Position numbers and translations under genes: made by a program | Sequence record: OZ035802.1 | Length of the DNA: 44,662 bases | Strand: one strand, 5' to 3' | Origin: Vectrevirus T145P2 | Notes under the pieces: generated by a model | Told to the model about the DNA's origin: nothing | The model's database searches: none | The model's input: only the letters and a program-made list of their open reading frames with translations | In this document: in pieces, positions 1 to 44,662 of the stretch | Numbering within the stretch: position 1 is the stretch's first letter | How the letters are laid out: each line of letters starts with the position of its first letter

Positions 1-29
1 TAATAAGTTCAAGATTTGGAGGGAGAAGC

Positions 30-329
30 GTGAGCGTACACAATAAACATGCAGCTACAGAGGACGAGGTTGGCATTCTGCATGGTGCTATTACCAAAAT
101 CTTCAATAAGAAAGCACAGGCAATACTGGACACTATAGAAGAAGACCCTGATGCAGCATTACATTTAGTGTCTGGTAAGGATATTGGTGCGATGTGTAAG
201 TGGGTTCTTGATAACGGCATTACCGCCACACCTGCTGCACAGCAGGAAGAGTCCAAGTTATCTAAGCGCCTCAAGGCTATCCGAGAGGCATCCAGTGGTA
301 AGATAATTCAATTCACTAAGGAGGATTGA
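30..329 (+). CDS. putative terminase small subunit (gp18-like)
   Basis: 99-aa ORF with GTG start after GGAGGGAG; stop overlaps start of large terminase; T7-group synteny holin - small terminase - large terminase. No motif-level proof. Confidence 0.5.
   Translation: MSVHNKHAATEDEVGILHGAITKIFNKKAQAILDTIEEDPDAALHLVSGKDIGAMCKWVLDNGITATPAAQQEESKLSKRLKAIREASSGKIIQFTKED
123..145 (+). promoter_or_regulatory. SP6-like phage RNAP promoter embedded in small terminase coding sequence
   Basis: AATACTGGACACTATAGAAGAAG matches the recurrent 23-bp promoter consensus of this genome. Confidence 0.5.
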
Positions 330-2227
330 TGGCTAAGGCAAGAGAATCACAAGCGGAGGCTCTTGCCAGATGGGAGATGCTACAGGAGTTACAGCAGACC
401 TTTCCTTACACAGCGGAAGGTTTGCTTCTCTTTGCAGATACAGTTATTCATAACTTAATTGCAGGCAACCCTCATCTGATTCGTATGCAGGCGGATATCT
501 TGAAGTTCCTATTTTACGGACACAAGTACCGCCTCATCGAAGCGCCTCGTGGTATCGCTAAGACAACACTATCAGCAATCTATACGGTATTCCGTATTAT
601 TCATGAACCGCATAAGCGTATCATGGTTGTGTCCCAAAACGCCAAGCGAGCAGAGGAAATCGCAGGTTGGGTAGTTAAAATCTTCCGTGGCTTAGACTTT
701 CTTGAGTTTATGCTGCCGGATATCTACGCTGGGGACCGTGCATCCGTTAAGGCGTTTGAGATTCATTACACCCTACGTGGTAGTGATAAGTCTCCTTCTG
801 TATCCTGTTACTCAATCGAAGCAGGTATGCAGGGTGCTCGTGCTGATATTATTCTGGCGGATGACGTAGAGTCGATGCAGAATGCTCGTACGGCAGCAGG
901 CCGTGCCTTGCTTGAGGAACTGACTAAGGAATTTGAATCTATCAACCAGTTTGGGGATATCATTTACCTTGGTACACCTCAGAACGTAAACTCTATCTAC
1001 AACAACCTACCTGCTCGTGGTTACTCTGTTCGTATCTGGACTGCGCGTTACCCTTCAGTAGAGCAAGAGCAATGTTATGGCGACTTCCTTGCACCTATGA
1101 TTGTTCAAGATATGAAGGACAACCCAGCACTTCGCTCAGGGTACGGGTTGGATGGTAATAGTGGTGCACCTTGTGCCCCTGAAATGTATGATGATGAAGT
1201 CCTGATTGAGAAGGAAATCTCTCAGGGTGCTGCTAAGTTCCAGCTTCAATTCATGCTTAACACTCGCATGATGGATGCTGACAGATACCCATTACGCCTG
1301 AACAATCTAATCTTCACCTCGTTTGGTACAGAGGAAGTCCCTGTGATGCCTACGTGGAGTAATGATTCCATAAACATCATTGGTGATGCACCTAAGTATG
1401 GTAACAAGCCTACGGATTTCATGTACAGACCTGTAGCTCGCCCATACGAATGGGGTGCTGTCTCCCGCAAGATTATGTATATTGACCCTGCGGGTGGTGG
1501 TAAGAACGGAGATGAGACGGGTGTAGCCATCGTATTCCTGCACGGCACATTCATTTATGTGTATCAGTGCTTTGGTGTACCTGGCGGATACCGAGAGTCG
1601 TCCCTGAATCGCATTGTGCAGGCCGCAAAGCAGGCGGGTGTTAAAGAGGTATTCATTGAGAAGAACTTTGGTCATGGCGCGTTTGAGGCGGTAATTAAGC
1701 CGTACTTTGAACGAGAGTGGCCTGTAACTCTGGAAGAGGATTACGCCACCGGACAGAAAGAGTTGCGTATCATTGAGACGCTGGAGCCGCTCATGGCAGC
1801 CCATAGGCTTATCTTCAATGCAGAGATGGTGAAGTCAGACTTTGAGTCGGTACAGCATTATCCGCTTGAACTACGCATGTCCTACAGTCTTTTCAATCAA
1901 ATGTCGAACATAACGATTGAGAAGAACAGCCTCCGGCACGATGACCGCCTAGACGCCCTGTATGGCGCTATACGGCAATTAACTTCTCAGATAGACTATG
2001 ACGAGGTTACACGGATTAATCGCCTCAGAGCGCAGGAGATGCGCGATTACATCCATGCTATGAACACACCTCATCTACGCAGGGCAATGCTGTATGGAGA
2101 TTACGGTACTGAGCGAAGAGTGACAAACACTTCCGTAGCGATGCAGCAGCGAGTTTACGGGCAGAACTACCGAAATAAATCGGCAAGCAGAAATACACTT
2201 TCTGCAAGGATTTCAAGGACTTATTAA
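326..2227 (+). CDS. terminase large subunit (gp19-like)
   Basis: 633-aa ORF; nuclease-domain segment IDPAGGGKNGDETG resembles T7 gp19 as I recall it; size and position as in T7/SP6 phages. Confidence 0.85.
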   Translation: MMAKARESQAEALARWEMLQELQQTFPYTAEGLLLFADTVIHNLIAGNPHLIRMQADILKFLFYGHKYRLIEAPRGIAKTTLSAIYTVFRIIHEPHKRIMVVSQNAKRAEEIAGWVVKIFRGLDFLEFMLPDIYAGDRASVKAFEIHYTLRGSDKSPSVSCYSIEAGMQGARADIILADDVESMQNARTAAGRALLEELTKEFESINQFGDIIYLGTPQNVNSIYNNLPARGYSVRIWTARYPSVEQEQCYGDFLAPMIVQDMKDNPALRSGYGLDGNSGAPCAPEMYDDEVLIEKEISQGAAKFQLQFMLNTRMMDADRYPLRLNNLIFTSFGTEEVPVMPTWSNDSINIIGDAPKYGNKPTDFMYRPVARPYEWGAVSRKIMYIDPAGGGKNGDETGVAIVFLHGTFIYVYQCFGVPGGYRESSLNRIVQAAKQAGVKEVFIEKNFGHGAFEAVIKPYFEREWPVTLEEDYATGQKELRIIETLEPLMAAHRLIFNAEMVKSDFESVQHYPLELRMSYSLFNQMSNITIEKNSLRHDDRLDALYGAIRQLTSQIDYDEVTRINRLRAQEMRDYIHAMNTPHLRRAMLYGDYGTERRVTNTSVAMQQRVYGQNYRNKSASRNTLSARISRTY

Positions 2228-2250
2228 TTACTGGACACTATAGAAGGAAG
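2227..2250 (+). promoter_or_regulatory. SP6-like phage promoter
   Basis: ATTACTGGACACTATAGAAGGAAG immediately after terminase stop. Confidence 0.6.
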
Positions 2251-2383
2251 GCCCAGATAATAAGATAAATAATAGGTAATATATAGGTTAACCTAGGTTA
2301 TATAGGTATGCCTTAGTATGGGTGTACTCCTGTACACCCTATTCCTTACTTCCTTACTATATTTACATAATAGGAGAGAGACA

Positions 2384-2662
2384 ATGGCTAATGATTATAG
2401 TAGTCAACCATTAACAGGTAAGTCTAAGAGAAAGCAGGTACAACCTGTAAGTGAAGAACTAATGCTTCCGGTAATCCCAAAAGAGGAAGCTAGTAAGAAA
2501 AGCAATGTTGTTAATGATGCCACCAAATCAGGTAAACAGAAAGGGGCCATGGTGTGCCTTGAAGTGGACGGTGGTGTATTGAAGATTGCTATCGCGGTTG
2601 ATGGCAAAGAAGATTCAGAGTGGAAGTTAGTAACAGTGGAAACCCCTGTTACCCCAGTTTAA
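2384..2662 (+). CDS. hypothetical small protein, paralog A
   Basis: ATG after TAGGAGAGAG RBS; 92 aa; shares SGKQKGAMVxLE core and C-terminal VTP with the next ORF. Confidence 0.5.
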   Translation: MANDYSSQPLTGKSKRKQVQPVSEELMLPVIPKEEASKKSNVVNDATKSGKQKGAMVCLEVDGGVLKIAIAVDGKEDSEWKLVTVETPVTPV

Positions 2663-2679
2663 GAGAAGGAGGAGATTAC

Positions 2680-2967
2680 ATGGCTAAATATGGTGAAGGT
2701 TCTGTTACTGGTCAAGCTTTTCGAGTAAAAGCAGTACAAACTATTGCAACGGCAATTCCTATGCCTGTTGTTAAGGAAGCAGACCTTAAGAAGAAAGACC
2801 ACCCTATCAACATCAAACATTTATCAGGTAAACAGAAAGGTGCAATGGTTGCTCTTGAGAAAACTGACACAACCATGCATATTGCTGTTGCACGTGGCAG
2901 TGAACCAACAGACCCTTGGGATGTAACTGGTATGGAAATGGACGCTGTTACTCCAGCAGGGGATTAA
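2680..2967 (+). CDS. hypothetical small protein, paralog B
   Basis: ATG after AGAAGGAGGAG RBS; 95 aa; paralogous to 2384..2662. Confidence 0.5.
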   Translation: MAKYGEGSVTGQAFRVKAVQTIATAIPMPVVKEADLKKKDHPINIKHLSGKQKGAMVALEKTDTTMHIAVARGSEPTDPWDVTGMEMDAVTPAGD

Positions 2968-2969
2968 TA

Positions 2970-3314
2970 ATGCTTAACAAATACTTCAAGCGTAAAGAGT
3001 TCGCTTGCCGTTGTGGGTGCGGTACATCCACTGTTGATGCTGAATTACTGCAGGTAGTCACAGATGTGCGTGAGCACTTTGGTTCTCCTGTAGTTATCAC
3101 TTCGGGGCATCGCTGTGCTAAGCACAATGCTAATGTAGGAGGAGCTAAGAACTCCATGCATCTTACTGGTAAGGCTGCTGACATTAAAGTGTCTGGCATA
3201 TTGCCTTCTGAAGTGCATAAGTATCTTACTAGCAAATACCAAGGCAAGTATGGTATCGGTAAGTATAACTCCTTCACTCACATCGATGTACGGGATGGTT
3301 GTGCGCGATGGTAA
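2970..3314 (+). CDS. putative peptidoglycan hydrolase, peptidase M15-like (endolysin candidate)
   Basis: N-terminal KEFACRCGCG motif and SGHRCxxHN...HLxGxAAD...HID zinc-ligand pattern typical of the M15 (PF08291-like) family; ~114 aa; TAATAATG overlap with upstream gene. Confidence 0.6.
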   Translation: MLNKYFKRKEFACRCGCGTSTVDAELLQVVTDVREHFGSPVVITSGHRCAKHNANVGGAKNSMHLTGKAADIKVSGILPSEVHKYLTSKYQGKYGIGKYNSFTHIDVRDGCARW

Positions 3315-3439
3315 GATGTGTTGAATGGTGTGAGCGTATGGTTGCCCAAGCTGCCGAGGATGGCAACTATGATGACTGGAAGAACTACTCTGACTTGTTA
3401 GCTCAATGGAAAGGGAGATGCAATGAAAAAGCTGTTTAA
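3308..3439 (+). CDS. hypothetical small Cys-containing ORF (43 aa)
   Basis: ATGGTAA overlap with endolysin stop; below ORF-track size cut-off; weak. Confidence 0.25.
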   Translation: MVRCVEWCERMVAQAAEDGNYDDWKNYSDLLAQWKGRCNEKAV

Positions 3440-3572
3440 GTCTAAGAAGGTTGTAGGTGCACTGGTTGCACTTGTTATTGCTCTTGTTTCTGTAGGTCTT
3501 GGTGTAGACCTTGGCTCTGGCACGGAATCCTCTGTGACAGATGTGGTCTGCCAAGTGATTACCTGTGAATAA
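3423..3572 (+). CDS. small single-TMD protein (49 aa), holin/antiholin-like or N-terminal part of a spanin
   Basis: MKKLFKSKK then hydrophobic VVGALVALVIALVSVGLGV; inside lysis cassette. Confidence 0.35.
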   Translation: MKKLFKSKKVVGALVALVIALVSVGLGVDLGSGTESSVTDVVCQVITCE

Positions 3573-3786
3573 GTTCCTAGAAGTGCTGGCAGGTCTTATT
3601 GGCCTGCTTGTCTCTGCTAAGAAGAAACAAGAAGAGAAGGAGGCACAAAGTGAAGCGAATCATGCTAGCGACAATCCTGCTGATTGGTTCGCTGACCACT
3701 TCCGGGTGTCAGCAGGCGTTACCAGAGAAGGCAATGGTGAAACCTCTGAGGCCGACGCTGACGGCAGTTTACGAGGTGGACGATAA
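3565..3786 (+). CDS. candidate i-spanin-like ORF (short, atypical)
   Basis: GTG start; hydrophobic N-terminus FLEVLAGLIGLLVSA; overlaps the lipoprotein ORF in another frame. Confidence 0.3.
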   Translation: MNKFLEVLAGLIGLLVSAKKKQEEKEAQSEANHASDNPADWFADHFRVSAGVTREGNGETSEADADGSLRGGR

Positions 3787-3859
3787 GGTCTGCTTTAGTA
3801 AGCCTGACGCTACAAAATTAGGTTTGTATATTCTTTCGCTAGAACGCGGGTATAATTAA
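3650..3859 (+). CDS. candidate o-spanin (outer membrane lipoprotein, Rz1-like)
   Basis: AAGGAGG then GTG; signal peptide MKRIMLATILLIGSLTTSGC with lipobox Cys; Pro-rich mature part; starts inside the 3565..3786 ORF. Confidence 0.5.
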   Translation: MKRIMLATILLIGSLTTSGCQQALPEKAMVKPLRPTLTAVYEVDDKVCFSKPDATKLGLYILSLERGYN

Positions 3860-3888
3860 TACATAGTTTTATGTATCAGTGTCTTACG

Positions 3889-3913
3889 ATTTACTGGACA
3901 CTATAGAAGAGAT
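3889..3913 (+). promoter_or_regulatory. SP6-like phage promoter upstream of tailspike genes
   Basis: ATTTACTGGACACTATAGAAGAGAT. Confidence 0.6.
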
Positions 3914-3990
3914 AAGATAGTGCCGTTCTTTTGAGCGGCCTATTACTAGCCAATCTTCATAGGGAGGGTTGGGAAGTAATAGGAGGTCTA

Positions 3991-5430
3991 ATGGCTAAAA
4001 TTACCAAACCTGTCACAACTGGTATTATACATGAAGGTGGATTGCTGTCAGATTATCTAAAACAAGCATGGGATAACACCTTACACGCTGATAACTACTT
4101 TGTTAGTGTTAAAGATTTTGGTGCTAAGGGTGATGGCTCTGCCGATGATACTGCTGCATTCAAAGCTGCACTTGCTTCTGGTAAGAACGTGTATATCCCT
4201 GTAGGTATTTATATAATTAGTGAGACTTTGTATTTTAAGAATCAGGTTATAAAAGGTGGCGGCATAGCACCTGTCCCTAGTCTTGGTACAATCCTTGCAA
4301 TTTCACACAATGAGCCTGCATGGAAATATGATGAAAGCGCAGGTTACTCTATGGGTGGTTATTTAGGTGGGTTCTTCATAGATTATGGAGAGAACAAACC
4401 AGATAACTATGCAGGCAGAAAAGGCATAGATCTAGGTGATGACGACCAACAAGCATGGCCTTCTCAATTTATCATTGAGAACATCATTGTCCGTGGTGCA
4501 TACTTTGGTTTGCATGATGAAACAGGAGCATTCCAATACTCAATGCGCAATGTGGTTGCTATCAATTGCTGGGAGGGGTTCCGTAAGTTCACTGGAACTA
4601 CAGTCCTTATGGATACATGCTATGCGCTTAATTGCTATCAAGCATATAGACTGGCTAATGTTTATAATATGACAATGAATAACTGCGCCATGGATGGATG
4701 TAATGATATCCAAGGTTTACAGGCATTTGATATTACAAACTGCAAAGGTCTTGTGATAAATGGCATGTATAGTGAGAATTGTGAGATCCATCATAGCGGT
4801 AATGCTTCTATATTTATTCATGGAGATTCTACAGTAACAATCAACGGTTATGCCTTACACTCGCATAATGTCGTTGTTGATCCAGCATCTGGAAGTGAAG
4901 AAGCATACTTTCTTAGAGCGCACGACAGCTCTAGGGTCAATGTAGATGGAATCTTCTTCGGTGAGAACCTTAAATCTACTAGTATCTTCACCTACCCAAT
5001 TATGGCCTCTGGTGAGTCTAGAATTAAGCTAGGAACTACAGCACTTAAGGCATGGGTCGGTGCTAAGGGTGGTGCATCTATGGCTGCTGTTGGAGATAGT
5101 CTCATTGAATATGACAATACCGTATTTAACCCATCACTTACTGTAGGTTGGTGCAGTAATAATGGTGTTGTAGCTAAAGGGACACTAGTTGTAAACACAA
5201 CATTAGAACCTAATGCAGATTTAAATGCAGGAACTATACAATTAGTTGGTGACTATAAACCAAATAAAGGTGATGTTCTTACATATGGTTCTACTTTCGA
5301 TGTTCAATCATGTGCTATTATTCTGAAGCCACAAGGTGATAATAGTTGTAATGTTTACATTAAAAATCTAAGTGCAGGTAGTAGTGTTACACTTAACGGA
5401 ATATTGCACGTACAGGCAATTCGTAGGTAA
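3991..5430 (+). CDS. tailspike 1, right-handed beta-helix pectate-lyase-like depolymerase
   Basis: ATG after TAGGAGG; N-terminal VSVKDFGAKGDGSADDTAAFKAA motif typical of pectate-lyase-fold tailspikes; repetitive N/G/T-rich beta-helix composition. Confidence 0.7.
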   Translation: MAKITKPVTTGIIHEGGLLSDYLKQAWDNTLHADNYFVSVKDFGAKGDGSADDTAAFKAALASGKNVYIPVGIYIISETLYFKNQVIKGGGIAPVPSLGTILAISHNEPAWKYDESAGYSMGGYLGGFFIDYGENKPDNYAGRKGIDLGDDDQQAWPSQFIIENIIVRGAYFGLHDETGAFQYSMRNVVAINCWEGFRKFTGTTVLMDTCYALNCYQAYRLANVYNMTMNNCAMDGCNDIQGLQAFDITNCKGLVINGMYSENCEIHHSGNASIFIHGDSTVTINGYALHSHNVVVDPASGSEEAYFLRAHDSSRVNVDGIFFGENLKSTSIFTYPIMASGESRIKLGTTALKAWVGAKGGASMAAVGDSLIEYDNTVFNPSLTVGWCSNNGVVAKGTLVVNTTLEPNADLNAGTIQLVGDYKPNKGDVLTYGSTFDVQSCAIILKPQGDNSCNVYIKNLSAGSSVTLNGILHVQAIRR

Positions 5431-5436
5431 TCACAG

Positions 5437-5460
5437 GCAGTGCGTAAGCACTGCTTTTCG
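5437..5460 (+). terminator. stem-loop with T-run between the two tailspike genes
   Basis: GCAGTGC-GTAA-GCACTGC perfect 7-bp stem followed by TTTTCG. Confidence 0.35.
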
Positions 5461-5514
5461 CGCAACTTTTCTTAAAGGTTATCATGATGGTAGCCTTTCA
5501 GAAAAGGAGGTTAC

Positions 5515-7950
5515 ATGATTCAAAGACTAGGTTCTTCATTAGTTAAATTCAAGAGTAAAATAGCAGGTGCAATCTGGCGTAACTTGGATGACAAGCTCAC
5601 CGAGGTTGTATCGCTTAAAGATTTTGGAGCCAAAGGTGATGGTAAGACAAACGACCAAGATGCAGTAAATGCAGCGATGGCTTCAGGTAAGAGAATTGAC
5701 GGTGCTGGTGCTACTTACAAAGTATCATCTTTACCTGATATGGAGCGATTCTATAACACCCGCTTCGTATGGGAACGTTTAGCAGGTCAACCTCTTTACT
5801 ATGTGAGTAAAGGTTTTATCAATGGTGAACTCTATAAAATCACGGATAACCCTTATTACAATGCTTGGCCTCAAGACAAAGCGTTTGTATATGAGAATGT
5901 GATATATGCACCCTACATGGGTAGCGACCGTCATGGCGTTAGTCGTCTGCATGTATCATGGGTTAAGTCTGGTGACGATGGTCAAACATGGTCTACTCCA
6001 GAGTGGCTAACTGATCTGCATCCAGATTACCCTACAGTGAACTATCATTGTATGAGTATGGGTGTATGTCGCAACCGTCTGTTTGCCATGATTGAAACAC
6101 GTACTTTAGCCAAGAACGCACTAACCAATTGTGCATTGTGGGATCGCCCTATGTCTCGTAGTCTGCATCTTACTGGTGGTATCACTAAGGCTGCAAATCA
6201 GAGATATGCAACAATCCATGTACCTGATCACGGACTATTCGTGGGCGATTTTGTTAACTTCTCTAATTCTGCGGTAACAGGTGTATCAGGTGATATGACT
6301 GTTGCAACGGTAATAGATAAGGACAACTTCACGGTTCTTACACCTAACCAGCAGACTTCAGATTTGAATAACGCTGGAAAGAGTTGGCACATGGGTACTT
6401 CTTTCCATAAGTCTCCATGGCGTAAGACAGATCTTGGTCTAATCCCTAGTGTCACAGAGGTGCATAGCTTTGCTACTATTGATAACAATGGCTTTGTTAT
6501 GGGCTATCATCAAGGTGATGTAGCTCCACGAGAAGTTGGTCTTTTCTACTTCCCTGATGCTTTCAATAGCCCATCTAATTATGTTCGTCGTCAGATACCA
6601 GCTGAGTATGAACCAGATGCGGCAGAGCCATGCATCAAGTACTATGACGGTGTATTATACCTTATCACTCGTGGTACTCGTGGCGACCGACTAGGAAGCT
6701 CTTTGCATCGTAGTAGAGATATAGGTCAGACTTGGGAGTCACTGAGATTTCCACATAATGTTCATCATACTACCTTACCTTTTGCTAAAGTAGGAGATGA
6801 CCTTATTATGTTTGGTTCAGAACGTGCAGAAAATGAATGGGAAGCAGGTGCACCAGATGATCGTTACAAGGCATCTTATCCTCGTACCTTCTATGCACGA
6901 TTGAATGTAAACAATTGGAATGCAGATGATATTGAATGGGTTAACATCACAGACCAAATCTATCAAGGTGACATTGTGAACTCTAGTGTAGGTGTAGGTT
7001 CTGTTGTAGTTAAAGACAGCTACATTTACTATATCTTTGGTGGTGAAAACCATTTCAACCCAATGACTTATGGTGACAACAAAGATAAAGACCCATTTAA
7101 AGGTCATGGACACCCTACTGATATATACTGCTATAAGATGCAGATTGCAAATGACAATCGTGTATCTCGTAAGTTTACATATGGTGCAACTCCTGGTCAG
7201 GCTATACCTACTTTCATGGGTACTGATGGAATACGAAATATCCCTGCACCTTTGTATTTCTCAGATAACATTGTTACAGAGGATACTAAAGTTGGACACT
7301 TAACACTTAAAGCAAGCACAAGTTCCAATATACGATCTGAAGTGCAGATGGAAGGTGAATATGGCTTTATTGGCAAGTCTGTTCCAAAGGACAACCCAAC
7401 TGGTCAACGTTTGATTATTTGTGGTGGAGAAGAGACTTCGTCATCTTCAGGTGCACAGATAACTTTGCACGGCTCTAATTCAAGTAATGCTAAGCGTATC
7501 ACTTATAACGGAAATGAGCACCTATTCCAAGGTGCACCAATCATGCCTGCTGTAGATAACCAGTTTGCTGCTGGTGGACCTAGTAACCGATTCACTACCA
7601 TCTACCTAGGTAGTGACCCTGTTACAACTTCAGATGCTGACCACAAGTACGGTATCTCTGGTATTAATACCAAGGTGTTAAAGGCTTGGAGCAGGGTTGG
7701 TTTTAAACAGTATGGTTTGAATAGTGAAGCAGAGAGGAATCTTGATAGCATACACTTCGGTGTCTTGGCTCAGGATATTGTAGCTGCTTTTGAAGCTGAA
7801 GGATTGGATGCCATTAAGTATGGAATTGTGTCCTTCGAAGAAGGTAGGTACGGTGTGAGATATAGTGAAGTTCTAATCCTAGAGGCTGCCTACACTCGCC
7901 ATCGTCTTGATAAATTAGAGGAGATGTATGCCGCTAATAAAATCAGTTAA
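5515..7950 (+). CDS. tailspike 2, endosialidase-like with C-terminal intramolecular chaperone domain
   Basis: 811 aa; two sialidase Asp-boxes (SGDDGQTW, SRDIGQTW); last ~105 aa resemble the autocleaving chaperone domain of endosialidases with SDADHK Ser-Lys motif; N-terminal SLKDFGAKGDG. Confidence 0.8.
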   Translation: MIQRLGSSLVKFKSKIAGAIWRNLDDKLTEVVSLKDFGAKGDGKTNDQDAVNAAMASGKRIDGAGATYKVSSLPDMERFYNTRFVWERLAGQPLYYVSKGFINGELYKITDNPYYNAWPQDKAFVYENVIYAPYMGSDRHGVSRLHVSWVKSGDDGQTWSTPEWLTDLHPDYPTVNYHCMSMGVCRNRLFAMIETRTLAKNALTNCALWDRPMSRSLHLTGGITKAANQRYATIHVPDHGLFVGDFVNFSNSAVTGVSGDMTVATVIDKDNFTVLTPNQQTSDLNNAGKSWHMGTSFHKSPWRKTDLGLIPSVTEVHSFATIDNNGFVMGYHQGDVAPREVGLFYFPDAFNSPSNYVRRQIPAEYEPDAAEPCIKYYDGVLYLITRGTRGDRLGSSLHRSRDIGQTWESLRFPHNVHHTTLPFAKVGDDLIMFGSERAENEWEAGAPDDRYKASYPRTFYARLNVNNWNADDIEWVNITDQIYQGDIVNSSVGVGSVVVKDSYIYYIFGGENHFNPMTYGDNKDKDPFKGHGHPTDIYCYKMQIANDNRVSRKFTYGATPGQAIPTFMGTDGIRNIPAPLYFSDNIVTEDTKVGHLTLKASTSSNIRSEVQMEGEYGFIGKSVPKDNPTGQRLIICGGEETSSSSGAQITLHGSNSSNAKRITYNGNEHLFQGAPIMPAVDNQFAAGGPSNRFTTIYLGSDPVTTSDADHKYGISGINTKVLKAWSRVGFKQYGLNSEAERNLDSIHFGVLAQDIVAAFEAEGLDAIKYGIVSFEEGRYGVRYSEVLILEAAYTRHRLDKLEEMYAANKIS

Positions 7951-8077
7951 GCAAGCTGCTGTACGCCAGAACGCAGAAGAACTTATTCAATCAGGACGTG
8001 ACCCTAAGCAGGCATACGCCATTGCCAAGGATGTACAACGTCGTGCCTTGAAGAAACCTTCTGCATCTTCTGCTTAA
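7928..8077 (+). CDS. hypothetical small basic ORF (49 aa) at right end
   Basis: ATG overlapping tailspike 3' end in another frame; no clear RBS. Confidence 0.2.
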   Translation: MPLIKSVKQAAVRQNAEELIQSGRDPKQAYAIAKDVQRRALKKPSASSA

Positions 8078-8283
8078 GCAGGTTAATATCTTAGTGTACA
8101 CAAGGGCAGACCTAGGTTTGCTCTTAGTGCCATCAAAGGAGGGTGTAGGTATGTTATCTTTGTTGTGTATACTCAGTGATGTCCTAGGTCGTAAGAGGTA
8201 CATTCTTAGTGAAGACCAAATAAGGGACGAGAAGATACGGAGGTCGCTCACAAAGTAACCAAAGTCAAAATTTTGATATAGGC

Positions 8284-8520
8284 GTGTGTGAGGTGTCTCG
8301 CCCTCGCCCTCGCCGGATTTCCCCCATATGGGGCCGCGCTGCGGTTGGCTTGGGAATTGGGCTGGGCTGGTCCGTCTTCGACGGGTGGCCTAGGGCTTGC
8401 CGAGGTCTGCTCTTAGTGGCTGCACAAGGAGAACGCCTAGGAAGCGCTAGGGCACGCCTTAGTATTGGACAAGGTGATTGCCTTAGTGCAACCGCTTAGG
8501 GCTTACACAGGCCGTTTTAG
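8284..8520. other. GC-rich island with CTCGCC x3 and CCCCCATATGGGG palindrome (terminal-repeat candidate)
   Basis: GC content visibly above genome background; T7 carries a similar CCCCCATAGGGGG near its left end as I recall. Confidence 0.4.
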
Positions 8521-8967
8521 GGCCATTCCTGAGCATTTGACAGGGTGAGCGTGGGTGGGCTATCTGTTCGTTTCGCTCCACTACGTTACGCTACACTCAC
8601 CGCGCTTGTGTATCCTTGGTATAATCCTGATGGATGGCTTAGGTTAGCCTTAGTGGGATACCTTAGTTAAAGCCTTAGTGCTTAGCTTAGTATCAACTTA
8701 GTAGTGTACCTTAGTAAGTCTTAGTGTCTTCTCTTAGTGATTGCATAGCTAAAGCTATAAGATGCAATTAGGTCGCGGTCGGTAGACCGCTAATAAGAAG
8801 TAATAGTAATAAGATGCAGTAGGAGGAACACCAGAAACCTAGCCAACCTAGTCTATCCTAGCTCTGTATCTATTGCTTTCCTTAGTCTCACATGTTAGAC
8901 AACCTAGGTTTACCTTAGCAGTTGTGACAGGTATCACATAAATAATCTATCTTAGTGCGATTTAGTG

Positions 8968-8996
8968 TTGACGTAGGCAGTTAACAGGTATACATT
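8968..8996 (+). promoter_or_regulatory. candidate host sigma70 early promoter
   Basis: TTGACG - 17 bp - TACATT. Confidence 0.4.
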
Positions 8997-9219
8997 AGCA
9001 ATCAGTCGGGAGCGACATTAAACACTCAGGGTGAATGATAGAGAGCGTCCTTAACTATCCGGCCTAGCTACTGAAGCCGTTAAACAATGTTAGATAGTGG
9101 AAGATGGCGCAAGCATAACCTACCACGATAAACCAAGGTTAGCGCAATGCTCTTTAACAATTTGCTTAGTGTAACCTGTGTATGCCGTGGTTAATTACTT
9201 ATTGAATGAGGAATTAACT

Positions 9220-9336
9220 ATGAATTATGAAGAAATGTATGAAGTCTATTTCGACTCATTAGATGAAGGAGAAGAAGCATTAACCTTCGCTGAGTTTATG
9301 GAGGCTTTATGGAGTTTCTATCATGACTCTAAATAA
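9220..9336 (+). CDS. hypothetical small acidic early protein (38 aa)
   Basis: ATG after GAGGAA; MNYEEMYEVYFDSLDEGEE... Confidence 0.35.
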   Translation: MNYEEMYEVYFDSLDEGEEALTFAEFMEALWSFYHDSK

Positions 9337-9502
9337 CCGTGAACTGTCCGTTCTCTTCACTCTGTTGTGCTACATGATTCGTAACAACGAATTACTTACG
9401 GAGGATGAGTTAGCCTTGTATCACCGATTCCTTAACGAAGGTTGGACCGATACAGTTAATCAATACCGTAACATGATAGATGAATTGAGGGAGGGTAAAT
9501 AA
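9323..9502 (+). CDS. hypothetical early protein (59 aa)
   Basis: ORF with overlapping start; stop overlaps next start. Confidence 0.4.
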   Translation: MTLNNRELSVLFTLLCYMIRNNELLTEDELALYHRFLNEGWTDTVNQYRNMIDELREGK

Positions 9503-9726
9503 TGTATCAACATGAGGTATTTTTTGAATCATCTAGCGAAGCTATTCGCTTCCACGATGATATGCTACAAGCTGGCGTAGGTGTTGATGTACATCACTTC
9601 CTACTAGATTACGACACTGAATATCACCGAGTTACCTTAGTATCTGAGTATGACAACCAAGTCATTACTGAGTATCTAGGTAGTGAAGATTATGATTACG
9701 ATGAAGTAATCACGACAAATCTCTAA
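9502..9726 (+). CDS. hypothetical acidic early protein (74 aa)
   Basis: AGGGAGGG RBS; D/E-rich with DYDYDE tail. Confidence 0.5.
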   Translation: MYQHEVFFESSSEAIRFHDDMLQAGVGVDVHHFLLDYDTEYHRVTLVSEYDNQVITEYLGSEDYDYDEVITTNL

Positions 9727-9734
9727 ATTAACTA

Positions 9735-9763
9735 TTGACAACCACGGCATACAAGGTTACATT
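9735..9763 (+). promoter_or_regulatory. candidate host sigma70 early promoter
   Basis: TTGACA - 17 bp - TACATT, same architecture as 8968. Confidence 0.4.
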
Positions 9764-10010
9764 AAGCATCAAGACGGCGACGTCTTTAAACATCACGCTC
9801 TTTAACAATAGAGATTAGGCCGGGAGTATCGGTGTGAGGGATAAGGAGGCTTTCCCACAATTAAACTGGTGGCAAAAGGATTGCCCAGCTTTATAGCCCA
9901 GTTATGGATAGCAATAGCGTAAGGATGGCAGCACACCCGCGAGTCTAATCTCTAGCTCTTTAACAATCTGGTTTGTGTCTTGATAGGCTTACTAACAAAG
10001 GTGAACTATC

Positions 10011-10175
10011 ATGACTAACGCACAACGTAAACGCTATGATGCATTGCAAGAGAAACTTGCTGTTGCTTATGCCGCTTGGCAAGCTAACACAGACAAGAGC
10101 AAACACGATAAACTTTATAGTAAAGTGGTTGCAATTAATGCTAAAATAGATAAACTTGTGAATAGTATCTTATAA
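10011..10175 (+). CDS. hypothetical basic early protein (54 aa)
   Basis: ATG after AAGGTGA; helical K-rich sequence. Confidence 0.4.
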   Translation: MTNAQRKRYDALQEKLAVAYAAWQANTDKSKHDKLYSKVVAINAKIDKLVNSIL

Positions 10176-10324
10176 GATAGTTGCTGGCACTAGCCAGCCT
10201 ATCAAGGCACAAGCCACGCTCTTTAACAATATGGGTAGTCGCTTCTTAGTCTGGATAGGTTAAACCTAGGGTATTCTTTTGAGTGCCCTATAATGTAACC
10301 TAACTAACTAATGAGGATTAAATC

Positions 10325-10654
10325 ATGGAACGCAACGCTAACGCTTACTACAACCTTCTGGCTGCAACTGTTGAAGCATTCAACGAGCGCATCAAGTACG
10401 ATGAGATTCGTGAAGATGATGATTACTCTGATGCACTGCATGAGGTTGTAGATAGCATGGTGCCAGTTTATTACAGCGAAATCTTTACTGTGATGGCTGC
10501 TGATGGCATTGATGTTGATTTTGAAGATGCTGGTTTGATTCCTGATACGAAGGATGTAACCAAGATTCTACAAGCTCGCATCTATGAAGCTCTTTATAAT
10601 GATGTACCAAATGACAGCGATGTAGTTTGGTATGAAGGCGAAGAAGAGGAATAA
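10325..10654 (+). CDS. ocr: Ocr-like DNA-mimic anti-restriction protein (T7 gene 0.3 homolog)
   Basis: 109 aa, very acidic; recognisable similarity to T7 Ocr as I recall it (IKYDEIREDDD...VPVYYSEIFTVMAADGIDVDFEDAGLIPDTKDV..ILQARIYE) and EEEE tail. Confidence 0.8.
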   Translation: MERNANAYYNLLAATVEAFNERIKYDEIREDDDYSDALHEVVDSMVPVYYSEIFTVMAADGIDVDFEDAGLIPDTKDVTKILQARIYEALYNDVPNDSDVVWYEGEEEE

Positions 10655-10658
10655 TAAG

Positions 10659-10772
10659 ATGGAAAGGCAATATAACTTCATATTTTCAGACGGTGTAACC
10701 CTGAAATGTTCCTTACGATTTGCGCAGATTCGTGAGGAAGTGCTAGGTACTACATACAAACTATTTAGCTGA
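10659..10772 (+). CDS. hypothetical small ORF (37 aa)
   Basis: ATG 5 nt after ocr stop; overlaps the 10763 promoter; weak. Confidence 0.25.
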   Translation: MERQYNFIFSDGVTLKCSLRFAQIREEVLGTTYKLFS

Positions 10773-10787
10773 CACTATAAGAGAAGG
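10763..10787 (+). promoter_or_regulatory. variant SP6-like phage promoter
   Basis: ATTTAGCTGACACTATAAGAGAAGG. Confidence 0.45.
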
Positions 10788-10848
10788 CTTAACAAGGCGT
10801 TGCTACGGTAGCGCCTGATTAAACTTTCACTTACTAGAGGTTAAGATT

Positions 10849-10974
10849 ATGAAACTATCGCCATCCGCTAAAGGCCTCATTGCAGAACTTAAAGATTCTT
10901 TGAGGAATCCAATCATTTGGGCACTTATCTACATACCTTATGGTATCTACCTATTTCACCTCATCACTGAGTAA
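10849..10974 (+). CDS. hypothetical small membrane protein (41 aa)
   Basis: AGAGG RBS; hydrophobic C-terminal half IIWALIYIPYGIYLFHLI. Confidence 0.35.
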   Translation: MKLSPSAKGLIAELKDSLRNPIIWALIYIPYGIYLFHLITE

Positions 10975-11037
10975 CTAGCCTATAGCCTACCTGAGTGGGC
11001 TATGTGATACTTACTTACACTATATAAGGTGATTACT

Positions 11038-11922
11038 ATGACTACTGAAAACGTCCTCCTGTCTGTTCGTGAAGCTGCAACCGCTGAAATCAAGCAGCAC
11101 TTAGACAATATCGGCACTTCTTACATCAAAGTTGGCGCTTGTCTGAATGAATTACGCGGTGATTTCGAAGGTCAAAAAGACTTTTTAGCTTATGTAGAAT
11201 CAGAGTTCGGCATCAAGAAGGCACAATGCTACAAGCTGATGAGTGTAGCCCGTGTCTTTGAAGGAGACGAACGCTTTAAAGGTGTGGCTATGCGTGTAAT
11301 GTTGGCGCTTGTTCCTTTCGCTGATGAAAATATAATCATGGAGAAGGCCGCAGAACTCGCCGCAGCTGGCAAGCTGGACACTAATGCCGTAAACGCCCTG
11401 ATTGAACCTAAGAAAGAGATAAAGACTGAAACGGTACAATCTAAGGCTGAGGCGGTAAAACAGCAGGAGAACGCTACTGAGGCCGCAGAATCACAGGAAA
11501 TGCAAGCGCCGCAGGTAGTGCCACCAGCGAGCGAGCAGGAGGCCGACGAATCAGCACCATGGGAAGAGGAAAGCAAGCCGGAAGCGCCAAAGGCAGCGCC
11601 GCTGGATAACACGGCTAATACCGAAAACGCCGCTATGGCTAGCCTCTTAGCACAAATTAAGGCACTGACTGAGCAATTACAGGCAGCTAATGACCGCATC
11701 GCCTCCTTAAGTAGCGCACGCGAAAGCAAGAAGGCAGCCGCACCTATGCTGCCGCAATTCAAATCTTCCTGCTTCTATGCTCGCTTAGGTTTAAGCGCTG
11801 AGGAGGCAACGAAGAAAACAGCAGTTAACAAGGCACGCCGCGAACTGGTTAAGCTAGGCTATGGTGAAGGCCATGAAGCATGGCCCTTAATCTCTGAGGC
11901 AGTAGAAGAGTTGACTAAGTAA
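11038..11922 (+). CDS. hypothetical early protein with acidic Ala/Pro/Glu-rich linker
   Basis: 294 aa; AAGG RBS; sits just upstream of RNAP like T7 gene 0.7, but no kinase motifs seen. Confidence 0.6.
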   Translation: MTTENVLLSVREAATAEIKQHLDNIGTSYIKVGACLNELRGDFEGQKDFLAYVESEFGIKKAQCYKLMSVARVFEGDERFKGVAMRVMLALVPFADENIIMEKAAELAAAGKLDTNAVNALIEPKKEIKTETVQSKAEAVKQQENATEAAESQEMQAPQVVPPASEQEADESAPWEEESKPEAPKAAPLDNTANTENAAMASLLAQIKALTEQLQAANDRIASLSSARESKKAAAPMLPQFKSSCFYARLGLSAEEATKKTAVNKARRELVKLGYGEGHEAWPLISEAVEELTK

Positions 11923-11985
11923 CCTTATCGGTGGCATCTTCTTAGGTGTCACCTATTAAGGTTTCTTTCACTAGGAGTAAACAAG

Positions 11986-14613
11986 ATGCAAGACCTACAC
12001 GCTATTCAACTTCAACTTGAAGAAGAAATGTTTAACGGCGGTATCCGTCGCTTTGAAGCGGACCAACAACGCCAGATTGCATCCGGTAATGAATCAGACA
12101 CGGCATGGAATCGCCGCTTATTGTCCGAACTAATCGCACCTATGGCGGAAGGTATTCAGGCTTACAAGGAAGAATACGAAGGCAAGAGAGGTCGTGCACC
12201 ACGTGCATTAGCTTTCATTAACTGCGTAGGAAACGAAGTGGCAGCATATATCACCATGAAAATCGTTATGGATATGCTGAATACAGACGTTACCTTACAA
12301 GCAATCGCTATGAATGTAGCGGACCGCATCGAAGACCAAGTACGTTTTAGCAAGCTGGAAGGTCACGCAGCTAAGTACTTTGAGAAAGTGAAGAAGTCAC
12401 TTAAGGCTAGCAAGACTAAATCTTATCGTCATGCGCACAACGTAGCGGTAGTAGCTGAGAAATCTGTTGCTGACCGTGACGCGGATTTCTCCCGTTGGGA
12501 GGCATGGCCTAAAGACACCTTGCTGCAAATCGGTATGACCTTGCTCGAAATATTGGAGAATAGTGTATTCTTCAATGGTCAACCTGTCTTCCTTCGTACC
12601 TTGCGCACTAACGGCGGAAAGCATGGTGTTTACTATTTACAGACCAGTGAACATGTTGGAGAGTGGATAACTGCATTTAAGGAACATGTAGCGCAGCTCA
12701 GCCCTGCCTATGCACCTTGCGTTATACCTCCCCGCCCTTGGGTATCACCTTTTAACGGTGGGTTTCATACTGAGAAAGTAGCAAGCCGTATTCGTCTGGT
12801 AAAAGGCAATCGTGAGCACGTCCGCAAGCTGACCAAAAAGCAAATGCCAGCCGTTTATAAGGCTGTTAACGCTTTGCAGGCAACTAAGTGGCAGGTTAAT
12901 AAAGAGGTTTTACAGGTTGTGGAGGACGTTATACGTCTAGACCTCGGCTATGGTGTGCCTTCCTTTAAACCACTCATCGACCGTGAGAACAAGCCAGCTA
13001 ATCCAGTGCCGTTAGAGTTCCAGCACCTGCGAGGCCGTGAACTTAAAGAGATGCTAACGCCGGAACAATGGCAAGCCTTCATCAACTGGAAAGGCGAATG
13101 TACCAAGCTGTATACCGCTGAAACTAAGCGCGGCAGCAAATCGGCGGCGACCGTCCGCATGGTTGGGCAGGCACGTAAATACAGCCAGTTTGACGCCATC
13201 TACTTCGTGTATGCACTGGACAGCCGCAGCCGCGTCTACGCGCAATCTAGCACGCTCTCTCCGCAATCAAACGACTTAGGCAAGGCATTGCTCCGTTTTA
13301 CCGAAGGGCAGCGCCTTGATAGCGCTGAGGCGCTTAAATGGTTTTTGGTGAACGGGGCTAATAACTGGGGTTGGGATAAGAAGACTTTTGACGTGCGCAC
13401 CGCTAACGTGCTGGATAGTGAATTTCAAGACATGTGCCGCGACATTGCAGCGGATCCGCTTACCTTCACTCAATGGGTGAATGCCGAATCCCCTTACGGC
13501 TTCCTTGCTTGGTGCTTTGAATATGCGCGTTATCTGGATGCACTGGATGAAGGCACGCAAGACCAATTCATGACGCACCTCCCCGTCCATCAAGATGGTA
13601 GTTGTTCTGGTATCCAGCACTACAGTGCTATGCTACGCGATGCAGTAGGTGCGAAAGCGGTAAACCTTAAGCCCTCTGACTCCCCTCAAGATATTTATGG
13701 TGCCGTTGCGCAGGTAGTAATTCAGAAGAATTATGCATACATGAATGCAGAGGATGCGGAAACCTTCACTTCTGGCAGCGTGACTTTAACAGGTGCGGAA
13801 CTGCGTAGCATGGCTAGTGCGTGGGATATGATAGGAATCACTCGCGGCCTGACCAAAAAGCCCGTAATGACACTACCTTACGGCAGCACACGTCTAACCT
13901 GCCGTGAGTCAGTGATTGATTATATCGTTGATTTGGAAGAAAAAGAGGCCCAACGGGCTATTGCGGAAGGGCGTACCGCCAATCCTGTACATCCTTTTGA
14001 TAATGACCGCAAAGACAGCCTGACACCTAGCGCAGCTTATAACTATATGACAGCTTTAATCTGGCCTTCTATTTCGGAAGTGGTTAAAGCTCCTATAGTG
14101 GCAATGAAAATGATTCGTCAGCTTGCACGTTTCGCAGCTAAAAGAAACGAAGGCTTAGAATATCCCTTACCAACTGGCTTCATCTTGCAACAAAAGATAA
14201 TGGCTACCGATATGCTCCGCGTATCCACTTGCTTGATGGGTGAAATCAAGATGAGTCTCCAGATTGAAACAGATGTAGTTGATGAAACGGCAATGATGGG
14301 TGCGGCTGCTCCTAACTTCGTCCATGGTCACGATGCTAGCCACCTGATTCTGACTGTATGTGACCTGGTGGATAAAGGTATTACATCCATTGCAGTCATC
14401 CATGATTCTTTCGGTACTCATGCAGGACGTACCGCAGACCTGCGGGATAGCTTAAGGGAAGAAATGGTTAAGATGTATCAAAACCATAATGCCCTGCAAA
14501 ACCTGCTAGATGTGCACGAAGAGCGTTGGTTAGTAGACACCGGAATCCAAGTACCAGAGCAAGGAGAGTTTGACCTTAACGAAATCTTAGTTTCAGACTA
14601 TTGTTTCGCATAA
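11986..14613 (+). CDS. single-subunit DNA-dependent RNA polymerase (SP6-type)
   Basis: 875 aa; N-terminus [32 protein letters not shown] nearly matches SP6 RNAP as I recall it; conserved [14 protein letters not shown] and HDSFGTH motifs. Confidence 0.97.
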
Positions 14614-14620
14614 TATTAAT

Positions 14621-14654
14621 AGGCCATTCCTTAGGGAGTGGCCTTTTTCTTTAC
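14621..14654 (+). terminator. rho-independent-type terminator after RNAP gene
   Basis: AGGCCATTCC-TTAG-GGAGTGGCCT stem-loop followed by TTTTTCTTT. Confidence 0.55.
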
Positions 14655-14687
14655 CTACTACCTGTAACATTTCATTAACATAAAAGT

Positions 14688-14703
14688 GTCTCACATGTGA
14701 GAC
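14688..14703. repeat. GTCTCACATGTGAGAC palindrome, copy 1
   Basis: perfect 16-bp palindrome immediately upstream of promoter. Confidence 0.7.
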
Positions 14704-14704
14704 T

Positions 14705-14728
14705 TATTTACCGGACACTATAGGATAG
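14705..14728 (+). promoter_or_regulatory. SP6-like phage promoter (variant)
   Basis: TATTTACCGGACACTATAGGATAG. Confidence 0.5.
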
Positions 14729-14878
14729 CCGTCGGAGACGGGAAAGAAAGGGAAGATAAAGGATATAAAGGAAGTAATAGGTATTAAAGGTTATATAGGT
14801 TATCTAGGAATACCTAGGAATACCTATTACCTTCTTCCTTCCTCTTATTACCACTTAGAGGAAGGGCAGACCTAGGTT

Positions 14879-14894
14879 GTCTCACATGTGAGAC
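14879..14894. repeat. GTCTCACATGTGAGAC palindrome, copy 2
   Basis: perfect 16-bp palindrome immediately upstream of promoter. Confidence 0.7.
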
Positions 14895-14897
14895 TTC

Positions 14898-14922
14898 GTA
14901 TTTACCGGACAGTATAGATAAG
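14898..14922 (+). promoter_or_regulatory. SP6-like phage promoter (degenerate variant)
   Basis: GTATTTACCGGACAGTATAGATAAG. Confidence 0.4.
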
Positions 14923-14948
14923 ACTAACTCACTTTGGAGATTTTAACC

Positions 14949-15077
14949 ATGCGTAACTTTGAGAAGATGACCCGTAAAGCTAACCGTTTTGACATGGAAG
15001 AAGGGCAGACGAAAGGCAAGAAGCTGAATAAACCTGTCCGTGACCGTGCATCTAAACGCGCTGCGTGGGAGTTCTAA
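14949..15077 (+). CDS. small basic protein, T7 gene 1.1-like
   Basis: 42 aa MRNFEKMTRKANR...; GGAGA RBS; position right after RNAP; resemblance to T7 gp1.1 is from memory. Confidence 0.45.
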   Translation: MRNFEKMTRKANRFDMEEGQTKGKKLNKPVRDRASKRAAWEF

Positions 15078-15080
15078 GTT

Positions 15081-17069
15081 ATGGCTATTATTCAGAATGT
15101 ACCGTGTCCTGCCTGTCAAAAGAATGGACATGATATTACTGGCAACCATCTTATGATATTTGAGGATGGCGCTGGTTACTGTAACCGTGGTCACTTCCAT
15201 GATAACGGCAAGCCTTATTACCATAAGCCAGAGGGTGGCATCGAGATAACCGAATTACCTATTACTGGCAATATCAAATATACACCTTCTCAGTTTAAAG
15301 AGATGGAGAAGGAAGGGAAGATTAGCGACCCTAAGCTACGCGCCATCGCACTTGGTGGTATGCGTATGAAAGACCGTTGGGAGGTCATGAATGAGCAAGA
15401 AAGGGCAGACCAAGAAGCAGAGTGGAAACTTGATGTTGAATGGTTCCTCACGCTTAAGCGTAAGAATCTTGTTTCCCGACACATTCGCGGCGACATTTGC
15501 GCATTGTATGATGTACGTGTCGGACACGATGAAGATGGTAGAGTCTCACGGCATTACTATCCACGCTTCGAGAAAGGTGAGCTAGTAGGCGCCAAGTGTC
15601 GCACATTACCTAAAGACTTTAAGTTTGGTCATTTAGGTAAACTCTTTGGTATGCAAGATCTTTTCGGTATGAATACTTTGTCTCACGTGTTAGACAAGGG
15701 AAGACGAAAGGATTGCTTGCTTATTGTGGGCGGCGAACTGGATGCACTAGCAGCACAGCAAATGCTCCTTGATTCTGCCAAGGGTACTAAGTGGGAAGGC
15801 CAGCCTTACCATGTATGGTCTGTCAATAAAGGTGAGTCTTGCCTTGAAGAGATAGTACAGAACCGTGAACACATCGCCCAATTTAAGAAGATTATATGGG
15901 GTTTTGATGGAGATGAGGTAGGGCAGAAGCAGAATCAGCAAGCGGCTCGCCTGTTTCCTGGCAAATCCTATATCCTTGAATACCCTTCTGGTTGCAAAGA
16001 TGCTAACAAGGCATTGATGGCTGGCAAGGCTAAAGAGTTTGTTGATGCTTGGTTTAATGCCAAGTCATCTGATGAAGTCTTTGGTAGCCAGATTAAATCT
16101 ATCGCATCTCAAAGGGATAAGCTCAAGGCTGCACGTCCAGAGCAAGGGCTATCATGGCCTTGGCCTAAGCTGAACAAGGTAACGCTAGGTATTCGTAAGA
16201 ACCAGCTTATCATTGTAGGTGCAGGCTCTGGTGTAGGTAAGACTGAGTTCCTCCGCGAAGTGGTTAAACATCTTATTGAAGAACACGGTGAATCTGTAGG
16301 CATCATTTCTACAGAAGACCCGATGGTCAAGGTGTCCCGTGCTTTTATCGGCAAGTGGATTGATAAGCGTATTGAGTTACCGCCAACCAACGACCCGAAA
16401 GAAGACGGATACCGTGAGGTGTTCGACTACACCGAGGAAGAAGCTAACGCTGCCATTGATTATGTGGCTGATACAGGAAAGCTATTTGTGGCTGACCTAG
16501 AAGGCGACTATTCTATGGAGAAGGTAGAGCAAACTTGCCTAGAGTTTGAGGCTATGGGCATTTCTAATATCATCATTGATAACTTAACGGGGATTAAATT
16601 AGATGAGCGTGCTTTTGGTGGGAAGGTTGGTGCACTTGATGAATGCGTCAAACGAATTGGTACTATCAAAGACCGACATGCGGTTACGATTTTCCTTGTC
16701 TCTCACCTTACACGTCCTCCGGCAAACCGTACCCAACACGAAGAAGGTGGCGAAGTTATCCTTTCTGACTTCCGAGGCTCAGGCGCTATCGGATTCTGGG
16801 CATCTTACGCCTTGGGGATTGAGCGTAATACAAGAGCTGAAACGCTTGATGAAAGGACTACCACGTACATCTCTTGTGTCAAAGACCGCGACCAAGGTAT
16901 CTACACAGGAACCAAAGTCATGCTCAAGGGTGACATTCAGACCGGACGTTTGAGAGAACCACAAGCTAGAACAAGGTCGTTTGATACAGGCGAAGCAAGG
17001 CAACAAGAAGTACCGGATTTACCGGACACTATAGAAGAGACAACCTTTGACGATGAACAGGGGTTTTAA
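15081..17069 (+). CDS. DNA primase-helicase
   Basis: 662 aa; N-terminal Cys-rich zinc ribbon; Walker A GAGSGVGKTEF; acidic C-terminal tail ending in Phe as in T7 gp4. Confidence 0.9.
   Translation: MAIIQNVPCPACQKNGHDITGNHLMIFEDGAGYCNRGHFHDNGKPYYHKPEGGIEITELPITGNIKYTPSQFKEMEKEGKISDPKLRAIALGGMRMKDRWEVMNEQERADQEAEWKLDVEWFLTLKRKNLVSRHIRGDICALYDVRVGHDEDGRVSRHYYPRFEKGELVGAKCRTLPKDFKFGHLGKLFGMQDLFGMNTLSHVLDKGRRKDCLLIVGGELDALAAQQMLLDSAKGTKWEGQPYHVWSVNKGESCLEEIVQNREHIAQFKKIIWGFDGDEVGQKQNQQAARLFPGKSYILEYPSGCKDANKALMAGKAKEFVDAWFNAKSSDEVFGSQIKSIASQRDKLKAARPEQGLSWPWPKLNKVTLGIRKNQLIIVGAGSGVGKTEFLREVVKHLIEEHGESVGIISTEDPMVKVSRAFIGKWIDKRIELPPTNDPKEDGYREVFDYTEEEANAAIDYVADTGKLFVADLEGDYSMEKVEQTCLEFEAMGISNIIIDNLTGIKLDERAFGGKVGALDECVKRIGTIKDRHAVTIFLVSHLTRPPANRTQHEEGGEVILSDFRGSGAIGFWASYALGIERNTRAETLDERTTTYISCVKDRDQGIYTGTKVMLKGDIQTGRLREPQARTRSFDTGEARQQEVPDLPDTIEETTFDDEQGF
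17005..17030 (+). promoter_or_regulatory. SP6-like phage promoter embedded in 3' end of primase-helicase gene
   Basis: GATTTACCGGACACTATAGAAGAGAC; encodes part of the helicase C-terminal tail. Confidence 0.6.
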
Positions 17070-17230
17070 TGGAAATTATTAAACCAGTATTGAATATCGG
17101 TATTGAGATCCTATTCATGCTTGTGATCGCAGATTATGCTGCACGATATGGATTCAAGAAAGCTGTGAAACTTATCGTTGCATCTGGTTTTATTATGTCA
17201 ATGTTCTTTATTGTAACACGCCTTATCTAG
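17069..17230 (+). CDS. hypothetical small membrane protein (53 aa)
   Basis: TAATG overlap with helicase stop; two hydrophobic segments. Confidence 0.35.
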   Translation: MEIIKPVLNIGIEILFMLVIADYAARYGFKKAVKLIVASGFIMSMFFIVTRLI

Positions 17231-17243
17231 TGTATTTATCAGG

Positions 17244-17267
17244 GCTTGTCTCACATGTGAGACAGGC
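17244..17267. repeat. extended GCTTGTCTCACATGTGAGACAGGC palindrome, copy 3
   Basis: 16-bp core with flanking complementarity. Confidence 0.7.
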
Positions 17268-17302
17268 TCTTATTAAGTACATTAAATAACTGGAGATTGA
17301 TT

Positions 17303-17986
17303 ATGTATAACTTAGTGTTGAATGTAGGTGACTTTGTACGCAACATCAAGAAAGATTCAAGTCGCTATCTTTGCCGTGGTGTTGTAACCTTTGTAGGTGA
17401 GAACCTGTATTATGTAGAATATCACAGTGGTGTTAAGCAGTATTACCACAAGAAGACAGCACATAAATATCTTGAAAAGATTGTAGAGATAAACAATCAA
17501 TGTAAGTGCATACATGATAAGGTTTGCGATAAATGTGCTCGCCAGATGCTTAAGAATTTCCTAGCTCCTCTTTATTATGGTGCTGGCCCTCAAACACTAG
17601 CAGAGTACATGGCAGAAAAGAAAACCACACTCAAGAAAGAGCGTCGCAATGTAATCACTGGTAAGACTCAAAGTGAGATGATTAAGCAATGTGGCACTGC
17701 ATTAGGTGTTACACAGTTTAATACTCGTGCATTGGGTAAATCCACAGGACAAGCTATGGTAAAGATTGGAGAAGCCATGATGCATCCAAATGTACCTGTG
17801 CGAATCATGGATGTTGACCATGCAATCACAGAACAAGGTAAGCAACGACGTGTAATTAATAAGCATTTTGCCGACACTATAGAAGGTATTATTCGTAAGC
17901 AAGGGTTGAAAGGTCTTCACATCTTAAATGGTGAAGAATTACTGTATCTACCTATCGTTACTGAAGAAACATACGTGAATATCTAA
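17303..17986 (+). CDS. hypothetical protein with Cys cluster
   Basis: 227 aa; CKCIHDKVCDKC cluster; function unknown. Confidence 0.55.
   Translation: MYNLVLNVGDFVRNIKKDSSRYLCRGVVTFVGENLYYVEYHSGVKQYYHKKTAHKYLEKIVEINNQCKCIHDKVCDKCARQMLKNFLAPLYYGAGPQTLAEYMAEKKTTLKKERRNVITGKTQSEMIKQCGTALGVTQFNTRALGKSTGQAMVKIGEAMMHPNVPVRIMDVDHAITEQGKQRRVINKHFADTIEGIIRKQGLKGLHILNGEELLYLPIVTEETYVNI
17867..17887 (+). promoter_or_regulatory. candidate weak phage promoter inside coding sequence
   Basis: TTTTGCCGACACTATAGAAGG keeps the GACACTATAGAAG core but diverges upstream. Confidence 0.3.
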
Positions 17987-17996
17987 GGGGTTAATC

Positions 17997-18212
17997 ATGA
18001 CTAAGGTATTAATTTATATGCGTGGACCTCATAAATGCTATGCAGTTGTAGCACCAGATGGTGTCAAGCCATATGGTACTTCAAAGGGGTTGGCATTAAT
18101 AGGTGCCAGTCGTAGTGTAAGTTTTCAGAGGGAACTTTTCGGTCATTGGACTGAAAAAGAGTTCCGTAAAGATTTTAAAGTTATTGGCTCTTTTATGGTG
18201 GAGACTAAGTAA
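17997..18212 (+). CDS. hypothetical protein (71 aa)
   Basis: ORF with GGGG RBS. Confidence 0.4.
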   Translation: MTKVLIYMRGPHKCYAVVAPDGVKPYGTSKGLALIGASRSVSFQRELFGHWTEKEFRKDFKVIGSFMVETK

Positions 18213-18466
18213 TGAAACAACGTGCAATCAAACGCTGCATCAAGCGTGCTCAGAAACAATTACGTCGTGGTACATTTAAAGGCCGTATGCGTATTGTAAG
18301 TTTTAATGCTAAAGGTATGGTCTTTGTTAGATCTTATCAAGAAGGTCGAACTATTTATGTAAACGATAAGGGTATTGGCTGGGGCGTAGGCGCTGCACTA
18401 GGTAATGGTGGTGGTCACGGTCATTGGGTAGGTAGCAAAGTAGAGGTGGCAATCTCTTATGTCTAA
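18212..18466 (+). CDS. hypothetical protein (84 aa), Gly-rich C-terminal part
   Basis: ATG overlaps upstream stop. Confidence 0.4.
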   Translation: MKQRAIKRCIKRAQKQLRRGTFKGRMRIVSFNAKGMVFVRSYQEGRTIYVNDKGIGWGVGAALGNGGGHGHWVGSKVEVAISYV

Positions 18467-18632
18467 ACACAGCCTTAAGATGTTCGATGGTCACGAAGAC
18501 CTGCAAGCACAAATTACTAACCAAGCCTTCCTGTTTGCACAGTTAACTATAGCTGAAGCAAAGAAGAACAGCCTGACGCGTGAGCAGGTTATCAAGGAAG
18601 GTGGAGTGAAACGTAAGATTCGCAGTCGATAA
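18459..18632 (+). CDS. hypothetical small ORF (57 aa)
   Basis: overlapping start; weak. Confidence 0.3.
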   Translation: MSKHSLKMFDGHEDLQAQITNQAFLFAQLTIAEAKKNSLTREQVIKEGGVKRKIRSR

Positions 18633-18642
18633 GTCGAGGGTT

Positions 18643-18658
18643 GTCTCACACGTGAGAC
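18643..18658. repeat. GTCTCACACGTGAGAC palindrome, copy 4
   Basis: one-base variant of the core; flanks also complementary. Confidence 0.65.
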
Positions 18659-18689
18659 AGCCTTTCATCATATTGATTGGAGGTGCATT

Positions 18690-18797
18690 ATGCCAAGTGA
18701 TTATGATTCTGATTGGAATTACTATGACTCAATGAATCCAAAACCAGAACGTTCAGATGATTACTACGAAACAGAGGCAATGTATGAAGACTATTAA
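18690..18797 (+). CDS. hypothetical tiny acidic ORF (35 aa)
   Basis: GGAGGTG RBS; D/Y-rich. Confidence 0.25.
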   Translation: MPSDYDSDWNYYDSMNPKPERSDDYYETEAMYEDY

Positions 18798-19002
18798 ATT
18801 AAGCAAGGTTTGCTCTTGCGGTAAAGGCTATCGCAGTCGTGTTGATGGTAAGTGTGAAAACTGCCGCACTAAAAGGCAGAAAGATCACAATAATAAATAC
18901 CACATGCACTTAATGTATCTTGATCTTAAAGCTACACCTGATTCTGTATTAGGTAAAAGTCTTAGAGTTAAATACTTTGGAGCAATCTATGAAATCAATT
19001 GA
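18787..19002 (+). CDS. hypothetical small Cys-rich zinc-ribbon-like protein
   Basis: MKTIKLSKVCSCGKGYRSRVDGKCENCR. Confidence 0.4.
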   Translation, partial: KTIKLSKVCSCGKGYRSRVDGKCENCRTKRQKDHNNKYHMHLMYLDLKATPDSVLGKSLRVKYFGAIYEIN

Positions 19003-21535
19003 TTGGAAGAAGGAAGCAGAAGGGCGTATCTTAGTAATGGATGCGGAAGCTAAAGGTCTGCTGGATGCTATCCGCTACGGTCATCGCGAAGATGTACACA
19101 TCATTTGCTGCATGGACTTGCTCACCACTGAGGAGTTCCTCTTCTTCGACCCATATGAGATGCGTGACCCTGAAGCAAGAGAACACCTGAAGGAATGGGA
19201 AGGTCATCAAGATGGTGACTTGGTTGATGGTGTTAACTTCCTGAAGCACTGTGAAGCTATTGTGTCGCAGAACTTCCTAGGGTACGACGGCCTTCTATTT
19301 GAGAAAGCATTCCCCGATATCTGGAAAGGCTTTAACTATACCGAGAGACGCGGCAAGGGCAGACTCCGCGCTGACCTGTGTCCGGTACGCGTCATGGATA
19401 CGCTGGTCATGAGTCGCCTGTTAAACCCCGATAGACGCCTCCCTCCGCAAGCATACGCCAAAGGCATGGGTAACGTAGCCCCTCACTCAATTGAGGCGCA
19501 CGGCATTCGTATAGGCCGTTATAAGCCGGAGAACGAGGATTGGTCTAAACTAACTGACCACATGGTACATCGTGTACGCGAGGACGTGGCGATTGGTCGT
19601 GACTTGTTCCTCTGGCTCTTTAACGGGGAATGGATGGAGCACAAACGCCGTGGCGTGAATAAACGCACTGGCCTAGGTATTGAGACAGCCTTCCACATGG
19701 AGTCCATTGTGGCGCTGGAGATGAGCCGTCAGGCCGAGCGTGGATTCCGTCTGGATATAGATAAAGCATTAGCACGATGCGAGGAATTGGACGCTAAGAT
19801 TGATGAGACAGTCGCAGCGTTCCGTCCGCACATGCCTATGCGTATCAAGTCTAAACCTTTTAAACCGGAAGAAAAGAATGAAGTATGCCAACGCGCAAAT
19901 GAGTATGGAGCTAGCAACAATATACCTACTGTCCTTGACCCCTCTCACTTTCTTCACGCAGAGAGACGAGGAGATCGCAAGACAGTATGGAGTGTCACTA
20001 CTAAGTCTGGTGATTGGTCGGCTAGCGTCAAGAAAGACTTTCCTCACCTTAGAGGAAACCGTAATGACACGCCAAGCATCAAGTGGATTGGCGCTTACTC
20101 GCCTGTTACTTTCGAAGAGATTCCCTTGGGTAACAGGGATACAGTTAAGCAAGTGCTCTATGATTATGGATGGAAAGGTGTTGAATTTAACGATACCGAG
20201 CAAGCGCATCTCGATGAGCACGGAGTGTTACCCAAACCTTGGAGTGGTAAGATAAATGAAAAGTCCCTTACTTTATGGCAAGAGAGAGCCGCACGTGAAG
20301 GTAAAACAGTCCCTGATTGGTGCTTGGGTATCGCTGCATGGTACATACTCGTATCCCGTCGTGGTCAGATCCTCAACCGTGGTGACGTTGAAGCCTTCGA
20401 CCAGAAGGGGGTGTGGCCTTCGCAAGCTGGTATACGAAAGTGTCGCGGCCTTGTACCTGTAGCATTTAACAAGGAGTTAGGAATCAATGCGCAGCAATAC
20501 TACGAAAGGTACGGATGCTGGCCTACGTCAGACAAGGATGACGGAGAATGGCGTGTGCCAGCTATTGCTATTAGTATTGGAACTTCTACGTTCCGTATGC
20601 GTCATCGTAACGTGGTTAATATTCCTGCCCGTGGTTTGTATCCTTTACGTGATTTATTCATAGCCGGTAAAGGTAAGCTAATCCTTGGTTGTGATGGTGC
20701 TGGTCTTGAACTACGTGTACTGTCTCACTTCATGAATGACCCTGAATATCAAGATATTGTACTGCATGGTGACATTCACACCCATAATCAAATGAAGGCT
20801 GGTCTTCCTAAGCGTGACATGGCGAAGACATTTATATATGCCTTCCTATATGGGTCTGGTATAGCTAACCTTGCAGCAGTATGTGGTGTTACTGAGGAAG
20901 AAATGGAGGAAGTTGTGGCAAGATTTGAGGTTGAACTACCATCTCTTGCACGCCTTCGTGAGAATGTTATCGCACAAGGTAACAAGTTTGGCTACCTACA
21001 AGCACCTGATGGTCATTGGGGTCGCATCCGTATGTCTGGTGGTGAACTTAAAGAGCACACTATGCTTAACGTACTACTCCAGATGACTGGTTCTCTGTGT
21101 ATGAAATACGCATTGGTCAGAGCGTTTGCAGTGATGCGCAAGGAAGGTGTGGCCTTAGATAGCATGGGAAACCCTTGCGGTATAGCTAACGTGCACGATG
21201 AAATCCAGATGGAAGTCCCTGAAGATGAGGTCTTGTATCTCAACTACGACTTGCCTTTCACCTTAGAAGGGTTCGAAACAGAGAAGGCTGCTGTGAAAGC
21301 AGTGTTCGATGCAGAGGAGAAACGTGTTCATGTGGATTCTGAAGGACGTATGTGGTCTGCTGCAAATCTCGTTAGTGTTGATGCTGATGCTGGTGTACTT
21401 CATTGCCAGCGTCGTTATCACCGTGCAGGGCATATCATTGCCGATGCAATGACTTGGGCTGGTCATTATTTGAAGATGCGTTGTCCGATGGCAGGTGAGT
21501 ATAAGATTGGTGCAAGCTGGAAGGAAACACACTGA
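18989..21535 (+). CDS. DNA polymerase, family A (T7 gp5-like)
   Basis: Motif A DGAGLELRVLSHF, motif B KTFIYAFLYGSG, motif C HDEIQMEV; N-terminal 3'-5' exonuclease region. Confidence 0.92.
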   Translation: MKSIDWKKEAEGRILVMDAEAKGLLDAIRYGHREDVHIICCMDLLTTEEFLFFDPYEMRDPEAREHLKEWEGHQDGDLVDGVNFLKHCEAIVSQNFLGYDGLLFEKAFPDIWKGFNYTERRGKGRLRADLCPVRVMDTLVMSRLLNPDRRLPPQAYAKGMGNVAPHSIEAHGIRIGRYKPENEDWSKLTDHMVHRVREDVAIGRDLFLWLFNGEWMEHKRRGVNKRTGLGIETAFHMESIVALEMSRQAERGFRLDIDKALARCEELDAKIDETVAAFRPHMPMRIKSKPFKPEEKNEVCQRANEYGASNNIPTVLDPSHFLHAERRGDRKTVWSVTTKSGDWSASVKKDFPHLRGNRNDTPSIKWIGAYSPVTFEEIPLGNRDTVKQVLYDYGWKGVEFNDTEQAHLDEHGVLPKPWSGKINEKSLTLWQERAAREGKTVPDWCLGIAAWYILVSRRGQILNRGDVEAFDQKGVWPSQAGIRKCRGLVPVAFNKELGINAQQYYERYGCWPTSDKDDGEWRVPAIAISIGTSTFRMRHRNVVNIPARGLYPLRDLFIAGKGKLILGCDGAGLELRVLSHFMNDPEYQDIVLHGDIHTHNQMKAGLPKRDMAKTFIYAFLYGSGIANLAAVCGVTEEEMEEVVARFEVELPSLARLRENVIAQGNKFGYLQAPDGHWGRIRMSGGELKEHTMLNVLLQMTGSLCMKYALVRAFAVMRKEGVALDSMGNPCGIANVHDEIQMEVPEDEVLYLNYDLPFTLEGFETEKAAVKAVFDAEEKRVHVDSEGRMWSAANLVSVDADAGVLHCQRRYHRAGHIIADAMTWAGHYLKMRCPMAGEYKIGASWKETH

Positions 21536-21651
21536 TGGACAGGTTTGATGTTGTTTGCCTATTCTCTATCTTCTTTCTTATATTCCTTATGCTTGCTTGC
21601 TATGGAAGTATGCGATTAGGTATACCTGATGAAGAGGAGGGTTACGATTGA
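21535..21651 (+). CDS. hypothetical small membrane ORF (38 aa)
   Basis: ATGA overlap with polymerase stop; hydrophobic. Confidence 0.3.
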   Translation: MDRFDVVCLFSIFFLIFLMLACYGSMRLGIPDEEEGYD

Positions 21652-21749
21652 TGCAAACTGCTTTTATCATTCTTGGGATCATATTATTTATGGTAGTATT
21701 CTGGGCTTTCTCTGGCATTGACCCAGATTGTGATGGTAACTACGACTGA
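21651..21749 (+). CDS. hypothetical small membrane ORF (32 aa)
   Basis: overlapping start; hydrophobic. Confidence 0.3.
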   Translation: MQTAFIILGIILFMVVFWAFSGIDPDCDGNYD

Positions 21750-21817
21750 GTTATACTCAAGGTCACTTACGAGTGGCCTTTATGAATAACTTATTCCTAC
21801 TTATTTTGTCTAACATG

Positions 21818-21840
21818 ATTTACTGGACACTATAGAAGGA
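21818..21840 (+). promoter_or_regulatory. SP6-like phage promoter
   Basis: ATTTACTGGACACTATAGAAGGA. Confidence 0.6.
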
Positions 21841-21904
21841 AATCCTAGGTAATCTAGGTTTATAAGGTAGTATAGGTAATTAAGTAAATATAGGAGATAT
21901 AAAT

Positions 21905-22282
21905 ATGTCTATGGTAACTACTCTGGTATTCGTGGCTCAATACTTTCGTGGTCTTGCTAATAAGTTCAAGTCCAAGGCTATCAAAGCTATTGAGGCTCGC
22001 ATCGAAGCAGTACAGGCAGAGCAAGTTAAAGTTGAAGAGCATCGTAGTTCTCAAATGATTGACTGTCATAACCGCTACTATGCATCTCGTGATGAACTAA
22101 ATGCACGTCAAGTCAAAGAGGTAGAAGATATGCTGGCACGTCACCAGCAAGAGCGTGACAGCCTGAAAGCTGAATTTGAAGAGAACAAGGCATCAATTGC
22201 TCTTGTAAATCAAGCTGCATCTGACAGCCTGAAGAAAGAGATTGTTATGCTGGAAATAGAACTGGACAACTTGACTAAATAA
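21905..22282 (+). CDS. hypothetical coiled-coil protein (125 aa)
   Basis: hydrophobic N-terminus then heptad-like charged helix. Confidence 0.5.
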   Translation: MSMVTTLVFVAQYFRGLANKFKSKAIKAIEARIEAVQAEQVKVEEHRSSQMIDCHNRYYASRDELNARQVKEVEDMLARHQQERDSLKAEFEENKASIALVNQAASDSLKKEIVMLEIELDNLTK

Positions 22283-22287
22283 GGGTT

Positions 22288-22587
22288 ATGATGGAAGAAG
22301 TGATTCAAGCTAAACATGTAGGTATCATCTTTCGTGATTTAGAGCAGCGTAAAGTTGCAGGTCACACTCGTCTGGCTAAAGAAGACGATACAGCAATCAC
22401 TACTGTGGAACAAGCAGATGCATATCGTGGTCCAGAGTTTACTCAAGGTGAAACTTGTCATCAATTGAGCCTTTCACTTTGTGACACTATGGCTAGTGTA
22501 AATGTACAAGAGGTTGAAGATGGTGAATGTGTTAGTTATGTCTACCCTCTCGATACTATTGCACGTATTAAGGTAGTTCATAAGTAA
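22288..22587 (+). CDS. hypothetical protein (99 aa)
   Basis: ORF follows upstream gene closely. Confidence 0.5.
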   Translation: MMEEVIQAKHVGIIFRDLEQRKVAGHTRLAKEDDTAITTVEQADAYRGPEFTQGETCHQLSLSLCDTMASVNVQEVEDGECVSYVYPLDTIARIKVVHK

Positions 22588-22608
22588 TTACTGGACACTA
22601 TAGAACAA
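22586..22608 (+). promoter_or_regulatory. SP6-like phage promoter
   Basis: AATTACTGGACACTATAGAACAA overlapping upstream stop codon. Confidence 0.55.
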
Positions 22609-22664
22609 TAGGTCGGCTTAGTTCGGCCTATGATTGTGTAGTGTAACAATAGGAGACTAAATAA

Positions 22665-23471
22665 ATGGCACGTGGTGATTTTGATTTTGGTGCTCAGGTT
22701 ACTAAAGCTGAAGGTAAAGTATTTAAGAACCCTGAAGTTGGTGATCATGAAGCAGTAATCTCTGGCATCATTCATGTTGGTTCCTTCCAAGATATCTTTA
22801 AGAAAGGTAATACCACTGAAGTTAAGAAGCCAGCAAACTTTGTTCTTGTTAAGATTATCCTGATGGGTGACGACGATAAGAATGAAGATGATTCTCGCAT
22901 GGAACAATGGATGGCTGTGCCTCTGAAGTCTGGTGATAAGGCAACACTGACTAAGTTCCTGAATGCAGTTGACCCTAAAGAGTTGCTGGGTGGCTTCGAT
23001 GATTTTATCGGTGAATGTCTGACTGCAACTATGGTTGGTTCTGGCGACAAGAATGATGATGGTACTTTCAAGTATGTTAACTGGAAAGGCTTTGGCGGTA
23101 TGCCTGATAAGTTGAAGAAGCTTGTACTGGCTCAGGTAGAAGAGGAAGGTCTGTCTATGACAGGTCATATCACCTTCGACAAGCTGACCAAAGAAATCCT
23201 TGATGACATCCCAGCTAACTTGGTACGTCAATACTTCCTGAACGAGACACCTCGTGGTAAGAACCTGTCTGTTGCTGGCTCTCACGTAGAAGCTATTATC
23301 AAAGCTGCTCGTGAAGAAGACCCTGAATGGAAGAAGGCTAAGAAGAAAGACGAGGAAGATGCTACCCCAGCTAATCGTAAATCTCTGGATACTGGTGAGT
23401 CTGTTCCACAGGAAGTACCTGAAGCAGAAGATACTCCTGCACCGGAGATGGATGAGGACGCGGAATATTAA
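22665..23471 (+). CDS. hypothetical acidic protein, candidate ssDNA-binding protein
   Basis: 268 aa; codon usage looks highly-expressed-like; acidic C-terminal tail ending in Tyr (EMDEDAEY), reminiscent of T7 gp2.5 tail logic. SSB call is inference only. Confidence 0.5.
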   Translation: MARGDFDFGAQVTKAEGKVFKNPEVGDHEAVISGIIHVGSFQDIFKKGNTTEVKKPANFVLVKIILMGDDDKNEDDSRMEQWMAVPLKSGDKATLTKFLNAVDPKELLGGFDDFIGECLTATMVGSGDKNDDGTFKYVNWKGFGGMPDKLKKLVLAQVEEEGLSMTGHITFDKLTKEILDDIPANLVRQYFLNETPRGKNLSVAGSHVEAIIKAAREEDPEWKKAKKKDEEDATPANRKSLDTGESVPQEVPEAEDTPAPEMDEDAEY

Positions 23472-23480
23472 GGAGAAAGG

Positions 23481-23699
23481 ATGAAAGTACAAATCGTAAC
23501 CCTGCACTGCAAGAAAGGAATTACAACTCTTGGCGGCAACACTTTTCACTCCTTCTCTGAAGGGGACACATATGCCGACCTGCACTACATCTGGCGCGAC
23601 GGACAGCACGTGGTGAACTACAGCGACCCAGCTACGGGGAAACGCCACGGCGTATCGCTTCCGGCGCATGACATTGCTCAGGTGAACACAGTTTTATAA
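23481..23699 (+). CDS. hypothetical protein (72 aa)
   Basis: AGGAGAAAGG RBS. Confidence 0.45.
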   Translation: MKVQIVTLHCKKGITTLGGNTFHSFSEGDTYADLHYIWRDGQHVVNYSDPATGKRHGVSLPAHDIAQVNTVL

Positions 23700-23700
23700 A

Positions 23701-23716
23701 GTCTCACGTGTGAGAC
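23701..23716. repeat. GTCTCACGTGTGAGAC palindrome, copy 5
   Basis: variant core, directly after stop codon and upstream of promoter. Confidence 0.65.
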
Positions 23717-23730
23717 AAATCGGTGTCCGG

Positions 23731-23757
23731 TATTTACTGGACACTATAGAAGAGAAG
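23731..23757 (+). promoter_or_regulatory. SP6-like phage promoter
   Basis: TATTTACTGGACACTATAGAAGAGAAG. Confidence 0.65.
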
Positions 23758-23804
23758 AATTTTAATCGGCGATAATGCCATAACCAACAAAAGGAGAATT
23801 TAAT

Positions 23805-24176
23805 ATGTTCAAGATTGAAACTATCGTAAACCGTGTTGTTAAAGGTGCTGCTCTGGTATCCGTTGAGTCTTTCATTATCGTCGATGAAGCTGATCAACTG
23901 GTAGCTGGTACTAAGGCTTACGATACCCGTGAAGAAGCTCAGGCTAAGATTGACAGCATGGGTAACTTCGCTGCTGGTCTGGAGTTCGCTCGTGCTTGCT
24001 TCCCTGAGCAGGCTGACAAAGCCCAGATCGGGAAGGCTAACATCGTAGCTGAATATCTGGATTGGATTGCTGCTGGTAAACCAGTGAAAGAAGTTAAAGC
24101 TGCTGAAGAAGCTGAAGCTCCTGCAGTAGAAGTGTCTGCACCGGAAGCTCCGGTTAGCGAAGAGGAAGAGTTTTGA
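23805..24176 (+). CDS. hypothetical abundant-looking acidic protein (123 aa)
   Basis: AAGGAGA RBS; biased codon usage; own promoter and downstream terminator hairpin; C-terminal tail PVSEEEEF. Confidence 0.6.
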   Translation: MFKIETIVNRVVKGAALVSVESFIIVDEADQLVAGTKAYDTREEAQAKIDSMGNFAAGLEFARACFPEQADKAQIGKANIVAEYLDWIAAGKPVKEVKAAEEAEAPAVEVSAPEAPVSEEEEF

Positions 24177-24235
24177 TAATAGCAGGTGTAGCCTCTGTTA
24201 GTCCTAGTTGACTATCACGCTCACCTCATCTAATG

Positions 24236-24267
24236 CCCTGTCTGCCTTAGTGTAGGCAGGGTCTTTT
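24236..24267 (+). terminator. terminator-like hairpin plus T-run
   Basis: TCTGCC-TTAGTGTA-GGCAGG then GTCTTTTG; same architecture as the hairpin after the capsid gene. Confidence 0.45.
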
Positions 24268-24293
24268 GCGTAATAGTTATTGGAGAATGAATT

Positions 24294-24584
24294 ATGCCGA
24301 CTATTGAAGATCGTTTCCAGATTCACGCATCTTACTCGCCTATGCTTAGAGGTCATCTTATTACCATTAGATTAGATTATGAGTTGTATCTTGTAGATTA
24401 TTTATATACAGACTATGACTGCCAACGTAACATGGTGGGACCGATGAGGTGGGCGGCTGAGTGGGTGCGCGAGCACGTGCTGAAGGAGTGGCCTACATGC
24501 GACCAAACTTCGACTTCGGAGCTACAGTATCGGAAGACAATAATCTCATCCTGTGGCCGACTGAAGGTAATCGAATCGCTTTAA
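24294..24584 (+). CDS. hypothetical protein (96 aa) overlapping exonuclease start
   Basis: GGAGAATGAATT RBS; 3' end overlaps exonuclease coding sequence by ~88 nt in another frame. Confidence 0.35.
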   Translation: MPTIEDRFQIHASYSPMLRGHLITIRLDYELYLVDYLYTDYDCQRNMVGPMRWAAEWVREHVLKEWPTCDQTSTSELQYRKTIISSCGRLKVIESL

Positions 24585-25525
24585 TAGATGCCGATATGTT
24601 GCCTTACATCGTCGCGTATACAATCAGCGACATGACTTATGTACGAGCCATAACTCGTGTTAAGTCAGGACAAGTCCCATCAATCAAAGATACGCCTGAG
24701 TGTAAGCAAGCGTGTGACCGTGTGAACTCCTTGCTTAACTCTTGGGTGTATGCAGCAGAATGTGATGCAGCTAAGTTATTCATGACGAAATCAGAAGCTA
24801 ACTTCCGTGTCCGCCTAGCATTCACCAAGCCTTATAAAGGTCAACGTAAGACCGAGAAGCCTCCATTCTTCTATGAATTGCGAGAGCATCTCTTAGAGGT
24901 TCACGGTGCAATCTTGGCAGATGGAGAGGAAGCAGACGACCTCATGAGTATCGCACAATGGGACAGCCACCGCCGCTTCCAGCAAGATACAGGTAACGAG
25001 TTCCCTATCGGTAGTCCAGAGCATAAAGCATTCTCTGATACTTGCATCGTTTCCTTGGATAAGGATTTGATGATTGTTCCCGGTTGGCATCTACAGCCGG
25101 GTCAAGAGAAGAAGTGGGTAGAGCCTATGGGCTGGCTTGAGCTACGCCGTAAGGCTAATGGGCAAGTCAAAGATCTAAAAGGTGCTGGCCTCATGTTCCA
25201 CTATGCACAGATGATTATCGGTGATGATATTGATAACTATGCTGGCATACCAGGTCGTGGTGCTAAATATGCCTATGATCTTCTCAAAGGTTGTAAGACA
25301 GAGAAAGAATTGTACATGGCAGTGCTTGGTGCTTACAAAGCTAAGTTCGGTCATGGACAGGTTAAGATTAAGAATTACCGAGGTGGTTATCGGGTGGGCA
25401 AAGCCTTTGACCTTATGCTTGAATGCGGTCGCTTAGCTCACATGGCTAGGTTCAAAGGTGATATATGGCGAGCCGATAAGAACCCAATCTTGTGGGGAGA
25501 TGATGCGGAATGGTTAGCAAATTAA
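24497..25525 (+). CDS. 5'-3' exonuclease, FEN-like (T7 gp6-like)
   Basis: Acidic motifs IALIDADM, ADGEEADD, SLDKDL, IGDDIDNYAGIPGRG align with T7 gene 6 exonuclease as I recall it. Confidence 0.85.
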   Translation: MRPNFDFGATVSEDNNLILWPTEGNRIALIDADMLPYIVAYTISDMTYVRAITRVKSGQVPSIKDTPECKQACDRVNSLLNSWVYAAECDAAKLFMTKSEANFRVRLAFTKPYKGQRKTEKPPFFYELREHLLEVHGAILADGEEADDLMSIAQWDSHRRFQQDTGNEFPIGSPEHKAFSDTCIVSLDKDLMIVPGWHLQPGQEKKWVEPMGWLELRRKANGQVKDLKGAGLMFHYAQMIIGDDIDNYAGIPGRGAKYAYDLLKGCKTEKELYMAVLGAYKAKFGHGQVKIKNYRGGYRVGKAFDLMLECGRLAHMARFKGDIWRADKNPILWGDDAEWLAN

Positions 25526-25923
25526 AAGCATCGGAGGTGGCAGCTTATAAGAAGGAATTGCTAGATAAGCAAGGATGGAAATGCCCTCTGTGTGGTGGCA
25601 GTCTCAAAGCTGTCACACCTGTAAACCGTGTACTTGACCATGACCATGAGACAGGATTCTGCCGTGCTGTTGTATGCCGAGGTTGCAATGGTGCGGAAGG
25701 GAAGATTAAGGGTGTTATCTCTGGTTATGGCAAGGCGGGTAATAACCGTTACTTCCAGCTTCAATGGTTAGAGAGATTGTACGAATACTGGAAGTTACAT
25801 AGTACGCCTCAGACAGATAAGTTATATCACAAACATCAAACGGAGGCAGAGAAGCGCGAGGCTAAGAACCGTAAGGCACGCCTTGCTTATGCAAGAAAGA
25901 AGAAGGAGGTTAAAGTTGGGTAA
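25510..25923 (+). CDS. endonuclease VII-like Holliday junction resolvase
   Basis: CPLCGG...DHDHETGFCRAVVCRGCN matches the T4 endonuclease VII zinc-binding/catalytic signature. Confidence 0.75.
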   Translation: MVSKLKASEVAAYKKELLDKQGWKCPLCGGSLKAVTPVNRVLDHDHETGFCRAVVCRGCNGAEGKIKGVISGYGKAGNNRYFQLQWLERLYEYWKLHSTPQTDKLYHKHQTEAEKREAKNRKARLAYARKKKEVKVG

Positions 25924-26923
25924 GCTTCGCAGCTTGTACAAAGACTCCGAGGTACTTGATGCAATCGAGCAAGCTACCGACGAGAAAGGTAATGTTAACT
26001 ACAACGAGATGGCACGGGTATTATCGTGTCACCCTGTGGGTAAGAAGATTACCCGCCAGTTGGCTCGATACTGGCATGGTCAATTCAAGAAGACCAAGAA
26101 GAATGGTGATTACTACCAGACTCTTCTGCAAGAGGATAAGCGTATCAAAGAAGAGCGTAAGCTCAGGACTCCTGACCGCTACGAGGATTTGGCTATTGTA
26201 CCACTGCCTGACTCGCCTCATCGAAGTGTACTGGTAATCCCTGACACTCATGCACCTTACGAGCACCCAGATACCTTAGAGTTTCTGGCAGCGGTGGCAG
26301 CACGTTACCGTCCAGACACTGTAGTTCATCTGGGGGATGAGGCAGATAAACATGCCTTATCGTTCCACGATTCAGACCCCAATCTGGATAGTGCTGGCAT
26401 GGAGTTAGAGAAGGCCCGTGTCTTTATGCATAAATTACACAAGATGTTTCCTGTGATGCGCCTGTGTCATTCTAATCACGGCTCTATGCACTTCCGTAAG
26501 GCAAGCGCTAAGGGTATCCCTGTGCAATACTTGCGTACCTATCGAGAAGTCTTCTTTCCGCATGGGGGTGGCGACCAGTGGGATTGGCAGCATACACACG
26601 TTCTTGAGTTGCCGAATGGTGAACAGGTTGCATTTAAGCATCAACCAGCAGGCTCAGTCTTAGCAGATGCAGCGCATGAGCGCATGAACTTAGTGTGCGG
26701 TCACTTGCATGGTAAGATGTCGGTGGAGTATGCACGTAACACACATGAACAGTATTGGGCTGTGCAGGGCGGCTGTCTGATTGATGAGTCATCTCGTGCA
26801 TTTGCCTATGGTCGTGAGTCCAAATACAAGCCAGCATTAGGTTGTGTGGTTATTCTGGAGGGTGTGCCGCACATTGTCCCGATGCAGACCAATAGTGACA
26901 ATCGCTGGATTGGTAAGATTTAG
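25916..26923 (+). CDS. calcineurin-like metallophosphoesterase
   Basis: Motifs IPDTHAPY, HLGDEAD, HSNHG, CGHLHG in canonical order; start likely TTG after AAGGAGG (an upstream ATG at 25883 runs through rare AGA/AGG codons). Confidence 0.7.
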   Translation: MGKLRSLYKDSEVLDAIEQATDEKGNVNYNEMARVLSCHPVGKKITRQLARYWHGQFKKTKKNGDYYQTLLQEDKRIKEERKLRTPDRYEDLAIVPLPDSPHRSVLVIPDTHAPYEHPDTLEFLAAVAARYRPDTVVHLGDEADKHALSFHDSDPNLDSAGMELEKARVFMHKLHKMFPVMRLCHSNHGSMHFRKASAKGIPVQYLRTYREVFFPHGGGDQWDWQHTHVLELPNGEQVAFKHQPAGSVLADAAHERMNLVCGHLHGKMSVEYARNTHEQYWAVQGGCLIDESSRAFAYGRESKYKPALGCVVILEGVPHIVPMQTNSDNRWIGKI

Positions 26924-26940
26924 TTGACACTATAGAACAA
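26917..26940 (+). promoter_or_regulatory. SP6-like phage promoter overlapping 3' end of phosphoesterase gene
   Basis: GATTTAGTTGACACTATAGAACAA. Confidence 0.55.
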
Positions 26941-26991
26941 AGGGTAGGTATTAGCTTACCCTTGATTGTATAGTGAATGGAGGAATTAATT

Positions 26992-27462
26992 ATGTCAAAG
27001 ATTTATATTGGCGAATACGTCGTACGCCGTGCAGCTTACCGAGATGCCTTCTGGAATAAACTGTGTGAAAGCCTAGGCAAGAAACCAGATGGGGTATTCA
27101 AAGTATCCCGTGCAGAACCTAATTATAACTCTATTATGTTAGAAGGTGTTGAGAAGCGCGAATGGTATGCACCTTACTTCAAGGTTGTTGACTCATTGCA
27201 AGATGAAGATCCTAGCACGTTGGACAACAATATGGTTACTAAGCCTAAGCACTATGAGTTCTTCGATGGGGTAGAGGCAATCACTATCATTGCTCGTAGT
27301 ATGACCGAGAAGCAATTTGCTGGATATTGCATGGGTAATGCTTTGAAGTATCGTCTGCGTGCAGGGAAGAAATTCAACACGGAAGAAGATCTGAAGAAAG
27401 CAGACTACTACAAAGAGCTATTCCAGAAGCATCGTCACGAATGTATTGATGAGGATATTTAA
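26992..27462 (+). CDS. hypothetical protein (156 aa)
   Basis: GGAGGAATT RBS; KPKHYEFFDGVEAITII...GNALKYRLRAG segment resembles a phage domain of unknown function. Confidence 0.55.
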   Translation: MSKIYIGEYVVRRAAYRDAFWNKLCESLGKKPDGVFKVSRAEPNYNSIMLEGVEKREWYAPYFKVVDSLQDEDPSTLDNNMVTKPKHYEFFDGVEAITIIARSMTEKQFAGYCMGNALKYRLRAGKKFNTEEDLKKADYYKELFQKHRHECIDEDI

Positions 27463-27463
27463 T

Positions 27464-27580
27464 ATGACTTGTCCTAATTGTGGAAGTGAAGAAACAGAAC
27501 ATGTAGTTATGTCAGATACTTATCATTTCTACTTCTGTCATAGCTGCGACACCACCATTGAAGAGGAAGAAGCTGTATGA
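27464..27580 (+). CDS. hypothetical zinc-ribbon mini-protein (38 aa)
   Basis: CPNCGS...CHSCD; overlaps ligase start. Confidence 0.35.
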   Translation: MTCPNCGSEETEHVVMSDTYHFYFCHSCDTTIEEEEAV

Positions 27581-28524
27581 ATATATTCCAATTCCTAGGT
27601 CTTCCAGAAGACCACCGCAATCACCCATTCATGCTGGTGAAACATCGCGGTGAAGTACCTGAGAAGAAATTAACTTTTCCATGTTATGCACAGGTAAAAC
27701 GAGATGGTATATTTAGTGCTGTGGTTGTTCGCAACGATGGTGTCGTTGGTATCTTTGGACGCACTGGAAAGAAACTGGCTAACACGGAAACCTTGGAAGA
27801 ATCTTATTCAGCTTTCCCTACTGGCATTTATCTCGGTGAGTTGCAATCTATGGCTATTGATGTCTACCTTGAAGCACTTTCTGGAGTAGTTAACCCTAAC
27901 CGCACTGAGCCACTGGATTTCATAGGCCAGCAGATTAAAGACAACCTGTATATCGACTTCTTCGATATGTTAACCATTAAGGCATTCCATGATGGATTCA
28001 CTGATGTTTCTTATCTCAAACGTTACGATGCTTTACATCGTCGCATCGGCGCTCATCTTAGCGGGTACAACGCTATCCTTCCTATTACTCCTTGCCATAA
28101 TGAGCGAGAAGTTGAAGCGTTTGCGCAAGAGCAAATAGACGCAGGCCGAGAGGGTGCTGTGTTTAAACTGGACTGTGATTATGAAGCAGGCCACAAAGGT
28201 TATCGTCAGACTAAAGAAGTCCGTAAGGTAACTTATGACCTTACTTGTATTGGCTTTGAAGAAGGCAAAGGTAAGTACAAAGGTAAGGTAGCTAACCTCA
28301 TTTTCAAATGGAAAGGGGGCAAGACAATCAAAGCTATGTTAGGTAAAGGGTGGACTCATGCAGATGCAGAACAGATGTTCCACGATATTAAACATGGTGG
28401 ACGATTGAATGTCATTGGTAAAATCTTTGAAGTAAAAGGTCTTCAGGATTCAAGCAAGGGCAACATTCGTCTGCCCAAAGCGGGAGAATTAAGACATGAC
28501 AAAGATGAACCAGACTTCTTTTGA
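27577..28524 (+). CDS. ATP-dependent DNA ligase
   Basis: 315 aa; adenylation motif KRDG (AQVKRDGIFSAVV) and overall nucleotidyltransferase-like layout. Confidence 0.8.
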   Translation: MNIFQFLGLPEDHRNHPFMLVKHRGEVPEKKLTFPCYAQVKRDGIFSAVVVRNDGVVGIFGRTGKKLANTETLEESYSAFPTGIYLGELQSMAIDVYLEALSGVVNPNRTEPLDFIGQQIKDNLYIDFFDMLTIKAFHDGFTDVSYLKRYDALHRRIGAHLSGYNAILPITPCHNEREVEAFAQEQIDAGREGAVFKLDCDYEAGHKGYRQTKEVRKVTYDLTCIGFEEGKGKYKGKVANLIFKWKGGKTIKAMLGKGWTHADAEQMFHDIKHGGRLNVIGKIFEVKGLQDSSKGNIRLPKAGELRHDKDEPDFF

Positions 28525-28711
28525 TAGCATGAAGGCAACTCGTGCAGTTGAGGTAGCAGAAGCTATCTTCGAAACTTTATCCTGTGGCATGGAAGTGCCA
28601 TATACTTTACTTGCTGATGCAGAAGAACTTGGTCTTTCTGTAGAAGCTATCCAAGAGAAGGTTGACGAATTATATGGTACAGACGAAGAAGAAACCGACG
28701 ATTTCATTTGA
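28496..28711 (+). CDS. hypothetical acidic protein (71 aa)
   Basis: GGAGA RBS; overlaps ligase 3' end. Confidence 0.4.
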   Translation: MTKMNQTSFDSMKATRAVEVAEAIFETLSCGMEVPYTLLADAEELGLSVEAIQEKVDELYGTDEEETDDFI

Positions 28712-28715
28712 AGGA

Positions 28716-28844
28716 ATGGAAATGCTTGAGATGATTCTCAAGCCTTCTTCTCCTAAGGTGACTAAGACTCATGAAGAGTTAATCGTTGATGAAGTTAAGC
28801 GTTACATCATGGATTGTGTCAGAGCACAACTGGTGGTCCAATGA
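28716..28844 (+). CDS. hypothetical small protein (42 aa)
   Basis: ATGA overlap with next gene. Confidence 0.35.
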   Translation: MEMLEMILKPSSPKVTKTHEELIVDEVKRYIMDCVRAQLVVQ

Positions 28845-29302
28845 TACGTCCAGCTTCCTTCCTAGATATTCCTGAGATTATAAACCTTGGGAATAAATAT
28901 GTGGAAGAGGAAGTCAAGGTTGTAGCCCACCACTCCGCCTCATGGAATGCAGAACAAAGTGCACATAACCTTTGTGCATCTCTTAGTAGAGAAGATTTAT
29001 TCCTATGGGTTGCTGTAGATGAAGGGCAGATTGTAGGGTTCCTGTGGGCTGGCTATCACGAGTTGGCCCCTTGGACACCTGTAAGAGTTGCCTCTGACAT
29101 TCTCTTTTATATTATACCAGAGAGGCGAGGAACACTACTTGGTATGCGTCTCATCAAAGCCCTAAAGCAATGGGCTAGTGATAATGAATGCTCTGAGGTT
29201 CGCCTGTCTATCGCCTCTGGTATTAATGAAGAACGTGTCGGACGTATGTATAAGCGACTTGGCTTTGAACCGTTTGGCACTGTGTATAACCTGAAGTTCT
29301 AA
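28841..29302 (+). CDS. GNAT-family N-acetyltransferase
   Basis: 153 aa; QIVGFLWAGYHE...RRGTLLGMRLIKALKQWA...GFEPFG follows the GNAT acetyl-CoA-binding pattern. Confidence 0.7.
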   Translation: MIRPASFLDIPEIINLGNKYVEEEVKVVAHHSASWNAEQSAHNLCASLSREDLFLWVAVDEGQIVGFLWAGYHELAPWTPVRVASDILFYIIPERRGTLLGMRLIKALKQWASDNECSEVRLSIASGINEERVGRMYKRLGFEPFGTVYNLKF

Positions 29303-29311
29303 GGAGATAAC

Positions 29312-29521
29312 ATGAGTGTTGTAAAGAAAGCATTTAAGGCTATCGGTCTTGCTCAAGATGCACCACGTATTGAAGCCAAAGTCCCAGCACAGCAGCTTGA
29401 GCGTAAGCCTGAGACTGAAGCTGAAGATATTCAAATTGGTGCAGGTGGTGATGATGCGACTGCATCTGCAAAAGGTAAGCGCGGCCTTGTCCGTCCGGTA
29501 GCTTCTAGCTTGAAGGTGTAA
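29312..29521 (+). CDS. hypothetical small protein, possibly a minor virion protein
   Basis: 69 aa, Gly/Ala/charged-rich; directly upstream of portal. Confidence 0.4.
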   Translation: MSVVKKAFKAIGLAQDAPRIEAKVPAQQLERKPETEAEDIQIGAGGDDATASAKGKRGLVRPVASSLKV

Positions 29522-29522
29522 T

Positions 29523-31073
29523 ATGAAACAGAGCACAGATTTGGAGTATGGAGGTAAGCGGTCTAAGATACCTAAGCTATGGGAGAAGTTCTCCACTAAA
29601 CGTAGCTCTTTTCTTGATAGGGCGAAGCATTACTCCAAATTAACCTTGCCCTATCTGATGAATGACAAAGGTGATAACGAGACTTCGCAGAATGGATGGC
29701 AAGGTGTAGGTGCTCAGGCAACTAATCATCTAGCCAACAAGCTAGCGCAAGTACTATTCCCTGCACAGCGTTCCTTCTTCCGTGTAGACTTAACTGCACA
29801 AGGTGAGAAGGTTCTTAATCAGCGTGGCCTGAAGAAGACAGAGCTAGCTACCATCTTCGCTCAAGTGGAAACACGGGCAATGAAAGAGTTAGAGCAACGT
29901 CAATTCCGTCCTGCTGTAGTGGAAGCATTCAAGCATCTTATTGTTGCTGGTAGCTGTATGCTATACAAGCCGAGCAAAGGTGCAATCAGTGCTATCCCAA
30001 TGCATCACTATGTAGTTAACCGTGATACCAATGGCGACCTGTTAGACATTATCTTACTGCAAGAGAAAGCCTTACGCACCTTTGACCCAGCTACACGTGC
30101 TGTAGTAGAGGTTGGCCTGAAAGGTAAGAAGTGCAAGGAAGATGACAGCGTTAAGCTGTACACACATGCTAAGTATCTTGGTGATGGATTTTGGGAACTC
30201 AAGCAATCTGCTGATGATATCCCTGTGGGTAAGGTGAGTAAAATCAAATCAGAAAAGCTACCTTTCATCCCATTAACTTGGAAGCGAAGCTATGGTGAGG
30301 ATTGGGGTCGCCCTCTTGCAGAGGATTACTCCGGTGATTTATTCGTTATCCAATTCTTATCTGAAGCGGTTGCCCGTGGTGCTGCGCTGATGGCAGATAT
30401 CAAGTACCTGATTCGTCCGGGTGCTCAAACTGATGTTGACCACTTTGTTAACTCTGGCACTGGTGAGGTTGTCACTGGTGTAGAAGAAGACATCCATATT
30501 GTACAGTTAGGTAAGTACGCAGACCTCACACCTATTAGCGCGGTTCTAGAGGTATACACTCGCCGTATCGGTGTTGTCTTCATGATGGAGACAATGACAC
30601 GCCGTGACGCCGAACGTGTTACTGCTGTAGAAATCCAGCGAGATGCGTTAGAGATTGAGCAGAACATGGGTGGGGTATACTCCCTCTTTGCTACTACTAT
30701 GCAATCGCCAGTAGCGATGTGGGGTCTGCTGGAGGCAGGGGAGTCCTTCACTAGTGACTTAGTGGACCCTGTGATTATCACAGGTATTGAAGCTTTAGGA
30801 CGCATGGCTGAGTTGGATAAACTGGCTAACTTTGCTCAGTATATGTCACTGCCATTACAATGGCCTGAGCCTGTCCTAGCTGCTGTGAAATGGCCTGACT
30901 ATATGGATTGGGTGCGTGGTCAAATCTCTGCTGAACTGCCGTTCCTTAAATCAGCGGAAGAGATGGCACAAGAACAGGAAGCACAGATGCAAGCACAGCA
31001 AGCACAGATGCTTGAAGAAGGTGTGGCTAAGGCCGTGCCGGGTGTAATTCAACAAGAACTTAAGGAGGCGTAA
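29523..31073 (+). CDS. head-to-tail connector (portal) protein
   Basis: 516 aa; position and size as T7 gp8; precedes scaffold and capsid. Confidence 0.85.
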   Translation: MKQSTDLEYGGKRSKIPKLWEKFSTKRSSFLDRAKHYSKLTLPYLMNDKGDNETSQNGWQGVGAQATNHLANKLAQVLFPAQRSFFRVDLTAQGEKVLNQRGLKKTELATIFAQVETRAMKELEQRQFRPAVVEAFKHLIVAGSCMLYKPSKGAISAIPMHHYVVNRDTNGDLLDIILLQEKALRTFDPATRAVVEVGLKGKKCKEDDSVKLYTHAKYLGDGFWELKQSADDIPVGKVSKIKSEKLPFIPLTWKRSYGEDWGRPLAEDYSGDLFVIQFLSEAVARGAALMADIKYLIRPGAQTDVDHFVNSGTGEVVTGVEEDIHIVQLGKYADLTPISAVLEVYTRRIGVVFMMETMTRRDAERVTAVEIQRDALEIEQNMGGVYSLFATTMQSPVAMWGLLEAGESFTSDLVDPVIITGIEALGRMAELDKLANFAQYMSLPLQWPEPVLAAVKWPDYMDWVRGQISAELPFLKSAEEMAQEQEAQMQAQQAQMLEEGVAKAVPGVIQQELKEA

Positions 31074-31993
31074 TGTCTTTCTCATTTACTGAACCGTCAA
31101 CCACTCACCCTACTGCTGAAGAGGGTACGGTAGAAACCAAGGAGGTAACAACTGATGCTGCTACTACTGATGCTCCTGCTGACGCTGGCACTGCTGTACA
31201 AGATGACAATGCTGGTGCACAACCTACTGAAGACACCGGAGGAGAAGCTTCTGGACAGCCTTCAGAAAAAGGAGACAATGGCGGAGAGAATGGTGAACCT
31301 AAGCCAGATGATACCGCGACCGACACTGAGGAAGTGCAATACTTCTTCGGAGAACATGAAGTAACAGTAGACATCCCACAGGATGTAACTGACAGCCTTA
31401 AAGAGAAAGGCATTGATGCCAAGCAGGTTGCCAAGGAACTCTATTCCAAAGGTGGCAAGTTTGAACTGTCAGATGCAACCAAGCAGAAATTGTATGATGC
31501 TTTTGGCAAGTTTGCGGTAGATGCTTACCTGTCAGGTCTTAAGGCTCAAAATGAAGCCTTCTTCCTGAAAGAAGCCAACGCAGCTAAAGAGTTGGAAGCA
31601 GCTAACACCCAACGCTTCTCTGATGTTTCTAAGGAAATTGGTGGCGAAGAAGGTTGGTCCCGTCTTGAGGAGTGGGCGCTTGAAACTCTATCCGATGACG
31701 AACTCACGGCATTCAATGCGGTGATGGAGTCTGGCAACCAGTACCTCCAGCAGTACGCTGTGCGTGAACTGGAGAGCCGCCGTAAGCAGGCACAGGGGGA
31801 TGATAAGCCATCCCTGATTGAGCCATCAGCACCTGCTAAGGCTAATGAAGAGAATGGCCCACTGACGCGAGATCAGTACGTTCAAGCAATCGCAACTCTT
31901 AGCCAGAAGTACGGCAATGACCGTAAAGCTATGGCAGAAGCTCAGGCTAAACTGGACGCCCGTCGCCGTGCTGGCATGGCTCGCGGTATCTAA
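31073..31993 (+). CDS. capsid assembly scaffolding protein
   Basis: 306 aa, highly acidic low-complexity N-terminus; between portal and capsid. Confidence 0.7.
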   Translation: MSFSFTEPSTTHPTAEEGTVETKEVTTDAATTDAPADAGTAVQDDNAGAQPTEDTGGEASGQPSEKGDNGGENGEPKPDDTATDTEEVQYFFGEHEVTVDIPQDVTDSLKEKGIDAKQVAKELYSKGGKFELSDATKQKLYDAFGKFAVDAYLSGLKAQNEAFFLKEANAAKELEAANTQRFSDVSKEIGGEEGWSRLEEWALETLSDDELTAFNAVMESGNQYLQQYAVRELESRRKQAQGDDKPSLIEPSAPAKANEENGPLTRDQYVQAIATLSQKYGNDRKAMAEAQAKLDARRRAGMARGI

Positions 31994-31997
31994 TTCA

Positions 31998-32024
31998 GTA
32001 TTTACTGGACACTATAGAAGGGAG
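31998..32024 (+). promoter_or_regulatory. SP6-like phage promoter upstream of capsid gene
   Basis: GTATTTACTGGACACTATAGAAGGGAG. Confidence 0.7.
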
Positions 32025-32072
32025 AAAAGCTCTCCCTAGTTATCAATTTGATTTATAAGGAGATTATAATAC

Positions 32073-33281
32073 ATGTCTACACCGAATACTCTGACTAACG
32101 TTGCTGTATCTGCATCCGGTGAGGTTGACAGCCTTCTCATTGAGAAGTTTAATGGTAAGGTCAATGAGCAGTACCTGAAAGGTGAGAACATTCTGTCCTA
32201 CTTTGATGTACAAACTGTTACTGGCACTAACACAGTGAGCAACAAATATTTGGGCGAAACTGAGTTGCAGGTGCTAGCACCGGGTCAGTCTCCTAATGCC
32301 ACCCCTACTCAGGCGGATAAAAACCAGTTGGTAATTGATACCACTGTCATTGCTCGTAACACTGTGGCTCACATCCACGATGTACAAGGTGACATCGATA
32401 GCCTGAAACCAAAACTGGCTATGAACCAAGCCAAGCAACTGAAACGTCTGGAAGACCAGATGGCAATTCAGCAGATGCTGTTAGGCGGTATTGCTAACAC
32501 CAAGGCCAAACGTAACAAGCCGCGTGTTAAAGGGCATGGCTTCTCTATCAACGTTAACGTAACTGAGAGTGAAGCACTGGCTAACCCTCAGTATGTTATG
32601 GCTGCGGTAGAGTATGCTCTGGAGCAACAGCTTGAGCAGGAAGTGGACATCTCTGATGTAGCTATCATGATGCCGTGGAAGTTCTTCAATGCTCTGCGTG
32701 ATGCAGACCGAATTGTAGATAAGACTTACACTATCAGCCAGTCTGGTGCAACCATTAATGGCTTCGTTCTCTCTTCTTATAACTGCCCTGTGATCCCGTC
32801 TAACCGATTCCCTACCTTCGCTCAGAATCAGGCTCACCACCTGTTGTCTAATGAAGATAACGGCTATCGTTATGACCCTATCGCAGAGATGAATGGTGCA
32901 GTTGCTGTTCTGTTCACTGCCGACGCACTGCTGGTGGGTCGTACCATTGAAGTGACTGGTGACATCTTCTATGAGAAGAAAGAGAAGACTTATTACATTG
33001 ACACCTTCATGGCTGAGGGTGCAATCCCTGACCGTTGGGAAGCAGTGTCTGTAGTTACCACTAAACGTAATGCAACTACTGGTGCTGCTGGAGTTTCTGG
33101 TGATGATCACGCAACCGTACTGGCTCGTGCACAGCGTAAGGCTGTATATGTCAAAACCGAAGGTGCTGCGGCTGCATTCTCTGCTGCCCCAGCAGGTATC
33201 CAAGCGGAAGACCTTGTAGCGGCGGTACGTGCTGTAATGGCAAATGACATCAAGCCGACTGCAATGAAACCTACTGAGTAA
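32073..33281 (+). CDS. major capsid protein
   Basis: 402 aa; GGAGATT RBS; biased codon usage; followed by terminator hairpin; T7 gene 10 position. Confidence 0.85.
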   Translation: MSTPNTLTNVAVSASGEVDSLLIEKFNGKVNEQYLKGENILSYFDVQTVTGTNTVSNKYLGETELQVLAPGQSPNATPTQADKNQLVIDTTVIARNTVAHIHDVQGDIDSLKPKLAMNQAKQLKRLEDQMAIQQMLLGGIANTKAKRNKPRVKGHGFSINVNVTESEALANPQYVMAAVEYALEQQLEQEVDISDVAIMMPWKFFNALRDADRIVDKTYTISQSGATINGFVLSSYNCPVIPSNRFPTFAQNQAHHLLSNEDNGYRYDPIAEMNGAVAVLFTADALLVGRTIEVTGDIFYEKKEKTYYIDTFMAEGAIPDRWEAVSVVTTKRNATTGAAGVSGDDHATVLARAQRKAVYVKTEGAAAAFSAAPAGIQAEDLVAAVRAVMANDIKPTAMKPTE

Positions 33282-33285
33282 TACC

Positions 33286-33322
33286 TATGCCCTATCTACC
33301 TTGCGTAGGTAGGGTTCTTTTT
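33286..33322 (+). terminator. terminator-like hairpin plus T-run after capsid gene
   Basis: TCTACC-TTGCGTA-GGTAGG then GTTCTTTTTG. Confidence 0.5.
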
Positions 33323-33335
33323 GTTAGGAGGATTC

Positions 33336-34073
33336 ATGCCTGTAATTAGACAAACCAGTAAAGTAGGACATATGATGGAAGATGTGGCCTTCCAGATTAT
33401 TGATAGTAAGCTGGAAGCGGTAAACTTGTGTATGCGAGCTATTGGTCGTGAGGGTGTGGATTCTCTCGACTCAGGTGACTTGGACGCAGAAGATGCAAGC
33501 AAGATGATCGACATCGTATCCCAGCGATTCCAGTACAACAAAGGAGGTGGCTGGTGGTTCAATCGTGAACCGAACTGGCAACTTGCACCAGACACTAACG
33601 GTGAAGTTAATTTACCTAACAACTGCCTAGCAGTATTGCAGTGTTATGCTTTAGGTGAAAAGAAAGTACCTATGACTATGCGAGCAGGTAAGCTCTACTC
33701 TACATGGAGTCATACCTTTGATATGCGTAAGCATGTGAATGATAATGGTATGATTCGTCTTACCTTACTTACCTTACTTCCATATGAGCATCTACCTACT
33801 AGTGTAATGCAGGCTATTGCCTATCAAGCTGCTGTAGAGTTTATTGTGTCTAAGGATGCAGATCAGACTAAGCTAGCCACTGCGCAGCAGATAGCCACTC
33901 AGCTTCTTATGGATGTACAATCTGAGCAAATGTCACAGAAGCGATTAAACATGCTGGTACATAACCCCACTCAGCGTCAGTTTGGTATCATGGCTGGTGG
34001 CTCTCAGAATGTACCTGCTTACTCTCATTCACCTTATGAGAGTTGGGCGCTCCGTCCGTGGGAGGATCGTTAA
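33336..34073 (+). CDS. tail tubular protein A
   Basis: ATG after TAGGAGGATTC; position after capsid as T7 gp11. Confidence 0.8.
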   Translation: MPVIRQTSKVGHMMEDVAFQIIDSKLEAVNLCMRAIGREGVDSLDSGDLDAEDASKMIDIVSQRFQYNKGGGWWFNREPNWQLAPDTNGEVNLPNNCLAVLQCYALGEKKVPMTMRAGKLYSTWSHTFDMRKHVNDNGMIRLTLLTLLPYEHLPTSVMQAIAYQAAVEFIVSKDADQTKLATAQQIATQLLMDVQSEQMSQKRLNMLVHNPTQRQFGIMAGGSQNVPAYSHSPYESWALRPWEDR

Positions 34074-36475
34074 TGGAAGTACAAGGTTCATTAGATAGAC
34101 AAATCCAAGGGATTAGCCAGCAGCCGCCAGCGGTACGCTTGGATGGTCAGTGCACAGCTATGGTTAATATGATACCTGATGTAGTGAATGGTACTCAATC
34201 ACGCATGGGTACAACTCATATTGCAAAGATACTTGATGCGGGGACTGATGACATGGCTACTCATCATTATCGCAGAGGTGATGGTGATGAAGAGTATTTC
34301 TTCACGTTGAAGAAAGGACAAGTTCCTGAGATATTTGATAAGTATGGGCGCAAATGTAATGTGACTTCACAAGATGCACCTATGACCTACCTCTCTGAGG
34401 TTGTTAATCCAAGGGAAGATGTGCAATTCATGACGATAGCTGATGTTACTTTCATGCTTAATCGTAGGAAAGTAGTTAAAGCTAGTAACAGGAAGTCACC
34501 TAAAGTTGGAAACAAAGCCATTGTGTTTTGTGCGTATGGTCAATATGGTACATCTTATTCCATTGTAATTAATGGGACCAACGCTGCTAGTTTTAAAACA
34601 CCGGATGGTGGAAGTGCAGACCATGTTGAACAAATTCGAACTGAACGTATCACTTCTGAATTGTACGCTAAGTTGCAGCAATGGAGCGGTGTGAGTGACT
34701 ATGAAATACAAAGAGACGGTACTAGTATATTTATCGAGAGACGGGATGGTGCTAGCTTTACAATAACAACCACCGATGGTGCAAAAGGTAAGGACTTAGT
34801 GGCTATCAAGAATAAAGTTAGCTCTACTGACCTACTCCCTTCTCGTGCGCCTGCTGGTTATAAAGTACAAGTGTGGCCTACTGGCAGCAAACCTGAGTCT
34901 CGTTACTGGCTGCAAGCTGAGCCTAAAGAGGGAAACCTTGTGTCTTGGAAAGAAACAATAGCTGCTGATGTATTACTTGGGTTTGATAAAGGCACAATGC
35001 CTTACATTATTGAACGTACAGGTATCATCGACGGCATAGCTCAATTCAAGATAAGACAAGGTGATTGGGAAGATCGTAAAGTAGGGGATGACTTGACTAA
35101 CCCTATGCCTTCTTTTATTGATGAGGAAGTACCCCAGACAATAGGTGGAATGTTCATGGTGCAGAACCGCCTATGCTTTACAGCAGGTGAAGCGGTTATT
35201 GCTTCTCGTACATCATACTTCTTCGATTTCTTTCGTTATACGGTTATCTCTGCATTGGCAACTGACCCATTTGATATTTTCTCAGATGCTAGTGAAGTCT
35301 ACCAGCTAAAACATGCAGTGACCTTAGATGGCGCTACCGTGTTGTTCTCTGATAAGTCACAATTCATACTGCCAGGCGATAAGCCTTTAGAGAAGTCAAA
35401 TGCACTGCTTAAGCCTGTTACAACATTTGAAGTGAACAATAAGGTGAAGCCAGTAGTAACTGGTGAATCGGTAATGTTTGCCACTAATGATGGTTCTTAC
35501 TCTGGTGTACGAGAGTTCTATACAGACTCTTATAGTGACACTAAGAAGGCACAAGCAATCACAAGTCATGTGAATAAGCTTATCGAAGGTAACATTATCA
35601 ACATGGCAGCAAGTACCAATGTCAACCGATTGCTTGTCACTACCGATAAATATCGTAACATAATTTACTGCTATGATTGGTTATGGCAAGGTACAGACCG
35701 TGTACAATCAGCATGGCATGTATGGGAGTGGCCTATGGGTACAAAGGTGCGAGGTATGTTTTATTCTGGTGAATTACTTTATCTACTCCTTGAGCGAGGC
35801 GATGGCGTCTATCTGGAGAAGATGGACATGGGTGATGCACTAACCTATGGTTTGAATGACCGCATCAGAATGGATAGGCAAGCAGAGTTGATCTTCAAGC
35901 ATTTTAAAGCAGAAGATGAATGGATATCTGAACCACTTCCTTGGACTCCTACTAACCCAGAACTTTTGGATTGCATCTTAATAGAAGGGTGGGATTCATA
36001 TATTGGAGGTTCTTTCCTGTTTAAATATAACCCTAGTGATAACACCTTGTCTACAACCTTTGACATGCATGATGATAACCACGTAAAAGCGAAGGTTATT
36101 GTTGGTCAGATTTACCCTCAAGAGTTTGAACCAACACCTGTAGTTATCAGAGATAGGCAAGACCGTGTATCCTATATTGATGTACCTGTTGTGGGGTTGG
36201 TTCACCTTAATCTTGATATGTATCCTGATTTCTCCGTGGAAGTTAAGAATGTGAAGAGTGGTAAAGTACGCAGGGTGCTAGCGTCAAACCGTATAGGTGG
36301 TGCTCTCAACAACACAGTAGGTTATGTTGAACCAAGGGAGGGTGTCTTCAGATTCCCACTGAGGGCTAAGAGCACGGATGCTGTTTATCGTATTATTGTA
36401 GAATCACCTCATACATTCCAGCTTCGCGATATTGAGTGGGAAGGGAGCTACAATCCAACCAAAAGGAGGGTCTAA
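34073..36475 (+). CDS. tail tubular protein B
   Basis: ~800 aa; TAATG overlap; size and position as T7 gp12. Confidence 0.85.
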   Translation: MEVQGSLDRQIQGISQQPPAVRLDGQCTAMVNMIPDVVNGTQSRMGTTHIAKILDAGTDDMATHHYRRGDGDEEYFFTLKKGQVPEIFDKYGRKCNVTSQDAPMTYLSEVVNPREDVQFMTIADVTFMLNRRKVVKASNRKSPKVGNKAIVFCAYGQYGTSYSIVINGTNAASFKTPDGGSADHVEQIRTERITSELYAKLQQWSGVSDYEIQRDGTSIFIERRDGASFTITTTDGAKGKDLVAIKNKVSSTDLLPSRAPAGYKVQVWPTGSKPESRYWLQAEPKEGNLVSWKETIAADVLLGFDKGTMPYIIERTGIIDGIAQFKIRQGDWEDRKVGDDLTNPMPSFIDEEVPQTIGGMFMVQNRLCFTAGEAVIASRTSYFFDFFRYTVISALATDPFDIFSDASEVYQLKHAVTLDGATVLFSDKSQFILPGDKPLEKSNALLKPVTTFEVNNKVKPVVTGESVMFATNDGSYSGVREFYTDSYSDTKKAQAITSHVNKLIEGNIINMAASTNVNRLLVTTDKYRNIIYCYDWLWQGTDRVQSAWHVWEWPMGTKVRGMFYSGELLYLLLERGDGVYLEKMDMGDALTYGLNDRIRMDRQAELIFKHFKAEDEWISEPLPWTPTNPELLDCILIEGWDSYIGGSFLFKYNPSDNTLSTTFDMHDDNHVKAKVIVGQIYPQEFEPTPVVIRDRQDRVSYIDVPVVGLVHLNLDMYPDFSVEVKNVKSGKVRRVLASNRIGGALNNTVGYVEPREGVFRFPLRAKSTDAVYRIIVESPHTFQLRDIEWEGSYNPTKRRV

Positions 36476-37221
36476 TGGCTATAGGTTCAGCCGTTATGGC
36501 TGGTATGTCTTCTATTGGTAGTATGTTTGCAGGTAGCGGTGCAGCAGCCGCTGCTGGTGGTACTGCCGCAGCAGCAGGAGGGACAGCCGCCGCAGGTGGC
36601 GGAGGTTTGCTTGGCTCCCTTGGTAGTTTCTTAGGAGGTTCTTCTGCTGGCTTCTCTAATGCAGGACTGCTTAGTGCAGGTATGCAAGGTCTTGGTCTTC
36701 TAGGCAATCTTTTTGGTGGAAGTGATGAAGCCAAAGCTATGAAGAAAGCTCAGGAGGAGCAATGGCGGCAGCAGTTAATTGCTACACAAGAAGCATATAA
36801 GACAGTGGCAGATGCAGAACGCTCTGCTGCTAAACAGTATCATGCGGATGCAATAAGCAATCAGGCTTCACTACTGCAGCAGAGAGCACAGGTTGCATTG
36901 CTTGCTGGTGCTACTGGTACTGGTGGTAACTCTGTGTCTTCTATGCTGAATGACTTAGCAGCAGAAGGCGGAAGGAACCAGAGTACAATTATCGATAACT
37001 ATGAGAATCAGAAGATTAACTTCACAAACCAGCTTAAGTCCATCCAACGTGGTGGTCAGATGCAGATGCGTGAGTTTAAGAAACCTTCTGCCGTGAGCAC
37101 CTTGGTGCAAGGTATACCGAGTCTGGCATCTGCCTATGTAACAGGTAGTAAGTCCGGCATGGCTTTAGGTAAAGCTTTAACTGATTCTCGTACATATTCA
37201 TCTGGAACAAGAGGTATTTAA
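36475..37221 (+). CDS. internal virion protein (gp14-like)
   Basis: Gly/Ala-rich hydrophobic N-terminal region; TAATG overlap. Confidence 0.6.
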   Translation: MAIGSAVMAGMSSIGSMFAGSGAAAAAGGTAAAAGGTAAAGGGGLLGSLGSFLGGSSAGFSNAGLLSAGMQGLGLLGNLFGGSDEAKAMKKAQEEQWRQQLIATQEAYKTVADAERSAAKQYHADAISNQASLLQQRAQVALLAGATGTGGNSVSSMLNDLAAEGGRNQSTIIDNYENQKINFTNQLKSIQRGGQMQMREFKKPSAVSTLVQGIPSLASAYVTGSKSGMALGKALTDSRTYSSGTRGI

Positions 37222-40169
37222 TGGCAATTGAGCGACAAGCAGTACAAGGTCTGCCACAAGTGCAGGCCACTTCTCCTAATGTCATGACCTTTGCACCTCA
37301 GCGAGTTGGAGGTGTGGAGGCTGGCGTAGCTTCTACCTCCGGTAGTCGATTTATCGAAGACCTTATTCGAGCAGCCAGTAGTGTAGCTGATGTAACCACT
37401 GGTATCCTTAATCAAAAGATTGAGGAAGATAAGGTTGTTCAAATGGAACGGGCATATAACGGATTAATGCCTTCTGAGGATGCAACTCGTGGTGGCGCTC
37501 GTGCTAACATGCTTGTCAAAGCTCAACTGCTAGCTAATGATGAAGCAGCACGAATGAAAGACATGGCTACTCGTTTCCAAGGAACGGATGACGAGTGGAC
37601 ACAGCTTATGGTTGACTCTCGTAATGAGATGCAGAATAAGCTGTTCCAGCAATACCCTGAGTTGCAAGGTGACAAAGATACTATGCGTATGGTCACTAAT
37701 GTCTTCCAAGAACAGCAGCCTCAGATTTGGGCTACACGAACCCAGCATAAACTTGACCGTGAACAAGCAGACCGTGAGGATACCTTTGACGGGCGAGTGG
37801 CTTCTACTTGGGATTCTAATATTGACCCTGAAGCCTCTGGATATGCTTTACAGGAACGAATCCGCGAAGGTCTTACTCAAGGATTACTACCTGAACAGAT
37901 GCACAAGAAGTTAGTCCAGCGAGCAATTTCACTTGCACAAGGCGGTGATGTTAGCATGGCTGAAGCCCTGAAGTATGTGAAGGACGATAAGGGTGTTTCT
38001 GTTTATGCTAAGAATCCACAGCTTATCACAGCCATCACTAGTGGTAATGCAGTTTGGGCTAGGAATAATGTAGCTGATGTAACTCGTATGTCTTTCGAAG
38101 TTAAAGAATCATACCTTGCAGGCGATTTAACTGATGAAGAATTGTTGGAACGAGCACAGCACATTAATAATCTGACAGGTAACTCTGTCTTCTCTAACCC
38201 AGAACTAGAGGCACTGATGCGCCAACGAGCTAAGCAGAATGCAGGGCTAGGTGCAATGCAGGATATGCGCCGTGAGCTTTACTCCGACCGCCTGACTGGC
38301 TTCCAAGGTAAGACTGATAAAGAGAAGAAGGCTTACATTGATGTTATCAAACAAGATAGCCAACTTTATGCAGACCAGCAAATCAAACAACGTGGCTTGG
38401 ACCCTTACAGTCAAGAGGCTGAAGCTATTCGTGGTGCAGTGGAAGTGCAGCGCCTACAATTCATGAACTCCAAAGGCTTAGTGGATGATACCTTTGAGTC
38501 TCGTATCAAAGCCATGGAATCTATGCTATCGCCTGAGCACTTTGCCAAGGGCGAACCACAAGAGTTGATGACTATTCGCCAGTTGTGGGAACAGTTGCCA
38601 GAAGAGAGCCGAGGTGTCTTTGGTGACACGGTGAATGGCTACATGGATAACTACAACACTGCACTACAAATGGGAGAGACACCTTTGCAGGCTGCAAGGT
38701 TTGCGCGTGAAGCACAGCAGAAATTCTCTCGTACTGAGAAGGAAACCAAGAAGTTCAACTCAGCTATTGGAGAGGCACTGGATGAGGTGTCTGGTGCTGG
38801 CTGGTTTGATGGTAAAACCGAAGTGTCAGACTTAGGTAAAGCTATTGCGGAAGAAGAGTTACGAGCTAAGGCCAATATGTTGTGGTCTAGTGGTATGCGT
38901 AACATGGATTCCATCAAGAAGGCTTTAATTACTTGGGGCAATAAACGCTACACTCAATCAGAGGATGCAAAGACTTCCGGTGGCTATTTCATTAAAGGTG
39001 ATTACACTTCTGCATCTGATATGCTTATGTCAGTTGGGAAAGGCGTAAACCCTACCGATGTACCTCTGGCGCTTGGTAGGTATGTAGAAACACAGATGCC
39101 AGAATTGAAGAAGGAGCTTCAAGAGTGGGAAACTAAAGATGATATATACATTGATTACAATGAACAGAAAGGAACTTTTGTGATTCGTGCTGGTGCAGCA
39201 GGTCGCCCTCTTTCTGGAGTAATCCCTGTAACCTCTTTAGATACTACTTCACTACTAGATTCTGCCTATCAGAAGAAAGTAGAGGAACGAGATAAAGGCG
39301 AGTATGTTCACCCGTATCGTACAGATATTGGTGCACAAGAGCCTATGCCAGCTAAACCAACTGCCAAAGATATTGGTAAATTTGGACTAGCTAACTTCCT
39401 CATGTCTTCTGCTTTTGCTTCTGGTGAGAATCTGCCTTCTAACTTCGAGATTAACTATCGAGGTAATATGCAACAATTCTATGACAAGCTAGCTATGGAT
39501 GAGAATAAAGATAAAGTTGGCTTTAATAAGGCAACTGGAACCTTTACTCCATATAAAGACGCTCACGGTGAGTCTATCGGTTACGGTCATTTCTTAACGG
39601 AAGAAGAGAAGCGAAACGGGTATATTAAGATTGGCGATGAACTAGTTCCCTATCGAGGGTCTATGTCTCAGCTTACAGAGAGCAAGGCTCGCGCCCTTAT
39701 GGAGCAAGATGCTAAGAAGCATGTGCCTCCTACTCGTGACTGGAAGATTCCGTTTGACCAGATGCATCCTGCACAGCAACGTGGCTTGATGGATTTAACC
39801 TACAATTTAGGTAAAGGTGGAATCCAGAACTCACCGCGTGCTCTTGCTGCATTCAAAGCTGGTAAGCTTACGGAGGGTTTTATCGAAATGCTGGGCACTG
39901 CATCAAGTGAAGGTAAGCGTATTCCTGGCCTACTGAAGCGACGCGCTGAGGCATACAATATGGCATCTGCTGGTGGTGTGCCTAAGATTACCGAAGTGGA
40001 GACTCGTGAAGATGGCTCCATGTGGGTTAGGTTTGGTGGACCTATGCCAGCAGGTTCTGTCTCGGCATGGACTCATAAACGTATTGGCGCGGATGGTTGG
40101 TATCAGGTTTATGAGGCTGCACCTACAAAGTTAGCTAAAGGTTCTAAGGTAGGTAAAGTTAAGTTGTAG
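37221..40169 (+). CDS. internal virion protein with C-terminal T4-lysozyme-like peptidoglycan hydrolase domain
   Basis: 982 aa; C-terminal region (~39520..39970) KDAHGESIGYGHFLTEEE...LMDLTYNLGKGG resembles a GH24 phage lysozyme. Confidence 0.75.
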   Translation: MAIERQAVQGLPQVQATSPNVMTFAPQRVGGVEAGVASTSGSRFIEDLIRAASSVADVTTGILNQKIEEDKVVQMERAYNGLMPSEDATRGGARANMLVKAQLLANDEAARMKDMATRFQGTDDEWTQLMVDSRNEMQNKLFQQYPELQGDKDTMRMVTNVFQEQQPQIWATRTQHKLDREQADREDTFDGRVASTWDSNIDPEASGYALQERIREGLTQGLLPEQMHKKLVQRAISLAQGGDVSMAEALKYVKDDKGVSVYAKNPQLITAITSGNAVWARNNVADVTRMSFEVKESYLAGDLTDEELLERAQHINNLTGNSVFSNPELEALMRQRAKQNAGLGAMQDMRRELYSDRLTGFQGKTDKEKKAYIDVIKQDSQLYADQQIKQRGLDPYSQEAEAIRGAVEVQRLQFMNSKGLVDDTFESRIKAMESMLSPEHFAKGEPQELMTIRQLWEQLPEESRGVFGDTVNGYMDNYNTALQMGETPLQAARFAREAQQKFSRTEKETKKFNSAIGEALDEVSGAGWFDGKTEVSDLGKAIAEEELRAKANMLWSSGMRNMDSIKKALITWGNKRYTQSEDAKTSGGYFIKGDYTSASDMLMSVGKGVNPTDVPLALGRYVETQMPELKKELQEWETKDDIYIDYNEQKGTFVIRAGAAGRPLSGVIPVTSLDTTSLLDSAYQKKVEERDKGEYVHPYRTDIGAQEPMPAKPTAKDIGKFGLANFLMSSAFASGENLPSNFEINYRGNMQQFYDKLAMDENKDKVGFNKATGTFTPYKDAHGESIGYGHFLTEEEKRNGYIKIGDELVPYRGSMSQLTESKARALMEQDAKKHVPPTRDWKIPFDQMHPAQQRGLMDLTYNLGKGGIQNSPRALAAFKAGKLTEGFIEMLGTASSEGKRIPGLLKRRAEAYNMASAGGVPKITEVETREDGSMWVRFGGPMPAGSVSAWTHKRIGADGWYQVYEAAPTKLAKGSKVGKVKL

Positions 40170-40186
40170 TACCTAACTCAAGGCTT

Positions 40187-40202
40187 GTCTCACATGTGAG
40201 AC
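40187..40202. repeat. GTCTCACATGTGAGAC palindrome, copy 6
   Basis: perfect core with extended flanking complementarity (GCTTGTCTCACATGTGAGACAGG). Confidence 0.7.
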
Positions 40203-40233
40203 AGGTCTTTATGATAGGCACTATGGAGGAATT

Positions 40234-43200
40234 ATGGAACAAGACATTAAGACGAATTGGGCTGGATATGTCCAGTCTACTCCTGAGCCGTTTTCTATTG
40301 AGGCGGCTCCGGTATCGGCTCCTACGATACGCCAGCGTAATGAGTTACAAGAGCAAGTTCTTGAAGCTAAAGCTGACGCTGATATTTTAGGTGCTGTAGG
40401 TGCTGCCTTCCAGAATGAGTGGTTGGCATTCGGAGGCAAGCGGTGGTATGACCGTGCCACTGCTGATTTCACACCTCAACCAGACTTTGAGATACAACCT
40501 GAGCAACGTGAAGCACTACGTTTCAAATATGGTACGGATATGATGCAGACAATCACTGAGGGTGTTCGTTCTGAGGATGAATTGAACTTCCGTATTCAGA
40601 ATGCTGATGAAGACCTTGAGCGCAATAAGCGCATTGCTCAGGCTGGCTGGGTTGGCTCTGTGGCGACGATTGGCGCTGCTGTGCTTGACCCTGTGGGATG
40701 GGTTGCCTCTATTCCAACCGGTGGTGCCGCTAAAGTTGGGCTCGTAGGCCGTGCTGTGCGTGGCGCTATCGCCGCTGGCGTGAGTAATGCCGCTATTGAA
40801 TCCGTATTGGTCCAAGGTGACATGACTCGTGATTTGGATGACATTATGGTAGCACTAGGTTCCGGTATGGCGATGGGTGGCGTTATTGGCGCTGTAGCGC
40901 GTGGTAGGGCCACTAAGCTCAGTGAGCAAGGGGATGACAGGGCTGCGAGCATTGTGCGCAGTGCAGACGCAGGGGACCGCTATGTGCGTGCTGTTGCTGA
41001 TGATAGTATCGGTGCGATGCGTGTTAAGGGTGAAGAGGTACTCACGGAGGGTGCATTTGATGTCTCTAGCAAAGGTGAAGATTTGCTGAAAACCCTACAG
41101 CGGGAAGGTAATGCAATTGATATGACCCCTCGCCGCTGGGCCGGAACTCTGTCTGCCCTTGGTACTGTCGTACATTCCTCTCAGGATGCAAGTGTACGCG
41201 GCCTTGGTGCTCGCCTGTTTGAGTCCCCCCAAGGCTTAGGTATGCAGAAGGCATCTGCTAGTCTCATGCAGAATACTAACTTGAACCGTCTGAAATCTGC
41301 TGATATGAACCGTTTCAATGACGGGTTTGACTTATGGCTCAAAGAAAATAATATCAATCCAGTTGCAGGTCATACTAACTCTCACTATGTGCAGCAATAT
41401 AATGAGAAGGTATGGGAAGCTGTACGCATCGGTATGGATGAGTCTACGCCTAAGTCTATCCGTATGGCAGCAGAGGGGCAGCAAGCTATGTATCGTGAAG
41501 CATTAGCATTACGTCAACGCTCTGGTGAAGCTGGGTTTGAAAAGGTTAAAGCAGATGATAAGTACATGCCTGATATTTTTGACAGTATGAAGGCTCGTCG
41601 TCAATTCAGTATGCACGATAAAGAGGACATCATTGAGTTATTCTCTCGTGCATACCAGAATGGTTCTCGTAAGGTTCCAAAGGAAGTGGCTGATGATATT
41701 GCACGAGCACAAGTAAACCGCGTTGCTGATGCCACCTTGACCGGACAGCTTAGCTTTGAAAAGGCTATGTCTGGTCAAACCAAAGCAGAATATGAAGCAC
41801 TCATGCGCAAAGCAGGCTTTAGTGATGAAGAGATTGAAAAGATGGTAGAAGCTCTGGATAATAAAGAAACCAGAGATAATATCTCTAACCGAGCTAAGAT
41901 GAGTTTAGGCTTAGATGTTACTCAAGAGTACAATGGTATTCGTATGCGTGACTTTATGAACACTAACGTGGAAGAGTTAACAGATAACTACATGAAGGAA
42001 GCGGCAGGTGGTGCTGCCTTGGCTCGTCAAGGTTTCTCTACCTATCAGGCTGCACTTAATGCAATTGATCTTGTAGAGCGAAATGCACGAAATGCAGCTA
42101 AAGATACAAAAGCACACGCACAATTTGAAGCGGAGTCGGCTAAGATCCGTCAATCAGAGCCTGATTACAAGAAGGCACAAGAGAAGATTGAAGAGTTAAA
42201 GAAGCGACTTAAATTGAAAGAGAAAGATGAAGCAGCAGGTCTGGCTATTGATGAAGAAATCCGTCAGATGCGAGAGGGGCTTCGCTTGATTATGGGTAAA
42301 TCTATCGATTCAAACCCACAAGATTTGTCTACTAAAATGCTGCGTCGTGGGCGTGACATTACAGGCGTACTTCGCTTAGGTCAGATGGGCTTCGCACAGC
42401 TAGGTGAACTTGCTAACTTCATGGGTGAGTTTGGTATTGCTGCCACCACTATGGCTTTAGGTAAGCAATTCCGCTTCACCTCTAAGGCGTTGCGTAATGG
42501 CGATGGCTTCTTTCGAGATAAGAATTTAGCTGAGGTTGAGCGAATGGTAGGTTACATTGGTGAAGACAACTGGCTAACAACTAAGGGTGCGCGTCCAGAT
42601 GAGTTTGGTGATGTAACCACAGTGCGAGGTATGATGGCCCATTTTGACCAGTCCATGAACTCTATACGACGTGCTCAGACAAACCTATCCCTCTTCCGCA
42701 TGGCACAGGGTTCTCTGGAGCGAATGACCAATAGGCAAATAGCTTTGTCTTTCATTGACCACCTTGAAGGCAAGAAGATTATTCCTCAGAAGAAACTGGA
42801 GGAACTTGGTCTTACTCAGGAGTTCATGACTAACCTACAGAAGCACTATGATGCTAACTCTAAAGGTTCTGGCTTGCTTGGCTTTGATACAATGCCTTAT
42901 GCCATGGGTGAAACTTTAGCTAATGCTATTCGTCGTAAGTCAGGTCTAATTATCCAACGTAACTTCATTGGTGATGAAGGTATCTGGATGAACAAAGCAC
43001 TAGGTAAGACATTTGCACAGCTTAAGTCGTTCTCTCTTGTATCTGGTGAGAAGCAATTTGGTCGAGGGATTCGCCACGATAAAATTGGTCTTGCTAAGAA
43101 GACAGCTTACGGTTTTGCTTTGGGTTCAATAGTGTATGCGGCAAAAGCCTATGTGAACTCTATTGGTCGAGAAGACCAAGATGAATATTTGGAAGAGAAG

Positions 43201-43542
43201 TTATCGCCTAAAGGGTTGGCCTTTGGTGCAATGGGTATGATGAGTACAACTGCTGTATTTAGTCTAGGTGGAGATTTCTTAGGTGGCCTAGGTGTTCTAC
43301 CTTCTGAGTTAGTACAATCCCGTTATGAGGCTGGCTTTCAGACTAAGGGGTTGATAGACCAAATACCACTAGTAGGTGTTGGTCAAGATGCATATCGTTT
43401 AGCAGATTCTATAACTAGATACGCAGAGGGTGATACAGAAGGTGTAGATGTGGCACGTAGGGCTTTACGCTTAGTGCCTCTAGCTAATGTAATAGGAATC
43501 CAGAACGCATTGCGTTATGGCTTAGATGAACTGGAGGATTAA
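40234..43542 (+). CDS. large internal virion protein (gp16-like ejectosome component)
   Basis: 1102 aa; GGAGG RBS; largely helical; last of three internal virion genes. Confidence 0.75.
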   Translation: MEQDIKTNWAGYVQSTPEPFSIEAAPVSAPTIRQRNELQEQVLEAKADADILGAVGAAFQNEWLAFGGKRWYDRATADFTPQPDFEIQPEQREALRFKYGTDMMQTITEGVRSEDELNFRIQNADEDLERNKRIAQAGWVGSVATIGAAVLDPVGWVASIPTGGAAKVGLVGRAVRGAIAAGVSNAAIESVLVQGDMTRDLDDIMVALGSGMAMGGVIGAVARGRATKLSEQGDDRAASIVRSADAGDRYVRAVADDSIGAMRVKGEEVLTEGAFDVSSKGEDLLKTLQREGNAIDMTPRRWAGTLSALGTVVHSSQDASVRGLGARLFESPQGLGMQKASASLMQNTNLNRLKSADMNRFNDGFDLWLKENNINPVAGHTNSHYVQQYNEKVWEAVRIGMDESTPKSIRMAAEGQQAMYREALALRQRSGEAGFEKVKADDKYMPDIFDSMKARRQFSMHDKEDIIELFSRAYQNGSRKVPKEVADDIARAQVNRVADATLTGQLSFEKAMSGQTKAEYEALMRKAGFSDEEIEKMVEALDNKETRDNISNRAKMSLGLDVTQEYNGIRMRDFMNTNVEELTDNYMKEAAGGAALARQGFSTYQAALNAIDLVERNARNAAKDTKAHAQFEAESAKIRQSEPDYKKAQEKIEELKKRLKLKEKDEAAGLAIDEEIRQMREGLRLIMGKSIDSNPQDLSTKMLRRGRDITGVLRLGQMGFAQLGELANFMGEFGIAATTMALGKQFRFTSKALRNGDGFFRDKNLAEVERMVGYIGEDNWLTTKGARPDEFGDVTTVRGMMAHFDQSMNSIRRAQTNLSLFRMAQGSLERMTNRQIALSFIDHLEGKKIIPQKKLEELGLTQEFMTNLQKHYDANSKGSGLLGFDTMPYAMGETLANAIRRKSGLIIQRNFIGDEGIWMNKALGKTFAQLKSFSLVSGEKQFGRGIRHDKIGLAKKTAYGFALGSIVYAAKAYVNSIGREDQDEYLEEKLSPKGLAFGAMGMMSTTAVFSLGGDFLGGLGVLPSELVQSRYEAGFQTKGLIDQIPLVGVGQDAYRLADSITRYAEGDTEGVDVARRALRLVPLANVIGIQNALRYGLDELED

Positions 43543-44504
43543 TGAGTTATACTTTCACAGAACATATAGCCAACGGTACGCAAGTAACCTATCCCTTTAG
43601 CTTTGCTGGTAGGGATAAAGGTTATCTTCGTGCCTCAGATGTGATAGTGGAGTCTCTTCAAGGTAGCACTTGGATTGAGGTTACATCTGGCTGGCAACTA
43701 ACTGGCACGCACCAGATTACTTTTGATGTAGCACCAGTTGTAGGTTTGAAGTTCCGTATTCGAAGGGAAGTACAAAAGGAGTATCCATACGCTGAGTTTG
43801 ACCGTGGTGTTACCTTGGATATGAAGTCTTTAAATGGTTCTTTCATTCATATGCTGGAGATTACACAGGAGTTACTTGACGGGTTTTATCCAGAAGGATA
43901 CTTCATTAAACAGAATGTAAGCTGGGGCGGCAATAAGATTACTGATTTGGCTGATGGCACAAATCCTGGAGATGCAGTAAATAAAGGGCAGCTTGATGCC
44001 ATCGACAAGAAGCATACAGATTGGAACGCCAAACAGGACATTGAGATTGCTGGCCTTAAGGCTGGTATGACTTCTGGTATTGCGCACAGAACTGTTCCTT
44101 GGTACACGATAGCCCAAGGTGGTGAGATTTCCGTAAAACCACCTTATGAATTTCAAGATGCACTAGTTTTCCTTAATGGGGTATTGCAGCACCAAATTGT
44201 AGGCGCATACTCTATAAGCAACAACACTATCACTTTCGCAGAGCCGCTTGTGGCGGGTACAGAGGTGTATGTGCTGATTGGTAGTCGTGTGGCTACATCT
44301 GAACCTAATATTCAGTTAGAGTTGAACTTTGACTTAGTAGAAGGCCAACAAGTAGTACAGATTGGCTCTGCATTTAAGTACATTGAGGTCTACCTTGATG
44401 GATTATTACAACCTAAACTTGCTTATCAGGTAGACGGTGACATTGTTACTTTCTCAGAAAGAGTACCAGAATGCCGGATGACTGCTAAGATTATCACAGC
44501 ATAA
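43542..44504 (+). CDS. tail fiber N-terminal-domain-like adaptor protein
   Basis: 320 aa; N-terminus resembles the tail-attachment domain of T7 gp17; too short for a full fiber, so probably docks the two tailspikes. Confidence 0.8.
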   Translation: MSYTFTEHIANGTQVTYPFSFAGRDKGYLRASDVIVESLQGSTWIEVTSGWQLTGTHQITFDVAPVVGLKFRIRREVQKEYPYAEFDRGVTLDMKSLNGSFIHMLEITQELLDGFYPEGYFIKQNVSWGGNKITDLADGTNPGDAVNKGQLDAIDKKHTDWNAKQDIEIAGLKAGMTSGIAHRTVPWYTIAQGGEISVKPPYEFQDALVFLNGVLQHQIVGAYSISNNTITFAEPLVAGTEVYVLIGSRVATSEPNIQLELNFDLVEGQQVVQIGSAFKYIEVYLDGLLQPKLAYQVDGDIVTFSERVPECRMTAKIITA

Positions 44505-44513
44505 GGGGGTGGG

Positions 44514-44662
44514 ATGATTAACTCCGAACTGGTAGATAGTGGTGTGAAGCTTGCGCCACCTGCACTCGTATCAGGTGGGTACTTCCTCGGTATCAGTTGG
44601 GATAATTGGGTGTTAATAGCAACATTCATTTATACCGTGTTGCAAATTGGGGACTGGTTTTA
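44514..44662 (+). CDS. T7-type class II holin (gp17.5-like), truncated by window end
   Basis: GGGGGTGGG RBS; MINSELVDSGVKLAPPALV then hydrophobic FLGISWDNWVLIATFIYTVLQI; joined to base 1 it ends at TAA 44..46 as a 65-aa protein. Confidence 0.65.
   Translation, partial: MINSELVDSGVKLAPPALVSGGYFLGISWDNWVLIATFIYTVLQIGDWF

Follow-up and report, generated by a model that had tools for sequence, protein, structure and literature searches.

Genes 41 and 42 of a K1-5-like Vectrevirus encode paralogous proteins built from a shared module that probably serves as a virion-surface anchor

The two small genes that separate the large terminase gene of this K1-5-like coliphage from its endolysin gene encode paralogous proteins, gp41 and gp42, which are quite likely to be virion components of some kind and which we take, with somewhat less assurance, to be probable accessory proteins of the virion surface, built from an anchor module. 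The window, that is, the whole stretch of 44,662 bases that was analysed, is a complete genome of the K1-5-like Vectrevirus group (Autographiviridae, Molineuxvirinae), and its record is permuted so that the first gene is that of the small terminase. Over 801 bases around genes 41 and 42 the window is 96.8% identical to LL11 and 94.8% identical to K1-5, and the window genes at 2384-2662 and 2680-2967 are K1-5 genes 41 and 42. The features of the region are as follows.

30-329: small terminase gene
326-2227: large terminase gene, with its stop codon at 2225-2227
2228-2249, plus strand: predicted SP6/K1-5-type phage RNA polymerase promoter, directly 3' of the large-terminase stop codon, with the core GACACTATAGAAG at 2234-2246
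2320-2339, plus strand: GC-rich hairpin of 8 bp, GGGTGTAC-TCCT-GTACACCC, between the promoter and gene 41
2384-2662, plus strand: gene 41, ATG at 2384, 92 aa, 9.9 kDa; a type-1 copy of the module without an extra domain
2680-2967, plus strand: gene 42, ATG at 2680, 95 aa, 10.1 kDa; a type-2 copy of the module without an extra domain
2970-3314, plus strand: endolysin gene, Peptidase_M15_3 (Pfam PF08291, E 6.7e-34)

In the window the endolysin gene is followed on its 3' side by the holin and spanin genes, and then by two tailspike genes. The first tailspike ORF (3931-5430) has 499 aa, or about 479 aa if translation begins at the likely ATG at 3991, and is unlike the K5 lyase of 632 aa that occupies the same place in K1-5. 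The second tailspike (5515-7950; 811 aa) agrees in length and position with the gp47 endosialidase of K1-5; the second host specificity of the window phage probably differs from that of K1-5.

A preliminary description of this DNA, made from the sequence alone, had noticed two tandem ORFs of about 90 aa within 2384-2967, and had reported that their C-terminal halves align around a shared SGKQKGAMV core. The ORFs are where they were said to be, the SGKQKGAMV string is identical in the two proteins, and the pairwise alignment proposed there as a check gives a significant similarity by BLASTP (47.8 bits, E 9e-14, with 31 of 89 residues, or 35%, identical), so that gp41 and gp42 are tandem paralogues. 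Only the extent of the likeness has to be redrawn: the C-terminal halves do align, but since the BLASTP alignment covers residues 5-91 of gp41 and 4-92 of gp42, the similarity spans nearly the whole of both proteins, N-terminal arm included. Both proteins match phrog_2725 (E 8e-38 for gp41 and E 1e-43 for gp42), and when 73 homologues, of type 1 and type 2 together, are aligned, the invariant residues are T, G, P, S-G-K-Q, A, A and W. In a six-frame HMM scan of the window, the module is matched at these two places and nowhere else. The start codons are supported by Shine-Dalgarno sequences, AGGAG at 2372-2376 for gene 41 and the strong AAGGAGGAG at 2666-2674 for gene 42, which is among the strongest in the genome, and by the lengths of the homologues, 91-99 aa. 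Among orthologues dN/dS is 0.19-0.47 in six of eight comparisons; one of the remaining two gives 1.38, for a close pair with very few changes, and the other is saturated at synonymous sites. These values point to genuine protein-coding genes whose fairly rapid evolution is like that of surface proteins.

The ORF map, together with the Pfam and PHROG matches, bears out the earlier placement of the pair, after the large terminase and before the lysis genes. The proposal that a phage promoter serves the pair is supported: an exact match to the SP6-type core, at 2234-2246, precedes gene 41, and such cores occur 14 times in the window where 1.35 would be expected by chance. The predicted promoter is kept at the same position in K1-5, KAW1A4500 and SP6, and in variant form in Kp7. 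The hairpin is a terminator-like match, and is annotated as a 'putative terminator' in KAW1A4500, despite lying downstream of the promoter. Kp7 has a hairpin of another sequence at the same spot in its leader (GGGTACTCT...AGAGTACCC), and SP6 has a deletion there. The leader, 2250-2383, is kept across genera (at the equivalent place in L001, L002, which is KAW1A4500, L009 and L012, which is SP6) and holds repeated AGGT / CCTAGG motifs (ATAGGTTAACCTAGGTTATATAGGTATGCCTTAGT). The folding stability of the leader as a whole is not above that of shuffled sequence (z = -0.13), and an Rfam search of the region gave nothing credible. What might the hairpin do? Stabilisation of the mRNA and attenuation are both possibilities.

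The evidence that proteins of this kind occur in virions comes from Klebsiella phage Kp7. [quoted passage not shown] In the GenBank record of Kp7 (ON148527), gp45 and gp46 are each named 'minor capsid protein' and gp47 is named 'minor capsid protein with Ig-domain', and the three genes sit between the large terminase and endolysin genes. The module HMM matches Kp7 gp45, gp46 and gp47 with E-values of 5e-22, 2e-20 and 2e-13, and the identity is 47% both between window gp41 and Kp7 gp45 and between window gp42 and Kp7 gp46. By homology over the whole module, and by position between large terminase and endolysin, gp41 and gp42 belong with the Kp7 proteins. Kp7 and the window phage also share the order of the genes and a leader with promoter and hairpin, whereas the third, Ig-bearing paralogue of Kp7, gp47, has no counterpart in the window. 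Virion association of the module family is thus supported, with one preprint, on Kp7 orthologues about 47% identical to the window proteins, as its experimental basis.

The deposited structures of Kp7 call for caution. The capsid entry, PDB 7Y3T, has a chain identical to Kp7 gp35, and the tail-complex entry, PDB 7Y22, matches Kp7 gp41 and gp36 at full length (adaptor and tubular protein A); a module chain is absent from both of these models. Our literature search found no paper on the Kp7 virion structure, and in a further preprint the companion entry 7XYC, for the Kp7 tail fibre gp52, is listed as unpublished; beyond the Kp7 preprint, the search found no virion proteomics or capsid cryo-EM for K1-5, K1E, SP6 or other Molineuxvirinae. 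We note that the major capsid protein of the window phage (32073-33281; 402 aa) is extended at its C-terminus by about 40 aa that are rich in Ala (...EGAAAAFSAAPAGIQAEDLVAAVRAVMANDIKPTAMKPTE), and that the 363-aa Kp7 major capsid protein in 7Y3T is without this stretch. The extension recalls that of T7 10B, but here it is in frame.

Neither gp41 nor gp42 has a match in Pfam or NCBIfam at E <= 1, or in PADLOC; a defence-related role was considered and rejected on the PADLOC result. Neither protein has a PDB sequence match at E <= 10, and neither profile nor sequence comparison matches the module to a PDB chain. In the AF2 model of gp42 (pLDDT 71) a disordered N-terminal arm precedes a small, beta-rich domain, and fold searches with this model returned nothing significant in the PDB and only members of the family in BFVD. 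Neither gp41 nor gp42 has an Ig domain, as a Hoc-like or T5 pb10-like protein would have, or a match to the phi29 head-fibre model PF11133.

For relatives of the module, word-indexed searches gave about 100 clusters for each type, nearly all of them on contigs of about 44 kb, and an exhaustive HMMER search with a joint profile gave 228 representative proteins at E <= 1e-3. For a census of architectures, 149 retrieved representatives were re-scanned, namely 146 new proteins from the HMMER list and three triple-repeat proteins. About 90 of these 149 have a single module, and about 45, of 260-300 aa, have three modules arranged head to tail, one of the repeats being divergent in some of these proteins. 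Three proteins have three modules and a C-terminal domain, two have two modules, and in about 14 a single N-terminal module is followed by another domain; none of the 149 has more than three modules in one chain. The module, of about 85 aa, therefore occurs alone, in tandem genes, in three-fold fusions, and as an N-terminal anchor for virion-surface domains. The domains to which it is fused are an Ig-like domain (Pfam Ig_3/I-set; Hoc-like PHROGs, E 4e-23), the Sf6 tail-needle knob PF16532 (E 1.7e-30 and 5e-43), a C-terminal segment of the phi29 head fibre PF11133 (E 5e-6, above the curated cut-off), an SGNH esterase, recognised from a BFVD match, and the phrog_17779 domain, which is common to unrelated podoviruses.

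The last of these partners has a distribution of its own. The phrog_17779 domain forms the C-terminal domain of family members of 236-238 aa. It is also found in T7-like Kayfunavirus, between the spanin and large-terminase genes, under the label 'putative protease' (CLB_P1 gp18.8, L010 2659-3450), and in N4-like Salmonella phages, beside a 'putative head protein' (FSL SP-076, L011 3971-4606). It seems to be a mobile display domain that is carried on different anchors.

What do the relatives say about the history of the gene pair? Wherever the context was read, module genes lie directly 3' of a T7-type large terminase gene, as in SP6 (gp42, gp43 and gp44) and in Kp7. The number of genes varies: vB_Kp_H01 has four paralogues after the large terminase and KAW1A4500 has three, KL01 and Tola each have one 'head fiber' version and one short version, and in metagenomic Autographiviridae a single triple-repeat gene replaces the array. 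A neighbour-joining tree puts window gp41, K1-5 gp41, SP6 gp42 and Kp7 gp45 in a type-1 clade, and window gp42, K1-5 gp42, SP6 gp43 and Kp7 gp46 in a type-2 clade; type 3 is a looser group of proteins that have an extension or have lost one, and it is missing from the window and from K1-5. Types 1 and 2 are separate clades across three genera with the order of the genes fixed, so that the duplication must predate the divergence of Vectrevirus, Zindervirus and Gansuvirus. Within Vectrevirus, window gp41 is 91% identical to K1-5 gp41, and window gp42 is 93% identical to K1-5 gp42. Both types have stayed adjacent to each other, in one order, and this implies roles that are not redundant, by way of either different binding sites or a hetero-oligomer.

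Several local variants belong to the same history. The third paralogue of KAW1A4500, gene 51 (L002 2273-2950), encodes 225 aa, made up of a module and a domain of about 135 aa, and matches phrog_32357 (E 9e-118). Some Vectreviruses have this paralogue as an insertion of about 680 bp between gene 42 and the endolysin gene, which is present in at least three of the 30 closest genomes and absent from the window (2967-2970). In SP6, gp44 (81 aa) matches module positions 9-61 only and then ends, and is followed by gp45, an ORF of 55 aa; the two genes (L012 2735-3170) may derive from a type-3 paralogue that has been split or frameshifted or is decaying. In L005, a fragment that matches module positions 48-83 lies at 9007-9115, in frame upstream of a 113-aa gene that comes after a triple-repeat gene, and may be a remnant of a further copy of the module. 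A metagenomic protein of 95 aa, P0107, aligns with type 1 in its N-terminal half and with type 2 in its C-terminal half, which, on the alignment, suggests recombination between tandem paralogues. When repeats 1, 2 and 3 of the fused proteins were compared with paralogue types 1, 2 and 3 there was no clean mapping, repeat 2 leaning to type 2 and repeats 1 and 3 being ambiguous.

How might gp41 and gp42 work? We propose that they are expressed late, and that each would be a bare copy of a beta-rich anchoring module of about 85 residues. To bind the assembled particle, most likely at the outer face of the T=7 capsid, the module would use its conserved N-terminal arm (TG..R.K) together with the SGKQKGAM/W core; for the site itself we lean, slightly, to the capsid lattice. 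The modules would act in threes. A unit of three is suggested because triple fusions are common and none is longer, and because two of the appended domains, the Sf6 needle knob and the phi29 fibre, are obligate homotrimers; we give a trimer an even chance. By Rosetta-stone logic, the two- and three-module fusions suggest that paralogues encoded by separate genes are in contact. Relatives have a display domain on this anchor, be it Ig, trimeric knob, head-fibre segment or esterase, and in the window phage, where both copies are anchor only, gp41 and gp42 would be plain decoration or cement subunits. In that role they might also stabilise the particle. A more ambitious version, which we put forward tentatively and hold to be less likely than not, is that the module is an undescribed capsid-binding fold that forms a three-part plug-in platform. 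In it, types 1-3, or three repeats, would make up a hetero- or pseudo-trimer, or each paralogue would take one class of T=7 quasi-equivalent site, with only one position bearing an exchangeable display domain. A symmetry mismatch, such as that of a trimer seated on the quasi-sixfold centre of a hexamer, would then explain how the Kp7 proteins can be present in the virion yet missing from the icosahedrally averaged model.

The main rival places the anchor at the tail or neck rather than on the capsid lattice, as part of whisker-like or accessory fibres at the portal vertex, and gp41 and gp42 would then be tail accessory proteins of low copy number. Two of the extensions, the Sf6 needle knob and the SGNH esterase, are usually tail-borne and would suit a tail site just as well, and the Ig domain of Kp7 gp47 also matches solved chains named 'tail protein' and 'neck whiskers'. 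In some records the Ig version goes under 'tail protein' or 'major tail protein', and some family members are called 'tail fiber protein', but these names look like automated transfers from the Ig domain. The absence of gp45-gp47 from the Kp7 capsid model would fit a tail site as well, but the tail-complex model is likewise without them, and the group that holds the Kp7 maps chose the name minor capsid proteins. The nearest Ig relative to have been tested directly, T5 pb10, is a capsid decoration protein, and the phi29 head-fibre segment is an element of a capsid fibre. We therefore consider a tail or neck site unlikely.

A second alternative is that the proteins are non-structural late products, either helpers of assembly or packaging that act with terminase or host-directed factors, which merely co-purify with virions. 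The constant adjacency to the terminase genes would suit a packaging helper, and so would the gap in the deposited Kp7 models. One would not expect an intracellular helper to be fused to Ig, knob or head-fibre domains, however, and the Kp7 gel bands were identified from purified particles, so this reading strikes us as improbable.

Much further down the scale is a role in lysis. The preliminary description had left two roles side by side, virion decoration and lysis regulation; the former is the one we favour, given the Kp7 orthologues in purified virions and the fusions to virion-surface domains. Antiholin-like or endolysin-modulating proteins would be at home in this transcription unit: the endolysin gene starts 2 nt past the gene 42 stop codon, no promoter or terminator match lies in the gap, the next phage promoter match downstream of the gene 41/42 promoter is at 3897, and genes 41 and 42 are thus transcribed with the endolysin, holin and spanin genes. 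Beyond this co-transcription, nothing supports the idea. Both proteins are hydrophilic (GRAVY -0.39 for gp41 and -0.31 for gp42), and hydropathy shows no credible membrane segment, whereas a holin, antiholin or spanin should have a transmembrane segment or a lipoprotein signal; the most hydrophobic 19-residue stretch holds charged residues, unlike that of the window's holin. The lysis PHROGs match the neighbours of genes 41 and 42 and not gp41 or gp42, and none of the recognised fusion partners in the family is related to lysis, all of them being virion-surface domains. The endolysin type, moreover, changes between genera (an M15 peptidase here, a transglycosylase in KL01 and Tola), but the module genes are retained. 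We regard a lysis role as very improbable.

The name 'acetyl-CoA acetyltransferase', which phrog_2725 and many RefSeq records have handed down, can be set aside, as thiolases are of about 390 aa and these proteins of 92-95 aa have no thiolase domain match in Pfam, NCBIfam or the PDB at the thresholds given above.

What does the reading of gp41 and gp42 as anchor modules of the virion surface contribute? K1-5 genes 41 and 42 were themselves already known, and the presence of the family in a virion has been reported once, for Kp7; because of that report the advance is an incremental one. New here are the explicit orthology with the Kp7 proteins, an ancient division into two or three types, a census in which architectures stop at three modules, the apparent graft of a pb10-type Ig domain, and the recognition that the database name is wrong. 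Genes of the 41/42 type are found in essentially every SP6/K1-5-type phage, many of them candidates for therapy, and are at present labelled 'hypothetical' or, wrongly, 'acetyl-CoA acetyltransferase', a propagated misannotation that the modular anchor would correct. A modular anchor would also explain why the number of genes between terminase and the lysis cassette varies from one to four, and it points to a natural and tolerant site for the display of foreign domains. As the family has neither a Pfam model nor a solved structure, solving the module in place on the virion would yield a new decoration or anchor fold, and the finding would gain in value should the module turn out to be a new capsid-binding fold whose paralogues are site-specific.

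Among known decoration systems, the closest parallel is with T5 pb10, which has an N-terminal capsid-binding domain and a C-terminal Ig domain (PDB 5LXK is the Ig domain). Kp7 gp47, of type 3, has the same two-part layout, and its residues 93-177 are 44% identical to the pb10 Ig domain (E 6e-21), whereas the module and the N-terminal capsid-binding domain of pb10 have no detectable relation (hhalign A2, probability 0.03). The same display domain thus appears to have been grafted onto a different anchor, and the analogy suggests that the module plays the part of the pb10 capsid-binding domain. The phi29 head fibre, gp8.5 (PF11133), offers a second comparison. Its fibres are trimers that are seated on the capsid by an N-terminal base. 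The 'head fiber protein' of KL01 and Tola, and the protein P0335, match only positions 223-273 of the model, at its C-terminal end; the module does not match the phi29 base domain, and gp41 and gp42 are without the fibre segment. With lambda gpD, phage L Dec and T4 Hoc the likeness is one of function only, in that these too are small proteins on the outside of an HK97-fold capsid, and the three-module unit recalls the trimers of gpD and Dec.

Follow-up and report, generated by a model that had tools for sequence, protein, structure and literature searches.

Split lysis genes and a candidate small two-component spanin in a K1-5-like Vectrevirus genome

Introduction

The sequence analyzed here, referred to as the window, is the 44,662-nt stretch of Vectrevirus T145P2 in record OZ035802.1. 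Its lysis genes lie in two places, with a holin gene before the small terminase gene and, after the large terminase gene, a peptidase gene trailed by several very small genes. The locus raises the question of which of these small products form the spanin that disrupts the outer membrane. Summer et al. 2007 and Kongari et al. 2018 established the overlapped class of two-component spanins, and the latter also catalogued the lysis genes of K1-5-like phages. A preliminary description of the window had listed a T7-type holin, an M15 peptidase, two tiny open reading frames (ORFs), a lipoprotein spanin and tailspikes, and all of these ORFs are present where they had been placed. However, that inventory missed a further overlapping gene, orf73. 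The split arrangement had also been presented as a curiosity; the arrangement itself stands, but the annotations of K1-5, SP6, and LL11 already show it, Kongari et al. 2018 list it, and it has drawn comment in the literature for the Pantoea phage Nufs112. The layout is thus one described for K1-5/SP6-like coliphages and is not new.

Results

Layout of the lysis genes. The window represents a K1-5-like Vectrevirus genome in circularly permuted form, with 96% identity to K1-5, LL11, and AAPEc6 over the lysis region, and its artificial join splits the holin gene. The relevant features are as follows.

44514-44662, + strand: T7-family (class II) holin, 5′ part; Pfam PF10746 Phage_holin_2_2, E = 1.5e-27
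1-46, + strand: 3′ end of the holin gene (Y-NKFKIWREKRERTQ-stop), read directly from the sequence
2226-2248, + strand: site resembling K1-5/SP6-type phage promoters, where the large terminase gene ends; 3 mismatches to consensus
2381-2662 and 2680-2967, + strand: two tandem paralogous small genes upstream of the endolysin gene and co-transcribed with it
2970-3314, + strand: endolysin, single-domain zinc metallopeptidase M15A, 114 aa; PF08291 Peptidase_M15_3, E = 6.7e-34
3308-3439, + strand: orf43, small soluble Cys/Trp-containing protein, 43 aa from ATG; PHROG 1312, E = 2e-18
3423-3572, + strand: tm49, predicted bitopic inner-membrane protein, 49 aa, one strong transmembrane domain (TMD)
3565-3786, + strand: orf73, GTG-initiated, 73 aa; PHROG 9219, E = 4e-32
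3650-3859, + strand: lipo69, predicted lipoprotein of o-spanin type, 69 aa; PHROG 8971 'Rz-like spanin', E = 4e-39
3889-3911, + strand: consensus K1-5-type phage promoter, perfect match ATTTACTGGACACTATAGAAGAG
3991-5430: first tailspike
5515-7950: second tailspike

Counted across the join, the peptidase gene starts 3118 nt from the start of the holin gene. The lysis functions are therefore split physically and also by transcription unit, as promoter-like sites at 2226-2248 and 3889-3911 flank the endolysin/spanin unit. Using a consensus taken from the site at 3889-3911, eight K1-5-type promoter-like sites were identified in the window, where 0 were expected by chance. Transcription of the endolysin/spanin unit probably starts at the upstream site, and the downstream one is predicted to start the tailspike unit, delimiting the lysis unit on that side; the two tailspike genes lie downstream of the lipoprotein gene, as had been described. 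The tandem paralogs ahead of the endolysin gene share 35% identity with each other and match PHROG 2725 (E = 5e-38 and 1e-43); Pfam gave no hit for either one. Their database label is 'acetyl-CoA acetyltransferase'.

Essentially the same cassette is found in K1-5, K1E, and SP6 (Molineuxvirinae; K1-5 genes 38, 43, 44, and 45), which have the same order of genes, the same overlaps and the same promoters on either side, without material difference in the lysis genes. The M15, orf43, and tm49 products are 100% identical to those of K1-5 and lipo69 is 96% identical, with 96% nucleotide identity across the region; the first tailspike differs. The region is almost certainly the lysis cassette of this phage as known from K1-5.

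Holin and endolysin. Once joined across the window ends, the holin gene encodes 64 aa, scoring 95.5 bits against PF10746 (cut-off, 25.4) and differing from K1-5 gp38 at one residue (phmmer E = 2.4e-43). A T7 gp17.5 probe also matched from 44520 to the join (E = 4e-6). The gene directly follows a tail fibre-like gene (43542-44504), and its 3′ end overlaps the start of the small terminase gene (GTG at position 30) by 17 nt, an overlap identical in the K1-5 annotation, giving the order tail fibre/adaptor, holin, small terminase. By sequence the product belongs to the T7-family class II holins (Phage_holin_2_2). The Pfam match and the synteny bear out the earlier placement of a T7-type holin some 3 kb upstream, across the join and in the gp17.5 position.

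The endolysin covers the entire PF08291 profile (positions 1 to 108; 116.7 bits against a cut-off of 23.2) and matches PHROG 894 'endolysin' (E = 7e-46). Zinc-ligand motifs are present as SxHxxGxAxD (S62, H64, G67, A69, D71) and FxH (F102-T-H104), with H64, D71, and H104 as the predicted ligands; both align to the active-site stretch of 1LBU, the nearest solved relative, and the motifs agree with those described for LysPM1 (PMC13461873). The protein shares 75.7% identity with the M15 peptidase of Proteus phage PM116 and lacks an N-terminal hydrophobic segment. In the Proteus podophage Homer, a 116-aa Peptidase_M15_3 endolysin is muralytic and Zn dependent (PMC13461873). Likeness to LysPM1 and to the M15A endolysins cited in the same paper supports the prediction that the window protein degrades peptidoglycan. 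The wall hydrolase had been proposed to be an M15 metallopeptidase placed after the large terminase rather than a gp3.5-type amidase, and the PF08291 match, together with the lack of a gp3.5 homolog, agrees with this. Searches of the window for T7 gp3.5 and gp18.5 homologs found none, a negative taken as supportive only; the annotation of K1-5 likewise contains neither a gp3.5 or gp18.5 homolog nor an amidase.

orf43 and tm49. The ATG of orf43 overlaps the endolysin stop codon. This first tiny ORF exists as described earlier, but the 46-aa extent given for it corresponds to a start at TTG 3299, as opposed to 43 aa from the ATG. It is kept in most relatives, distant ones included, and is broken by a stop codon in LL11 and in locus L003. 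Natural in-frame fusions of orf43 to tm49 occur in P0155 and Proteus phage Pm5460, and orf43 probably works together with tm49. Neither orf43 nor orf73 is annotated in the K1-5 RefSeq record, and no Pfam match was obtained for orf43, orf73, or lipo69.

The second tiny ORF was confirmed as a 49-aa protein with a TMD, at 3423-3572. Its Kyte-Doolittle score over 19 residues is 2.76, and family members have a median of 4 K/R residues N-terminal to the TMD and 0 C-terminal to it, predicting the canonical N-in/C-out topology; the orf43::tm49 fusions are consistent with a cytoplasmic N terminus. The remaining periplasmic tail is 21 aa long and acidic, with an invariant CxxxxC. The family comprises 87 clusters, all from one phage clade of ∼45-kb genomes (SP6-like), and the only homologs beyond it were found in Vibrio phages VP4 and ICP3, in the slot of T7 Rz/Rz1 and beside an unrelated lipoprotein. 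Labels for tm49 conflict, being 'holin' in RefSeq and PHROG 4712 and 'i-spanin' in LL11, SP6, and Kongari 2018.

The preliminary description had suggested that this protein could be a second holin or antiholin. The TMD stands, and a small single-TMD protein that is encoded in a lysis cassette and labeled 'holin' in two databases might modulate the T7-type holin as a pinholin, antiholin, or second holin; across the clade it accompanies the T7-type holin, as expected of an antiholin. The slot directly upstream of orf73 is, moreover, filled in outgroup loci by unrelated small holin-like ORFs with one or two TMDs. Holins typically carry a charged cytoplasmic C-terminal tail. The tm49 protein has one TMD and no charged cytoplasmic domain, its short C terminus being acidic and periplasmic. 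It has no Pfam match, characterized holins included, and the holin labels rest on no experiment. Translational coupling to the spanin genes is always present. In VP4 and ICP3, which encode a T7-type holin elsewhere in the genome, the homolog occupies the spanin slot; this makes tm49 a better candidate for a spanin partner in the inner membrane than for a second holin. PP99 and Nufs112, two distant relatives, also keep the T7-type holin, and tm49 is therefore no replacement for it. A holin or antiholin role is thus rather unlikely, and the assignment leans toward a spanin-associated rather than holin-like protein, at somewhat short of even chances.

The overlapped pair orf73 and lipo69. The orf73 gene overlaps the last 8 nt of tm49, to which it is stop/start coupled, and 137 nt of lipo69, which lies in the +1 frame; no recognizable Shine-Dalgarno sequence precedes its GTG. 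It is intact in 23 of 23 close relatives. Outside the overlap, diversity at the three codon positions is 0.20/0.05/0.34 (Fisher p = 2e-4, position 2 versus 3), a pattern that identifies orf73 as a real gene under purifying selection. The family contains 127 clusters and at least 278 representatives, and residues Q28, P38, W41, H45, and F46 are invariant among 46 diverse members. The protein is predicted to open with an amphipathic/hydrophobic helix, to continue with a basic/charged one, and to end in a disordered tail after the invariant P..WF..HF motif. An AF2 model gave helices at 3-36 and 38-45 and a disordered tail and, because of its low confidence (mean pLDDT, 61), was used for secondary structure alone.

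The lipo69 gene starts with GTG after a strong AAGGAGG, in the context expected of an o-spanin gene, overlapping orf73 and lying 77 nt past tm49. The signal peptide ends in TTSG immediately before the lipobox Cys, the N terminus being MKRIMLATILLIGSLTTSG followed by C-Q, with T rather than L at -3; the +2 residue is not Asp, so there is no inner-membrane retention signal. The lipobox Cys (C20) is invariant in 40 homologs, as is C48 in the family, a periplasmic Cys of the kind sought in o-spanins. When both strands of the whole genome were scanned for lipobox ORFs, lipo69 was the only one. The mature protein of 49 to 50 aa has a flexible linker followed by a compact domain of a beta-hairpin and a helix (AF2 pLDDT of 93 to 96 for residues 31 to 60). 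Acceptance of a lipo69-type protein by LipoP is given in the supplement to Kongari 2018, where the K1-5 ortholog is listed as an o-spanin. These features mark lipo69 as a predicted outer-membrane lipoprotein of o-spanin type, and with the lipobox and the PHROG 8971 match they uphold the lipoprotein spanin reported after the endolysin.

A different function would be superinfection exclusion or receptor masking, as by T5 Llp- or Cor-like lipoproteins. The tailspike genes lie directly downstream, and a small outer-membrane lipoprotein with a compact fold departs from the unstructured, proline-rich Rz1. However, across diverse phages lipo69 accompanies endolysins and small membrane proteins and not receptor-binding proteins, it always belongs to an overlapped gene pair, the signature spanin architecture, and it is the sole spanin-type candidate in the genome. 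Foldseek found no relative of the model among solved structures (best E = 6.2) and only family members in BFVD. No link to T5 Llp or another known lipoprotein emerged from these searches. A role of lipo69 outside lysis is accordingly very improbable.

Conservation of the pair across phages. All orf73-family genes examined, from close and distant phage loci and from nine metagenomic loci (L039, L044, L045, L046, L050, L051, L053, L054, and L055), overlap a lipo69-family lipoprotein gene in the +1 frame by 101 to 143 nt. Nine complete outgroup loci and the truncated scaffold L047 have orf73 and lipo69 and lack tm49, the orf73 match in L047 being weak (E = 0.0023); orf43 is likewise missing from outgroup loci. 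The adjoining endolysin varies among four types: M15, transglycosylase-like, GH108, and Amidase_3. Because the overlap with the lipoprotein gene is constant beside four endolysin types, orf73 and lipo69 are read as a core two-component spanin. The candidate interacting regions of tm49, orf73, and lipo69 are nearly invariant. The otherwise unexpected invariance of the lipo69 signal peptide at L10, L11, and G13 is accounted for by W41 and F42 of orf73 in the other frame, which adds to the evidence that orf73 is a real gene. A single recombinant was seen, L022, with its breakpoint inside the overlap; it is uninformative for covariation.

Some properties of orf73 count against it as an inner-membrane partner. 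A classical i-spanin is recognized by a strong N-terminal TMD, and known i-spanins touch the o-spanin via their C termini, unlike the disordered tail of orf73. Its Kyte-Doolittle score over 19 residues is 1.25, below the threshold of 1.6, which is reached by 3% of the close family and 25% of the wide family. The longest uncharged run is 12 residues (family median, 9), and one K/R precedes the hydrophobic stretch against four after it; by the positive-inside rule, the conserved domain would be cytoplasmic. The C-terminal tail varies among relatives, and the summed periplasmic length of orf73 and lipo69, about 100 residues, is short for a spanin.

The published alternative pairs tm49 as i-spanin with lipo69 as o-spanin in a 'separated' architecture, orf73 being accessory or a dispensable overprinted gene. 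In K1-5, K1E, SP6, and LL11, the i-spanin named by Kongari et al. 2018 and by the Center for Phage Technology is tm49 and not orf73. Its strong TMD and N-in/C-out orientation give the canonical i-spanin topology, its two invariant periplasmic Cys with the one of lipo69 parallel the pattern of Rz (two) and Rz1 (one), and only 77 nt separate the two genes. VP4 and ICP3 also pair a tm49 homolog with a lipoprotein, in the Rz/Rz1 slot and with no orf73. Against this, the 21 periplasmic residues of tm49 and the 49 to 50 of mature lipo69 sum to about 70, short of the bridging length expected with an i-spanin, and the curation notes in Kongari 2018 on tm49 read 'Too small?' and 'Too short'. The nine complete outgroup loci keep lipo69 and orf73 without tm49, and the purifying selection on orf73 and its invariant motif are at odds with a dispensable gene. 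In UAB_Phi78, a phage that also has tm49, the same authors picked the orf73 homolog as i-spanin. A spanin made of tm49 and lipo69 is therefore unlikely, and the published i-spanin assignment for the SP6/K1-5 clade is probably incomplete. From the comparative sequence evidence, it is reasonably likely that orf73 and lipo69 form the functional core of an atypically small two-component spanin.

Two database proteins bear on a link between tm49 and orf73. The 157-aa P0378 looked like a fusion of the two but is an artefact, a TAG stop codon separating two genes in the DNA. The 95-aa P0343 is a true single ORF with a TMD preceding the orf73 domain; because the tm49 profile matches its N terminus weakly (E = 0.024), it is a lead and not proof of such a fusion.

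Discussion

Overall, the window quite likely encodes a K1-5/SP6-type late lysis apparatus with orf73 and lipo69 as spanin core and tm49 and orf43 as tentative partners. By homology, the T7-family holin would be translated from the long late mRNA that also encodes tail, internal-virion, and terminase proteins, and would build up in the inner membrane before opening holes at a set time. The M15A peptidase, a soluble protein with no export signal, would be expressed from a different unit, delimited by promoters and located downstream of the large terminase gene, and would exit via the holin holes and cleave peptidoglycan cross-links. Comparative genomics suggests that the outer membrane would then be breached by a small envelope complex from the last genes of the endolysin unit, with lipo69 anchored to the outer membrane by lipid and orf73 as the inner partner showing its charged helix and P..WF..HF motif. 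More tentatively, tm49 may be a clade-specific inner-membrane anchor or co-subunit, possibly offsetting the weak membrane anchor of orf73, and orf43 a cytoplasmic accessory of tm49.

The apparatus resembles that of T7 in its homologous holin, the position of that gene before the small terminase gene, and the three steps of holin, endolysin, and outer-membrane disruption. T7 differs in having its gp3.5 amidase among the DNA metabolism genes, whereas the window has an M15A peptidase after the large terminase gene. T7 gp18.5/18.7 are embedded and lie between the terminase genes, whereas the window spanin genes are non-homologous, overlapped, and elsewhere, and the window has an additional 49-aa membrane protein.

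With overlapped spanins such as P2 LysB/LysC, the window genes share a lipoprotein gene that begins in the +1 frame inside the gene of a helical charged protein, an N-terminal hydrophobic segment in the inner protein, a lysis-cassette setting, and a periplasmic Cys in the lipoprotein. The window partners are, in contrast, very small (73 and 69 aa), and the anchor of the inner one is weakly hydrophobic and in the family often amphipathic. Instead of C-terminal coiled coils, orf73 has the conserved P..WF..HF and then a disordered tail, and lipo69 has a compact folded beta-beta-alpha domain in the AF2 model.

Among T7-like phages of Vibrio, the VP4 family of Kongari 2018 has a 'mini' spanin pair of the separated type. 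In VP4 and ICP3 the i-spanin candidate is a tm49 homolog of 47 aa (HMM E = 2.8e-8) that shares the basic N terminus, TMD, GVDL motif, and CxxxxC, and its gene is stop/start coupled to that of a lipoprotein of about 65 aa. The differences are that this lipoprotein is unrelated to lipo69, that an orf73 homolog is absent, and that the pair lies between the terminase genes.

The literature searched contained no three-component spanin and no experiments with the K1-5, SP6, or Vectrevirus versions of these genes. That the SP6/K1-5-like spanin is a three-protein 'split' machine of tm49 anchor, orf73, and lipo69, with the orf73/lipo69 family forming a mini-spanin class, is an unlikely reading. If true, i-spanin functions would be shared between the tm49 anchor and the coupled orf73, whose P..WF..HF motif would be lipoprotein binding or membrane active. 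The inner partner of the orf73/lipo69 family would then not be a classical integral membrane protein, and it may need an upstream small membrane protein or release through holin holes.

The three small lysis genes are annotated inconsistently across a widely used group of therapeutic phages, which includes K1-5, K1E, SP6, and many Klebsiella, Proteus, and Salmonella phages, and orf73 is a conserved gene that is often unannotated or mislabeled in public records. The role of orf73 and tm49 bears on a very small type of spanin and on spanins whose inner partner has no true transmembrane anchor, and it thus matters for models of spanin mechanism and for automated annotation of lysis genes.

Organization of the lysis genes

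Across positions 2300 to 4000, the window shared 96% identity with Escherichia phages LL11, AAPEc6, and K1-5, and this stretch matched 123 phage records, which indicates that the window is the full genome, circularly permuted, of a K1-5-like Vectrevirus (Autographiviridae, Molineuxvirinae). The contig was cut open within the holin gene at an arbitrary position (44662/1) and, as the K1-5 genome is linear, this join is an assembly artefact and no biological feature. Read across the join (44514-44662 plus 1-46), the holin has 64 aa, differs from K1-5 gp38 by one residue, and matches Pfam Phage_holin_2_2 (E value, 1.5e-27) and a T7 gp17.5 probe. The features from the end of the large terminase gene onward are as follows.

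2226-2248, K1-5-type promoter-like site with 3 mismatches, at the end of the large terminase gene
2970-3314, endolysin of the Peptidase_M15_3 type, 114 aa (Pfam E value, 6.7e-34; PHROG "endolysin" E value, 7e-46)
3308-3439, orf43, 43-aa Cys/Trp-containing ORF between endolysin and tm49
3423-3572, tm49, 49-aa protein with a single transmembrane domain (TMD)
3565-3786, orf73, 73 codons, GTG start overlapping the tm49 stop (GTGAATAA)
3650-3859, lipo69, 69-aa lipoprotein behind a strong AAGGAGG
3889-3911, K1-5-type promoter, perfect consensus match

The preliminary description had proposed that lysis functions are split, with a T7-type holin about 3 kb upstream of the peptidase and spanin genes. 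Every ORF it named was found at its place, and 3118 nt separate the holin and peptidase starts when counted across the join. Its interpretation was largely right, although the layout was already known and orf73 had been overlooked. The split is real and already described: the K1-5 RefSeq gene order is holin, terminases, endolysin, "holin" (tm49), and "Rz-like spanin"; the LL11 genome announcement lists "a class-II holin, endolysin ... and a separated spanin pair"; K1-5, K1E, and SP6 were grouped as a separated spanin family (Kongari et al. 2018); and the Nufs112 paper remarks explicitly that lysis genes in such phages form no single contiguous cassette. Eight sites in the window fit the K1-5-type promoter consensus, with none expected by chance. 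The sites at 2226-2248 and 3889-3911 enclose two small paralogous genes, the endolysin gene, orf43, tm49, orf73, and lipo69, while the holin gene belongs to the preceding long late unit; thus, the split extends to transcription units.

Between the promoter-like site and the first gene of this unit lies a GC-rich hairpin with an 8-bp stem (2320-2339; GGGTGTAC-TCCT-GTACACCC), which could be an RNA processing or stabilizing element or a weak terminator. The tandem paralogs (2381-2662 and 2680-2967; 93 and 95 aa, 35% identical) are both publicly labeled "acetyl-CoA acetyltransferase." They had no match in a Pfam search and are much smaller than any thiolase, and the name is probably a propagated misannotation; distant relatives carry a single copy immediately 5′ of the endolysin gene. 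Downstream, the first tailspike (3991-5430; 479 aa) is a pectate-lyase-like beta-helix that differs from the K5 lyase of K1-5 and whose distal part has Escherichia phage Mt1B1_P10 (99.7%) and Vectrevirus T145P2 as its only matches, and the second (5515-7950) is a full K1 endosialidase.

The view that the wall hydrolase is of the M15 type, in place of a T7-style gp3.5 amidase, was borne out by the Peptidase_M15_3 match and by probes for T7 gp3.5 and gp18.5, which found no homologs in the window; an amidase is likewise absent from the K1-5 annotation. The protein carries the M15A motifs SxHxxGxAxD (H64, D71) and FxH (H104), and its closest solved structure is the Zn D-Ala-D-Ala carboxypeptidase of Streptomyces albus (1LBU). 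It has no N-terminal hydrophobic segment, and its export therefore depends on a holin. Proteus podophage Homer encodes a single-domain Peptidase_M15_3 endolysin of 116 aa that was shown to be muralytic and Zn dependent (PMC13461873); the M15 peptidase of PM116, a different Proteus phage, is 75.7% identical to the window protein. The internal virion protein (982 aa; 37221-40169) ends in a Phage_lysozyme domain (PF00959; 39471-40169; E value, 3.3e-11), a second muralytic activity in the genome, presumably serving entry rather than lysis.

An overlooked gene overlaps the lipoprotein gene

Comparative evidence indicates that orf73, which shares 137 nt with lipo69 in the +1 frame, is a genuine gene. 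It was unbroken, with an unchanged start, in 23/23 distinct close relatives. Over its nonoverlapping stretch (3573-3649), pairwise diversity averaged 0.20/0.05/0.34 at the three codon positions, a pattern like those of the endolysin (0.15/0.11/0.43) and tm49 (0.15/0.12/0.46); 6 of 25 second positions were variable, against 20 of 26 third positions (Fisher P = 2e-4). DNA variation beneath the lipoprotein signal peptide also tracks the orf73 frame. The product matches PHROG 9219 (E value, 4e-32), labeled as unknown function, and its family comprises 127 cluster representatives of 61 to 77 aa in a 5.8-billion-protein set, or 278 representatives at 50% clustering in an exhaustive HMMER scan. Across 46 diverse members, Q28, P38, W41, H45, and F46 are invariant and make a P..WF..HF motif following a basic/charged helix. 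Residues L10, L11, and G13, midway through the lipoprotein signal peptide, are unusually invariant because this motif is encoded in the other frame.

In SP6 (AY288927.2), gene 48 (1664-1861), annotated as "o-spanin," is actually the orf73 frame (MAGLLGLL...PADWFADHF...) and not the lipoprotein; the updated GenBank record leaves the true lipoprotein frame unannotated.

The probable partner of the lipoprotein

Of the 41 phage-type loci examined, both close and distant, only L039 lacked the complete orf43-tm49-orf73-lipo69 module. The set covers Gajwadongvirus PP99 and MR4, Pantoea Nufs112, Erwinia VL73, an Edwardsiella phage, and phages of Proteus and Klebsiella, and several of its loci encode an unrelated transglycosylase-like endolysin of 150 to 185 aa. 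In nine outgroup loci (L039, L044, L045, L046, L050, L051, L053, L054, and L055), an orf73-family gene overlaps a +1-frame lipo69-family lipoprotein gene, tm49 and orf43 are absent, and the adjoining endolysin is GH108, Amidase_3, or M15-like. The truncated scaffold L047 holds both genes, with a weak orf73 match (E value, 0.0023). In every locus examined, the overlap was 101 to 143 nt with a +1 offset, and orf73 was stop/start-coupled to an upstream small membrane protein gene (overlap, 0 to 20 nt; L039, 2-nt gap). Such constant overlapped linkage in lysis cassettes with interchangeable endolysins is a two-component spanin signature, and it favors orf73 over tm49 as the obligatory partner of the lipoprotein. 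In LL11, as annotated by the Center for Phage Technology, tm49 is named "putative I-spanin" and the lipoprotein "putative O-spanin," while in UAB_Phi78 the orf73 homolog was chosen as an overlapped i-spanin (Kongari et al. 2018). As UAB_Phi78 has tm49 as well, published assignments are inconsistent within one o-spanin family.

Pairs of this type adjoin four unrelated endolysin types (M15 peptidase, transglycosylase-like, GH108 with a PG-binding domain, and Amidase_3; L025, L026, L029, L024, and L030 versus the window, with L045 and L053), a clear case of a fixed outer-membrane module with nonorthologous endolysin replacement around it. A natural recombinant, IMGVR_UViG_3300029310_000051 (2407-2698), has its breakpoint within the gene overlap: the endolysin, orf43, tm49, and first two-thirds of orf73 are of K1-5/K1E type, and the orf73 tail and mature lipoprotein are of the L017-L020 type.

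The N-terminal segment of orf73 is weakly hydrophobic (Kyte-Doolittle 19-residue score, 1.25; family median, 1.2 to 1.3), with scores of ≥1.6 in 3% of close and 25% of distant members, a median longest uncharged run of 9 residues, and four K/R after versus one before the hydrophobic stretch. For comparison, tm49 scored 2.76 and lambda Rz 2.63. The T7-type holin scores only 1.33, so a low score is compatible with membrane insertion. The AF2 model of orf73, which is of low confidence, shows one long helix at residues 3-36, a second and shorter one spanning the motif at 38-45, and a tail without order. In a marine relative (P0343, from L050), encoded immediately 3′ of an M15-like endolysin gene, a genuine 19-residue TMD and then "GWDLGDT" precede the orf73 domain, consistent with a periplasmic position for that domain; this relative resembles tm49 only weakly (E value, 0.024).

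The sole lipobox ORF in the genome is lipo69. Its AF2 model has a confident compact domain (pLDDT, 93 to 96 over residues 31 to 60) after a flexible linker, with a beta-hairpin (40-49) containing the invariant Cys48 and a helix (51-65), unlike the unstructured, proline-rich lambda Rz1. No solved structure resembling the model was found, which argues against an Llp-type exclusion protein.

Possible roles of tm49 and orf43

The tm49 protein is a canonical N-in/C-out bitopic protein (family median K/R, 4 before and 0 after the TMD) with an acidic 21-aa periplasmic tail ending in an invariant CxxxxC. Its 87 clusters are restricted to the ∼45-kb clade of the window phage, except for the Vibrio T7-like phages VP4/ICP3/N4, which carry a clear 47-aa homolog (GVDL motif, CxxxxC; HMM E value, 2.8e-8). 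There its gene occupies exactly the T7 18.5/18.7 slot, with the small terminase gene on one side and the large one on the other, and is coupled to that of an unrelated 65-aa lipoprotein; there is no orf73 homolog, and a T7-type holin is annotated elsewhere in the genome. In VP4 (NC_007149), the two genes lie at 8629-8969 and the tm49 homolog is unannotated. The homolog is kept in 29 Vibrio cholerae phage records (ICP3, N4, and JSF series), variously labeled hypothetical, "holin," or "DNA packaging protein."

As previously suggested, tm49 may be a second holin or antiholin, and in outgroups the position 5′ of orf73 is indeed taken by small, unrelated TMD proteins of holin-like character. However, tm49 has no holin homology in Pfam and none of the charged cytoplasmic C-terminal domain that holins carry. 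PP99 and Nufs112 also retain a T7-type holin, so tm49 is no substitute for it; in PP99 (KY250034; 7350-7607), the homolog (phmmer E value, 6.5e-6) lies in an unannotated gap between the tail fibre adaptor and small terminase genes. Given the VP4/ICP3 slot, this retention, and the non-holin tail, we lean towards a spanin-associated inner-membrane role for tm49, as anchor or co-subunit, and the outer-membrane complex of SP6-like phages could be three-part, tm49 included.

The orf43 gene is conserved but missing from the K1-5 RefSeq annotation; in LL11 and L003 a stop codon breaks its frame, so it is probably dispensable. Natural in-frame fusions of orf43 to the tm49 N terminus (P0155; Proteus phage Pm5460) are consistent with a cytoplasmic tm49 N terminus and indicate a functional tie between the two.

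Proposed lysis pathway

By homology, the T7-type holin would trigger first, and the cytoplasmic M15A peptidase would then be released to degrade peptidoglycan; both steps are well grounded. From gene linkage, the orf73/lipo69 pair, probably with tm49, would then disrupt or fuse the outer membrane, as a putative complex of tentative composition and topology. The identity of the inner spanin partner is inconsistently annotated, and there is a modest chance of a split or three-component mini-spanin.

Follow-up and report, generated by a model that had tools for sequence, protein, structure and literature searches.

The window analysed here is the whole 44,662-nucleotide stretch of Vectrevirus T145P2 (OZ035802.1), which is 97% identical to K1-5 and AAPEc6. 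Positions 3423-3859 of its plus strand carry three small open reading frames. The first, p49, runs from an ATG at 3423 to a TAA at 3570-3572 and encodes a small inner-membrane protein of 49 aa. The second, p73 (3565-3786, 73 aa), starts with GTG in the +1 frame relative to p49, and the third, p69 (3650-3859), also starts with GTG, lies in the +1 frame relative to p73 and encodes an outer-membrane lipoprotein of 69 aa, an o-spanin candidate. These coordinates had been given in a first-pass annotation of the DNA, and when rechecked they and the arithmetic based on them were all correct. The p49 stop and the p73 start share the sequence GTGAATAA (3565-3572, plus strand), an 8-nt overlap in the +1 frame that we read as translational coupling; the earlier statement that the 49-aa transmembrane (TMD) ORF abuts the 73-aa ORF in the adjacent frame thus holds. 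As also described before, p69 begins within p73 and ends 73 nt beyond it, with an overlap of 137 nt, and is therefore overlapped and not embedded. This layout had been called atypical. However, the 528 two-component spanins counted in PMC6139136 comprise 228 overlapped, 182 embedded and 118 separated pairs, which makes the overlapped architecture the commonest one. The Shine-Dalgarno sequence of p69, AAGGAGG (3637-3643, plus strand), can be read directly inside the p73 codons for E-K-E-A, and GGAG motifs also precede the p69-like starts in remote loci. All three ORFs, with unchanged frames, recur in 31 distinct SP6-like loci, and this arrangement is far beyond chance.

Upstream of the three genes lies an endolysin gene of the Peptidase_M15_3 type (2970-3314, plus strand; PF08291, E=6.7e-34), whose product has neither a signal nor a SAR sequence. 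A further small ORF, p46 (3308-3439, plus strand), overlaps both the endolysin stop and the p49 start and encodes a soluble Cys-rich protein of 43 aa that matches phrog_1312 (E=2.8e-18). It is kept in the cassette, being annotated in AAPEc6 and having homologues in Nufs112 and Tola. When Pfam, NCBIfam and PDB were searched with the sequences of p46, p49, p73 and p69, none of the four gave a match. An SP6-type phage promoter core (GACACTATAGAAG, 2234-2246, plus strand) opens the late unit with the endolysin, p46, p49, p73 and p69, and the next core (3897-3909, plus strand) is located downstream of p69, ahead of the tailspike gene. The window contains 10 matches to this core, with 0.09 expected by chance. 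The genome is T7-like and keeps a gp17.5-type class II holin gene of 64 aa. Since the window is circularly permuted, its ends cut this gene into a 5′ part (44514-44662) and a 3′ part (1-46, stop at 44-46), both on the plus strand. Joined across the ends, the reading frame gives a protein that hits PF10746 (E=1.5e-27; 95.5 bits, where the gathering score of Pfam is 25.4) and also phrog_920. The gene is located just upstream of the small terminase gene (30-329), in keeping with the place of this family between the tail-fibre and small-terminase genes.

The p69 protein carries the features of an o-spanin, namely a lipoprotein signal, a lipobox cysteine and a residue other than Asp at +2. Its N-terminus, MKRIMLATILLIGSLTTSG followed by CQ, contains the lipobox LTTSG-C with the outer-membrane sorting residue Gln at +2, and the lipobox cysteine is invariant in 50 aligned homologues. 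The signal peptide is followed by an extended Pro/Lys linker and a small beta-hairpin-plus-helix domain, in which the nearly invariant Cys48 provides the periplasmic cysteine found in spanins. AlphaFold2 modelled residues 31-65 with a pLDDT of about 90. A Foldseek comparison of the model with viral structures gave no hits beyond the p69 family itself and weak lipoprotein-like matches. p69 matches phrog_8971 ('Rz-like spanin', E=4e-39) and has homologues in 156 phage records; homologues are named 'O-spanin' in the sources. Small outer-membrane lipoproteins with roles in superinfection exclusion or receptor masking also exist, and p69 might be such a protein, like T5 Llp or Cor, in a module that does not serve lysis. 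p69 is missing from the related phage HY and is thus not strictly required in this phage group. We consider a non-lysis role highly improbable, since the module, which directly follows an M15 endolysin gene here, always stands directly after endolysins of several classes and near holin-like genes in unrelated phages, and since the overlapped two-gene layout is typical of spanins.

Whether p73 is a gene at all could be judged from the part that overlaps no other ORF. The codon-position entropies in this part are 0.60, 0.25 and 0.99, and in the first part of the overlap with p69 all three codon positions are constrained. The p73 frame is under coding selection. A profile search yielded a family of 65 representative clusters with proteins of about 70 aa, and p73 matches phrog_9219 (E=3.6e-32). 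The conserved core comprises aa 1-49 (3565-3711) and is followed by a variable, disordered tail. It combines an amphipathic helix of weak hydrophobicity at the N-terminus with a charged helix and the motif SDNPADWFADHFRV, in which P-x2-W-F-x2-H-F is near-invariant; P38, W41, H45 and F46 are invariant or nearly so across the profile-search family. An ORF that is only a non-functional by-product of the p69 leader, ribosome-binding region and signal-peptide coding would fit the observations that p73 is absent as an annotation from many records (K1-5, K1E and LL11 among them), that the evolution of its tail follows the p69 frame and that its charged helix overlaps the p69 Shine-Dalgarno sequence; part of this conserved helix may merely reflect the p69 ribosome-binding site. 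Such an origin is nevertheless very unlikely. The coding pattern is seen in the p73 frame where no other ORF overlaps, the W, P, H and F residues of p73 impose atypical Gly and Thr residues on the p69 signal peptide and not the reverse, and ORF, start and length are conserved over 76 distinct homologues from very different phages. A chance ORF or a leader was rejected on the grounds of the codon-position entropy together with the family conservation.

The AlphaFold2 model of p73 shows a helix at residues 2-36, a kink at P38, a helix at 38-45 and a disordered tail. On a Hessa scale that was re-implemented and calibrated on few controls only, the free-energy estimate for the N-terminal helix is 2.24 (family median 2.28; below 0.5 in 3 of 76 members), compared to -2.2 to 0.1 for the TMDs of known i-spanins. 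Its hydrophobic moment is 0.38, whereas real TMDs have values of 0.04-0.14, and the longest stretch without charged or strongly polar residues is 12 aa. The protein is net acidic and contains neither a cysteine nor a predicted coiled coil beyond one helix. The N-terminal helix appears to be a poor membrane-spanning segment, and p73 would therefore not be an i-spanin of the canonical kind. No homology to other small i-spanins was detectable, and the overlapped i-spanins of two loci (L035 and L036), which carry an 'NP..F/W L' look-alike of the motif, were discarded as kin at hhalign probabilities of 0.3 and 0.1. The positive-inside rule was dropped as a guide to the topology of p73 because lambda Rz itself breaks this rule.

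It had been proposed that p49 and p73 are joined by a +1 shift into an i-spanin of about 120 aa. The two frames are indeed adjacent and the ORFs abut, and a natural in-frame fusion of a TM segment with a p73-like domain exists elsewhere (P0082 of locus L070, described below). The p73 frame is open just two codons upstream of its GTG, from 3559, so that any +1 shift is confined to 3559-3572. However, this region has no slippery or hungry-codon motif and no conserved Shine-Dalgarno-like stimulator upstream. The stretch ATT ACC TGT GAA TAA G was inspected for the features of a prfB-type +1 shift; it has no Shine-Dalgarno-like element, and tRNA re-pairing in the +1 frame would be poor. The last sense codon of p49 varies among relatives (GAA, GAG or GCA, before TAA or TAG). 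In all 31 of the 31 SP6-like loci the junction TGTGAnTAr is kept, with the GTG start included. The terminal Cys codon of p49 is always TGT in these loci and the internal one always TGC, indicating that it is the GTG start of p73 that is preserved.

The comparison of relatives gave the same answer. p73-like genes start exactly at the N-terminus of the family, with ATG in 43 and GTG in 33 of the 76 distinct homologues. Relative to the abutting upstream TM gene (n=72) their frame is +1 in 36, -1 in 30 and the same in 6, and fusion would thus require a +1 shift, a -1 shift or stop-codon readthrough depending on the relative. Stop and start codons meet in junctions of 8, 4, 1 or 0 nt, as is typical of translational coupling; outside the SP6-like loci the types TAATG, ATGA/GTGA and TAA-ATG were found. 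For instance, Pantoea phage Nufs112 has a TAA-ATG junction with p73 in the same frame, and in PP99 and JSF38 the junction is TAATG and p73 is read in the -1 frame. A p49-p73 fusion in this phage would also contain two hydrophobic helices, and its C-terminal domain should therefore stay cytoplasmic, whereas an i-spanin needs it on the other side of the membrane. On the basis of the junction sequence and the 76 homologues we rejected the fusion, and leave a programmed +1 frameshift at the end of the 49-aa ORF next to no likelihood.

Next to the frames, the co-occurrence of the genes is informative. p73-like and p69-like ORFs occur together in 130 of 130 loci examined; the p69-like frame is always +1 relative to p73 and starts 76-118 nt after the p73 start. 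Here, as in every locus examined, the gene arrangement is that of a spanin pair, and the position directly after the M15 endolysin is that of a lysis cassette. The pair is also found in unrelated cassettes, for example in the order PF16083 holin, DUF5675, TM protein and pair, or PF16083 holin, GH19 endolysin, TM protein and pair. We take p73 and p69 to be an ancient overlapping pair of genes whose members always occur together. An abutting small TM gene lies upstream of 72 of the 76 distinct p73-like genes, and the TM proteins belong to at least three families with differing topologies. In several remote cassettes an extra protein with a TMD and a coiled coil adjoins the module, and this protein could be the true i-spanin there. 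One family member, P0082 (locus L070), has a genuine N-terminal TMD and represents a natural fusion of a TMD with a p73-like domain, although it is a single metagenomic case present in two samples. It directly follows the endolysin and overlaps the p69-like gene, which is the canonical layout of an overlapped i-spanin, and no separate small TM gene is present between endolysin and p73-like gene. Among PHROGs, its N-terminal part best matches the p49 family (E=0.009-0.047), and a two-TMD protein from another locus (L102) matches this part as well. The sequence of P0082 suggests that the p73 domain is on the periplasmic side in this one relative. The earlier idea of a link between the TM ORF and the 73-aa ORF is partly right: adjacency in 72 of 76 cases and the P0082 fusion speak for it, but they point to separate polypeptides and not to a recoded fusion.

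p49 has a basic N-terminus, one strong TMD (free-energy estimate -0.5) and a 21-aa acidic tail with a CxxxxC motif. A type II topology (N-in/C-out) with two periplasmic cysteines is predicted. It matches phrog_4712, a family labelled holin (E=2.8e-27), and two-TMD proteins located upstream of p73-like genes elsewhere match the same family (E=1e-5 to 5e-4). These two-TMD proteins, which take the position of p49 in other phages, also match phrog_34682 and phrog_297; all three PHROGs are labelled holin, labels that are annotations and not tests. p49 differs from them by its single TMD and its C-out, acidic, Cys-containing tail, and this topology, with the acidic C-terminus outside, is atypical for a holin. 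Phage records label it 'holin' in some cases and 'i-spanin' in others. Klebsiella phage HY keeps the holin, the endolysin, p46 and p49, and no p73, p69 or lipobox ORF was found in it; p49 is thus independent of p73 and p69. With p49 as a query, short and low in complexity, tblastn lacked the sensitivity needed to count presence and absence.

These data also bear on a spanin made of two inner pieces, in which p49 or its equivalents would be the TM anchor, p73 the periplasmic or fusogenic part and p69 the outer-membrane anchor, assembled from separate polypeptides without recoding. The poor TMD of p73 itself, the abutting and translationally coupled small TM gene before 72 of the 76 p73-like genes, and the shared phrog_4712 membership of p49-type and two-TMD-type upstream proteins are consistent with this idea, and so is locus L070, where the p73-like protein has its own strong TMD, its N-terminal part best matches the p49 family and is also matched by the two-TMD protein of L102, and the separate TM gene is missing. 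We nevertheless consider it unlikely. p49 persists under selection in phage HY without p73 or p69, and the upstream TM proteins differ in family and topology. For some clades, L134 among them, they may be no more than the cassette holin, a holin adjoining spanin genes being ordinary, and P0082 is one metagenomic case.

The existing records disagree on the inner partner. The SpaninDB database, RefSeq and individual records give three different answers. The SpaninDB entries of K1-5, K1E, SP6 and UAB_Phi78 concern the same genes, with p69 as the o-spanin. In K1-5, K1E and SP6 the 49-aa ORF is listed as a 'separated' i-spanin and flagged 'Too small?', and the p49/p69-type pair is flagged 'Too short', whereas in UAB_Phi78 the p73 homologue (69 aa) is the i-spanin, 'overlapped'. 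SpaninDB is therefore internally inconsistent for these phages. The i-spanin role was given to p49 by SpaninDB, by the CPT (Center for Phage Technology) annotators of LL11 and in the current SP6 record, and the Nufs112 record labels the p73 homologue 'Rz-like'. As the first-pass annotation had remarked, an i-spanin of only 73 aa is indeed unusually small, and the databases are split between it and p49. The literature on the small lysis genes of SP6, K1-5 and K1E, searched for experiments and also with the motif strings, gave annotation-level statements only. In periplasmic length both pairs would fall at the low end of the SpaninDB range of 62-300 combined residues: p73 (about 54 residues, if C-out) and p69 (49) add up to about 103, or about 80 for the conserved parts only, and p49 (21) and p69 (49-50) to about 70-71.

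If p49 were the i-spanin, 'separated' from its partner p69, then p73 would be an accessory or regulatory protein, e.g. an antiholin-like cytoplasmic factor. p49 does have the N-terminal TMD of an i-spanin, a textbook type II topology with two periplasmic cysteines and a place adjoining the endolysin, and p73 has no convincing TMD. We regard this assignment as quite improbable. Only about 21 residues of p49 would be periplasmic, the size that the SpaninDB curators had queried, p49 occurs without p69 in phage HY, and p69-like genes occur with upstream TM proteins that are non-homologous to p49 or C-in. Moreover, the strict co-occurrence of p73 and p69 would be left unexplained. The data favour p73 as the obligate partner of p69 over the p49 assignment of SpaninDB. 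What speaks against p73 as a spanin partner is that, without a TMD or signal peptide, its route to a periplasmic partner is unexplained.

We compared the pair with known lysis proteins. In the overlapped pair LysB/LysC of P2 the lipoprotein gene likewise starts inside the upstream small gene and ends beyond it in the +1 frame. This pair too belongs to a lysis cassette with a neighbouring endolysin, and its upstream protein varies in the C-terminal tail within the overlap. p73 differs from such overlapped spanins in its small size (73 aa, of which about 49 form the conserved core) and in lacking a convincing TMD, a cysteine and a long coiled coil; no sequence homology between p73/p69 and overlapped spanins such as LysB/LysC was detected. 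With lambda Rz/Rz1 and T7 gp18.5/gp18.7 the pair would share the job, outer-membrane disruption after holin and endolysin, and an o-component that is a short lipoprotein with a periplasmic cysteine. In contrast to p73/p69, however, these pairs are embedded, T7-type spanin genes lie between the two terminase genes and not after the terminase and endolysin genes, and the i-components have 143-153 aa, whereas p73 has 73 and is only weakly hydrophobic. The 'disruptin' gp28 of phage phiKT is a cationic amphipathic peptide that replaces spanins. Like p73 it is small, forms an amphipathic helix, is encoded in the lysis cassette and would act on the outer membrane after release from the cytoplasm, but p73 is net acidic, always paired with a lipoprotein and marked by a conserved aromatic motif. 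We know of no homology between p73 and gp28.

Taken together, we think it probable that 3423-3859 contains three separately translated but coupled lysis genes, with p73 and p69 as a compact spanin-type pair and p49 as a separate protein of the holin family. All three would be part of a single late transcription unit, which is flanked by the SP6-type promoters at 2234 and 3897. p49 may be a one-TMD relative of the two-TMD holin-labelled proteins, with an independent holin- or antiholin-like accessory role. p69 would be the outer-membrane lipoprotein and o-spanin, and p73 would hold the position of the i-spanin, its conserved aromatic motif constraining the signal-peptide sequence of p69. During lysis the holin would trigger, the M15 endolysin would degrade the cell wall and p73 and p69 would then jointly disrupt the outer membrane. 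p73 might join the inner membrane via its weak N-terminal helix or enter the periplasm via the holin lesions. p69 probably dimerises via Cys48, and the P-x2-W-F-x2-H-F region of p73 may dock on its beta-hairpin-plus-helix domain.

A more far-reaching possibility, which we put forward tentatively and hold to be less probable than not, is that p73 represents a widespread class of spanin partners without a TMD. Made in the cytoplasm, p73 would pass through the holin lesions as soluble endolysins do, or would be tethered to the membrane only with the help of the co-translated small TM protein. It would then dock on p69 via P-x2-W-F-x2-H-F, and its amphipathic helix would breach or fuse the outer membrane. 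If this is true, the module would differ from a classical Rz/Rz1 pair in being a three-gene, holin-gated system for outer-membrane disruption, and the 'too small' i-spanins of SpaninDB (K1-5, K1E, SP6 and perhaps the VP4/ICP3 group) would have been mis-assigned.

In Gram-negative hosts lysis is completed by spanins, which are defined by an inner-membrane-anchored protein and an outer-membrane lipoprotein. SP6/K1-5-type phages are used in work on capsule-targeting phage therapy. The lipoprotein is constantly accompanied by a conserved protein of about 70 aa, for the most part missing from annotations and without a convincing membrane anchor, and nearly always a small TM gene lies just upstream of the gene for this protein, with no frameshift involved. 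The p73 family should be included in annotation pipelines, and several public records need correction. The muddle in the annotations thereby turns into a testable question: is it p49 or p73 that is needed together with p69, and on which side of the membrane is p73? If p73 works without a TMD, the two-component definition of spanins would need to be widened.

The 2900-3950 region is 97% identical to the Escherichia phages K1-5 and AAPEc6 (Vectrevirus, Molineuxvirinae, Autographiviridae). The late transcription unit that carries p49, p73 and p69 lies between two SP6-type promoter cores, one at 2234-2246 and the other at 3897-3909. When the window was searched for GACACTATAGAAG with at most one mismatch, ten such cores were found, all on the + strand (129, 2234, 3897, 17025, 17873, 21826, 22594, 23740, 26926 and 32008), against a chance expectation of 0.09. 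The unit consists, in order, of two paralogous small genes, the endolysin (Peptidase_M15_3, 2970-3314; PF08291, E=6.7e-34), p46, p49, p73 and p69. p46 (3308-3439; phrog_1312, function unknown) encodes a soluble, Cys-rich protein of 43 aa starting with MVRCVEWCERMV; it overlaps the endolysin stop with its ATG (ATGGTAA) and the start of p49 with its 3′ end. Since p46 is kept in SP6-like phages, Nufs112, Tola and HY, it may be an additional component of the lysis cassette. The adjacent paralogues (2318-2662 and 2680-2967, ~95 aa each) have the motif KQKGAMV.LE...W in common; their RefSeq label, 'acetyl-CoA acetyltransferase', looks propagated and is doubtful, and the LL11 record calls them 'most likely a duplication region'. 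The near-identity to K1-5 covers the sequence up to 3950, the end of the query, and beyond it lie tandem tailspike genes at 3993-5430 and 5515-7950, the second being endosialidase-like (811 aa). K1-5 has an annotated tail spike of 632 aa, and the first tailspike ORF of the window, being shorter (~479-499 aa), may encode a different depolymerase.

p49 (3423-3572; 49 aa) starts with a very basic N-terminus, followed by a single strong TMD and a tail of 21 aa that ends in VVCQVITCE. p73 (73 aa) runs from a GTG at 3565 to 3786 in the +1 frame relative to p49; the overlap between the p49 stop and the p73 start reads GTGAATAA. The lipoprotein p69 (lipobox LTTSG/C) runs from a GTG at 3650 to 3859, in the +1 frame relative to p73 and ending 73 nt past it, with AAGGAGG at 3637-3643 ahead of its start. 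These coordinates, frames and overlaps are as the first-pass annotation described them. It had regarded the overlapped spanin layout as atypical, but this is the commonest class, found in 228 of 528 two-component spanins, with 182 embedded and 118 separated (PMC6139136).

To judge from its conservation, p73 is a real gene. Among 31 distinct SP6-like loci (Vectrevirus, Zindervirus, Acadevirus and Klebsiella relatives), the mean column entropy of the p73-only stretch 3573-3649 was 0.60/0.25/0.99 by codon position in the p73 frame, a classical coding signature. In the first part of the p73/p69 overlap (3650-3712) all three codon positions are constrained, while the remainder tracks the p69 frame and p73 varies in length from 61 to 73 aa through its tail, which places the functional core of p73 at about aa 1-49. 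A profile search of 1.8 billion representative proteins returned 65 clusters, nearly all of 58-83 aa. Across the aligned family P38, W41, H45 and F46 are completely or almost completely invariant, and they force Gly and Thr into the hydrophobic core of the p69 signal peptide; as this is unusual for a lipoprotein, it is the p73 frame that drives conservation at that stretch. The EKEAQ of the charged helix may be conserved because the same bases form the p69 Shine-Dalgarno sequence. In the AlphaFold2 prediction (mean pLDDT 70), residues 2-36 form one long helix, which is followed by a kink at P38, a second, short helix at 38-45 and a disordered tail. Set beside this conservation, a non-functional p73 is scarcely credible.

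The first-pass annotation had proposed that p49 and p73 are joined by a +1 frameshift into an i-spanin of ~120 aa. A stop lies in the p73 frame two codons 5′ of the GTG, so that a shift is possible only within 3559-3572 (ATT ACC TGT GAA TAA G), where no shift-prone codon and no stimulator were found. The last sense codon of p49 varies among relatives (GAA, GAG or GCA). Its terminal Cys codon is TGT in 31/31 SP6-like loci and the internal Cys codon is always TGC; the terminal TGT preserves the GTG start of p73. Across the wider Autographiviridae the junction varies: that of Tola is like that of the window, whereas Pantoea phage Nufs112 has TAA/ATG with p73 in the same frame as the upstream gene, and in PP99 and JSF38 the junction is TAATG, which puts p73 in the -1 frame. 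The 76 distinct p73-like genes start with ATG (43) or GTG (33). Relative to the abutting upstream gene, present in 72 cases, their frame is +1 in 36, -1 in 30 and identical in 6, and the stop/start overlap measures 8 nt (34 genes), 4 nt (19), 1 nt (11) and 0 nt (5). Such junctions are ordinary translational coupling. In this phage a p49-p73 fusion would also carry two hydrophobic helices, which would leave its C-terminal domain in the cytoplasm, the wrong side for an i-spanin. The frameshift fusion was rejected on the absent shift site, the conserved p73 start and the occurrence of all three frame relations, and we give it a negligible probability.

Profile searches found p69-like and p73-like ORFs together in 130/130 of the loci compared, p69 always lying in the +1 frame and starting 76-118 nt past the p73 start. 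This co-occurrence argues that the two form an obligate pair. The pair is spread well outside SP6-like phages, where it follows a TM protein preceded, for example, by a PF16083 holin and DUF5675, by a PF16083 holin and a GH19 endolysin, or by an M15 or GH108-type endolysin. For a locus of this kind, a role other than lysis seems most improbable. Homologues of p69 occur in 156 phage records and are named 'o-spanin' in several sources. AlphaFold2 models p69 as a signal helix and an extended linker, then a beta-hairpin (40-49) with Cys48 and a helix (51-64), with a pLDDT of ~90 across residues 31-65. In several remote cassettes the TM-protein/p73/p69 module is adjoined by a protein (77-131 aa) that combines a TMD with a coiled-coil-like region (L127 1698-2000; L106 1711-2106; L112 584-817; L102 490-762; L100 1696-2022), which might be the canonical i-spanin there or another lysis factor; the window's cassette has no counterpart.

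We consider it probable that the locus encodes three separate proteins: p49, an independent small membrane protein of a holin family, and p73/p69, an ancient overlapped spanin-type pair. The pair would disrupt the outer membrane, and p73 would be its inner partner, unusually small and weakly anchored.

The N-terminal helix of p73 has a hydrophobic stretch of merely 12-15 residues, with Glu6 inside it, and is clearly amphipathic throughout the family (hydrophobic moment 0.3-0.65, compared to 0.04-0.14 for lambda Rz, T7 gp18.5 and p49). On our own re-implementation of the Hessa 2007 scale, the p73 of the window scored 2.24 and the family median was 2.28, with 3/76 below 0.5 and 47/76 at 2 or above; controls on this scale were lambda Rz (-2.2), T4 PseT.3 (-1.9), T7 gp18.5 (0.1), p49 (-0.5), melittin (3.1) and magainin (9.0). 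The TMD that defines an i-spanin is therefore marginal at best, and on this estimate p73 would not be a canonical i-spanin.

The main rival is a genuine device of two pieces or three components, with p73 anchored by the TM protein encoded upstream; this is a non-recoded form of the frameshift idea. A small TM gene lies immediately 5′ of 72/76 distinct p73-like genes (36 of p49 type, 28 two-TMD, 6 of a third type and 2 others), and nearly all junctions abut or overlap. P0082, a 95-aa member of the p73 family from a marine Tara metagenome scaffold found in two samples (L070, 329-616), has a genuine TMD of its own, after which comes a 'DLG' that p49 also has. The C-terminal part of P0082 hits the p73 PHROG (E=2.9e-11), the N-terminal part has the p49 family as its top PHROG match (E=0.009-0.047), and the TMD-'DLG' segment resembles p49 and the two-TMD protein of locus L102. 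The gene lies directly 3′ of an M15 endolysin gene, there is no separate TM gene, and a p69-like lipoprotein gene overlaps it. This is the canonical overlapped i-spanin layout, and the p73 domain is predicted to be periplasmic in that phage. P0082 resembles the product of a natural gene fusion; possibly it is the ancestral form. However, it is the single case of a TMD-p73 fusion, and we regard the anchoring device as rather unlikely.

Several observations bear on p49 as a separate protein. The window is circularly permuted, and its ends cut a 64-aa gene (44514-44662 plus 1-46) just 5′ of the small terminase gene (30-329). The cut gene is absent from ORF lists because it runs off both ends. It encodes a T7 gp17.5-type holin (PF10746, 95.5 bits versus a cutoff of 25.4, E=1.5e-27), so a canonical holin is already encoded besides p49. 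p49 belongs to phrog_4712, which is also matched (E=1e-5 and 5e-4) by two-TMD proteins just upstream of p73-like genes in unrelated phages; these proteins match phrog_34682 and phrog_297 as well, both labelled holin. From these matches p49 appears to be a one-TMD relative of a small, holin-labelled family of two-TMD proteins. Klebsiella phage vB_KpnP_HY (PV369459.1; Molineuxvirinae) retains the T7-type holin, endolysin, p46 and p49, but neither p73 nor p69, nor any credible lipobox ORF, is present anywhere in its genome. HY appears to be spanin-less, so p49 has a role independent of p69. At another locus, L030, the endolysin is followed only by a p49-like ORF without the Cys pair.

Existing annotations conflict. 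RefSeq names p49 'holin' and p69 'Rz-like spanin' and leaves p73 out, whereas the LL11 record of the Center for Phage Technology (CPT) names p49 'putative I-spanin'. The supplementary tables of Kongari et al. 2018 (SpaninDB) class the spanins of K1-5, K1E and SP6 as 'separated' and take the 49-aa ORF for the i-spanin, which the curators flagged 'Too small?' and its pair 'Too short'; they class UAB_Phi78 as 'overlapped' with a 69-aa i-spanin (PMC6139136). This 69-aa protein is the p73 homologue, and the p73 homologue of Nufs112 is labelled 'Rz-like protein' in its own record. In the SP6 record (AY288927.2; 970-1167 and 1034-1243) the CDS labelled 'o-spanin' is the p73 homologue and lacks a lipobox, the lipoprotein ORF proper (1034-1243) carries no annotation, and 'i-spanin' is put on the 49-aa ORF. 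We judge the SpaninDB assignment, with p49 itself as the i-spanin, improbable. A literature search found no experimental work on the three genes. For the VP4/ICP3/VP3/N4-Vibrio family the same tables list a separated 47-aa 'i-spanin' (21 periplasmic residues) and a 65-aa o-spanin (PMC6139136); this group may share the three-gene module, its p73-like ORF having been overlooked.

An o-spanin and a cassette of this general kind were known before. What the analysis adds is that p73 and p69 are strictly paired, that the p73 family is broad and lacks a convincing TMD, that the three-gene module recurs, and that recoding is excluded. Although frameshifting was the wrong mechanism, the p49/p73/p69 locus does raise a real and testable question, namely what counts as an i-spanin.

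Follow-up and report, generated by a model that had tools for sequence, protein, structure and literature searches.

A K1-5-type dual-tailspike cassette in a Vectrevirus genome: a K1 endosialidase paired with a putative O2 O-antigen tailspike

Dual-spike phages and the layout of the locus

Phage K1-5 covers two capsule types, K1 and K5, with an endosialidase (gp47) and a K5 lyase (gp46). The role of gp37 as the adaptor that carries the spikes has been described, as have the N-terminal virion-docking signals, a heptapeptide (MAKLTKP) on the first spike and an undecapeptide (MIQRLGSSLVK) on the second (PMC6872550). SP6 likewise combines an adaptor with two spikes, gp46 and gp47, that bear conserved docking peptides (PMC6872550), and there both spikes target Salmonella O-antigens, a precedent for O-antigen spikes within such a design (Gebhart 2017 and Tu 2017, in PMC6872550). 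The K1 endosialidase and the dual-spike system are already known, and what we propose as new is the present Spike 1 as the O-antigen member of such a pair. Whereas SP6 has two O-antigen spikes, here a capsule spike would be joined to an O-antigen spike, and the predicted second target differs from that of K1-5 in being LPS O-antigen instead of capsule.

The window, by which we mean the whole 44,662-nucleotide stretch analyzed, is a permuted whole Vectrevirus genome (Autographiviridae, Molineuxvirinae). A first-pass annotation made from the sequence had placed two adjacent spike genes at 3991-7950, and the two ORFs, of 479 and 811 residues, occupy exactly that interval (Table 1). Its view that the spikes follow terminase holds only in part: they are located downstream of the terminase gene (326-2227), but not directly, as five genes intervene (two small paralogous genes, an endolysin, an ORF of unknown function and an Rz-like spanin). 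The gp17 position does hold only a 320-residue adaptor, as had been claimed, and the broader idea of a dual receptor-binding module on a short adaptor is borne out.

Table 1. Features of the dual-tailspike locus (positions in the window)
Feature	Position	Strand	Details
SP6-type phage-RNA-polymerase promoter, ahead of the spike cassette	3889..3911	+	ATTTACTGGACACTATAGAAGAG
Spike 1 (gp46 slot) ORF	3991..5430	+	ATG at 3991, 479 aa, ends at 5430
Exchanged cassette without DNA homology to K1-5 or K1E	4011..5419	+	blastn breakpoints 4010/4011 and 5419/5424
Intergenic region, right-hand cassette junction	5431..5514	+	K1-5/K1E homology restarts at 5419-5424
Spike 2 (gp47) ORF	5515..7950	+	ATG at 5515, 811 aa, ends at 7950
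Adaptor protein, gp37 homologue, 320 aa	43542..44504	+	316/320 residues identical to K1-5 gp37 (99%)

Gene order is the same as in K1-5, with an adaptor that is 99% identical and an endosialidase that is 98% identical, and the two phages also agree in their docking peptides, in the phage promoter upstream and in the hairpin-rich intergenic region. The window contains eight matches to the SP6-type promoter at three or fewer mismatches, all on the plus strand, where shuffled sequences lead us to expect 0; a scan of the window for sigma-70 promoters and terminators found no enrichment. The promoter relevant to the spike cassette is of the phage-polymerase type. Spike 1 has a ribosome-binding site, AGGAGG, at ~3981-3986. 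The conserved intergenic region holds the Shine-Dalgarno sequence of Spike 2 and two strong hairpins, one at 5435-5456 that is followed by a U-run and one at 5466-5506, and its minimum free energy is -38.1 kcal/mol (z = -7.1 against shuffles).

DNA of K1-5 and K1E matches the region everywhere except across the exchanged cassette, which is flanked on either side by DNA 89-97% identical to theirs and has a lower GC content (39.5%) than the genome (44.9%). Relative to K1-5, the replaced body of gp46 begins at about codon 8 and extends to the final codons. The K5 lyase in that slot of K1-5 has 632 residues, against 479 in Spike 1, and the two are alike only in their first ~35-70 residues; among K1-5 gp46, K1E gp46 and Spike 1, only the first ~25-35 residues are common to all three. 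We rejected the assignment of Spike 1 as a K5 lyase (KflA): BLASTP aligns residues 1-74 only (41% identity), with nothing significant beyond them, and the K5 lyase structure 2x3h in the PDB likewise matches the N-terminus only. We propose that the Spike 1 body entered the gp46 slot through cassette exchange, for which the conserved gene start and the hairpin-rich intergenic region would have been the bounds.

Spike 2 and the docking of both spikes

Spike 2 is identical to K1-5 gp47 at 798 of its 811 residues (98%), and its identity to the K1-5/K1E endosialidase is at the same level. Profile searches and structure prediction were the computational checks that the first-pass annotation had suggested, and the former place all five Pfam endosialidase domains on Spike 2: PF12217 (E = 5e-223), PF12195 (E = 2e-47), PF12218, the stalk domain PF12219 (residues 546-705) and PF13884, Peptidase_S74 or 'chaperone of endosialidase' (residues 706-763). 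The C-terminal chaperone and the two sialidase Asp-boxes that had been read from the sequence are both recovered. The boxes, SGDDGQTW at residues 152-159 (nt 5968-5991) and SRDIGQTW at residues 400-407 (nt 6712-6735), are the sole matches to S-x-D-x-G-x-[TS]-W across all six frames of the window. From its N-terminus, the protein comprises the docking undecapeptide, an N-terminal cap, a six-bladed β-propeller with a nested β-barrel, the stalk, and an intramolecular chaperone domain that begins at S706. The start of this last domain reads TTS706 followed by DADHK; on the basis of the endoNE literature, we take Ser706 to be the chaperone cleavage site.

Spike 2 is, we infer, an endosialidase that acts on K1 polysialic acid, the specificity that had been suggested for it. 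Its activity is deduced from the 98% identity to the characterized K1-5 enzyme and from a host range that, in the rows of the published interaction matrix considered here, is K1-linked both for the sister phage and for AL505_P3.

The N-termini of the two spikes suggest how they would be mounted. Spike 2 begins with MIQRLGSSLVK, an exact copy of the known undecapeptide, and Spike 1 with MAKITKP, which agrees with the known heptapeptide at six of seven positions and differs by a conservative L to I change; the T145P2 protein begins with MANITKP. The adaptor has a weak match to the Phage_T7_tail N-terminal domain (residues 3-153), and its best PHROG is phrog_2710, tail fibre (E = 2e-147). Attachment of both spikes to the adaptor on the virion is the arrangement known for K1-5, and near-identity to that phage suggests it here.

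The first-pass annotation had also noted an N-terminal (V/L)KDFGAKGDG motif in both spikes. The motif is real (VKDFGAKGDG at residues 40-49 of Spike 1, LKDFGAKGDG at residues 34-43 of Spike 2), and because the 41 residues around it are 51% identical between the spikes with a BLASTP E of 6e-8, the similarity exceeds chance. It is not specific to phages, however, being found also in fungal glucanases and in phi29 gp12. It belongs to the fold, as the N-terminal cap generic to PF12708-type β-helix proteins, whereas the known signals for docking lie in the hepta- and undecapeptide at the N-termini.

Fold and specificity of Spike 1

Spike 1 consists of the docking peptide, a helix at residues 18-34, a right-handed β-helix at ~37-340 and a C-terminal β-sandwich at ~385-479. 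Its reading as a separate β-helix protein agrees with the structure search and the family profile. PF12708 matches with 48.5 bits (cut-off 27), at residues 37-89 only, and PF13229 (Beta_helix) scores 20.4, under its gathering cut-off of 25.9; among PHROGs, the best match is to phrog_8649 ('unknown function'). The AlphaFold2 model (pLDDT 84) finds β-helix tailspikes in Foldseek, with the O-antigen endorhamnosidase tailspike of Sf6 providing the best matches (E = 3e-8; TM-scores ~0.4). A profile of the Spike 1 family detects the Sf6 tailspike by sequence as well (E = 1.5e-13), but in the N-terminal part only. In hhalign (probability 97.9%) this similarity is limited to the linker and first rungs, Sf6 residues 131-236.

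The substrate of the Sf6 tailspike is a Rha-Rha-Rha-GlcNAc O-antigen that resembles the O2 backbone. E366 and D399, the catalytic residues of Sf6, have no aligned counterpart in Spike 1, as the hhalign alignment ends at Sf6 residue 236, and no alignment to any characterized enzyme places the catalytic residues of Spike 1. Four carboxylates, D176, D208, D235 and E262, follow one another at intervals of 27-32 residues, one per helix coil, and are conserved over 12 homologues with identities as low as 23%. These are likely candidates for the catalytic residues.

The same two spikes occur in Mt1B1_P10 and T145_P2, whose DNA is ~98% identical to the region (98.4% and 98.2%, respectively). Spike 1 is 99.4% identical to its Mt1B1_P10 counterpart, a difference of three residues, and 98.1% identical to that of T145_P2; GenBank labels both Mt1B1_P10 spike genes 'hypothetical protein'. 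An 81%-identical body, corresponding to Spike 1 residues 40-479, is found in the T7-like Kayfunavirus phages pO2, Vec13 and UFJF_EcSW4, and its presence in pO2 is in line with an O2 target. There it differs in being fused to a T7 gp17-type anchor and Tail_spike_N as a 676-residue single receptor-binding protein, without an adaptor. At least four virion platforms carry the body: the gp46 slot in Vectrevirus, a T7-like gp17 anchor, a branched spike of N4/G7C-like type, and a further adaptor-type autographivirus (~44 kb). A blastn search (distant mode) of 5,426 complete E. coli genomes found no prophage copies, so specificity cannot be read from prophage-host serotypes. Our literature search found no paper on pO2 and only passing citations of Vec13 and UFJF_EcSW4, which carry no receptor information.

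Evidence on the second receptor comes from the sister phages. Either K1 capsule or LPS O-antigen can serve Mt1B1_P10 as receptor; only a double mutant with neither K1 capsule nor O-antigen ligase resists the phage, and mutants that escape it in vivo map to neuB and wzy (PMC12361893). That paper does not name a gene, and the literature we searched does not assign the O-antigen phenotype to the Spike 1 gene. Mt1B1_P10 and T145_P2 are separate isolates whose hosts, Mt1B1 and T145, are both O2:H6 K1, whereas the host of AL505_P3, a Vectrevirus, is AL505 (O1:H7 K1).

Host range was counted over part of the published interaction matrix (rows ECOR-49..72, ED1a, EDL933, IAI, LMR-3158, M863 and NILS01-27); the H* and FN* rows, all zero by eye, were excluded from the statistics. 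In these rows T145_P2 infects 4/7 O2 non-K1 strains, compared with 3/104 strains that are neither O2 nor K1 (Fisher p = 2e-4), and AL505_P3 infects 4/7 and 10/104, respectively (p = 0.005). The best non-K1 hosts of T145_P2 in the counted rows, ECOR-49 and ECOR-50, are among the four positive O2 strains and are probably related to each other; a third positive, IAI38 (ST79), is possibly of type K1, with a capsule locus that escaped detection. Within the same rows, T145_P2 fails on three O2:K7 strains and infects M863, an O2 strain without an ABC capsule, only weakly.

Spike 1 could be an O-antigen spike with a specificity broader than or other than O2, covering the rhamnose-backbone antigens O1, O2 and O50 or, in the AL505_P3 allele, directed at O1. 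UFJF_EcSW4, whose module is 80.5% identical, was isolated on ATCC 11775, presumably O1:K1:H7, and AL505 is O1:K1 as well; specificity may therefore be O1/O2 or vary by variant. Two of the three non-O2 non-K1 strains infected by T145_P2 in the counted rows are O1, and AL505_P3 reaches a score of 5 on the O1 strain IAI58. The O2 and O50 main chains are identical, and O1 and O2 both have multi-Rha units (PMC7685785). Against this, the O1 matches in those rows mostly score 1, IAI58 (ST59, O1:H7) may itself be an undetected K1 strain, and neither IAI13, an O1 strain that lacks waaL, nor IAI56 (O1:K1) is infected; moreover, just three residues separate the AL505_P3 allele from that of Mt1B1_P10. We consider this broader specificity unlikely.

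The first-pass annotation had raised recognition of two capsule types, which would make Spike 1 a second capsule depolymerase, as in K1-5. That the gp46 slot of K1-5 holds a K5 lyase, that similar-fold β-helix spikes are often capsule depolymerases, and that ECOR-49 and ECOR-50 bear K5 capsules would fit this idea. In the counted rows, however, T145_P2 plates on the two O2 strains with K5 and on 0/13 other K5 strains, similarity to the K5 lyase is limited to the docking N-terminus, the alternative receptor in the Mt1B1 genetics (ligase, wzy) is the O-antigen (PMC12361893), and the hosts of both sister phages are O2 as well as K1. A second capsule type is therefore probably the wrong reading, and we regard it as very unlikely.

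Little credence is due to the view that Spike 1 only binds, or is carried along as a vestige, with the O-antigen dependence of Mt1B1_P10 arising from another virion component or as an indirect effect of LPS mutation: although K1E is a successful K1 phage with a 111-residue remnant in the gp46 slot, O2 non-K1 infection is incomplete, and weak for AL505_P3, in the counted rows, and no catalytic residue of Spike 1 maps onto a known enzyme, an intact ORF is found, with >98% conservation, in eight or more contigs of ~45 kb, a carboxylate is retained in each coil down to 23% identity, recruitment of the body onto at least four platforms argues for selection for its function, and no other protein of receptor-binding type was recognized in the regions examined.

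Proposed role of Spike 1 in entry

We regard it as likely that the locus is a K1-5-type dual-tailspike cassette in which a K1 endosialidase is accompanied by Spike 1 as a putative O2 O-antigen tailspike. Spike 1 most likely recognizes and hydrolyzes the rhamnose-rich O2 O-antigen of LPS, whose repeat has Fuc3NAc as a branch and several units of L-Rha (PMC7685785). The enzyme is probably a hydrolase. We favor a glycosidase over a lyase because the O2 repeat is not known to contain uronic acid.

On the virion, the tail would bear trimers of the adaptor with two docking sites per adaptor, as in K1-5; Spike 1 would dock through its heptapeptide and Spike 2 through its undecapeptide. The chaperone domain of Spike 2 would fold the trimer and then be cut off at Ser706. 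Spike 2 would bind and degrade the α-2,8-polysialic acid capsule, carrying the virion to the outer membrane, and either spike alone would suffice to reach the cell surface. This would make both O2 cells in which K1 is switched off or lost and K1 cells with a different O type open to infection by the phage, and host escape would need the loss of both K1 capsule and O-antigen.

Among extraintestinal and avian pathogenic E. coli, O2:K1 counts as one of the leading serotype combinations. A more far-reaching proposal, to which we give even chances, is that Spike 1 represents an O2-specific glycosidase, probably an endorhamnosidase, which as a portable module has been grafted onto four or more platforms, and that its pairing with a K1 endosialidase is an adaptation to O2:K1 ExPEC/APEC clones and to phase-variable capsule.

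The proposed role of Spike 1 extends the K1-5/SP6 paradigm without overturning it. If it is correct, a rare family annotated as 'hypothetical' acquires a function, and the gp46 slot of Vectrevirus takes O-antigen enzymes besides capsule enzymes. An O2-cutting Spike 1 would be useful as a typing or decapsulation-type reagent and would offer phage engineering a host-range module ready for use. It would also provide a second entry route into O2:K1 E. coli, with resistance then demanding a double loss of surface structures that is costly in the gut. This need for hosts to lose both capsule and O-antigen would explain the gut persistence of Mt1B1_P10-type phages.

Adaptor, endosialidase and docking peptides

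The system belongs to the K1-5/K1E/SP6 family of adaptor-borne dual tailspikes, all of whose defining features at the level of sequence were found here. As the first-pass annotation had stated, the tail-fibre (gp17) position holds only a short adaptor, which shares 316 of its 320 residues with K1-5 gp37. Spike 2, the gp47 protein, is an enzyme already known: 798 of its 811 residues are identical to those of K1-5 gp47, and the profile search for a sialidase fold matched all five Pfam endosialidase domains, with PF12217 at E = 5e-223. The two Asp-boxes (SGDDGQTW, residues 152–159; SRDIGQTW, residues 400–407) and the C-terminal chaperone domain initially read from the sequence are present, the latter as the Pfam Peptidase_S74 'chaperone of endosialidase' domain (residues 706–763), and a scan of all six frames of the window for S-x-D-x-G-x-[TS]-W gave no matches beyond these Asp-boxes. 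Two elements are established by their sequence identity to proteins already characterised: the adaptor, which offers two docking sites, and the endosialidase, whose chaperone domain is self-cleaving.

In K1-5 the two spikes sit at different adaptor sites, gp46 docking via the heptapeptide MAKLTKP and gp47 via the undecapeptide MIQRLGSSLVK (Latka et al. 2019, PMC6872550, after Leiman et al. 2007). Spike 2 begins with exactly this undecapeptide, and Spike 1, the protein in the gp46 slot, begins with MAKITKP. Across phages the heptapeptide is MAKITKP in the window and Mt1B1_P10, MAKLTKP in K1-5 and K1E, and MANITKP in T145P2 (1592–1612 of its locus, L006), so that substitutions at positions 3 and 4 are tolerated. 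The N-terminal (V/L)KDFGAKGDG motif said to be common to both spikes was found in each (VKDFGAKGDG at residues 40–49 of Spike 1, LKDFGAKGDG at residues 34–43 of Spike 2), and around it the two proteins are 51% identical over 41 residues (BLASTP E = 6e-8).

The region matches Escherichia phage Mt1B1_P10 over its full length at 98.4% identity and Vectrevirus T145P2 at 98.2%; for K1-5, K1E and a large number of further K1 phages, the match is restricted to DNA outside the Spike 1 body. Judged from its near-identity to Mt1B1_P10 and T145P2, the window is a circularly permuted complete Vectrevirus genome (Autographiviridae, Molineuxvirinae), and homology to the direct terminal repeat of Mt1B1_P10 indicates that the physical ends should lie at ~8297–8560. 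The stretch 7951–9500 has few ORFs and contains a GC-rich segment (spurious ORF 8284–8499). The bounds first drawn for the spike module are exactly those of two adjacent + strand ORFs. The spikes had been said to follow terminase; they do so at a distance, separated from it by a pair of small paralogues, an endolysin, an ORF of unknown function and an Rz-like spanin. The paralogues' family, phrog_2725, is labelled 'acetyl-CoA acetyltransferase', which for proteins of ~95 aa looks like a doubtful propagated annotation. A scan allowing ≤3 mismatches found 8 phage-polymerase promoter sites in the window, versus 0 expected by chance.

Features of the dual-tailspike locus and of related loci
Feature	Sequence	Position	Strand	Remarks
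Terminase	window	326–2227		
Two small adjacent paralogues	window	2318–2662, 2620–2967		both match phrog_2725
Phage-polymerase promoter	window	3889–3911	+	exact consensus ATTTACTGGACACTATAGAAGAG
Spike 1	window	3991–5430	+	ORF, 479 aa; AGGAGG ribosome-binding site before ATG
Inter-spike spacer	window	5431–5514		84 nt; right-hand junction of cassette; conserved with K1-5 and K1E
Spacer hairpin 1	window	5435–5456		GUAA loop, then UUUUCG
Spacer hairpin 2	window	5466–5506		
Spike 2	window	5515–7950	+	ORF, 811 aa
Adaptor	window	43542–44504		ORF, 320 aa, at tail-fibre position
Direct terminal repeat	Mt1B1_P10 (L001)	9403–9669		annotated, 267 bp
Spike 1 body on T7-type anchor	Kayfunavirus phages pO2, Vec13, UFJF_EcSW4			81% identity
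Spike 1 body on Tail_spike_N domain	71-kb Logan contig (L008)	5324–9863		second of two adjacent spikes; 53% identity
Spike 1 body as single terminal spike	~44-kb ENA contig of another autographivirus (L003)	244–7422		53% identity

The gp46 replacement and its predicted fold

DNA homology to K1-5 and K1E ends at 4010/4011, 20 nt inside the Spike 1 ORF, and returns at 5419–5424, shortly ahead of its stop codon; the replaced stretch has a GC content of 39.5% versus 44.9% for the genome. This comparison identifies Spike 1 as a replacement cassette that occupies the gp46 slot. Only the first ~25–35 residues are common to Spike 1, the K1-5 gp46 (a K5 lyase) and the 111-aa gp46 remnant of K1E. Folding of the spacer that follows gives two very stable hairpins (minimum free energy −38.1 kcal/mol, z = −7.1). 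As a partial terminator or a processing site, this spacer may set the ratio of the two spikes.

Spike 1 is a beta-helix tailspike from an uncharacterised family. Pfam recognises only its N-terminal cap (PF12708, residues 37–89), with a sub-threshold Beta_helix match, and its top PHROG, phrog_8649, is labelled function unknown. An AlphaFold2 model built with 12 homologues (pLDDT 84) predicts a disordered N-terminus, a helix at residues 18–34, a long beta-helix and, at the C-terminus, a beta-sandwich. In a Foldseek search with this model the best match (E = 3e-8) was the Sf6 O-antigen endorhamnosidase tailspike, with further tailspikes below it. Spike 1 had been described as a separate beta-helix enzyme; model and tailspike matches bear out the fold, and the enzymatic activity is predicted. 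A K5 lyase was rejected, as only the docking N-terminus resembles K1-5 gp46. The family sequence profile reaches the Sf6 tailspike over the linker and first rungs only, and catalytic residues are therefore not transferable. Asp176, Asp208, Asp235 and Glu262 are conserved among homologues down to 23% identity and are spaced by 27–32 residues, which puts approximately one on each coil, the pattern expected of a groove lined with carboxylates; we propose these four as a candidate active site.

The target of Spike 1

The first-pass annotation had suggested a second capsule type as the target, but the genetics of Mt1B1_P10, host serotypes and host ranges point instead to the O2 O-antigen. The Mt1B1_P10 Spike 1 is 99.4% identical (3 substitutions). 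Among the host mutants, resistance to Mt1B1_P10 was confined to the one that had lost the K1 capsule together with the O-antigen, and P10-resistant mutants arising in vivo carried lesions in neuB and wzy, in a paper that makes no mention of tailspikes or endosialidase (PMC12361893). Both hosts, Mt1B1 (ST998) and T145 (ST141), type as O2:H6 and carry a K1 capsule. A phage with a close Spike 1 homologue bears the name pO2.

Host-range counts come from a published interaction matrix and cover 133 strains with O and K typing. T145_P2 infects 4 of 7 O2 non-K1 strains versus 3 of 104 non-O2 non-K1 strains (Fisher p = 2e-4, ignoring phylogeny), and the related AL505_P3 infects 4/7 versus 10/104 (p = 0.005, likewise ignoring phylogeny). 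Among K5 strains, T145_P2 plates on both O2 members, ECOR-49 and ECOR-50, which are probably related to each other, and on 0 of 13 others. Lysis by this phage is stronger on O2:K1 strains, with a score of at least 2 on 10/12 versus 4/10 non-O2 K1 strains. Three O2:K7 strains were not infected by T145_P2, and the O2 strain M863 was infected weakly; IAI38 may be a K1 strain whose capsule type went undetected.

AL505_P3 is a Vectrevirus from E. coli AL505 (B2, ST95, O1:H7, K1) (Gaborieau et al., bioRxiv 10.1101/2023.11.22.567924, Supplementary Table 2). A few O1 strains are weakly positive in the interaction matrix. AL505 is O1:K1, as is ATCC 11775, so that a specificity for O1/O2, or one that varies with the allele, is possible. 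The evidence from genetics, serotypes and host ranges points to O2 as the target of Spike 1. The O2 unit is not known to contain uronic acid, which favours a hydrolase over a lyase. L-Rha occurs several times in the unit, and Fuc3NAc forms a branch (PMC7685785).

Virion platforms and proposed role

Among 1.84 billion cluster representatives, the Spike 1 body matched only 100 at E ≤ 1e-3 and only 10 at E ≤ 1e-30; a DNA-level search of 5,426 complete E. coli genomes found no copy, and a protein identical to Spike 1 is recorded on one NCBI/Logan contig. Relatives of the body occur on other anchors (see table), including a contig judged N4/G7C-like from its size and layout and an autographivirus with its own adaptor-like protein of 425 aa. 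These homologies indicate that one receptor-binding module has moved between virion platforms. The siphoviruses of the Veterinaerplatzvirus T145P1 group (OZ035767, OZ035793, OZ035765, OZ035786), whose isolation host is the same O2:K1 strain as that of T145_P2, encode a spike at ~24.6–25.5 kb that is 28% identical to Spike 1 residues 63–319, and the published matrix shows most of their plating on O2 strains as well (IAI51, IAI74, IAI06, ECOR-50, MT1B1). This spike may represent a remote relative with O2 specificity, carried by a third morphotype.

The adaptor, the endosialidase and the docking peptides are nearly identical to those of K1-5, whereas the gp46 body, a K5 lyase in K1-5, differs; O-antigen spikes in this architecture have already been shown for SP6. 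What is new is the proposed gene-to-function link of Spike 1 to O2, and the phenotype that Spike 1 would explain is already published. We propose that Spike 1 would dock at the mid-adaptor site through MAKITKP and would bind and hydrolyse O2 O-antigen chains, giving the phage access to the outer membrane that does not depend on the capsule. To escape, the host would then have to lose the O-antigen as well as the K1 capsule.

Follow-up and report, generated by a model that had tools for sequence, protein, structure and literature searches.

A swarm of CTTAGT hexamers occupying about 1.1 kb of the window (the whole 44,662-nt stretch of DNA analyzed, to which all coordinates and strands refer) very probably surrounds the concatemer junction of a K1E-like phage, with the genome ends at 8296 and 8562. 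Judging by their placement, orientation and spacing, we consider the hexamers to be the SP6-group counterpart of the short repeats that flank the terminal repeat (TR) of T7.

In a similarity search, the region at 8083–9170 matched Vectrevirus T145P2 with 99% identity and the K1E isolate KY435490 with 98% identity, and about 120 SP6-group (Molineuxvirinae) records had matches to it. A holin-like ORF spans the join of the window (44514 to 46) and is directly followed by the gene for the small terminase (30–329); the assembly had therefore been closed into a circle and opened at an arbitrary point, and we take the window to be a circularly permuted genome of a K1E-like Vectrevirus (SP6-group, Molineuxvirinae). 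Its + strand carries all the genes and, across the whole window, 13 phage promoters of the form TACTGGACACTATAGAAG. The gene for the single-subunit RNA polymerase (11986–14613) is 85% identical to that of SP6, and the two terminase subunits resemble gp18 (small subunit; PF11123, E=2.8e-16) and gp19 (large subunit; PF22530, E=1.6e-35). From left to right, the junction and its surroundings contain the following elements:

7928–8077, + strand: last conserved gene, 49 aa, homologue of SP6 gp51 and K1-5 gp48 (phrog_2423, E=1.4e-22)
8090–8128, + strand: conserved CTTAGTG pair (8090 and 8123, 33 bp apart) in the right-end unique DNA
8248–8295, + strand: conserved block CACAAAGTAACCAAAGTCAAAATTTTGATATAGGCGTGTGT..., directly left of the predicted left-end cut
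8296–8562, + strand: predicted terminal repeat, one collapsed copy (from homology to exact and annotated TRs, record starts and G+C content)
8537–8568, + strand: TTGACA (8537–8542), 18 bp and then TATCTGTT, at the right TR edge
8562–8568, + strand: ATCTGTT, class II pause/termination signal, preceded by T and lying exactly on the right TR boundary
8649–8738, + strand: eight-copy CTTAGT array with 10–13 bp spacing and 37% G+C, 87–176 bp after the TR
8740–8790, + strand: two conserved hairpins (8740–8768 and 8775–8790) directly past the array, from DNA folding
8838–8862, + strand: three CCTAGC/CCTAGT copies 9–10 bp apart, CYTAG-core variants recognized by sequence
8881–9170, + strand: dispersed CTTAGT copies at 8881, 8951 and 9165 among the early host-type promoters, from exact search
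8924–8953, + strand: predicted early host-type promoter, GTGACA-18-TATCTT
8968–8996, + strand: predicted and conserved early host-type promoter, TTGACG-17-TACATT, the clearest of them

An exact search of the + strand placed CTTAGT three times upstream of the TR (8090, 8123 and 8205), three times inside it (8412, 8458 and 8482), eight times in the array (8649, 8662, 8674, 8686, 8697, 8710, 8720 and 8733) and three times in dispersed positions downstream (8881, 8951 and 9165), and the same search found none on the − strand of 8083–9170, giving an orientation ratio of 17:0. The preliminary description had counted at least 17 copies within about 1.1 kb and expected a 6-mer far less than once per kb, and both statements hold: there are 17 exact copies between 8090 and 9170, all on the + strand, where 0.44 per strand would be expected in 1088 bp [Poisson P(≥17) = 1.4e-21]. 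Elsewhere in the same genome the hexamer occurs 16 times on the + and 19 times on the − strand; its count in the whole window is 52, against 29.4 ± 5.6 in shuffled sequences, and this surplus stems from the 8083–9170 region. Among the 6-mers of this region, CTTAGT leads in enrichment by a wide margin, ahead of TTAGTG and CCTTAG, which overlap and extend it, and a wider family of words is enriched as well (CTTAGG, five copies of CCTAGG, three of CCTAGC/T and four of YTAGGGC). The characterization of the repeats as mostly (C)CTTAGTG applies to their right side, as a G follows 10 of the 17 copies, but not to their left side, as a C precedes only seven and the full CCTTAGTG is present only three times.

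Within the array, successive copies are 13, 12, 12, 11, 13, 10 and 13 bp apart. Tandem Repeats Finder called no CTTAGT array, because the spacers differ in both sequence and length, and reported only the threefold CTCGCC and a 15-bp doublet. With no single unit repeated head to tail and with differing spacers, a simple tandem satellite was rejected. The region had also been said to lack convincing ORFs, which is essentially right: the conserved gene at 7928–8077 lies upstream, and the 35-aa ORF at 8151–8258, although preceded by a strong Shine–Dalgarno sequence, gave no protein-family match. Its proposed location between the last late gene and the first early promoter is accurate on the left, where that conserved gene (85% identical to SP6 at 43269) sets the limit of the noncoding terminal region, but not on the right, where the swarm reaches the first early promoters and continues past them, with copies at 8951 and 9165.

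The positions of the ends come from relatives. Base 1 of K1E (NC_007637) is the equivalent of 8296, opening with TCTCGCCCTCGCC..., and that record carries an exact 288-bp TR at both ends. Exact TRs computed from the records are 234 bp in K1-5, 174 bp in SP6 and 160 bp in T7, and annotated TRs are 286 bp in mutPK1A2, 262 bp in phD2B and 277 bp in Era103. In these seven end-defined records (K1E, K1-5, SP6, mutPK1A2, phD2B, Era103 and T7), the last base of the TR is also the first of ATCT[GA]T[TC], in T7 to within about one base; the corresponding base here is 8562. The records of KAW1A4500 and fTuEco01 also open at the equivalent of 8296, and those of AAPEc6 and EC120 at the equivalent of 8563; for AAPEc6, a 261-bp terminal repeat was reported on the raw contig (PMC5543629). 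The boundary sequences themselves agree with those of the end-defined relatives, with TCTCGCC on the left at 8296 and ...GGGCTA on the right at 8562, the latter supplying the last TR base in K1E, K1-5, SP6 and mutPK1A2. As published left ends vary by up to 2 nt, the left end at 8296 carries an uncertainty of ±2.

The TR delimited in this way, 8296–8562, is 267 bp long and has a G+C content of 61%, compared with 37–49% in its flanks. It occurs once, with no second copy in the 44,662-nt window, because the assembly was closed into a circle; the virion genome would start at 8296, end at 8562 and have the TR at both ends. As the end-defined homologues and record starts place both ends inside the swarm, the earlier proposal that the swarm marks the genome termini is supported by homology. 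The ends sit in the middle of the swarm and not at its edges. For annotation, the result would provide the true start (8296) and the TR (8296–8562) of a circularly permuted assembly and explain a 1.1-kb "gene desert."

To the left of the TR, the CTTAGTG pair recurs in K1E, K1-5 and SP6, where its members are 33–34 bp apart and lie 133–225 bp before the TR. The third upstream CTTAGT, at 8205, is not conserved and lies within the small ORF; the interval between the pair and the left-end block is a slot for variable small ORFs. The block itself, 8248–8295, is the most widely conserved noncoding stretch of the subfamily, with matches in phages of Escherichia, Salmonella, Klebsiella, Proteus, Lelliottia and Citrobacter, and is a candidate recognition sequence for left-end cleavage. 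Inside the TR, three copies of CTCGCC at the start are accompanied by the palindrome CCCCATATGGGG (8322–8333), four copies of YTAGGGC and the three CTTAGT hexamers. The palindrome CCCCATAGGG is found 25–32 nt from the left end in nine records that start at the left end, including T7. Near the right edge, the TTGACA at 8537–8542 could also act as a weak host promoter.

The right TR boundary coincides with ATCTGTT, which has only two copies on the + strand of the whole window. For T7 RNA polymerase, this strictly conserved heptamer serves as the class II pause/termination signal, which has been described together with the part it plays at the concatemer junction of T7 (bioRxiv 10.1101/2021.01.11.426313; bioRxiv 10.64898/2026.02.12.705533; PMC3276506). 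In T7, the paused polymerase–lysozyme complex is thought to recruit gp18/gp19 and thereby start maturation (PMC3276506). ATCTGTT stands at the TR edge here, in six other Molineuxvirinae (K1E, K1-5, SP6, mutPK1A2, PM93 and phD2B) and in T7, and variants of one or two bases take its place in PP1, K1-ULIP33 and Era103. We infer that the polymerase of this phage pauses at the heptamer as well. With ATCTGTT at the TR edge and terminase domains of the PF11123 and PF22530 families, T7-like end formation is the natural reading, and the genome contains the other components expected of T7-type ends, namely gp18- and gp19-like terminases, a single-subunit RNA polymerase and its promoters. The initiation and termination of packaging are less understood in T3/T7-like systems than in cos or headful systems (PMC13595956).

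One of the refuting conditions named in the preliminary description was the absence of the repeats from relatives; they are present in K1E, K1-5, SP6, PM93, PP1 and K1-ULIP33. Counted as copies upstream of the TR, in the TR and in the array, K1E has 2, 3 and 8 (array from +108), K1-5 has 2, 3 and 8 (from +88) and SP6 has 2, 1 and 7 (from +86; five at 12-bp spacing and two more past a 22-bp gap), and the genome studied has 3, 3 and 8 (from +87) plus the three dispersed copies. CTTAGT is likewise the top 6-mer at the ends of PM93 (Proteus, 14 copies), PP1 (Pectobacterium, 9 copies) and K1-ULIP33 (Klebsiella, 8 copies). The order of elements is identical in K1E, K1-5 and SP6, and KY435490 is 98% identical over the region; the differences are the length of the TR (267 bp here versus 288, 234 and 174 bp) and the presence of another ORF in the small-ORF slot.

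Scanning IMG/VR for CTTAGT-N4-8-CTTAGT-N4-8-CTTAGT, we obtained at least eight SP6-like loci among the matches listed and used them for alignment. Most of the matches listed were unrelated tandem repeats. In an array alignment of ten relatives, mean pairwise identity was 0.92 in the hexamer columns versus 0.62 in the spacers (P=4e-10), and array copy number varied between six and eight. The dispersed CTTAGT copies are conserved position by position across genera that are ~72–76% identical here. This conservation pattern indicates that the sequence, orientation and placement of the hexamers are under selection. An iteron-type origin was rejected, the conserved unit being 6–8 bp and not 17–22 bp, with no initiator gene nearby and no match to an origin family.

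The analogy with T7 that had been drawn at the outset is confirmed by the T7 record itself (NC_001604), in which CCTAAAG occurs twice upstream of the TR, three times in it and eight times downstream, all on one strand. T7 and the present genome thus share a motif of 6–7 bp repeated on one strand before, in and after the TR, the same genomic position and packaging machinery of the same type; here the spacing is 10–13 bp. The likeness extends to the array spacing (13 and 25–26 bp in T7), to variants that run into the early promoter region and to the right TR boundary, which has the same ATCTGTT heptamer with a T before it. The CTTAGTG pair at 8090/8123 resembles the right-side repeats of T7 and the array at 8649–8738 the left-side ones. 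The two systems differ in the motif (CCTAAAG in T7, CTTAGT(G) here), in the distance from the TR to the start of the array (16 bp in T7 versus 86–108 bp in the SP6 group), in the position of the TR end relative to the heptamer, which is one base later here, and in the lack of a phage promoter equivalent to phiOL/phiOR beside the arrays of the present genome. As the motif is CTTAGT(G) and not CCTAAAG, we regard the arrays as positional or functional analogues, possibly homologues with a drifted motif, and not as members of the same sequence family. The T7 short repeats, SRL and SRR, were reportedly described by Dunn and Studier in 1983 with the T7 sequence and to our knowledge have never been assigned a function. 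Our literature search, with the original SP6, K1-5 and K1E genome papers outside its scope, found no account of the CTTAGT repeats and no paper giving the T7 short repeats a function.

The Lelliottia phage phD2B has the layout of the CTTAGT phages with a different word, CATGAT(G), in 10 copies. It retains the left-end block, the palindrome, ATCTGTT at the TR edge, the hairpin region after the array and the downstream palindrome, and it is closely related to PP1, with identities of 93% in the large terminase, 90% in the primase/helicase and 85% in the portal protein. When the two phages are aligned pairwise, three of the nine CTTAGT sites of PP1, in the array and at a dispersed position, coincide to within 1 column with a CATGAT of phD2B. 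Such a change at multiple sites points to an altered specificity of a trans-acting reader, for which it is the expected pattern. The Erwinia phage Era103 uses other words again, CCTTATGG and AGGCTA. CTTAGT is common to phages of E. coli, Salmonella, Proteus, Pectobacterium and Klebsiella, and T7, growing on E. coli, has CCTAAAG. The motif thus tracks the phage lineage and not the host: T7 and K1E share a host and differ in motif, and the reverse is true of SP6, PM93, PP1 and K1-ULIP33. The idea that the repeats act as promoter decoys, CTTAG and CTAAAG being one edit from the promoter core CTATAG, was rejected, as phD2B keeps ACTATAGAA promoters despite its CATGATG motif.

We searched for the reader by comparing all ORFs with SP6, PM93, PP1, phD2B and Era103 using tblastn and counting private substitutions in 29 conserved proteins. 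No convincing candidate for a protein covarying with the motif emerged among these 29 proteins in the five phages. The small terminase has four private substitutions in phD2B and seven in PP1, and only three positions, all with mild changes, set both phD2B and Era103 apart from the CTTAGT phages, in which they are invariant; its identity is 74% between PP1 and phD2B and 70% between PP1 and the phage studied. The early accessory genes are not common to PP1 and the K1E/SP6 group. Not being shared among the CTTAGT phages, they are unlikely to encode the reader, and a reader common to these phages would be expected among the core proteins if it is encoded by the phage.

Taken as a whole, the explanation that we consider best, with a chance slightly better than even, is a T7-type concatemer junction at which the hexamers serve as cis sites. 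That the hexamers are oriented sites for a lineage-specific trans-acting factor in concatemer processing or packaging is, as a claim of its own, plausible but somewhat short of an even chance. On this model, the hexamers would act in cis and be read in one orientation by a factor specific to the phage lineage and not to the host. A protein array assembled on them (two sites before the TR, three in it and eight after it, the last at roughly one per helical turn) would mark the junction during the concatemeric stage and help to position or organize the terminase relative to the two cut sites; the same array could help to organize, relative to those sites, the replication that duplicates the TR. 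The default candidate for the reader would be the small terminase, hypothetically. In short oriented repeats beside a terminase cleavage site, the arrangement resembles the R sites of lambda cosB and the pacL boxes of SPP1, but the analogy is functional only: lambda and SPP1 are cos or headful packagers, whereas this phage would package exact terminal repeats, and binding by its small terminase is hypothetical. The spacing of 10–13 bp is out of phase with the helix, an observation that counts against the model. We are doubtful, though not dismissive, of the further proposition that the specificity of the reader was reset at least twice within Molineuxvirinae and again between the SP6 and T7 groups. 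Such resets would have turned CTTAGTG into CATGATG in Tuodvirus and into CCTTATGG/AGGCTA in Era103 and left the cut sites, the CCCCATAGGG palindrome and the polymerase pause signal unchanged.

Two alternatives give the hexamers another role in the phage cycle. They might control early transcription or genome entry by binding a factor or offering accessory contacts to the host RNA polymerase, and so modulate the early host-type promoters on the first ~900 bp entering the cell, for example by shutting these promoters off as a phage protein accumulates. In SP6 and mutPK1A2, a CTTAGTG directly adjoins the −35 element (CTTAGTGTTGACA), and K1-5 and PM93 have a CTTAGT copy within the promoter spacer. 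In the genome studied, a predicted −10 element and the copy at 8951 overlap, as do the −35 of A1 and a CTTAAAG in T7, and the swarm stops about 870 bp from the left end. The array, the copies in the TR and the upstream pair are, however, all far from any promoter, some copies are on the right-end side and so last into the cell, and no phage promoter is present within 7500–10000; we judge early control to be improbable. Much the same weight is given to an aid to replication or recombination, in which the hexamers would be sites of priming, pausing or pairing and promote concatemer formation through the TR or the synthesis that duplicates it. Every genome examined has repeats on both sides of the TR, and TR duplication is required and poorly understood (PMC3350473; PMC13595956). 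Against this, neither the length of the motif nor the gene content suggests iterons with an initiator, and the primase/helicase and the DNA polymerase are 83–90% conserved between PP1 and phD2B, despite the different motifs of these two phages. The SP6 primase recognizes the triplet GCA, which CTTAGT lacks.

The irregular spacers, the variation between six and eight copies among relatives and the differences in motif between genera would all suit a functionless satellite that arose near recombinogenic ends, through slippage or unequal exchange, and is carried neutrally. This is rather unlikely: the hexamers are conserved far better than the spacers (0.92 versus 0.62), their orientation is absolute (17:0) and the dispersed copies keep their positions across genera. 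The switch in phD2B, moreover, hit dispersed sites together with the array, which slippage is unable to do; a coordinated change at so many separate sites is hard to reconcile with neutral slippage. Very unlikely, finally, is an anchoring of the virion end, in which hexamers on the last-packaged and first-ejected end would fix where the leading end sits by binding to portal, tail or core proteins. Measured from the left end, the swarm extends over some 870 bp, about as much as the segment of T7 that enters independently of transcription, but copies are found also before the TR on right-end unique DNA, and the portal and internal proteins carry no signature of the switch in phD2B. Proteins of the portal, tail or core are not known to contact DNA in a sequence-specific manner.

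Features of this kind were known before, and the sequence of this one has been publicly available since 2004–2006 in the genomes of SP6, K1-5 and K1E; as a lead, the lineage-specific exchange of the motif is of modest interest. According to a 2026 review, the recognition and duplication of T7/SP6-type ends are poorly understood (PMC13595956), and the oriented repeats, which are clearly selected and have had their motif swapped wholesale in one genus, offer a testable cis element for concatemer processing. They are also relevant where packaging signals are to be designed, whether for transducing particles of the SP6 or K1 type or for engineered therapeutic phages. If a reset of the reader is true, the natural swap between PP1 and phD2B would provide a direct handle on the terminal short repeats of T7.

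Downstream of the array, the first gene starts at 9220. A sigma-70 scan was at background level overall (5 promoters found versus 4.9 expected), and the early promoter calls therefore rest on conservation and not on the scan. Several hexamer copies lie in or beside the main early promoter, and a transcriptional role would fit them equally well. A promoter search found no phage promoter within 7500–10000, which rules out the CTTAGT arrays as clusters of phage promoters. The CCTAGC/CCTAGT trio at 8838–8862 is conserved in K1E, SP6 and mutPK1A2. Known RNA families gave no Rfam match in the region. The predicted hairpins at 8740–8790 have a DNA folding energy of −12.8 kcal/mol (z = −4.0). In the first, at 8740–8768, the inner palindrome has been kept through multiple compensatory changes (AGCTAAAGCT versus CATGCAAGCATG), and in the second, at 8775–8790 (GCGGTC-GGTA-GACCGC), the stem is invariant in 12 sequences.

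The window is a circularised assembly with an arbitrary opening point and a collapsed terminal repeat, since a holin-like ORF bridges its end and its start (44514-44662 continued at 1-46), with the small terminase gene directly downstream at 30-329. Side observations on the terminase region come from two relatives: in phD2B, the large terminase gene (36141-38783) is interrupted by a homing-endonuclease gene, and in Era103, seven tandem 27-bp repeats, ATAGGTAGGCCCAGGTTATCCAGGTCT, lie downstream of the terminase gene at 40269-40440.

The two cut sites that bound the single copy of the terminal repeat (8296-8562) have contexts that resemble each other (window 8250-8300 vs. 8517-8570), reading TTTTGATATAGGCGTGTGTGAGGTG|TCTC at the left and TTTGACAGGGTGAGCGTGGGTGGGCTA|TCTG at the right. 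A unit of ~27 bp recurs with 81% identity at 8103-8129, 167-193 bp before the left cut, and at 8392-8418, 144-170 bp before the right cut. Besides the plus-strand ATCTGTT at 8562-8568, the class II pause signal of T7 RNA polymerase, only one other is found in the genome, at 12462-12468 within the RNA polymerase gene, and the plus-strand count of the heptamer equals the chance expectation. Inside the terminal repeat, we observed the palindrome CCCCATA(T)GGGG at 8322-8333, which in T7 occupies nt 27-37. In all nine records that start with the left genome end, T7 included, its distance from that end is 25-32 nt. It is kept across two subfamilies that share no other nucleotide similarity in that stretch.

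Two further features flank the terminal repeat, one on the right-end side and the other next to the array, the eight CTTAGT copies at 8649-8738:

8151-8258, 35-aa ORF in the right-end unique DNA, preceded by a strong Shine-Dalgarno sequence, AAGGAGG
8740-8790, pair of hairpins immediately downstream of the array, with a DNA folding z score of -4.0

The inner palindrome of the first hairpin is maintained via compensatory changes between relatives. The stem of the second, GCGGTC GGTA GACCGC, is invariant in 12 sequences. The CTTAGT copy at 8205 falls within the 35-aa ORF, for which Pfam and PHROG gave no match. In relatives, this position downstream of the same ribosome-binding site is occupied by small, unrelated ORFs: gp49 in K1-5, gp52 in SP6, and nine codons in K1E. 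The annotated gene 48 of K1E (NC_007637, 44868-45083) extends 120 bp into the terminal repeat; no counterpart was found in the window, K1-5, or SP6, and the annotation is probably spurious.

Farther into the left end, a 16-bp near-perfect palindrome, GTCTCACATGTTAGAC, is found at 8885-8900 and overlaps the CTTAGT copy at 8881. Among the 10 Molineuxvirinae checked, it was present in eight, including phD2B with its different repeat motif, and absent from mutPK1A2 and Era103. It resembles an operator of a dimeric protein and has no known binder. At 8923-8938, TGTGA-N6-TCACA overlaps the predicted early promoter GTGACA-18-TATCTT and fits both half-sites of the Escherichia coli CRP consensus. Sequence comparison located this site in K1E, SP6, and mutPK1A2 and a near-complete version of it in K1-ULIP33; K1-5, PM93, PP1, and phD2B lack it. 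The Proteus phage PM93 carries a phage-type promoter similar to phiOL of T7, AAAGACCACTATAGAAG, in its left-end noncoding region (nt 362-399), directly after the conserved palindrome; no phage-type promoter was found at the equivalent position of the window.

Comparing the repeat words of the window, T7, phD2B, and Era103, we observed a coding-strand stop codon in every lineage: TAG in CTTAGT, TAA in CCTAAAG, TGA in CATGATG, and TAG in GCTAGGCTA of Era103. The stop codons may be a coincidence or may form a translational barrier across the junction; in the window array, the TAGs are spread over all three frames.

Follow-up and report, generated by a model that had tools for sequence, protein, structure and literature searches.

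The boxA element and the Nus factors are textbook components of transcription in phage lambda and in the rRNA (rrn) operons, where boxA, as RNA, is bound by NusB/NusE. A single boxA is also known in T7, and one copy suffices there despite several RNase III sites, which, as far as known, are local hairpins; RNase III requires about two turns of double-stranded RNA. Both the 'delivery' model for the rrn operons and their nut-like leader and spacer elements have been reviewed (PMC8632103). The boxA consensus in γ-proteobacteria is GYTCTTTAANA (PMC5725501), and the boxA and spacer of rrnG read CACugcucuuuaacaauuua (PMC2724277). Mutations in the T7 boxA antitermination element are reported, in a passage of PMC3709561 that cites Savalia 2010, to make Gp2 dispensable.

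The window analyzed here is the whole 44,662-nucleotide stretch of Vectrevirus T145P2 (OZ035802.1). Its early region contains four exact copies of GCTCTTTAACAAT (9149-9161, 9797-9809, 9955-9967 and 10218-10230), all on the + strand and within at most 1.1 kb, at the starts given in the first-pass annotation. The 13-mer was found in none of 100 dinucleotide-preserving shuffles, and allowing up to two mismatches added a single match, an unrelated minus-strand site at 7270. The earlier view that the repeat is no coincidence is borne out by these shuffles and by the match to rrn and T7 boxA described below. That each copy lies between early genes holds for copies 2-4, which are intergenic, while copy 1 precedes the first early ORF. 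In the public records of these phages that we examined, none of the elements described here is annotated. The features of the region are as follows.

8968-8996, + strand: predicted sigma-70-like promoter TTGACG-17-TACATT upstream of copy 1 (9/12 in a consensus scan)
9149-9161, + strand: boxA copy 1, GCTCTTTAACAAT (exact match and consensus match; single-stranded in the global fold)
9163-9192, + strand: 5' arm of stem 1, 1-2 nt past copy 1 (inverted repeats I2 and I3; covariation in alignment A2)
9221-9726, + strand: three small early ORFs inside stem 1 as its payload, with ends at 9336, 9502 and 9726 (from the ORF list)
9735-9763, + strand: predicted sigma-70-like promoter TTGACA-17-TACATT inside the 3' arm of stem 1 (10/12)
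9740-9768, + strand: 3' arm of stem 1 (inverted repeats, duplex energy, covariation, global fold)
9771-9786, + strand: small hairpin AAGACG-GCGA-CGUCUU (fold z-score -3.8), followed by CAC and copy 2
9797-9809, + strand: boxA copy 2 (exact match and consensus match)
9810-9954, + strand: non-coding 145-nt cassette 'X' (closed fold; stem ends adjoin copies 2 and 3)
9955-9967, + strand: boxA copy 3 (exact match and consensus match)
9969-9994, + strand: 5' arm of stem 2, 1-2 nt past copy 3 (inverted repeat I1, 26 nt; covariation in alignment A1)
10011-10175, + strand: payload of stem 2, a 54-aa early ORF homologous to K1E gp2.8 (from the ORF list)
10183-10198, + strand: hairpin GCUGGC-ACUA-GCCAGC just 3' of the 54-aa ORF (fold z-score -4.8)
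10191-10216, + strand: 3' arm of stem 2, stopping 1 nt before copy 4 (inverted repeat, covariation, global fold)
10218-10230, + strand: boxA copy 4 (exact match and consensus match)
10236-10320, + strand: long irregular local hairpin in the ocr leader (fold -34.4 kcal/mol, z-score -5.0)
10325-10654, + strand: ocr-like anti-restriction gene, the first gene past the last boxA (from the ORF list; ocr in the annotation of relatives)

Judged by its sequence, the 13-mer is an rrn-type boxA, the host rRNA signal that recruits Nus factors to RNA polymerase. It is identical over 13 nt to the rrnG boxA plus the first spacer bases (GCUCUUUAACAAU), and it is also the boxA found in the leader of an E. coli rrn operon. 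The CAC found directly upstream of the rrnG boxA is also present before copies 2 and 4. All four copies conform to GYTCTTTAANA (or the rrn form UGCUCUUUAACAA), and this consensus has exactly four matches in the 44.6-kb window (0.25 expected), all in the early region on the + strand. The copies are on the transcribed strand, downstream of the predicted sigma-70-like sites at 8968 and 9735, and as RNA they are expected to bind NusB-NusE(S10).

The surroundings of the copies also resemble rrn. The rrn leader consists of a hairpin, CAC/ACT and boxA, and copy 2 is likewise preceded by a hairpin and CAC, with the hairpin at 9771-9786 holding the place of the rrn boxB hairpin. The arrangement of an rrn nut-like element is found in the upstream hairpins of copy 2 (9771-9786) and copy 4 (10183-10198), together with arms that begin at +1/+2 past copies 1-3; copy 1 has no clear upstream hairpin. 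The hairpin at 10183-10198, which adjoins and overlaps the start of the 3' arm of stem 2, is retained at this position in relatives with other sequence (CCAGC/GCTGG, GCTTGC/GCAAGC). The phage elements share with lambda nutL and nutR a boxA RNA that would nucleate a Nus-factor complex on the host polymerase early in infection. However, the lambda boxA is CGCUCUUA, whereas the phage motif is the full rrn consensus with an extra U. The hairpin precedes boxA, as in rrn, with no boxB downstream; what follows the motif is one strand of a cassette-wide stem rather than a 15-nt boxB hairpin of the kind bound by the lambda N protein.

Among inverted repeats in the early region, those ranked highest are the arms adjoining the boxA copies. 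Past copy 1, a 27-bp long-range stem (stem 1, 9163-9192/9740-9768; duplex energy -45 to -48 kcal/mol) encloses three ORFs, whose homologues in relatives are annotated as hypothetical proteins. A 21-bp stem past copy 3 (stem 2, 9969-9994/10191-10216; -42 kcal/mol) encloses one ORF. Both the minimum free energy (MFE) and the centroid structures of 9149-10330 consist of four closed domains, with each of the four boxA copies unpaired in a single-stranded linker. The same geometry holds beyond this genome: in 37 distinct cassettes, the 40 nt past one boxA and the 55 nt before the next form duplexes of -28 to -58 kcal/mol, compared to -16.3 ± 4.8 kcal/mol for control windows, and the 5' arm begins without exception at +1 or +2 past the motif in the cassettes compared. 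As a positive control, an E. coli rrn operon gave a helix (-56.6 kcal/mol) between the bases past the leader boxA, starting at +1, and the sequence just 3' of 16S. What is new in the phage is this helix strand that starts 1-2 bases past each copy.

These structures bear on the proposal that the 13-mer itself is a recognition or cleavage site for RNase III or another endonuclease, bounding processed early mRNAs. The copies do lie at cassette boundaries, and early RNAs of the T7 group are known to be cut by RNase III. However, RNase III acts on double-stranded RNA of about two turns, and all predicted folds leave the A/U-rich motif unpaired; the sequence is identical to one whose known partner is NusB-NusE; and the T7 copy is located upstream of the R0.3 hairpin, not inside it. 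We consider this explanation very improbable. Thus, the RNase III-like processing sites suggested by the first-pass annotation do not coincide with the 13-mer, which occupies unpaired linkers and is identical to the rrn and T7 boxA. The part that survives concerns the adjoining helices, which are of the type cut by RNase III in precursors of rRNA and in early RNA of T7, and two of which covary. Helices of about two turns are provided by stem 1, stem 2 and the ocr leader hairpin (85-nt span), while the closing stem of cassette X has just 13 bp. The literature searched contained no transcript end data for K1E, K1-5 or SP6.

Conservation in relatives, which the earlier annotation had put forward as a check, is observed for the motif and for the pairing of the two long-range stems. 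Both long-range stems covary across SP6-like phages. For stem 2 (alignment A1, 19 pairs), 97.1% of cells are paired and both-sided changes occur in 9 pairs, while slid controls are 24-45% paired. For stem 1 (alignment A2, 28 pairs), 98.2% of cells are paired, with both-sided changes in 5 pairs. The paired cells and covariation scores of the two stems were reached in 0 of 500 shuffles, a null that ignores sequence kinship. G-U cells outnumber A-C cells (41 vs. 9), which points to selection acting on the + strand RNA. Part of the conservation of the 3' arm of stem 1 derives from the promoter inside it, the best promoter-like match of the region (9735-9763), whose TTGAC and TACATT hexamers are invariant in 17 relatives. 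In one relative (L144), the 3' partner of stem 1 is lacking (-16.8 kcal/mol), indicating that this stem is dispensable there. A local hairpin with boxA in its loop, formed by the 3' arm of one cassette and the 5' arm of the next, was rejected as a general rule, since it needs neighboring cassettes that share an arm type, whereas the cassette-enclosing pairing is universal (SP6, L073, L149, L151).

Copy 4 is followed by a local hairpin resembling T7 R0.3, in front of ocr. No partner above background was found for the sequence past this copy (best -26.9 kcal/mol). The leader hairpin aligns with those of T7, SP6 and K1-5, with compensatory changes in its upper stem (GGGTAT/GTGCCC in the window, GGAGAT/GTCTCC in K1-5 and AGGAGG/CCTCCT in SP6). 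In T7, the early promoters A1-A3 are followed by GCTCTTTAACAATCTGG, which lies between A3 and gene 0.3 and is reported to act in antitermination of the host polymerase. The 13-mer there is the same, CTGG comes next as it does past copy 3, and the order boxA, R0.3, gene 0.3 (ocr) corresponds to copy 4, its hairpin and ocr. T7 differs in having one boxA copy, and no long-range partner was found for the sequence past it (best -29.7 kcal/mol, a background value).

The segment between copies 2 and 3 was described previously as structured and non-coding, with complementary ends, and our analysis agrees on each point. The complementary ends, AGAGATTAG (9810-9818) and CTAATCTCT (9945-9953), form the outer portion of a 13-bp closing stem (9810-9822/9940-9953), and the 145-nt domain folds as a closed unit without an ORF (-46.9 kcal/mol, z-score -2.1). 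The surrounding 9727-10010 contains no credible + strand ORF, just two weak candidates: a 27-aa TTG frame that runs across promoter and boxA, and a 20-aa GTG-start frame without a ribosome-binding site. Relatives have either the whole cassette or none of it; it was found in 8 records with at least 98.6% identity, and these copies differ at 1-2 positions, too few for a test of structure or coding. The 145-nt segment matched no known structured RNA family: an Rfam search of 7900-12000 (E-value ≤10) gave no match other than a chance miRNA-like one on a hairpin at 10772-10842, and ARAGORN found no tRNA or tmRNA. A distant blastn search against phage records returned just the 8 near-identical copies, and the analogous non-coding cassette of a Klebsiella phage (L149) shows no homology. 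The absence of blastn matches for 9780-9985 in 5,426 E. coli genomes indicates that the segment was not copied from the host.

Copies of the motif were found in all 29 SP6-like loci examined, with 2-5 per locus, on the + strand and ahead of the RNA polymerase gene; in SP6, the third copy (GATCTTTAACAAT) deviates from the consensus. A Klebsiella phage and Pseudomonas phage Achelous, whose polymerases are 62% and 42% identical, keep the layout although their arm sequences are unrelated. Cassettes vary in order and number, and all junctions carry a boxA: type 2 is followed by type 1 in SP6, K1E has type 1 followed by two of type 2, and ULINTec4 carries five boxA copies. Sequences upstream of copy 1 belong to several unrelated types, which switch exactly at the motif. 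A full-text search for boxA with SP6, K1-5 or Autographiviridae, and for the arm sequences, retrieved nothing relevant, and the SP6 and K1-5 genome papers may mention the copies.

Such shuffling could mean that the repeats are mainly recombination linkers at the DNA level, short conserved junctions used for the exchange of early-gene cassettes, with the inverted repeats being relics of exchange rather than RNA structure. The variable cassette arrangements with boxA at each junction, the presence or absence of the whole 145-nt cassette between two boxA copies, and the changeover at the motif upstream of copy 1 would all fit. What this explanation leaves unaccounted for is the identity with the host rrn boxA in phages from Escherichia to Pseudomonas, as well as the strict + orientation, the compensatory arm changes, the G-U excess and the T7 genetics. 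It is an unlikely account of the locus as a whole, and recombination is best seen as a consequence that coexists with RNA function: as a by-product, recombination probably takes place at the shared boxA junctions and shuffles cassettes among phages.

Since each boxA directly precedes a conserved helix that encloses a cassette, the early operon has the layout of an rRNA operon in miniature. In both, the 5' strand of a helix lies right past the motif and the 3' strand beyond a long payload, with a new boxA before the next payload. The phage version differs in its payloads, which are small protein-coding cassettes or a 145-nt non-coding domain rather than rRNA, and in its stems of 13-30 bp, one of them with a promoter in the 3' arm. 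It also has up to five copies per operon, and its arms lack a clear boxC sequence.

The reading we consider best, and probably correct, is that every boxA serves as a loading site for a Nus-factor complex and that the stems are processed by RNase III. The early transcript, made by host RNA polymerase from the left end of the genome of these K1E/SP6-like phages, would carry the boxA copies. Each boxA RNA would bind NusB-NusE(S10) and, with NusA, NusG and SuhB, convert the elongating host polymerase into an rrn-type complex that withstands Rho-dependent termination and keeps the RNA near boxA at the RNA exit channel. If the 5' strand stays at the polymerase while the 3' strand has yet to emerge, the long-range helix would be favored, and RNase III could then cut it, as it does in the 16S precursor. 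A cut would detach that boxA from the polymerase, and this could explain why another one stands before the following cassette, just as the spacer boxA of rrn operons stands before 23S. Together with the R0.3-like hairpin, the final boxA would serve ocr and the genes up to that of the phage RNA polymerase. Such reloading after every cleavage cannot be obligatory, since T7 manages with one boxA.

Alternatively, the copies might act mainly as decoys, with abundant early RNA, or small boxA fragments left by its processing, titrating NusB, S10 or SuhB away from host rrn and aiding shut-off, or as translational repressors like the boxA of suhB. Several copies per transcript and strong-looking predicted promoters would suit a decoy, and boxA-mediated repression is documented for suhB (PMC5725501), whose 5' UTR has a GYTCTTTAANA match upstream of a protein-coding gene (Nus-factor autoregulation), as do the phage cassettes. 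However, the 1:1 coupling of boxA to a helix starting at +1 would be superfluous for a decoy. The suhB boxA lies 6 nt from its Shine-Dalgarno sequence, whereas the phage copies are 40-100 nt upstream of the next start codon, and unlike suhB they are repeated, each coupled to a long-range helix. We regard a mainly decoy or repressor role as quite unlikely.

Extending the Nus loading and RNase III reading, we tentatively suggest that in SP6/K1E-like phages and at least one Colwellvirinae phage the early operon mimics an rRNA operon by reloading at the boxA of each cassette, looping and RNase III excision, that 9810-9954 is matured into a small RNA, and that boxA fragments may drain NusB/S10 from host rrn. 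With as many as five boxA copies, each matched 1:1 with a covarying cassette-wide helix arranged as in the 16S leader, such a phage operon would offer a natural test bed outside the ribosomal operons for a debated question, namely whether the Nus complex is mainly an antiterminator or an RNA-looping chaperone that delivers the 5' strand of an RNase III stem. The cassettes are short (150-650 nt) and movable, and phage growth can be scored. The layout also accounts for the modular shuffling of early genes in therapeutic K1-specific phages, and it hints at an unannotated regulatory RNA in genomes where this region is now blank.

The podovirus genome in the window is circularly permuted and of K1E/K1-5/SP6-like type (Autographiviridae, Molineuxvirinae, Vectrevirus). 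The 13-mer GCTCTTTAACAAT occurs in it exactly four times, while shuffled sequences gave no exact match. All four copies were first described as lying between early genes; this holds for copies 2 to 4, but copy 1 is located upstream of the first ORF of the early region. The features discussed below are:

7950, end of the endosialidase tailspike ORF
About 8900 to 11950, early region
9149, 9797, 9955 and 10218, + strand, copies 1 to 4 of the 13-mer
9163–9192 with 9740–9768, stem 1, 27 bp with one bulge, enclosing three ORFs between 9221 and 9726
9810–9954, 145-nt segment between copies 2 and 3
9969–9994 with 10191–10216, stem 2, 21 bp, enclosing a 54-aa ORF (10011–10175)
11986–14613, SP6-type RNA polymerase gene

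The heptamer CTTAGTG is present in 11 + strand copies within 1.1 kb (8090–9171), one of them inside the 5′ arm of stem 1, and in 23 copies across the whole window (7.65 expected). These repeats, similar to the short repeat arrays beside the terminal repeats of T7-group phages, surround a G+C-rich stretch (8284–8560) that probably marks a genome end or terminal repeat.

The 13-mer is identical to boxA plus the first spacer bases of CACugcucuuuaacaauuua, an RNA oligonucleotide representing the E. coli rrnG antiterminator (PMC2724277), and the upstream CAC is also present at copies 2 and 4. It fits the boxA consensus of γ-proteobacteria, GYTCTTTAANA (PMC5725501), which has exactly four matches in the window (0.25 expected). 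The leader boxA of an E. coli rrn operon, taken as a control, is GCTCTTTAACAAT, and T7 carries GCTCTTTAACAATCTGG between promoter A3 and gene 0.3. According to a paper of the Severinov and Wigneshweraraj groups (PMC3709561), which refers to Savalia et al. 2010, Gp2, the inhibitor of the host polymerase, becomes dispensable when this T7 "boxA anti-termination element" is mutated. Because of its identity to the rrnG boxA, its fit to the consensus and its presence in T7, the 13-mer is, as judged by sequence, an rrn-type boxA, a known kind of element expected to act in RNA made by the host polymerase. The T7 boxA is already known, and the mere presence of boxA in SP6 and K1-5 may be on record in their genome papers.

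Every SP6-like locus examined (K1-5, K1E, SP6, LL11, ULINTec4/6, mutPK1A2, PSK8, ACG-C91, a Salmonella Zindervirus and 14 IMG/VR contigs) contains two to five boxA copies; without exception these are + strand sites ahead of the polymerase gene. A Klebsiella phage with a 62% identical polymerase has four copies and Pseudomonas phage Achelous (Colwellvirinae, polymerase 42% identical) has three, while T7 and Erwinia phage Era103 have one each. Bases 1–12 are almost invariant among relatives, and position 13 can be T, C, A or G. The element is annotated in none of the public records examined for these phages. One record, OR594181.1 (vB_EcoM_SHAK7704), is labelled Kayfunavirus, bears a name in myovirus style and is annotated over its early boxA region with a "DNA primase/helicase" and a 684-nt "hypothetical protein"; it looks like a mis-annotated Vectrevirus genome. 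About 30 IMG/VR loci (e.g. L017, L022, L031, L041, L050 and L055) have the motif as a single copy in a different recurrent context, in which an A-run and a hairpin (aaaaaagcgccctacaggacgctta) are directly followed by GCTCTTTAACAATCTGG. They probably represent another phage group using an rrn-type boxA.

An unbiased repeat search of the early region returned, as its top inverted repeats, two arm pairs abutting boxA copies, stems 1 and 2. The segment between copies 2 and 3, whose ends are complementary as noted in the first-pass annotation, is a smaller version of the same design, with a 13-bp stem that abuts both copies. The duplex energy search found no long-range partner for copy 4; between this copy and the ocr gene lies an irregular hairpin of 85 nt (z −5.0). 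This unit aligns with boxA-R0.3-gene 0.3 of T7, and the upper stem of the hairpin shows compensatory changes among the window, K1-5 and SP6. When 9149–10330 (1,182 nt) was folded as a whole, the MFE and centroid structures alike consisted of exactly these four closed domains, with every boxA copy in a single-stranded linker. The earlier proposal that the 13-mer itself is an RNase III site is rejected, since the motif is unpaired and A/U-rich. Two other strong local hairpins may be RNase III sites of the T7 kind, analogous to R0.5 and R1: one is at 10772–10842 between early ORFs (z −4.5), the other at 11921–11963, a short distance before the RNA polymerase gene (z −4.75). An Rfam miRNA-like match on the former was attributed to chance.

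For 57 distinct pairs of consecutive boxA-like sites, taken from all loci, duplex energies were computed between the 40 nt that follow the first site and the 55 nt that precede the second. The 37 pairs that come from SP6-like and Colwellvirinae phages all gave −28 to −58 kcal/mol (control windows of the same loci, −16.3±4.8 kcal/mol), and in each of them the 5′ arm begins +1 or +2 after the motif. Covariation was counted in MAFFT alignments that were anchored on boxA and not fitted to structure. In stem 2 (19 pairs), 97.1% of cells are paired and 9 pairs have changed on both sides; none of 500 shuffles, which ignore phylogeny, scored as high, and sliding the partner strand reduced pairing to 24–45%. 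In stem 1 (28 pairs), 98.2% of cells are paired and 5 pairs have changed on both sides; its 3′ arm contains an invariant predicted σ70 promoter (TTGACA-17-TACATT), so conservation of this arm has partly another cause. More distant phages have the same design with unrelated arm sequences: AACTAGATAGTGACCTGATAGGCTT with AAGCCTATCAGGTTACTATCTAGTT in locus L121, GGAAGGTGTAGTGATAGGCT with AGCCTATCACTCCACCTTCC in L149 (Klebsiella phage vB_Kpn_K13PH07C1L), and 31 consecutive pairs within a 33-bp duplex in Achelous. G-U cells outnumber A-C cells (41 vs 9), and in most cases the sense duplex has a higher stability than its antisense counterpart; both results suggest that selection acts on the + strand RNA and not on a DNA palindrome. 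One exception is IMG/VR contig 3300045988_002160 (1784–2388), where a type-1 5′ arm follows boxA without a complementary 3′ arm (−16.8 kcal/mol) and a different promoter-like sequence lies ahead of the next boxA; in this contig the partner strand on the 3′ side of stem 1 has been lost.

The boxA copies could alternatively be purely DNA-level recombination linkers. Early-gene cassettes are indeed shuffled among relatives (L002–L011, L148) with boxA at every junction: their order and number vary, SP6 has two cassette types in reversed order, among about 104 related records only 8 contain the 145-nt cassette, and the sequence upstream of the first boxA is of several unrelated types, the motif marking the exact point of the switch. 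Recombination at shared boxA junctions is thus very likely a real side effect, but alone it leaves unexplained the strand bias, the identity with the host boxA across host genera and the compensatory changes. A decoy or translational-repression role of the copies is conceivable.

The absence of a credible ORF from 9727–10010 was confirmed for the + strand. The 145-nt segment within it, built like the coding cassettes and nearly invariant among known copies, forms a closed domain with a more stable fold than 194 of 200 shuffled sequences (z −2.1). It had no match in Rfam, tRNA or host searches, and is plausibly a processed small RNA. A second, analogous boxA-flanked cassette without an ORF, 205 nt long, is found in Klebsiella phage vB_Kpn_K13PH07C1L (2352–2582), with 11-bp arms (GGTGATGTAAG/CTTACATCACC) abutting two boxA copies; the two cassettes show no homology. 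A perfect AAGGAGG (9843–9849) lies around a hairpin loop within the 145-nt cassette, and an open frame from ATT 9860 or GTG 9869 to TAA 9920–9922 would encode a hydrophobic peptide of 17–20 aa, (IKL)VAKGLPSFIAQLWIAIA; given its poor spacing and start codons, it was not counted as a gene.

The bacterial rrn operons provide a parallel. Their leader and 16S-23S spacer both contain nut-like elements in the order boxB, boxA, boxC; the primary RNase III site arises when the stretch after boxA base-pairs with its complement beyond 16S, and the Nus/SuhB complex on boxA is suggested to keep the 5′ strand with the polymerase and to "deliver" it to the 3′ strand (PMC8632103). Our scan, run on an E. coli rrn operon, pairs the bases that immediately follow the leader boxA with sequence just 3′ of 16S (−56.6 kcal/mol); the helix begins at +1 and a hairpin lies ahead of boxA, the same geometry as in the phage cassettes. 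Transcripts from the predicted internal promoter near 9770 would likewise open with a small hairpin, followed by CAC and boxA, as in the rrn leader. The literature searched gave no description of helices that span a cassette and are linked to each boxA, nor of an rrn-like design.

The boxA identity, the helix geometry, the covariation and the resemblance to rrn and T7 are observed here, whereas Nus binding, RNase III cleavage and the reason for boxA being repeated are inferred. Each copy would nucleate an rrn-type Nus-factor complex on the host polymerase. This complex would shield the early transcript against Rho and keep the neighbouring 5′ arm tethered until the partner strand has been transcribed. 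The helix so formed would then be cut by RNase III. As that cut would separate the boxA from the polymerase, a new copy would be supplied by the next cassette. Such reloading would not be a universal need, since a single boxA is enough for T7. Tethering followed by processing would explain the one-to-one association of boxA with a helix, and their adjacency at +1, better than antitermination alone.
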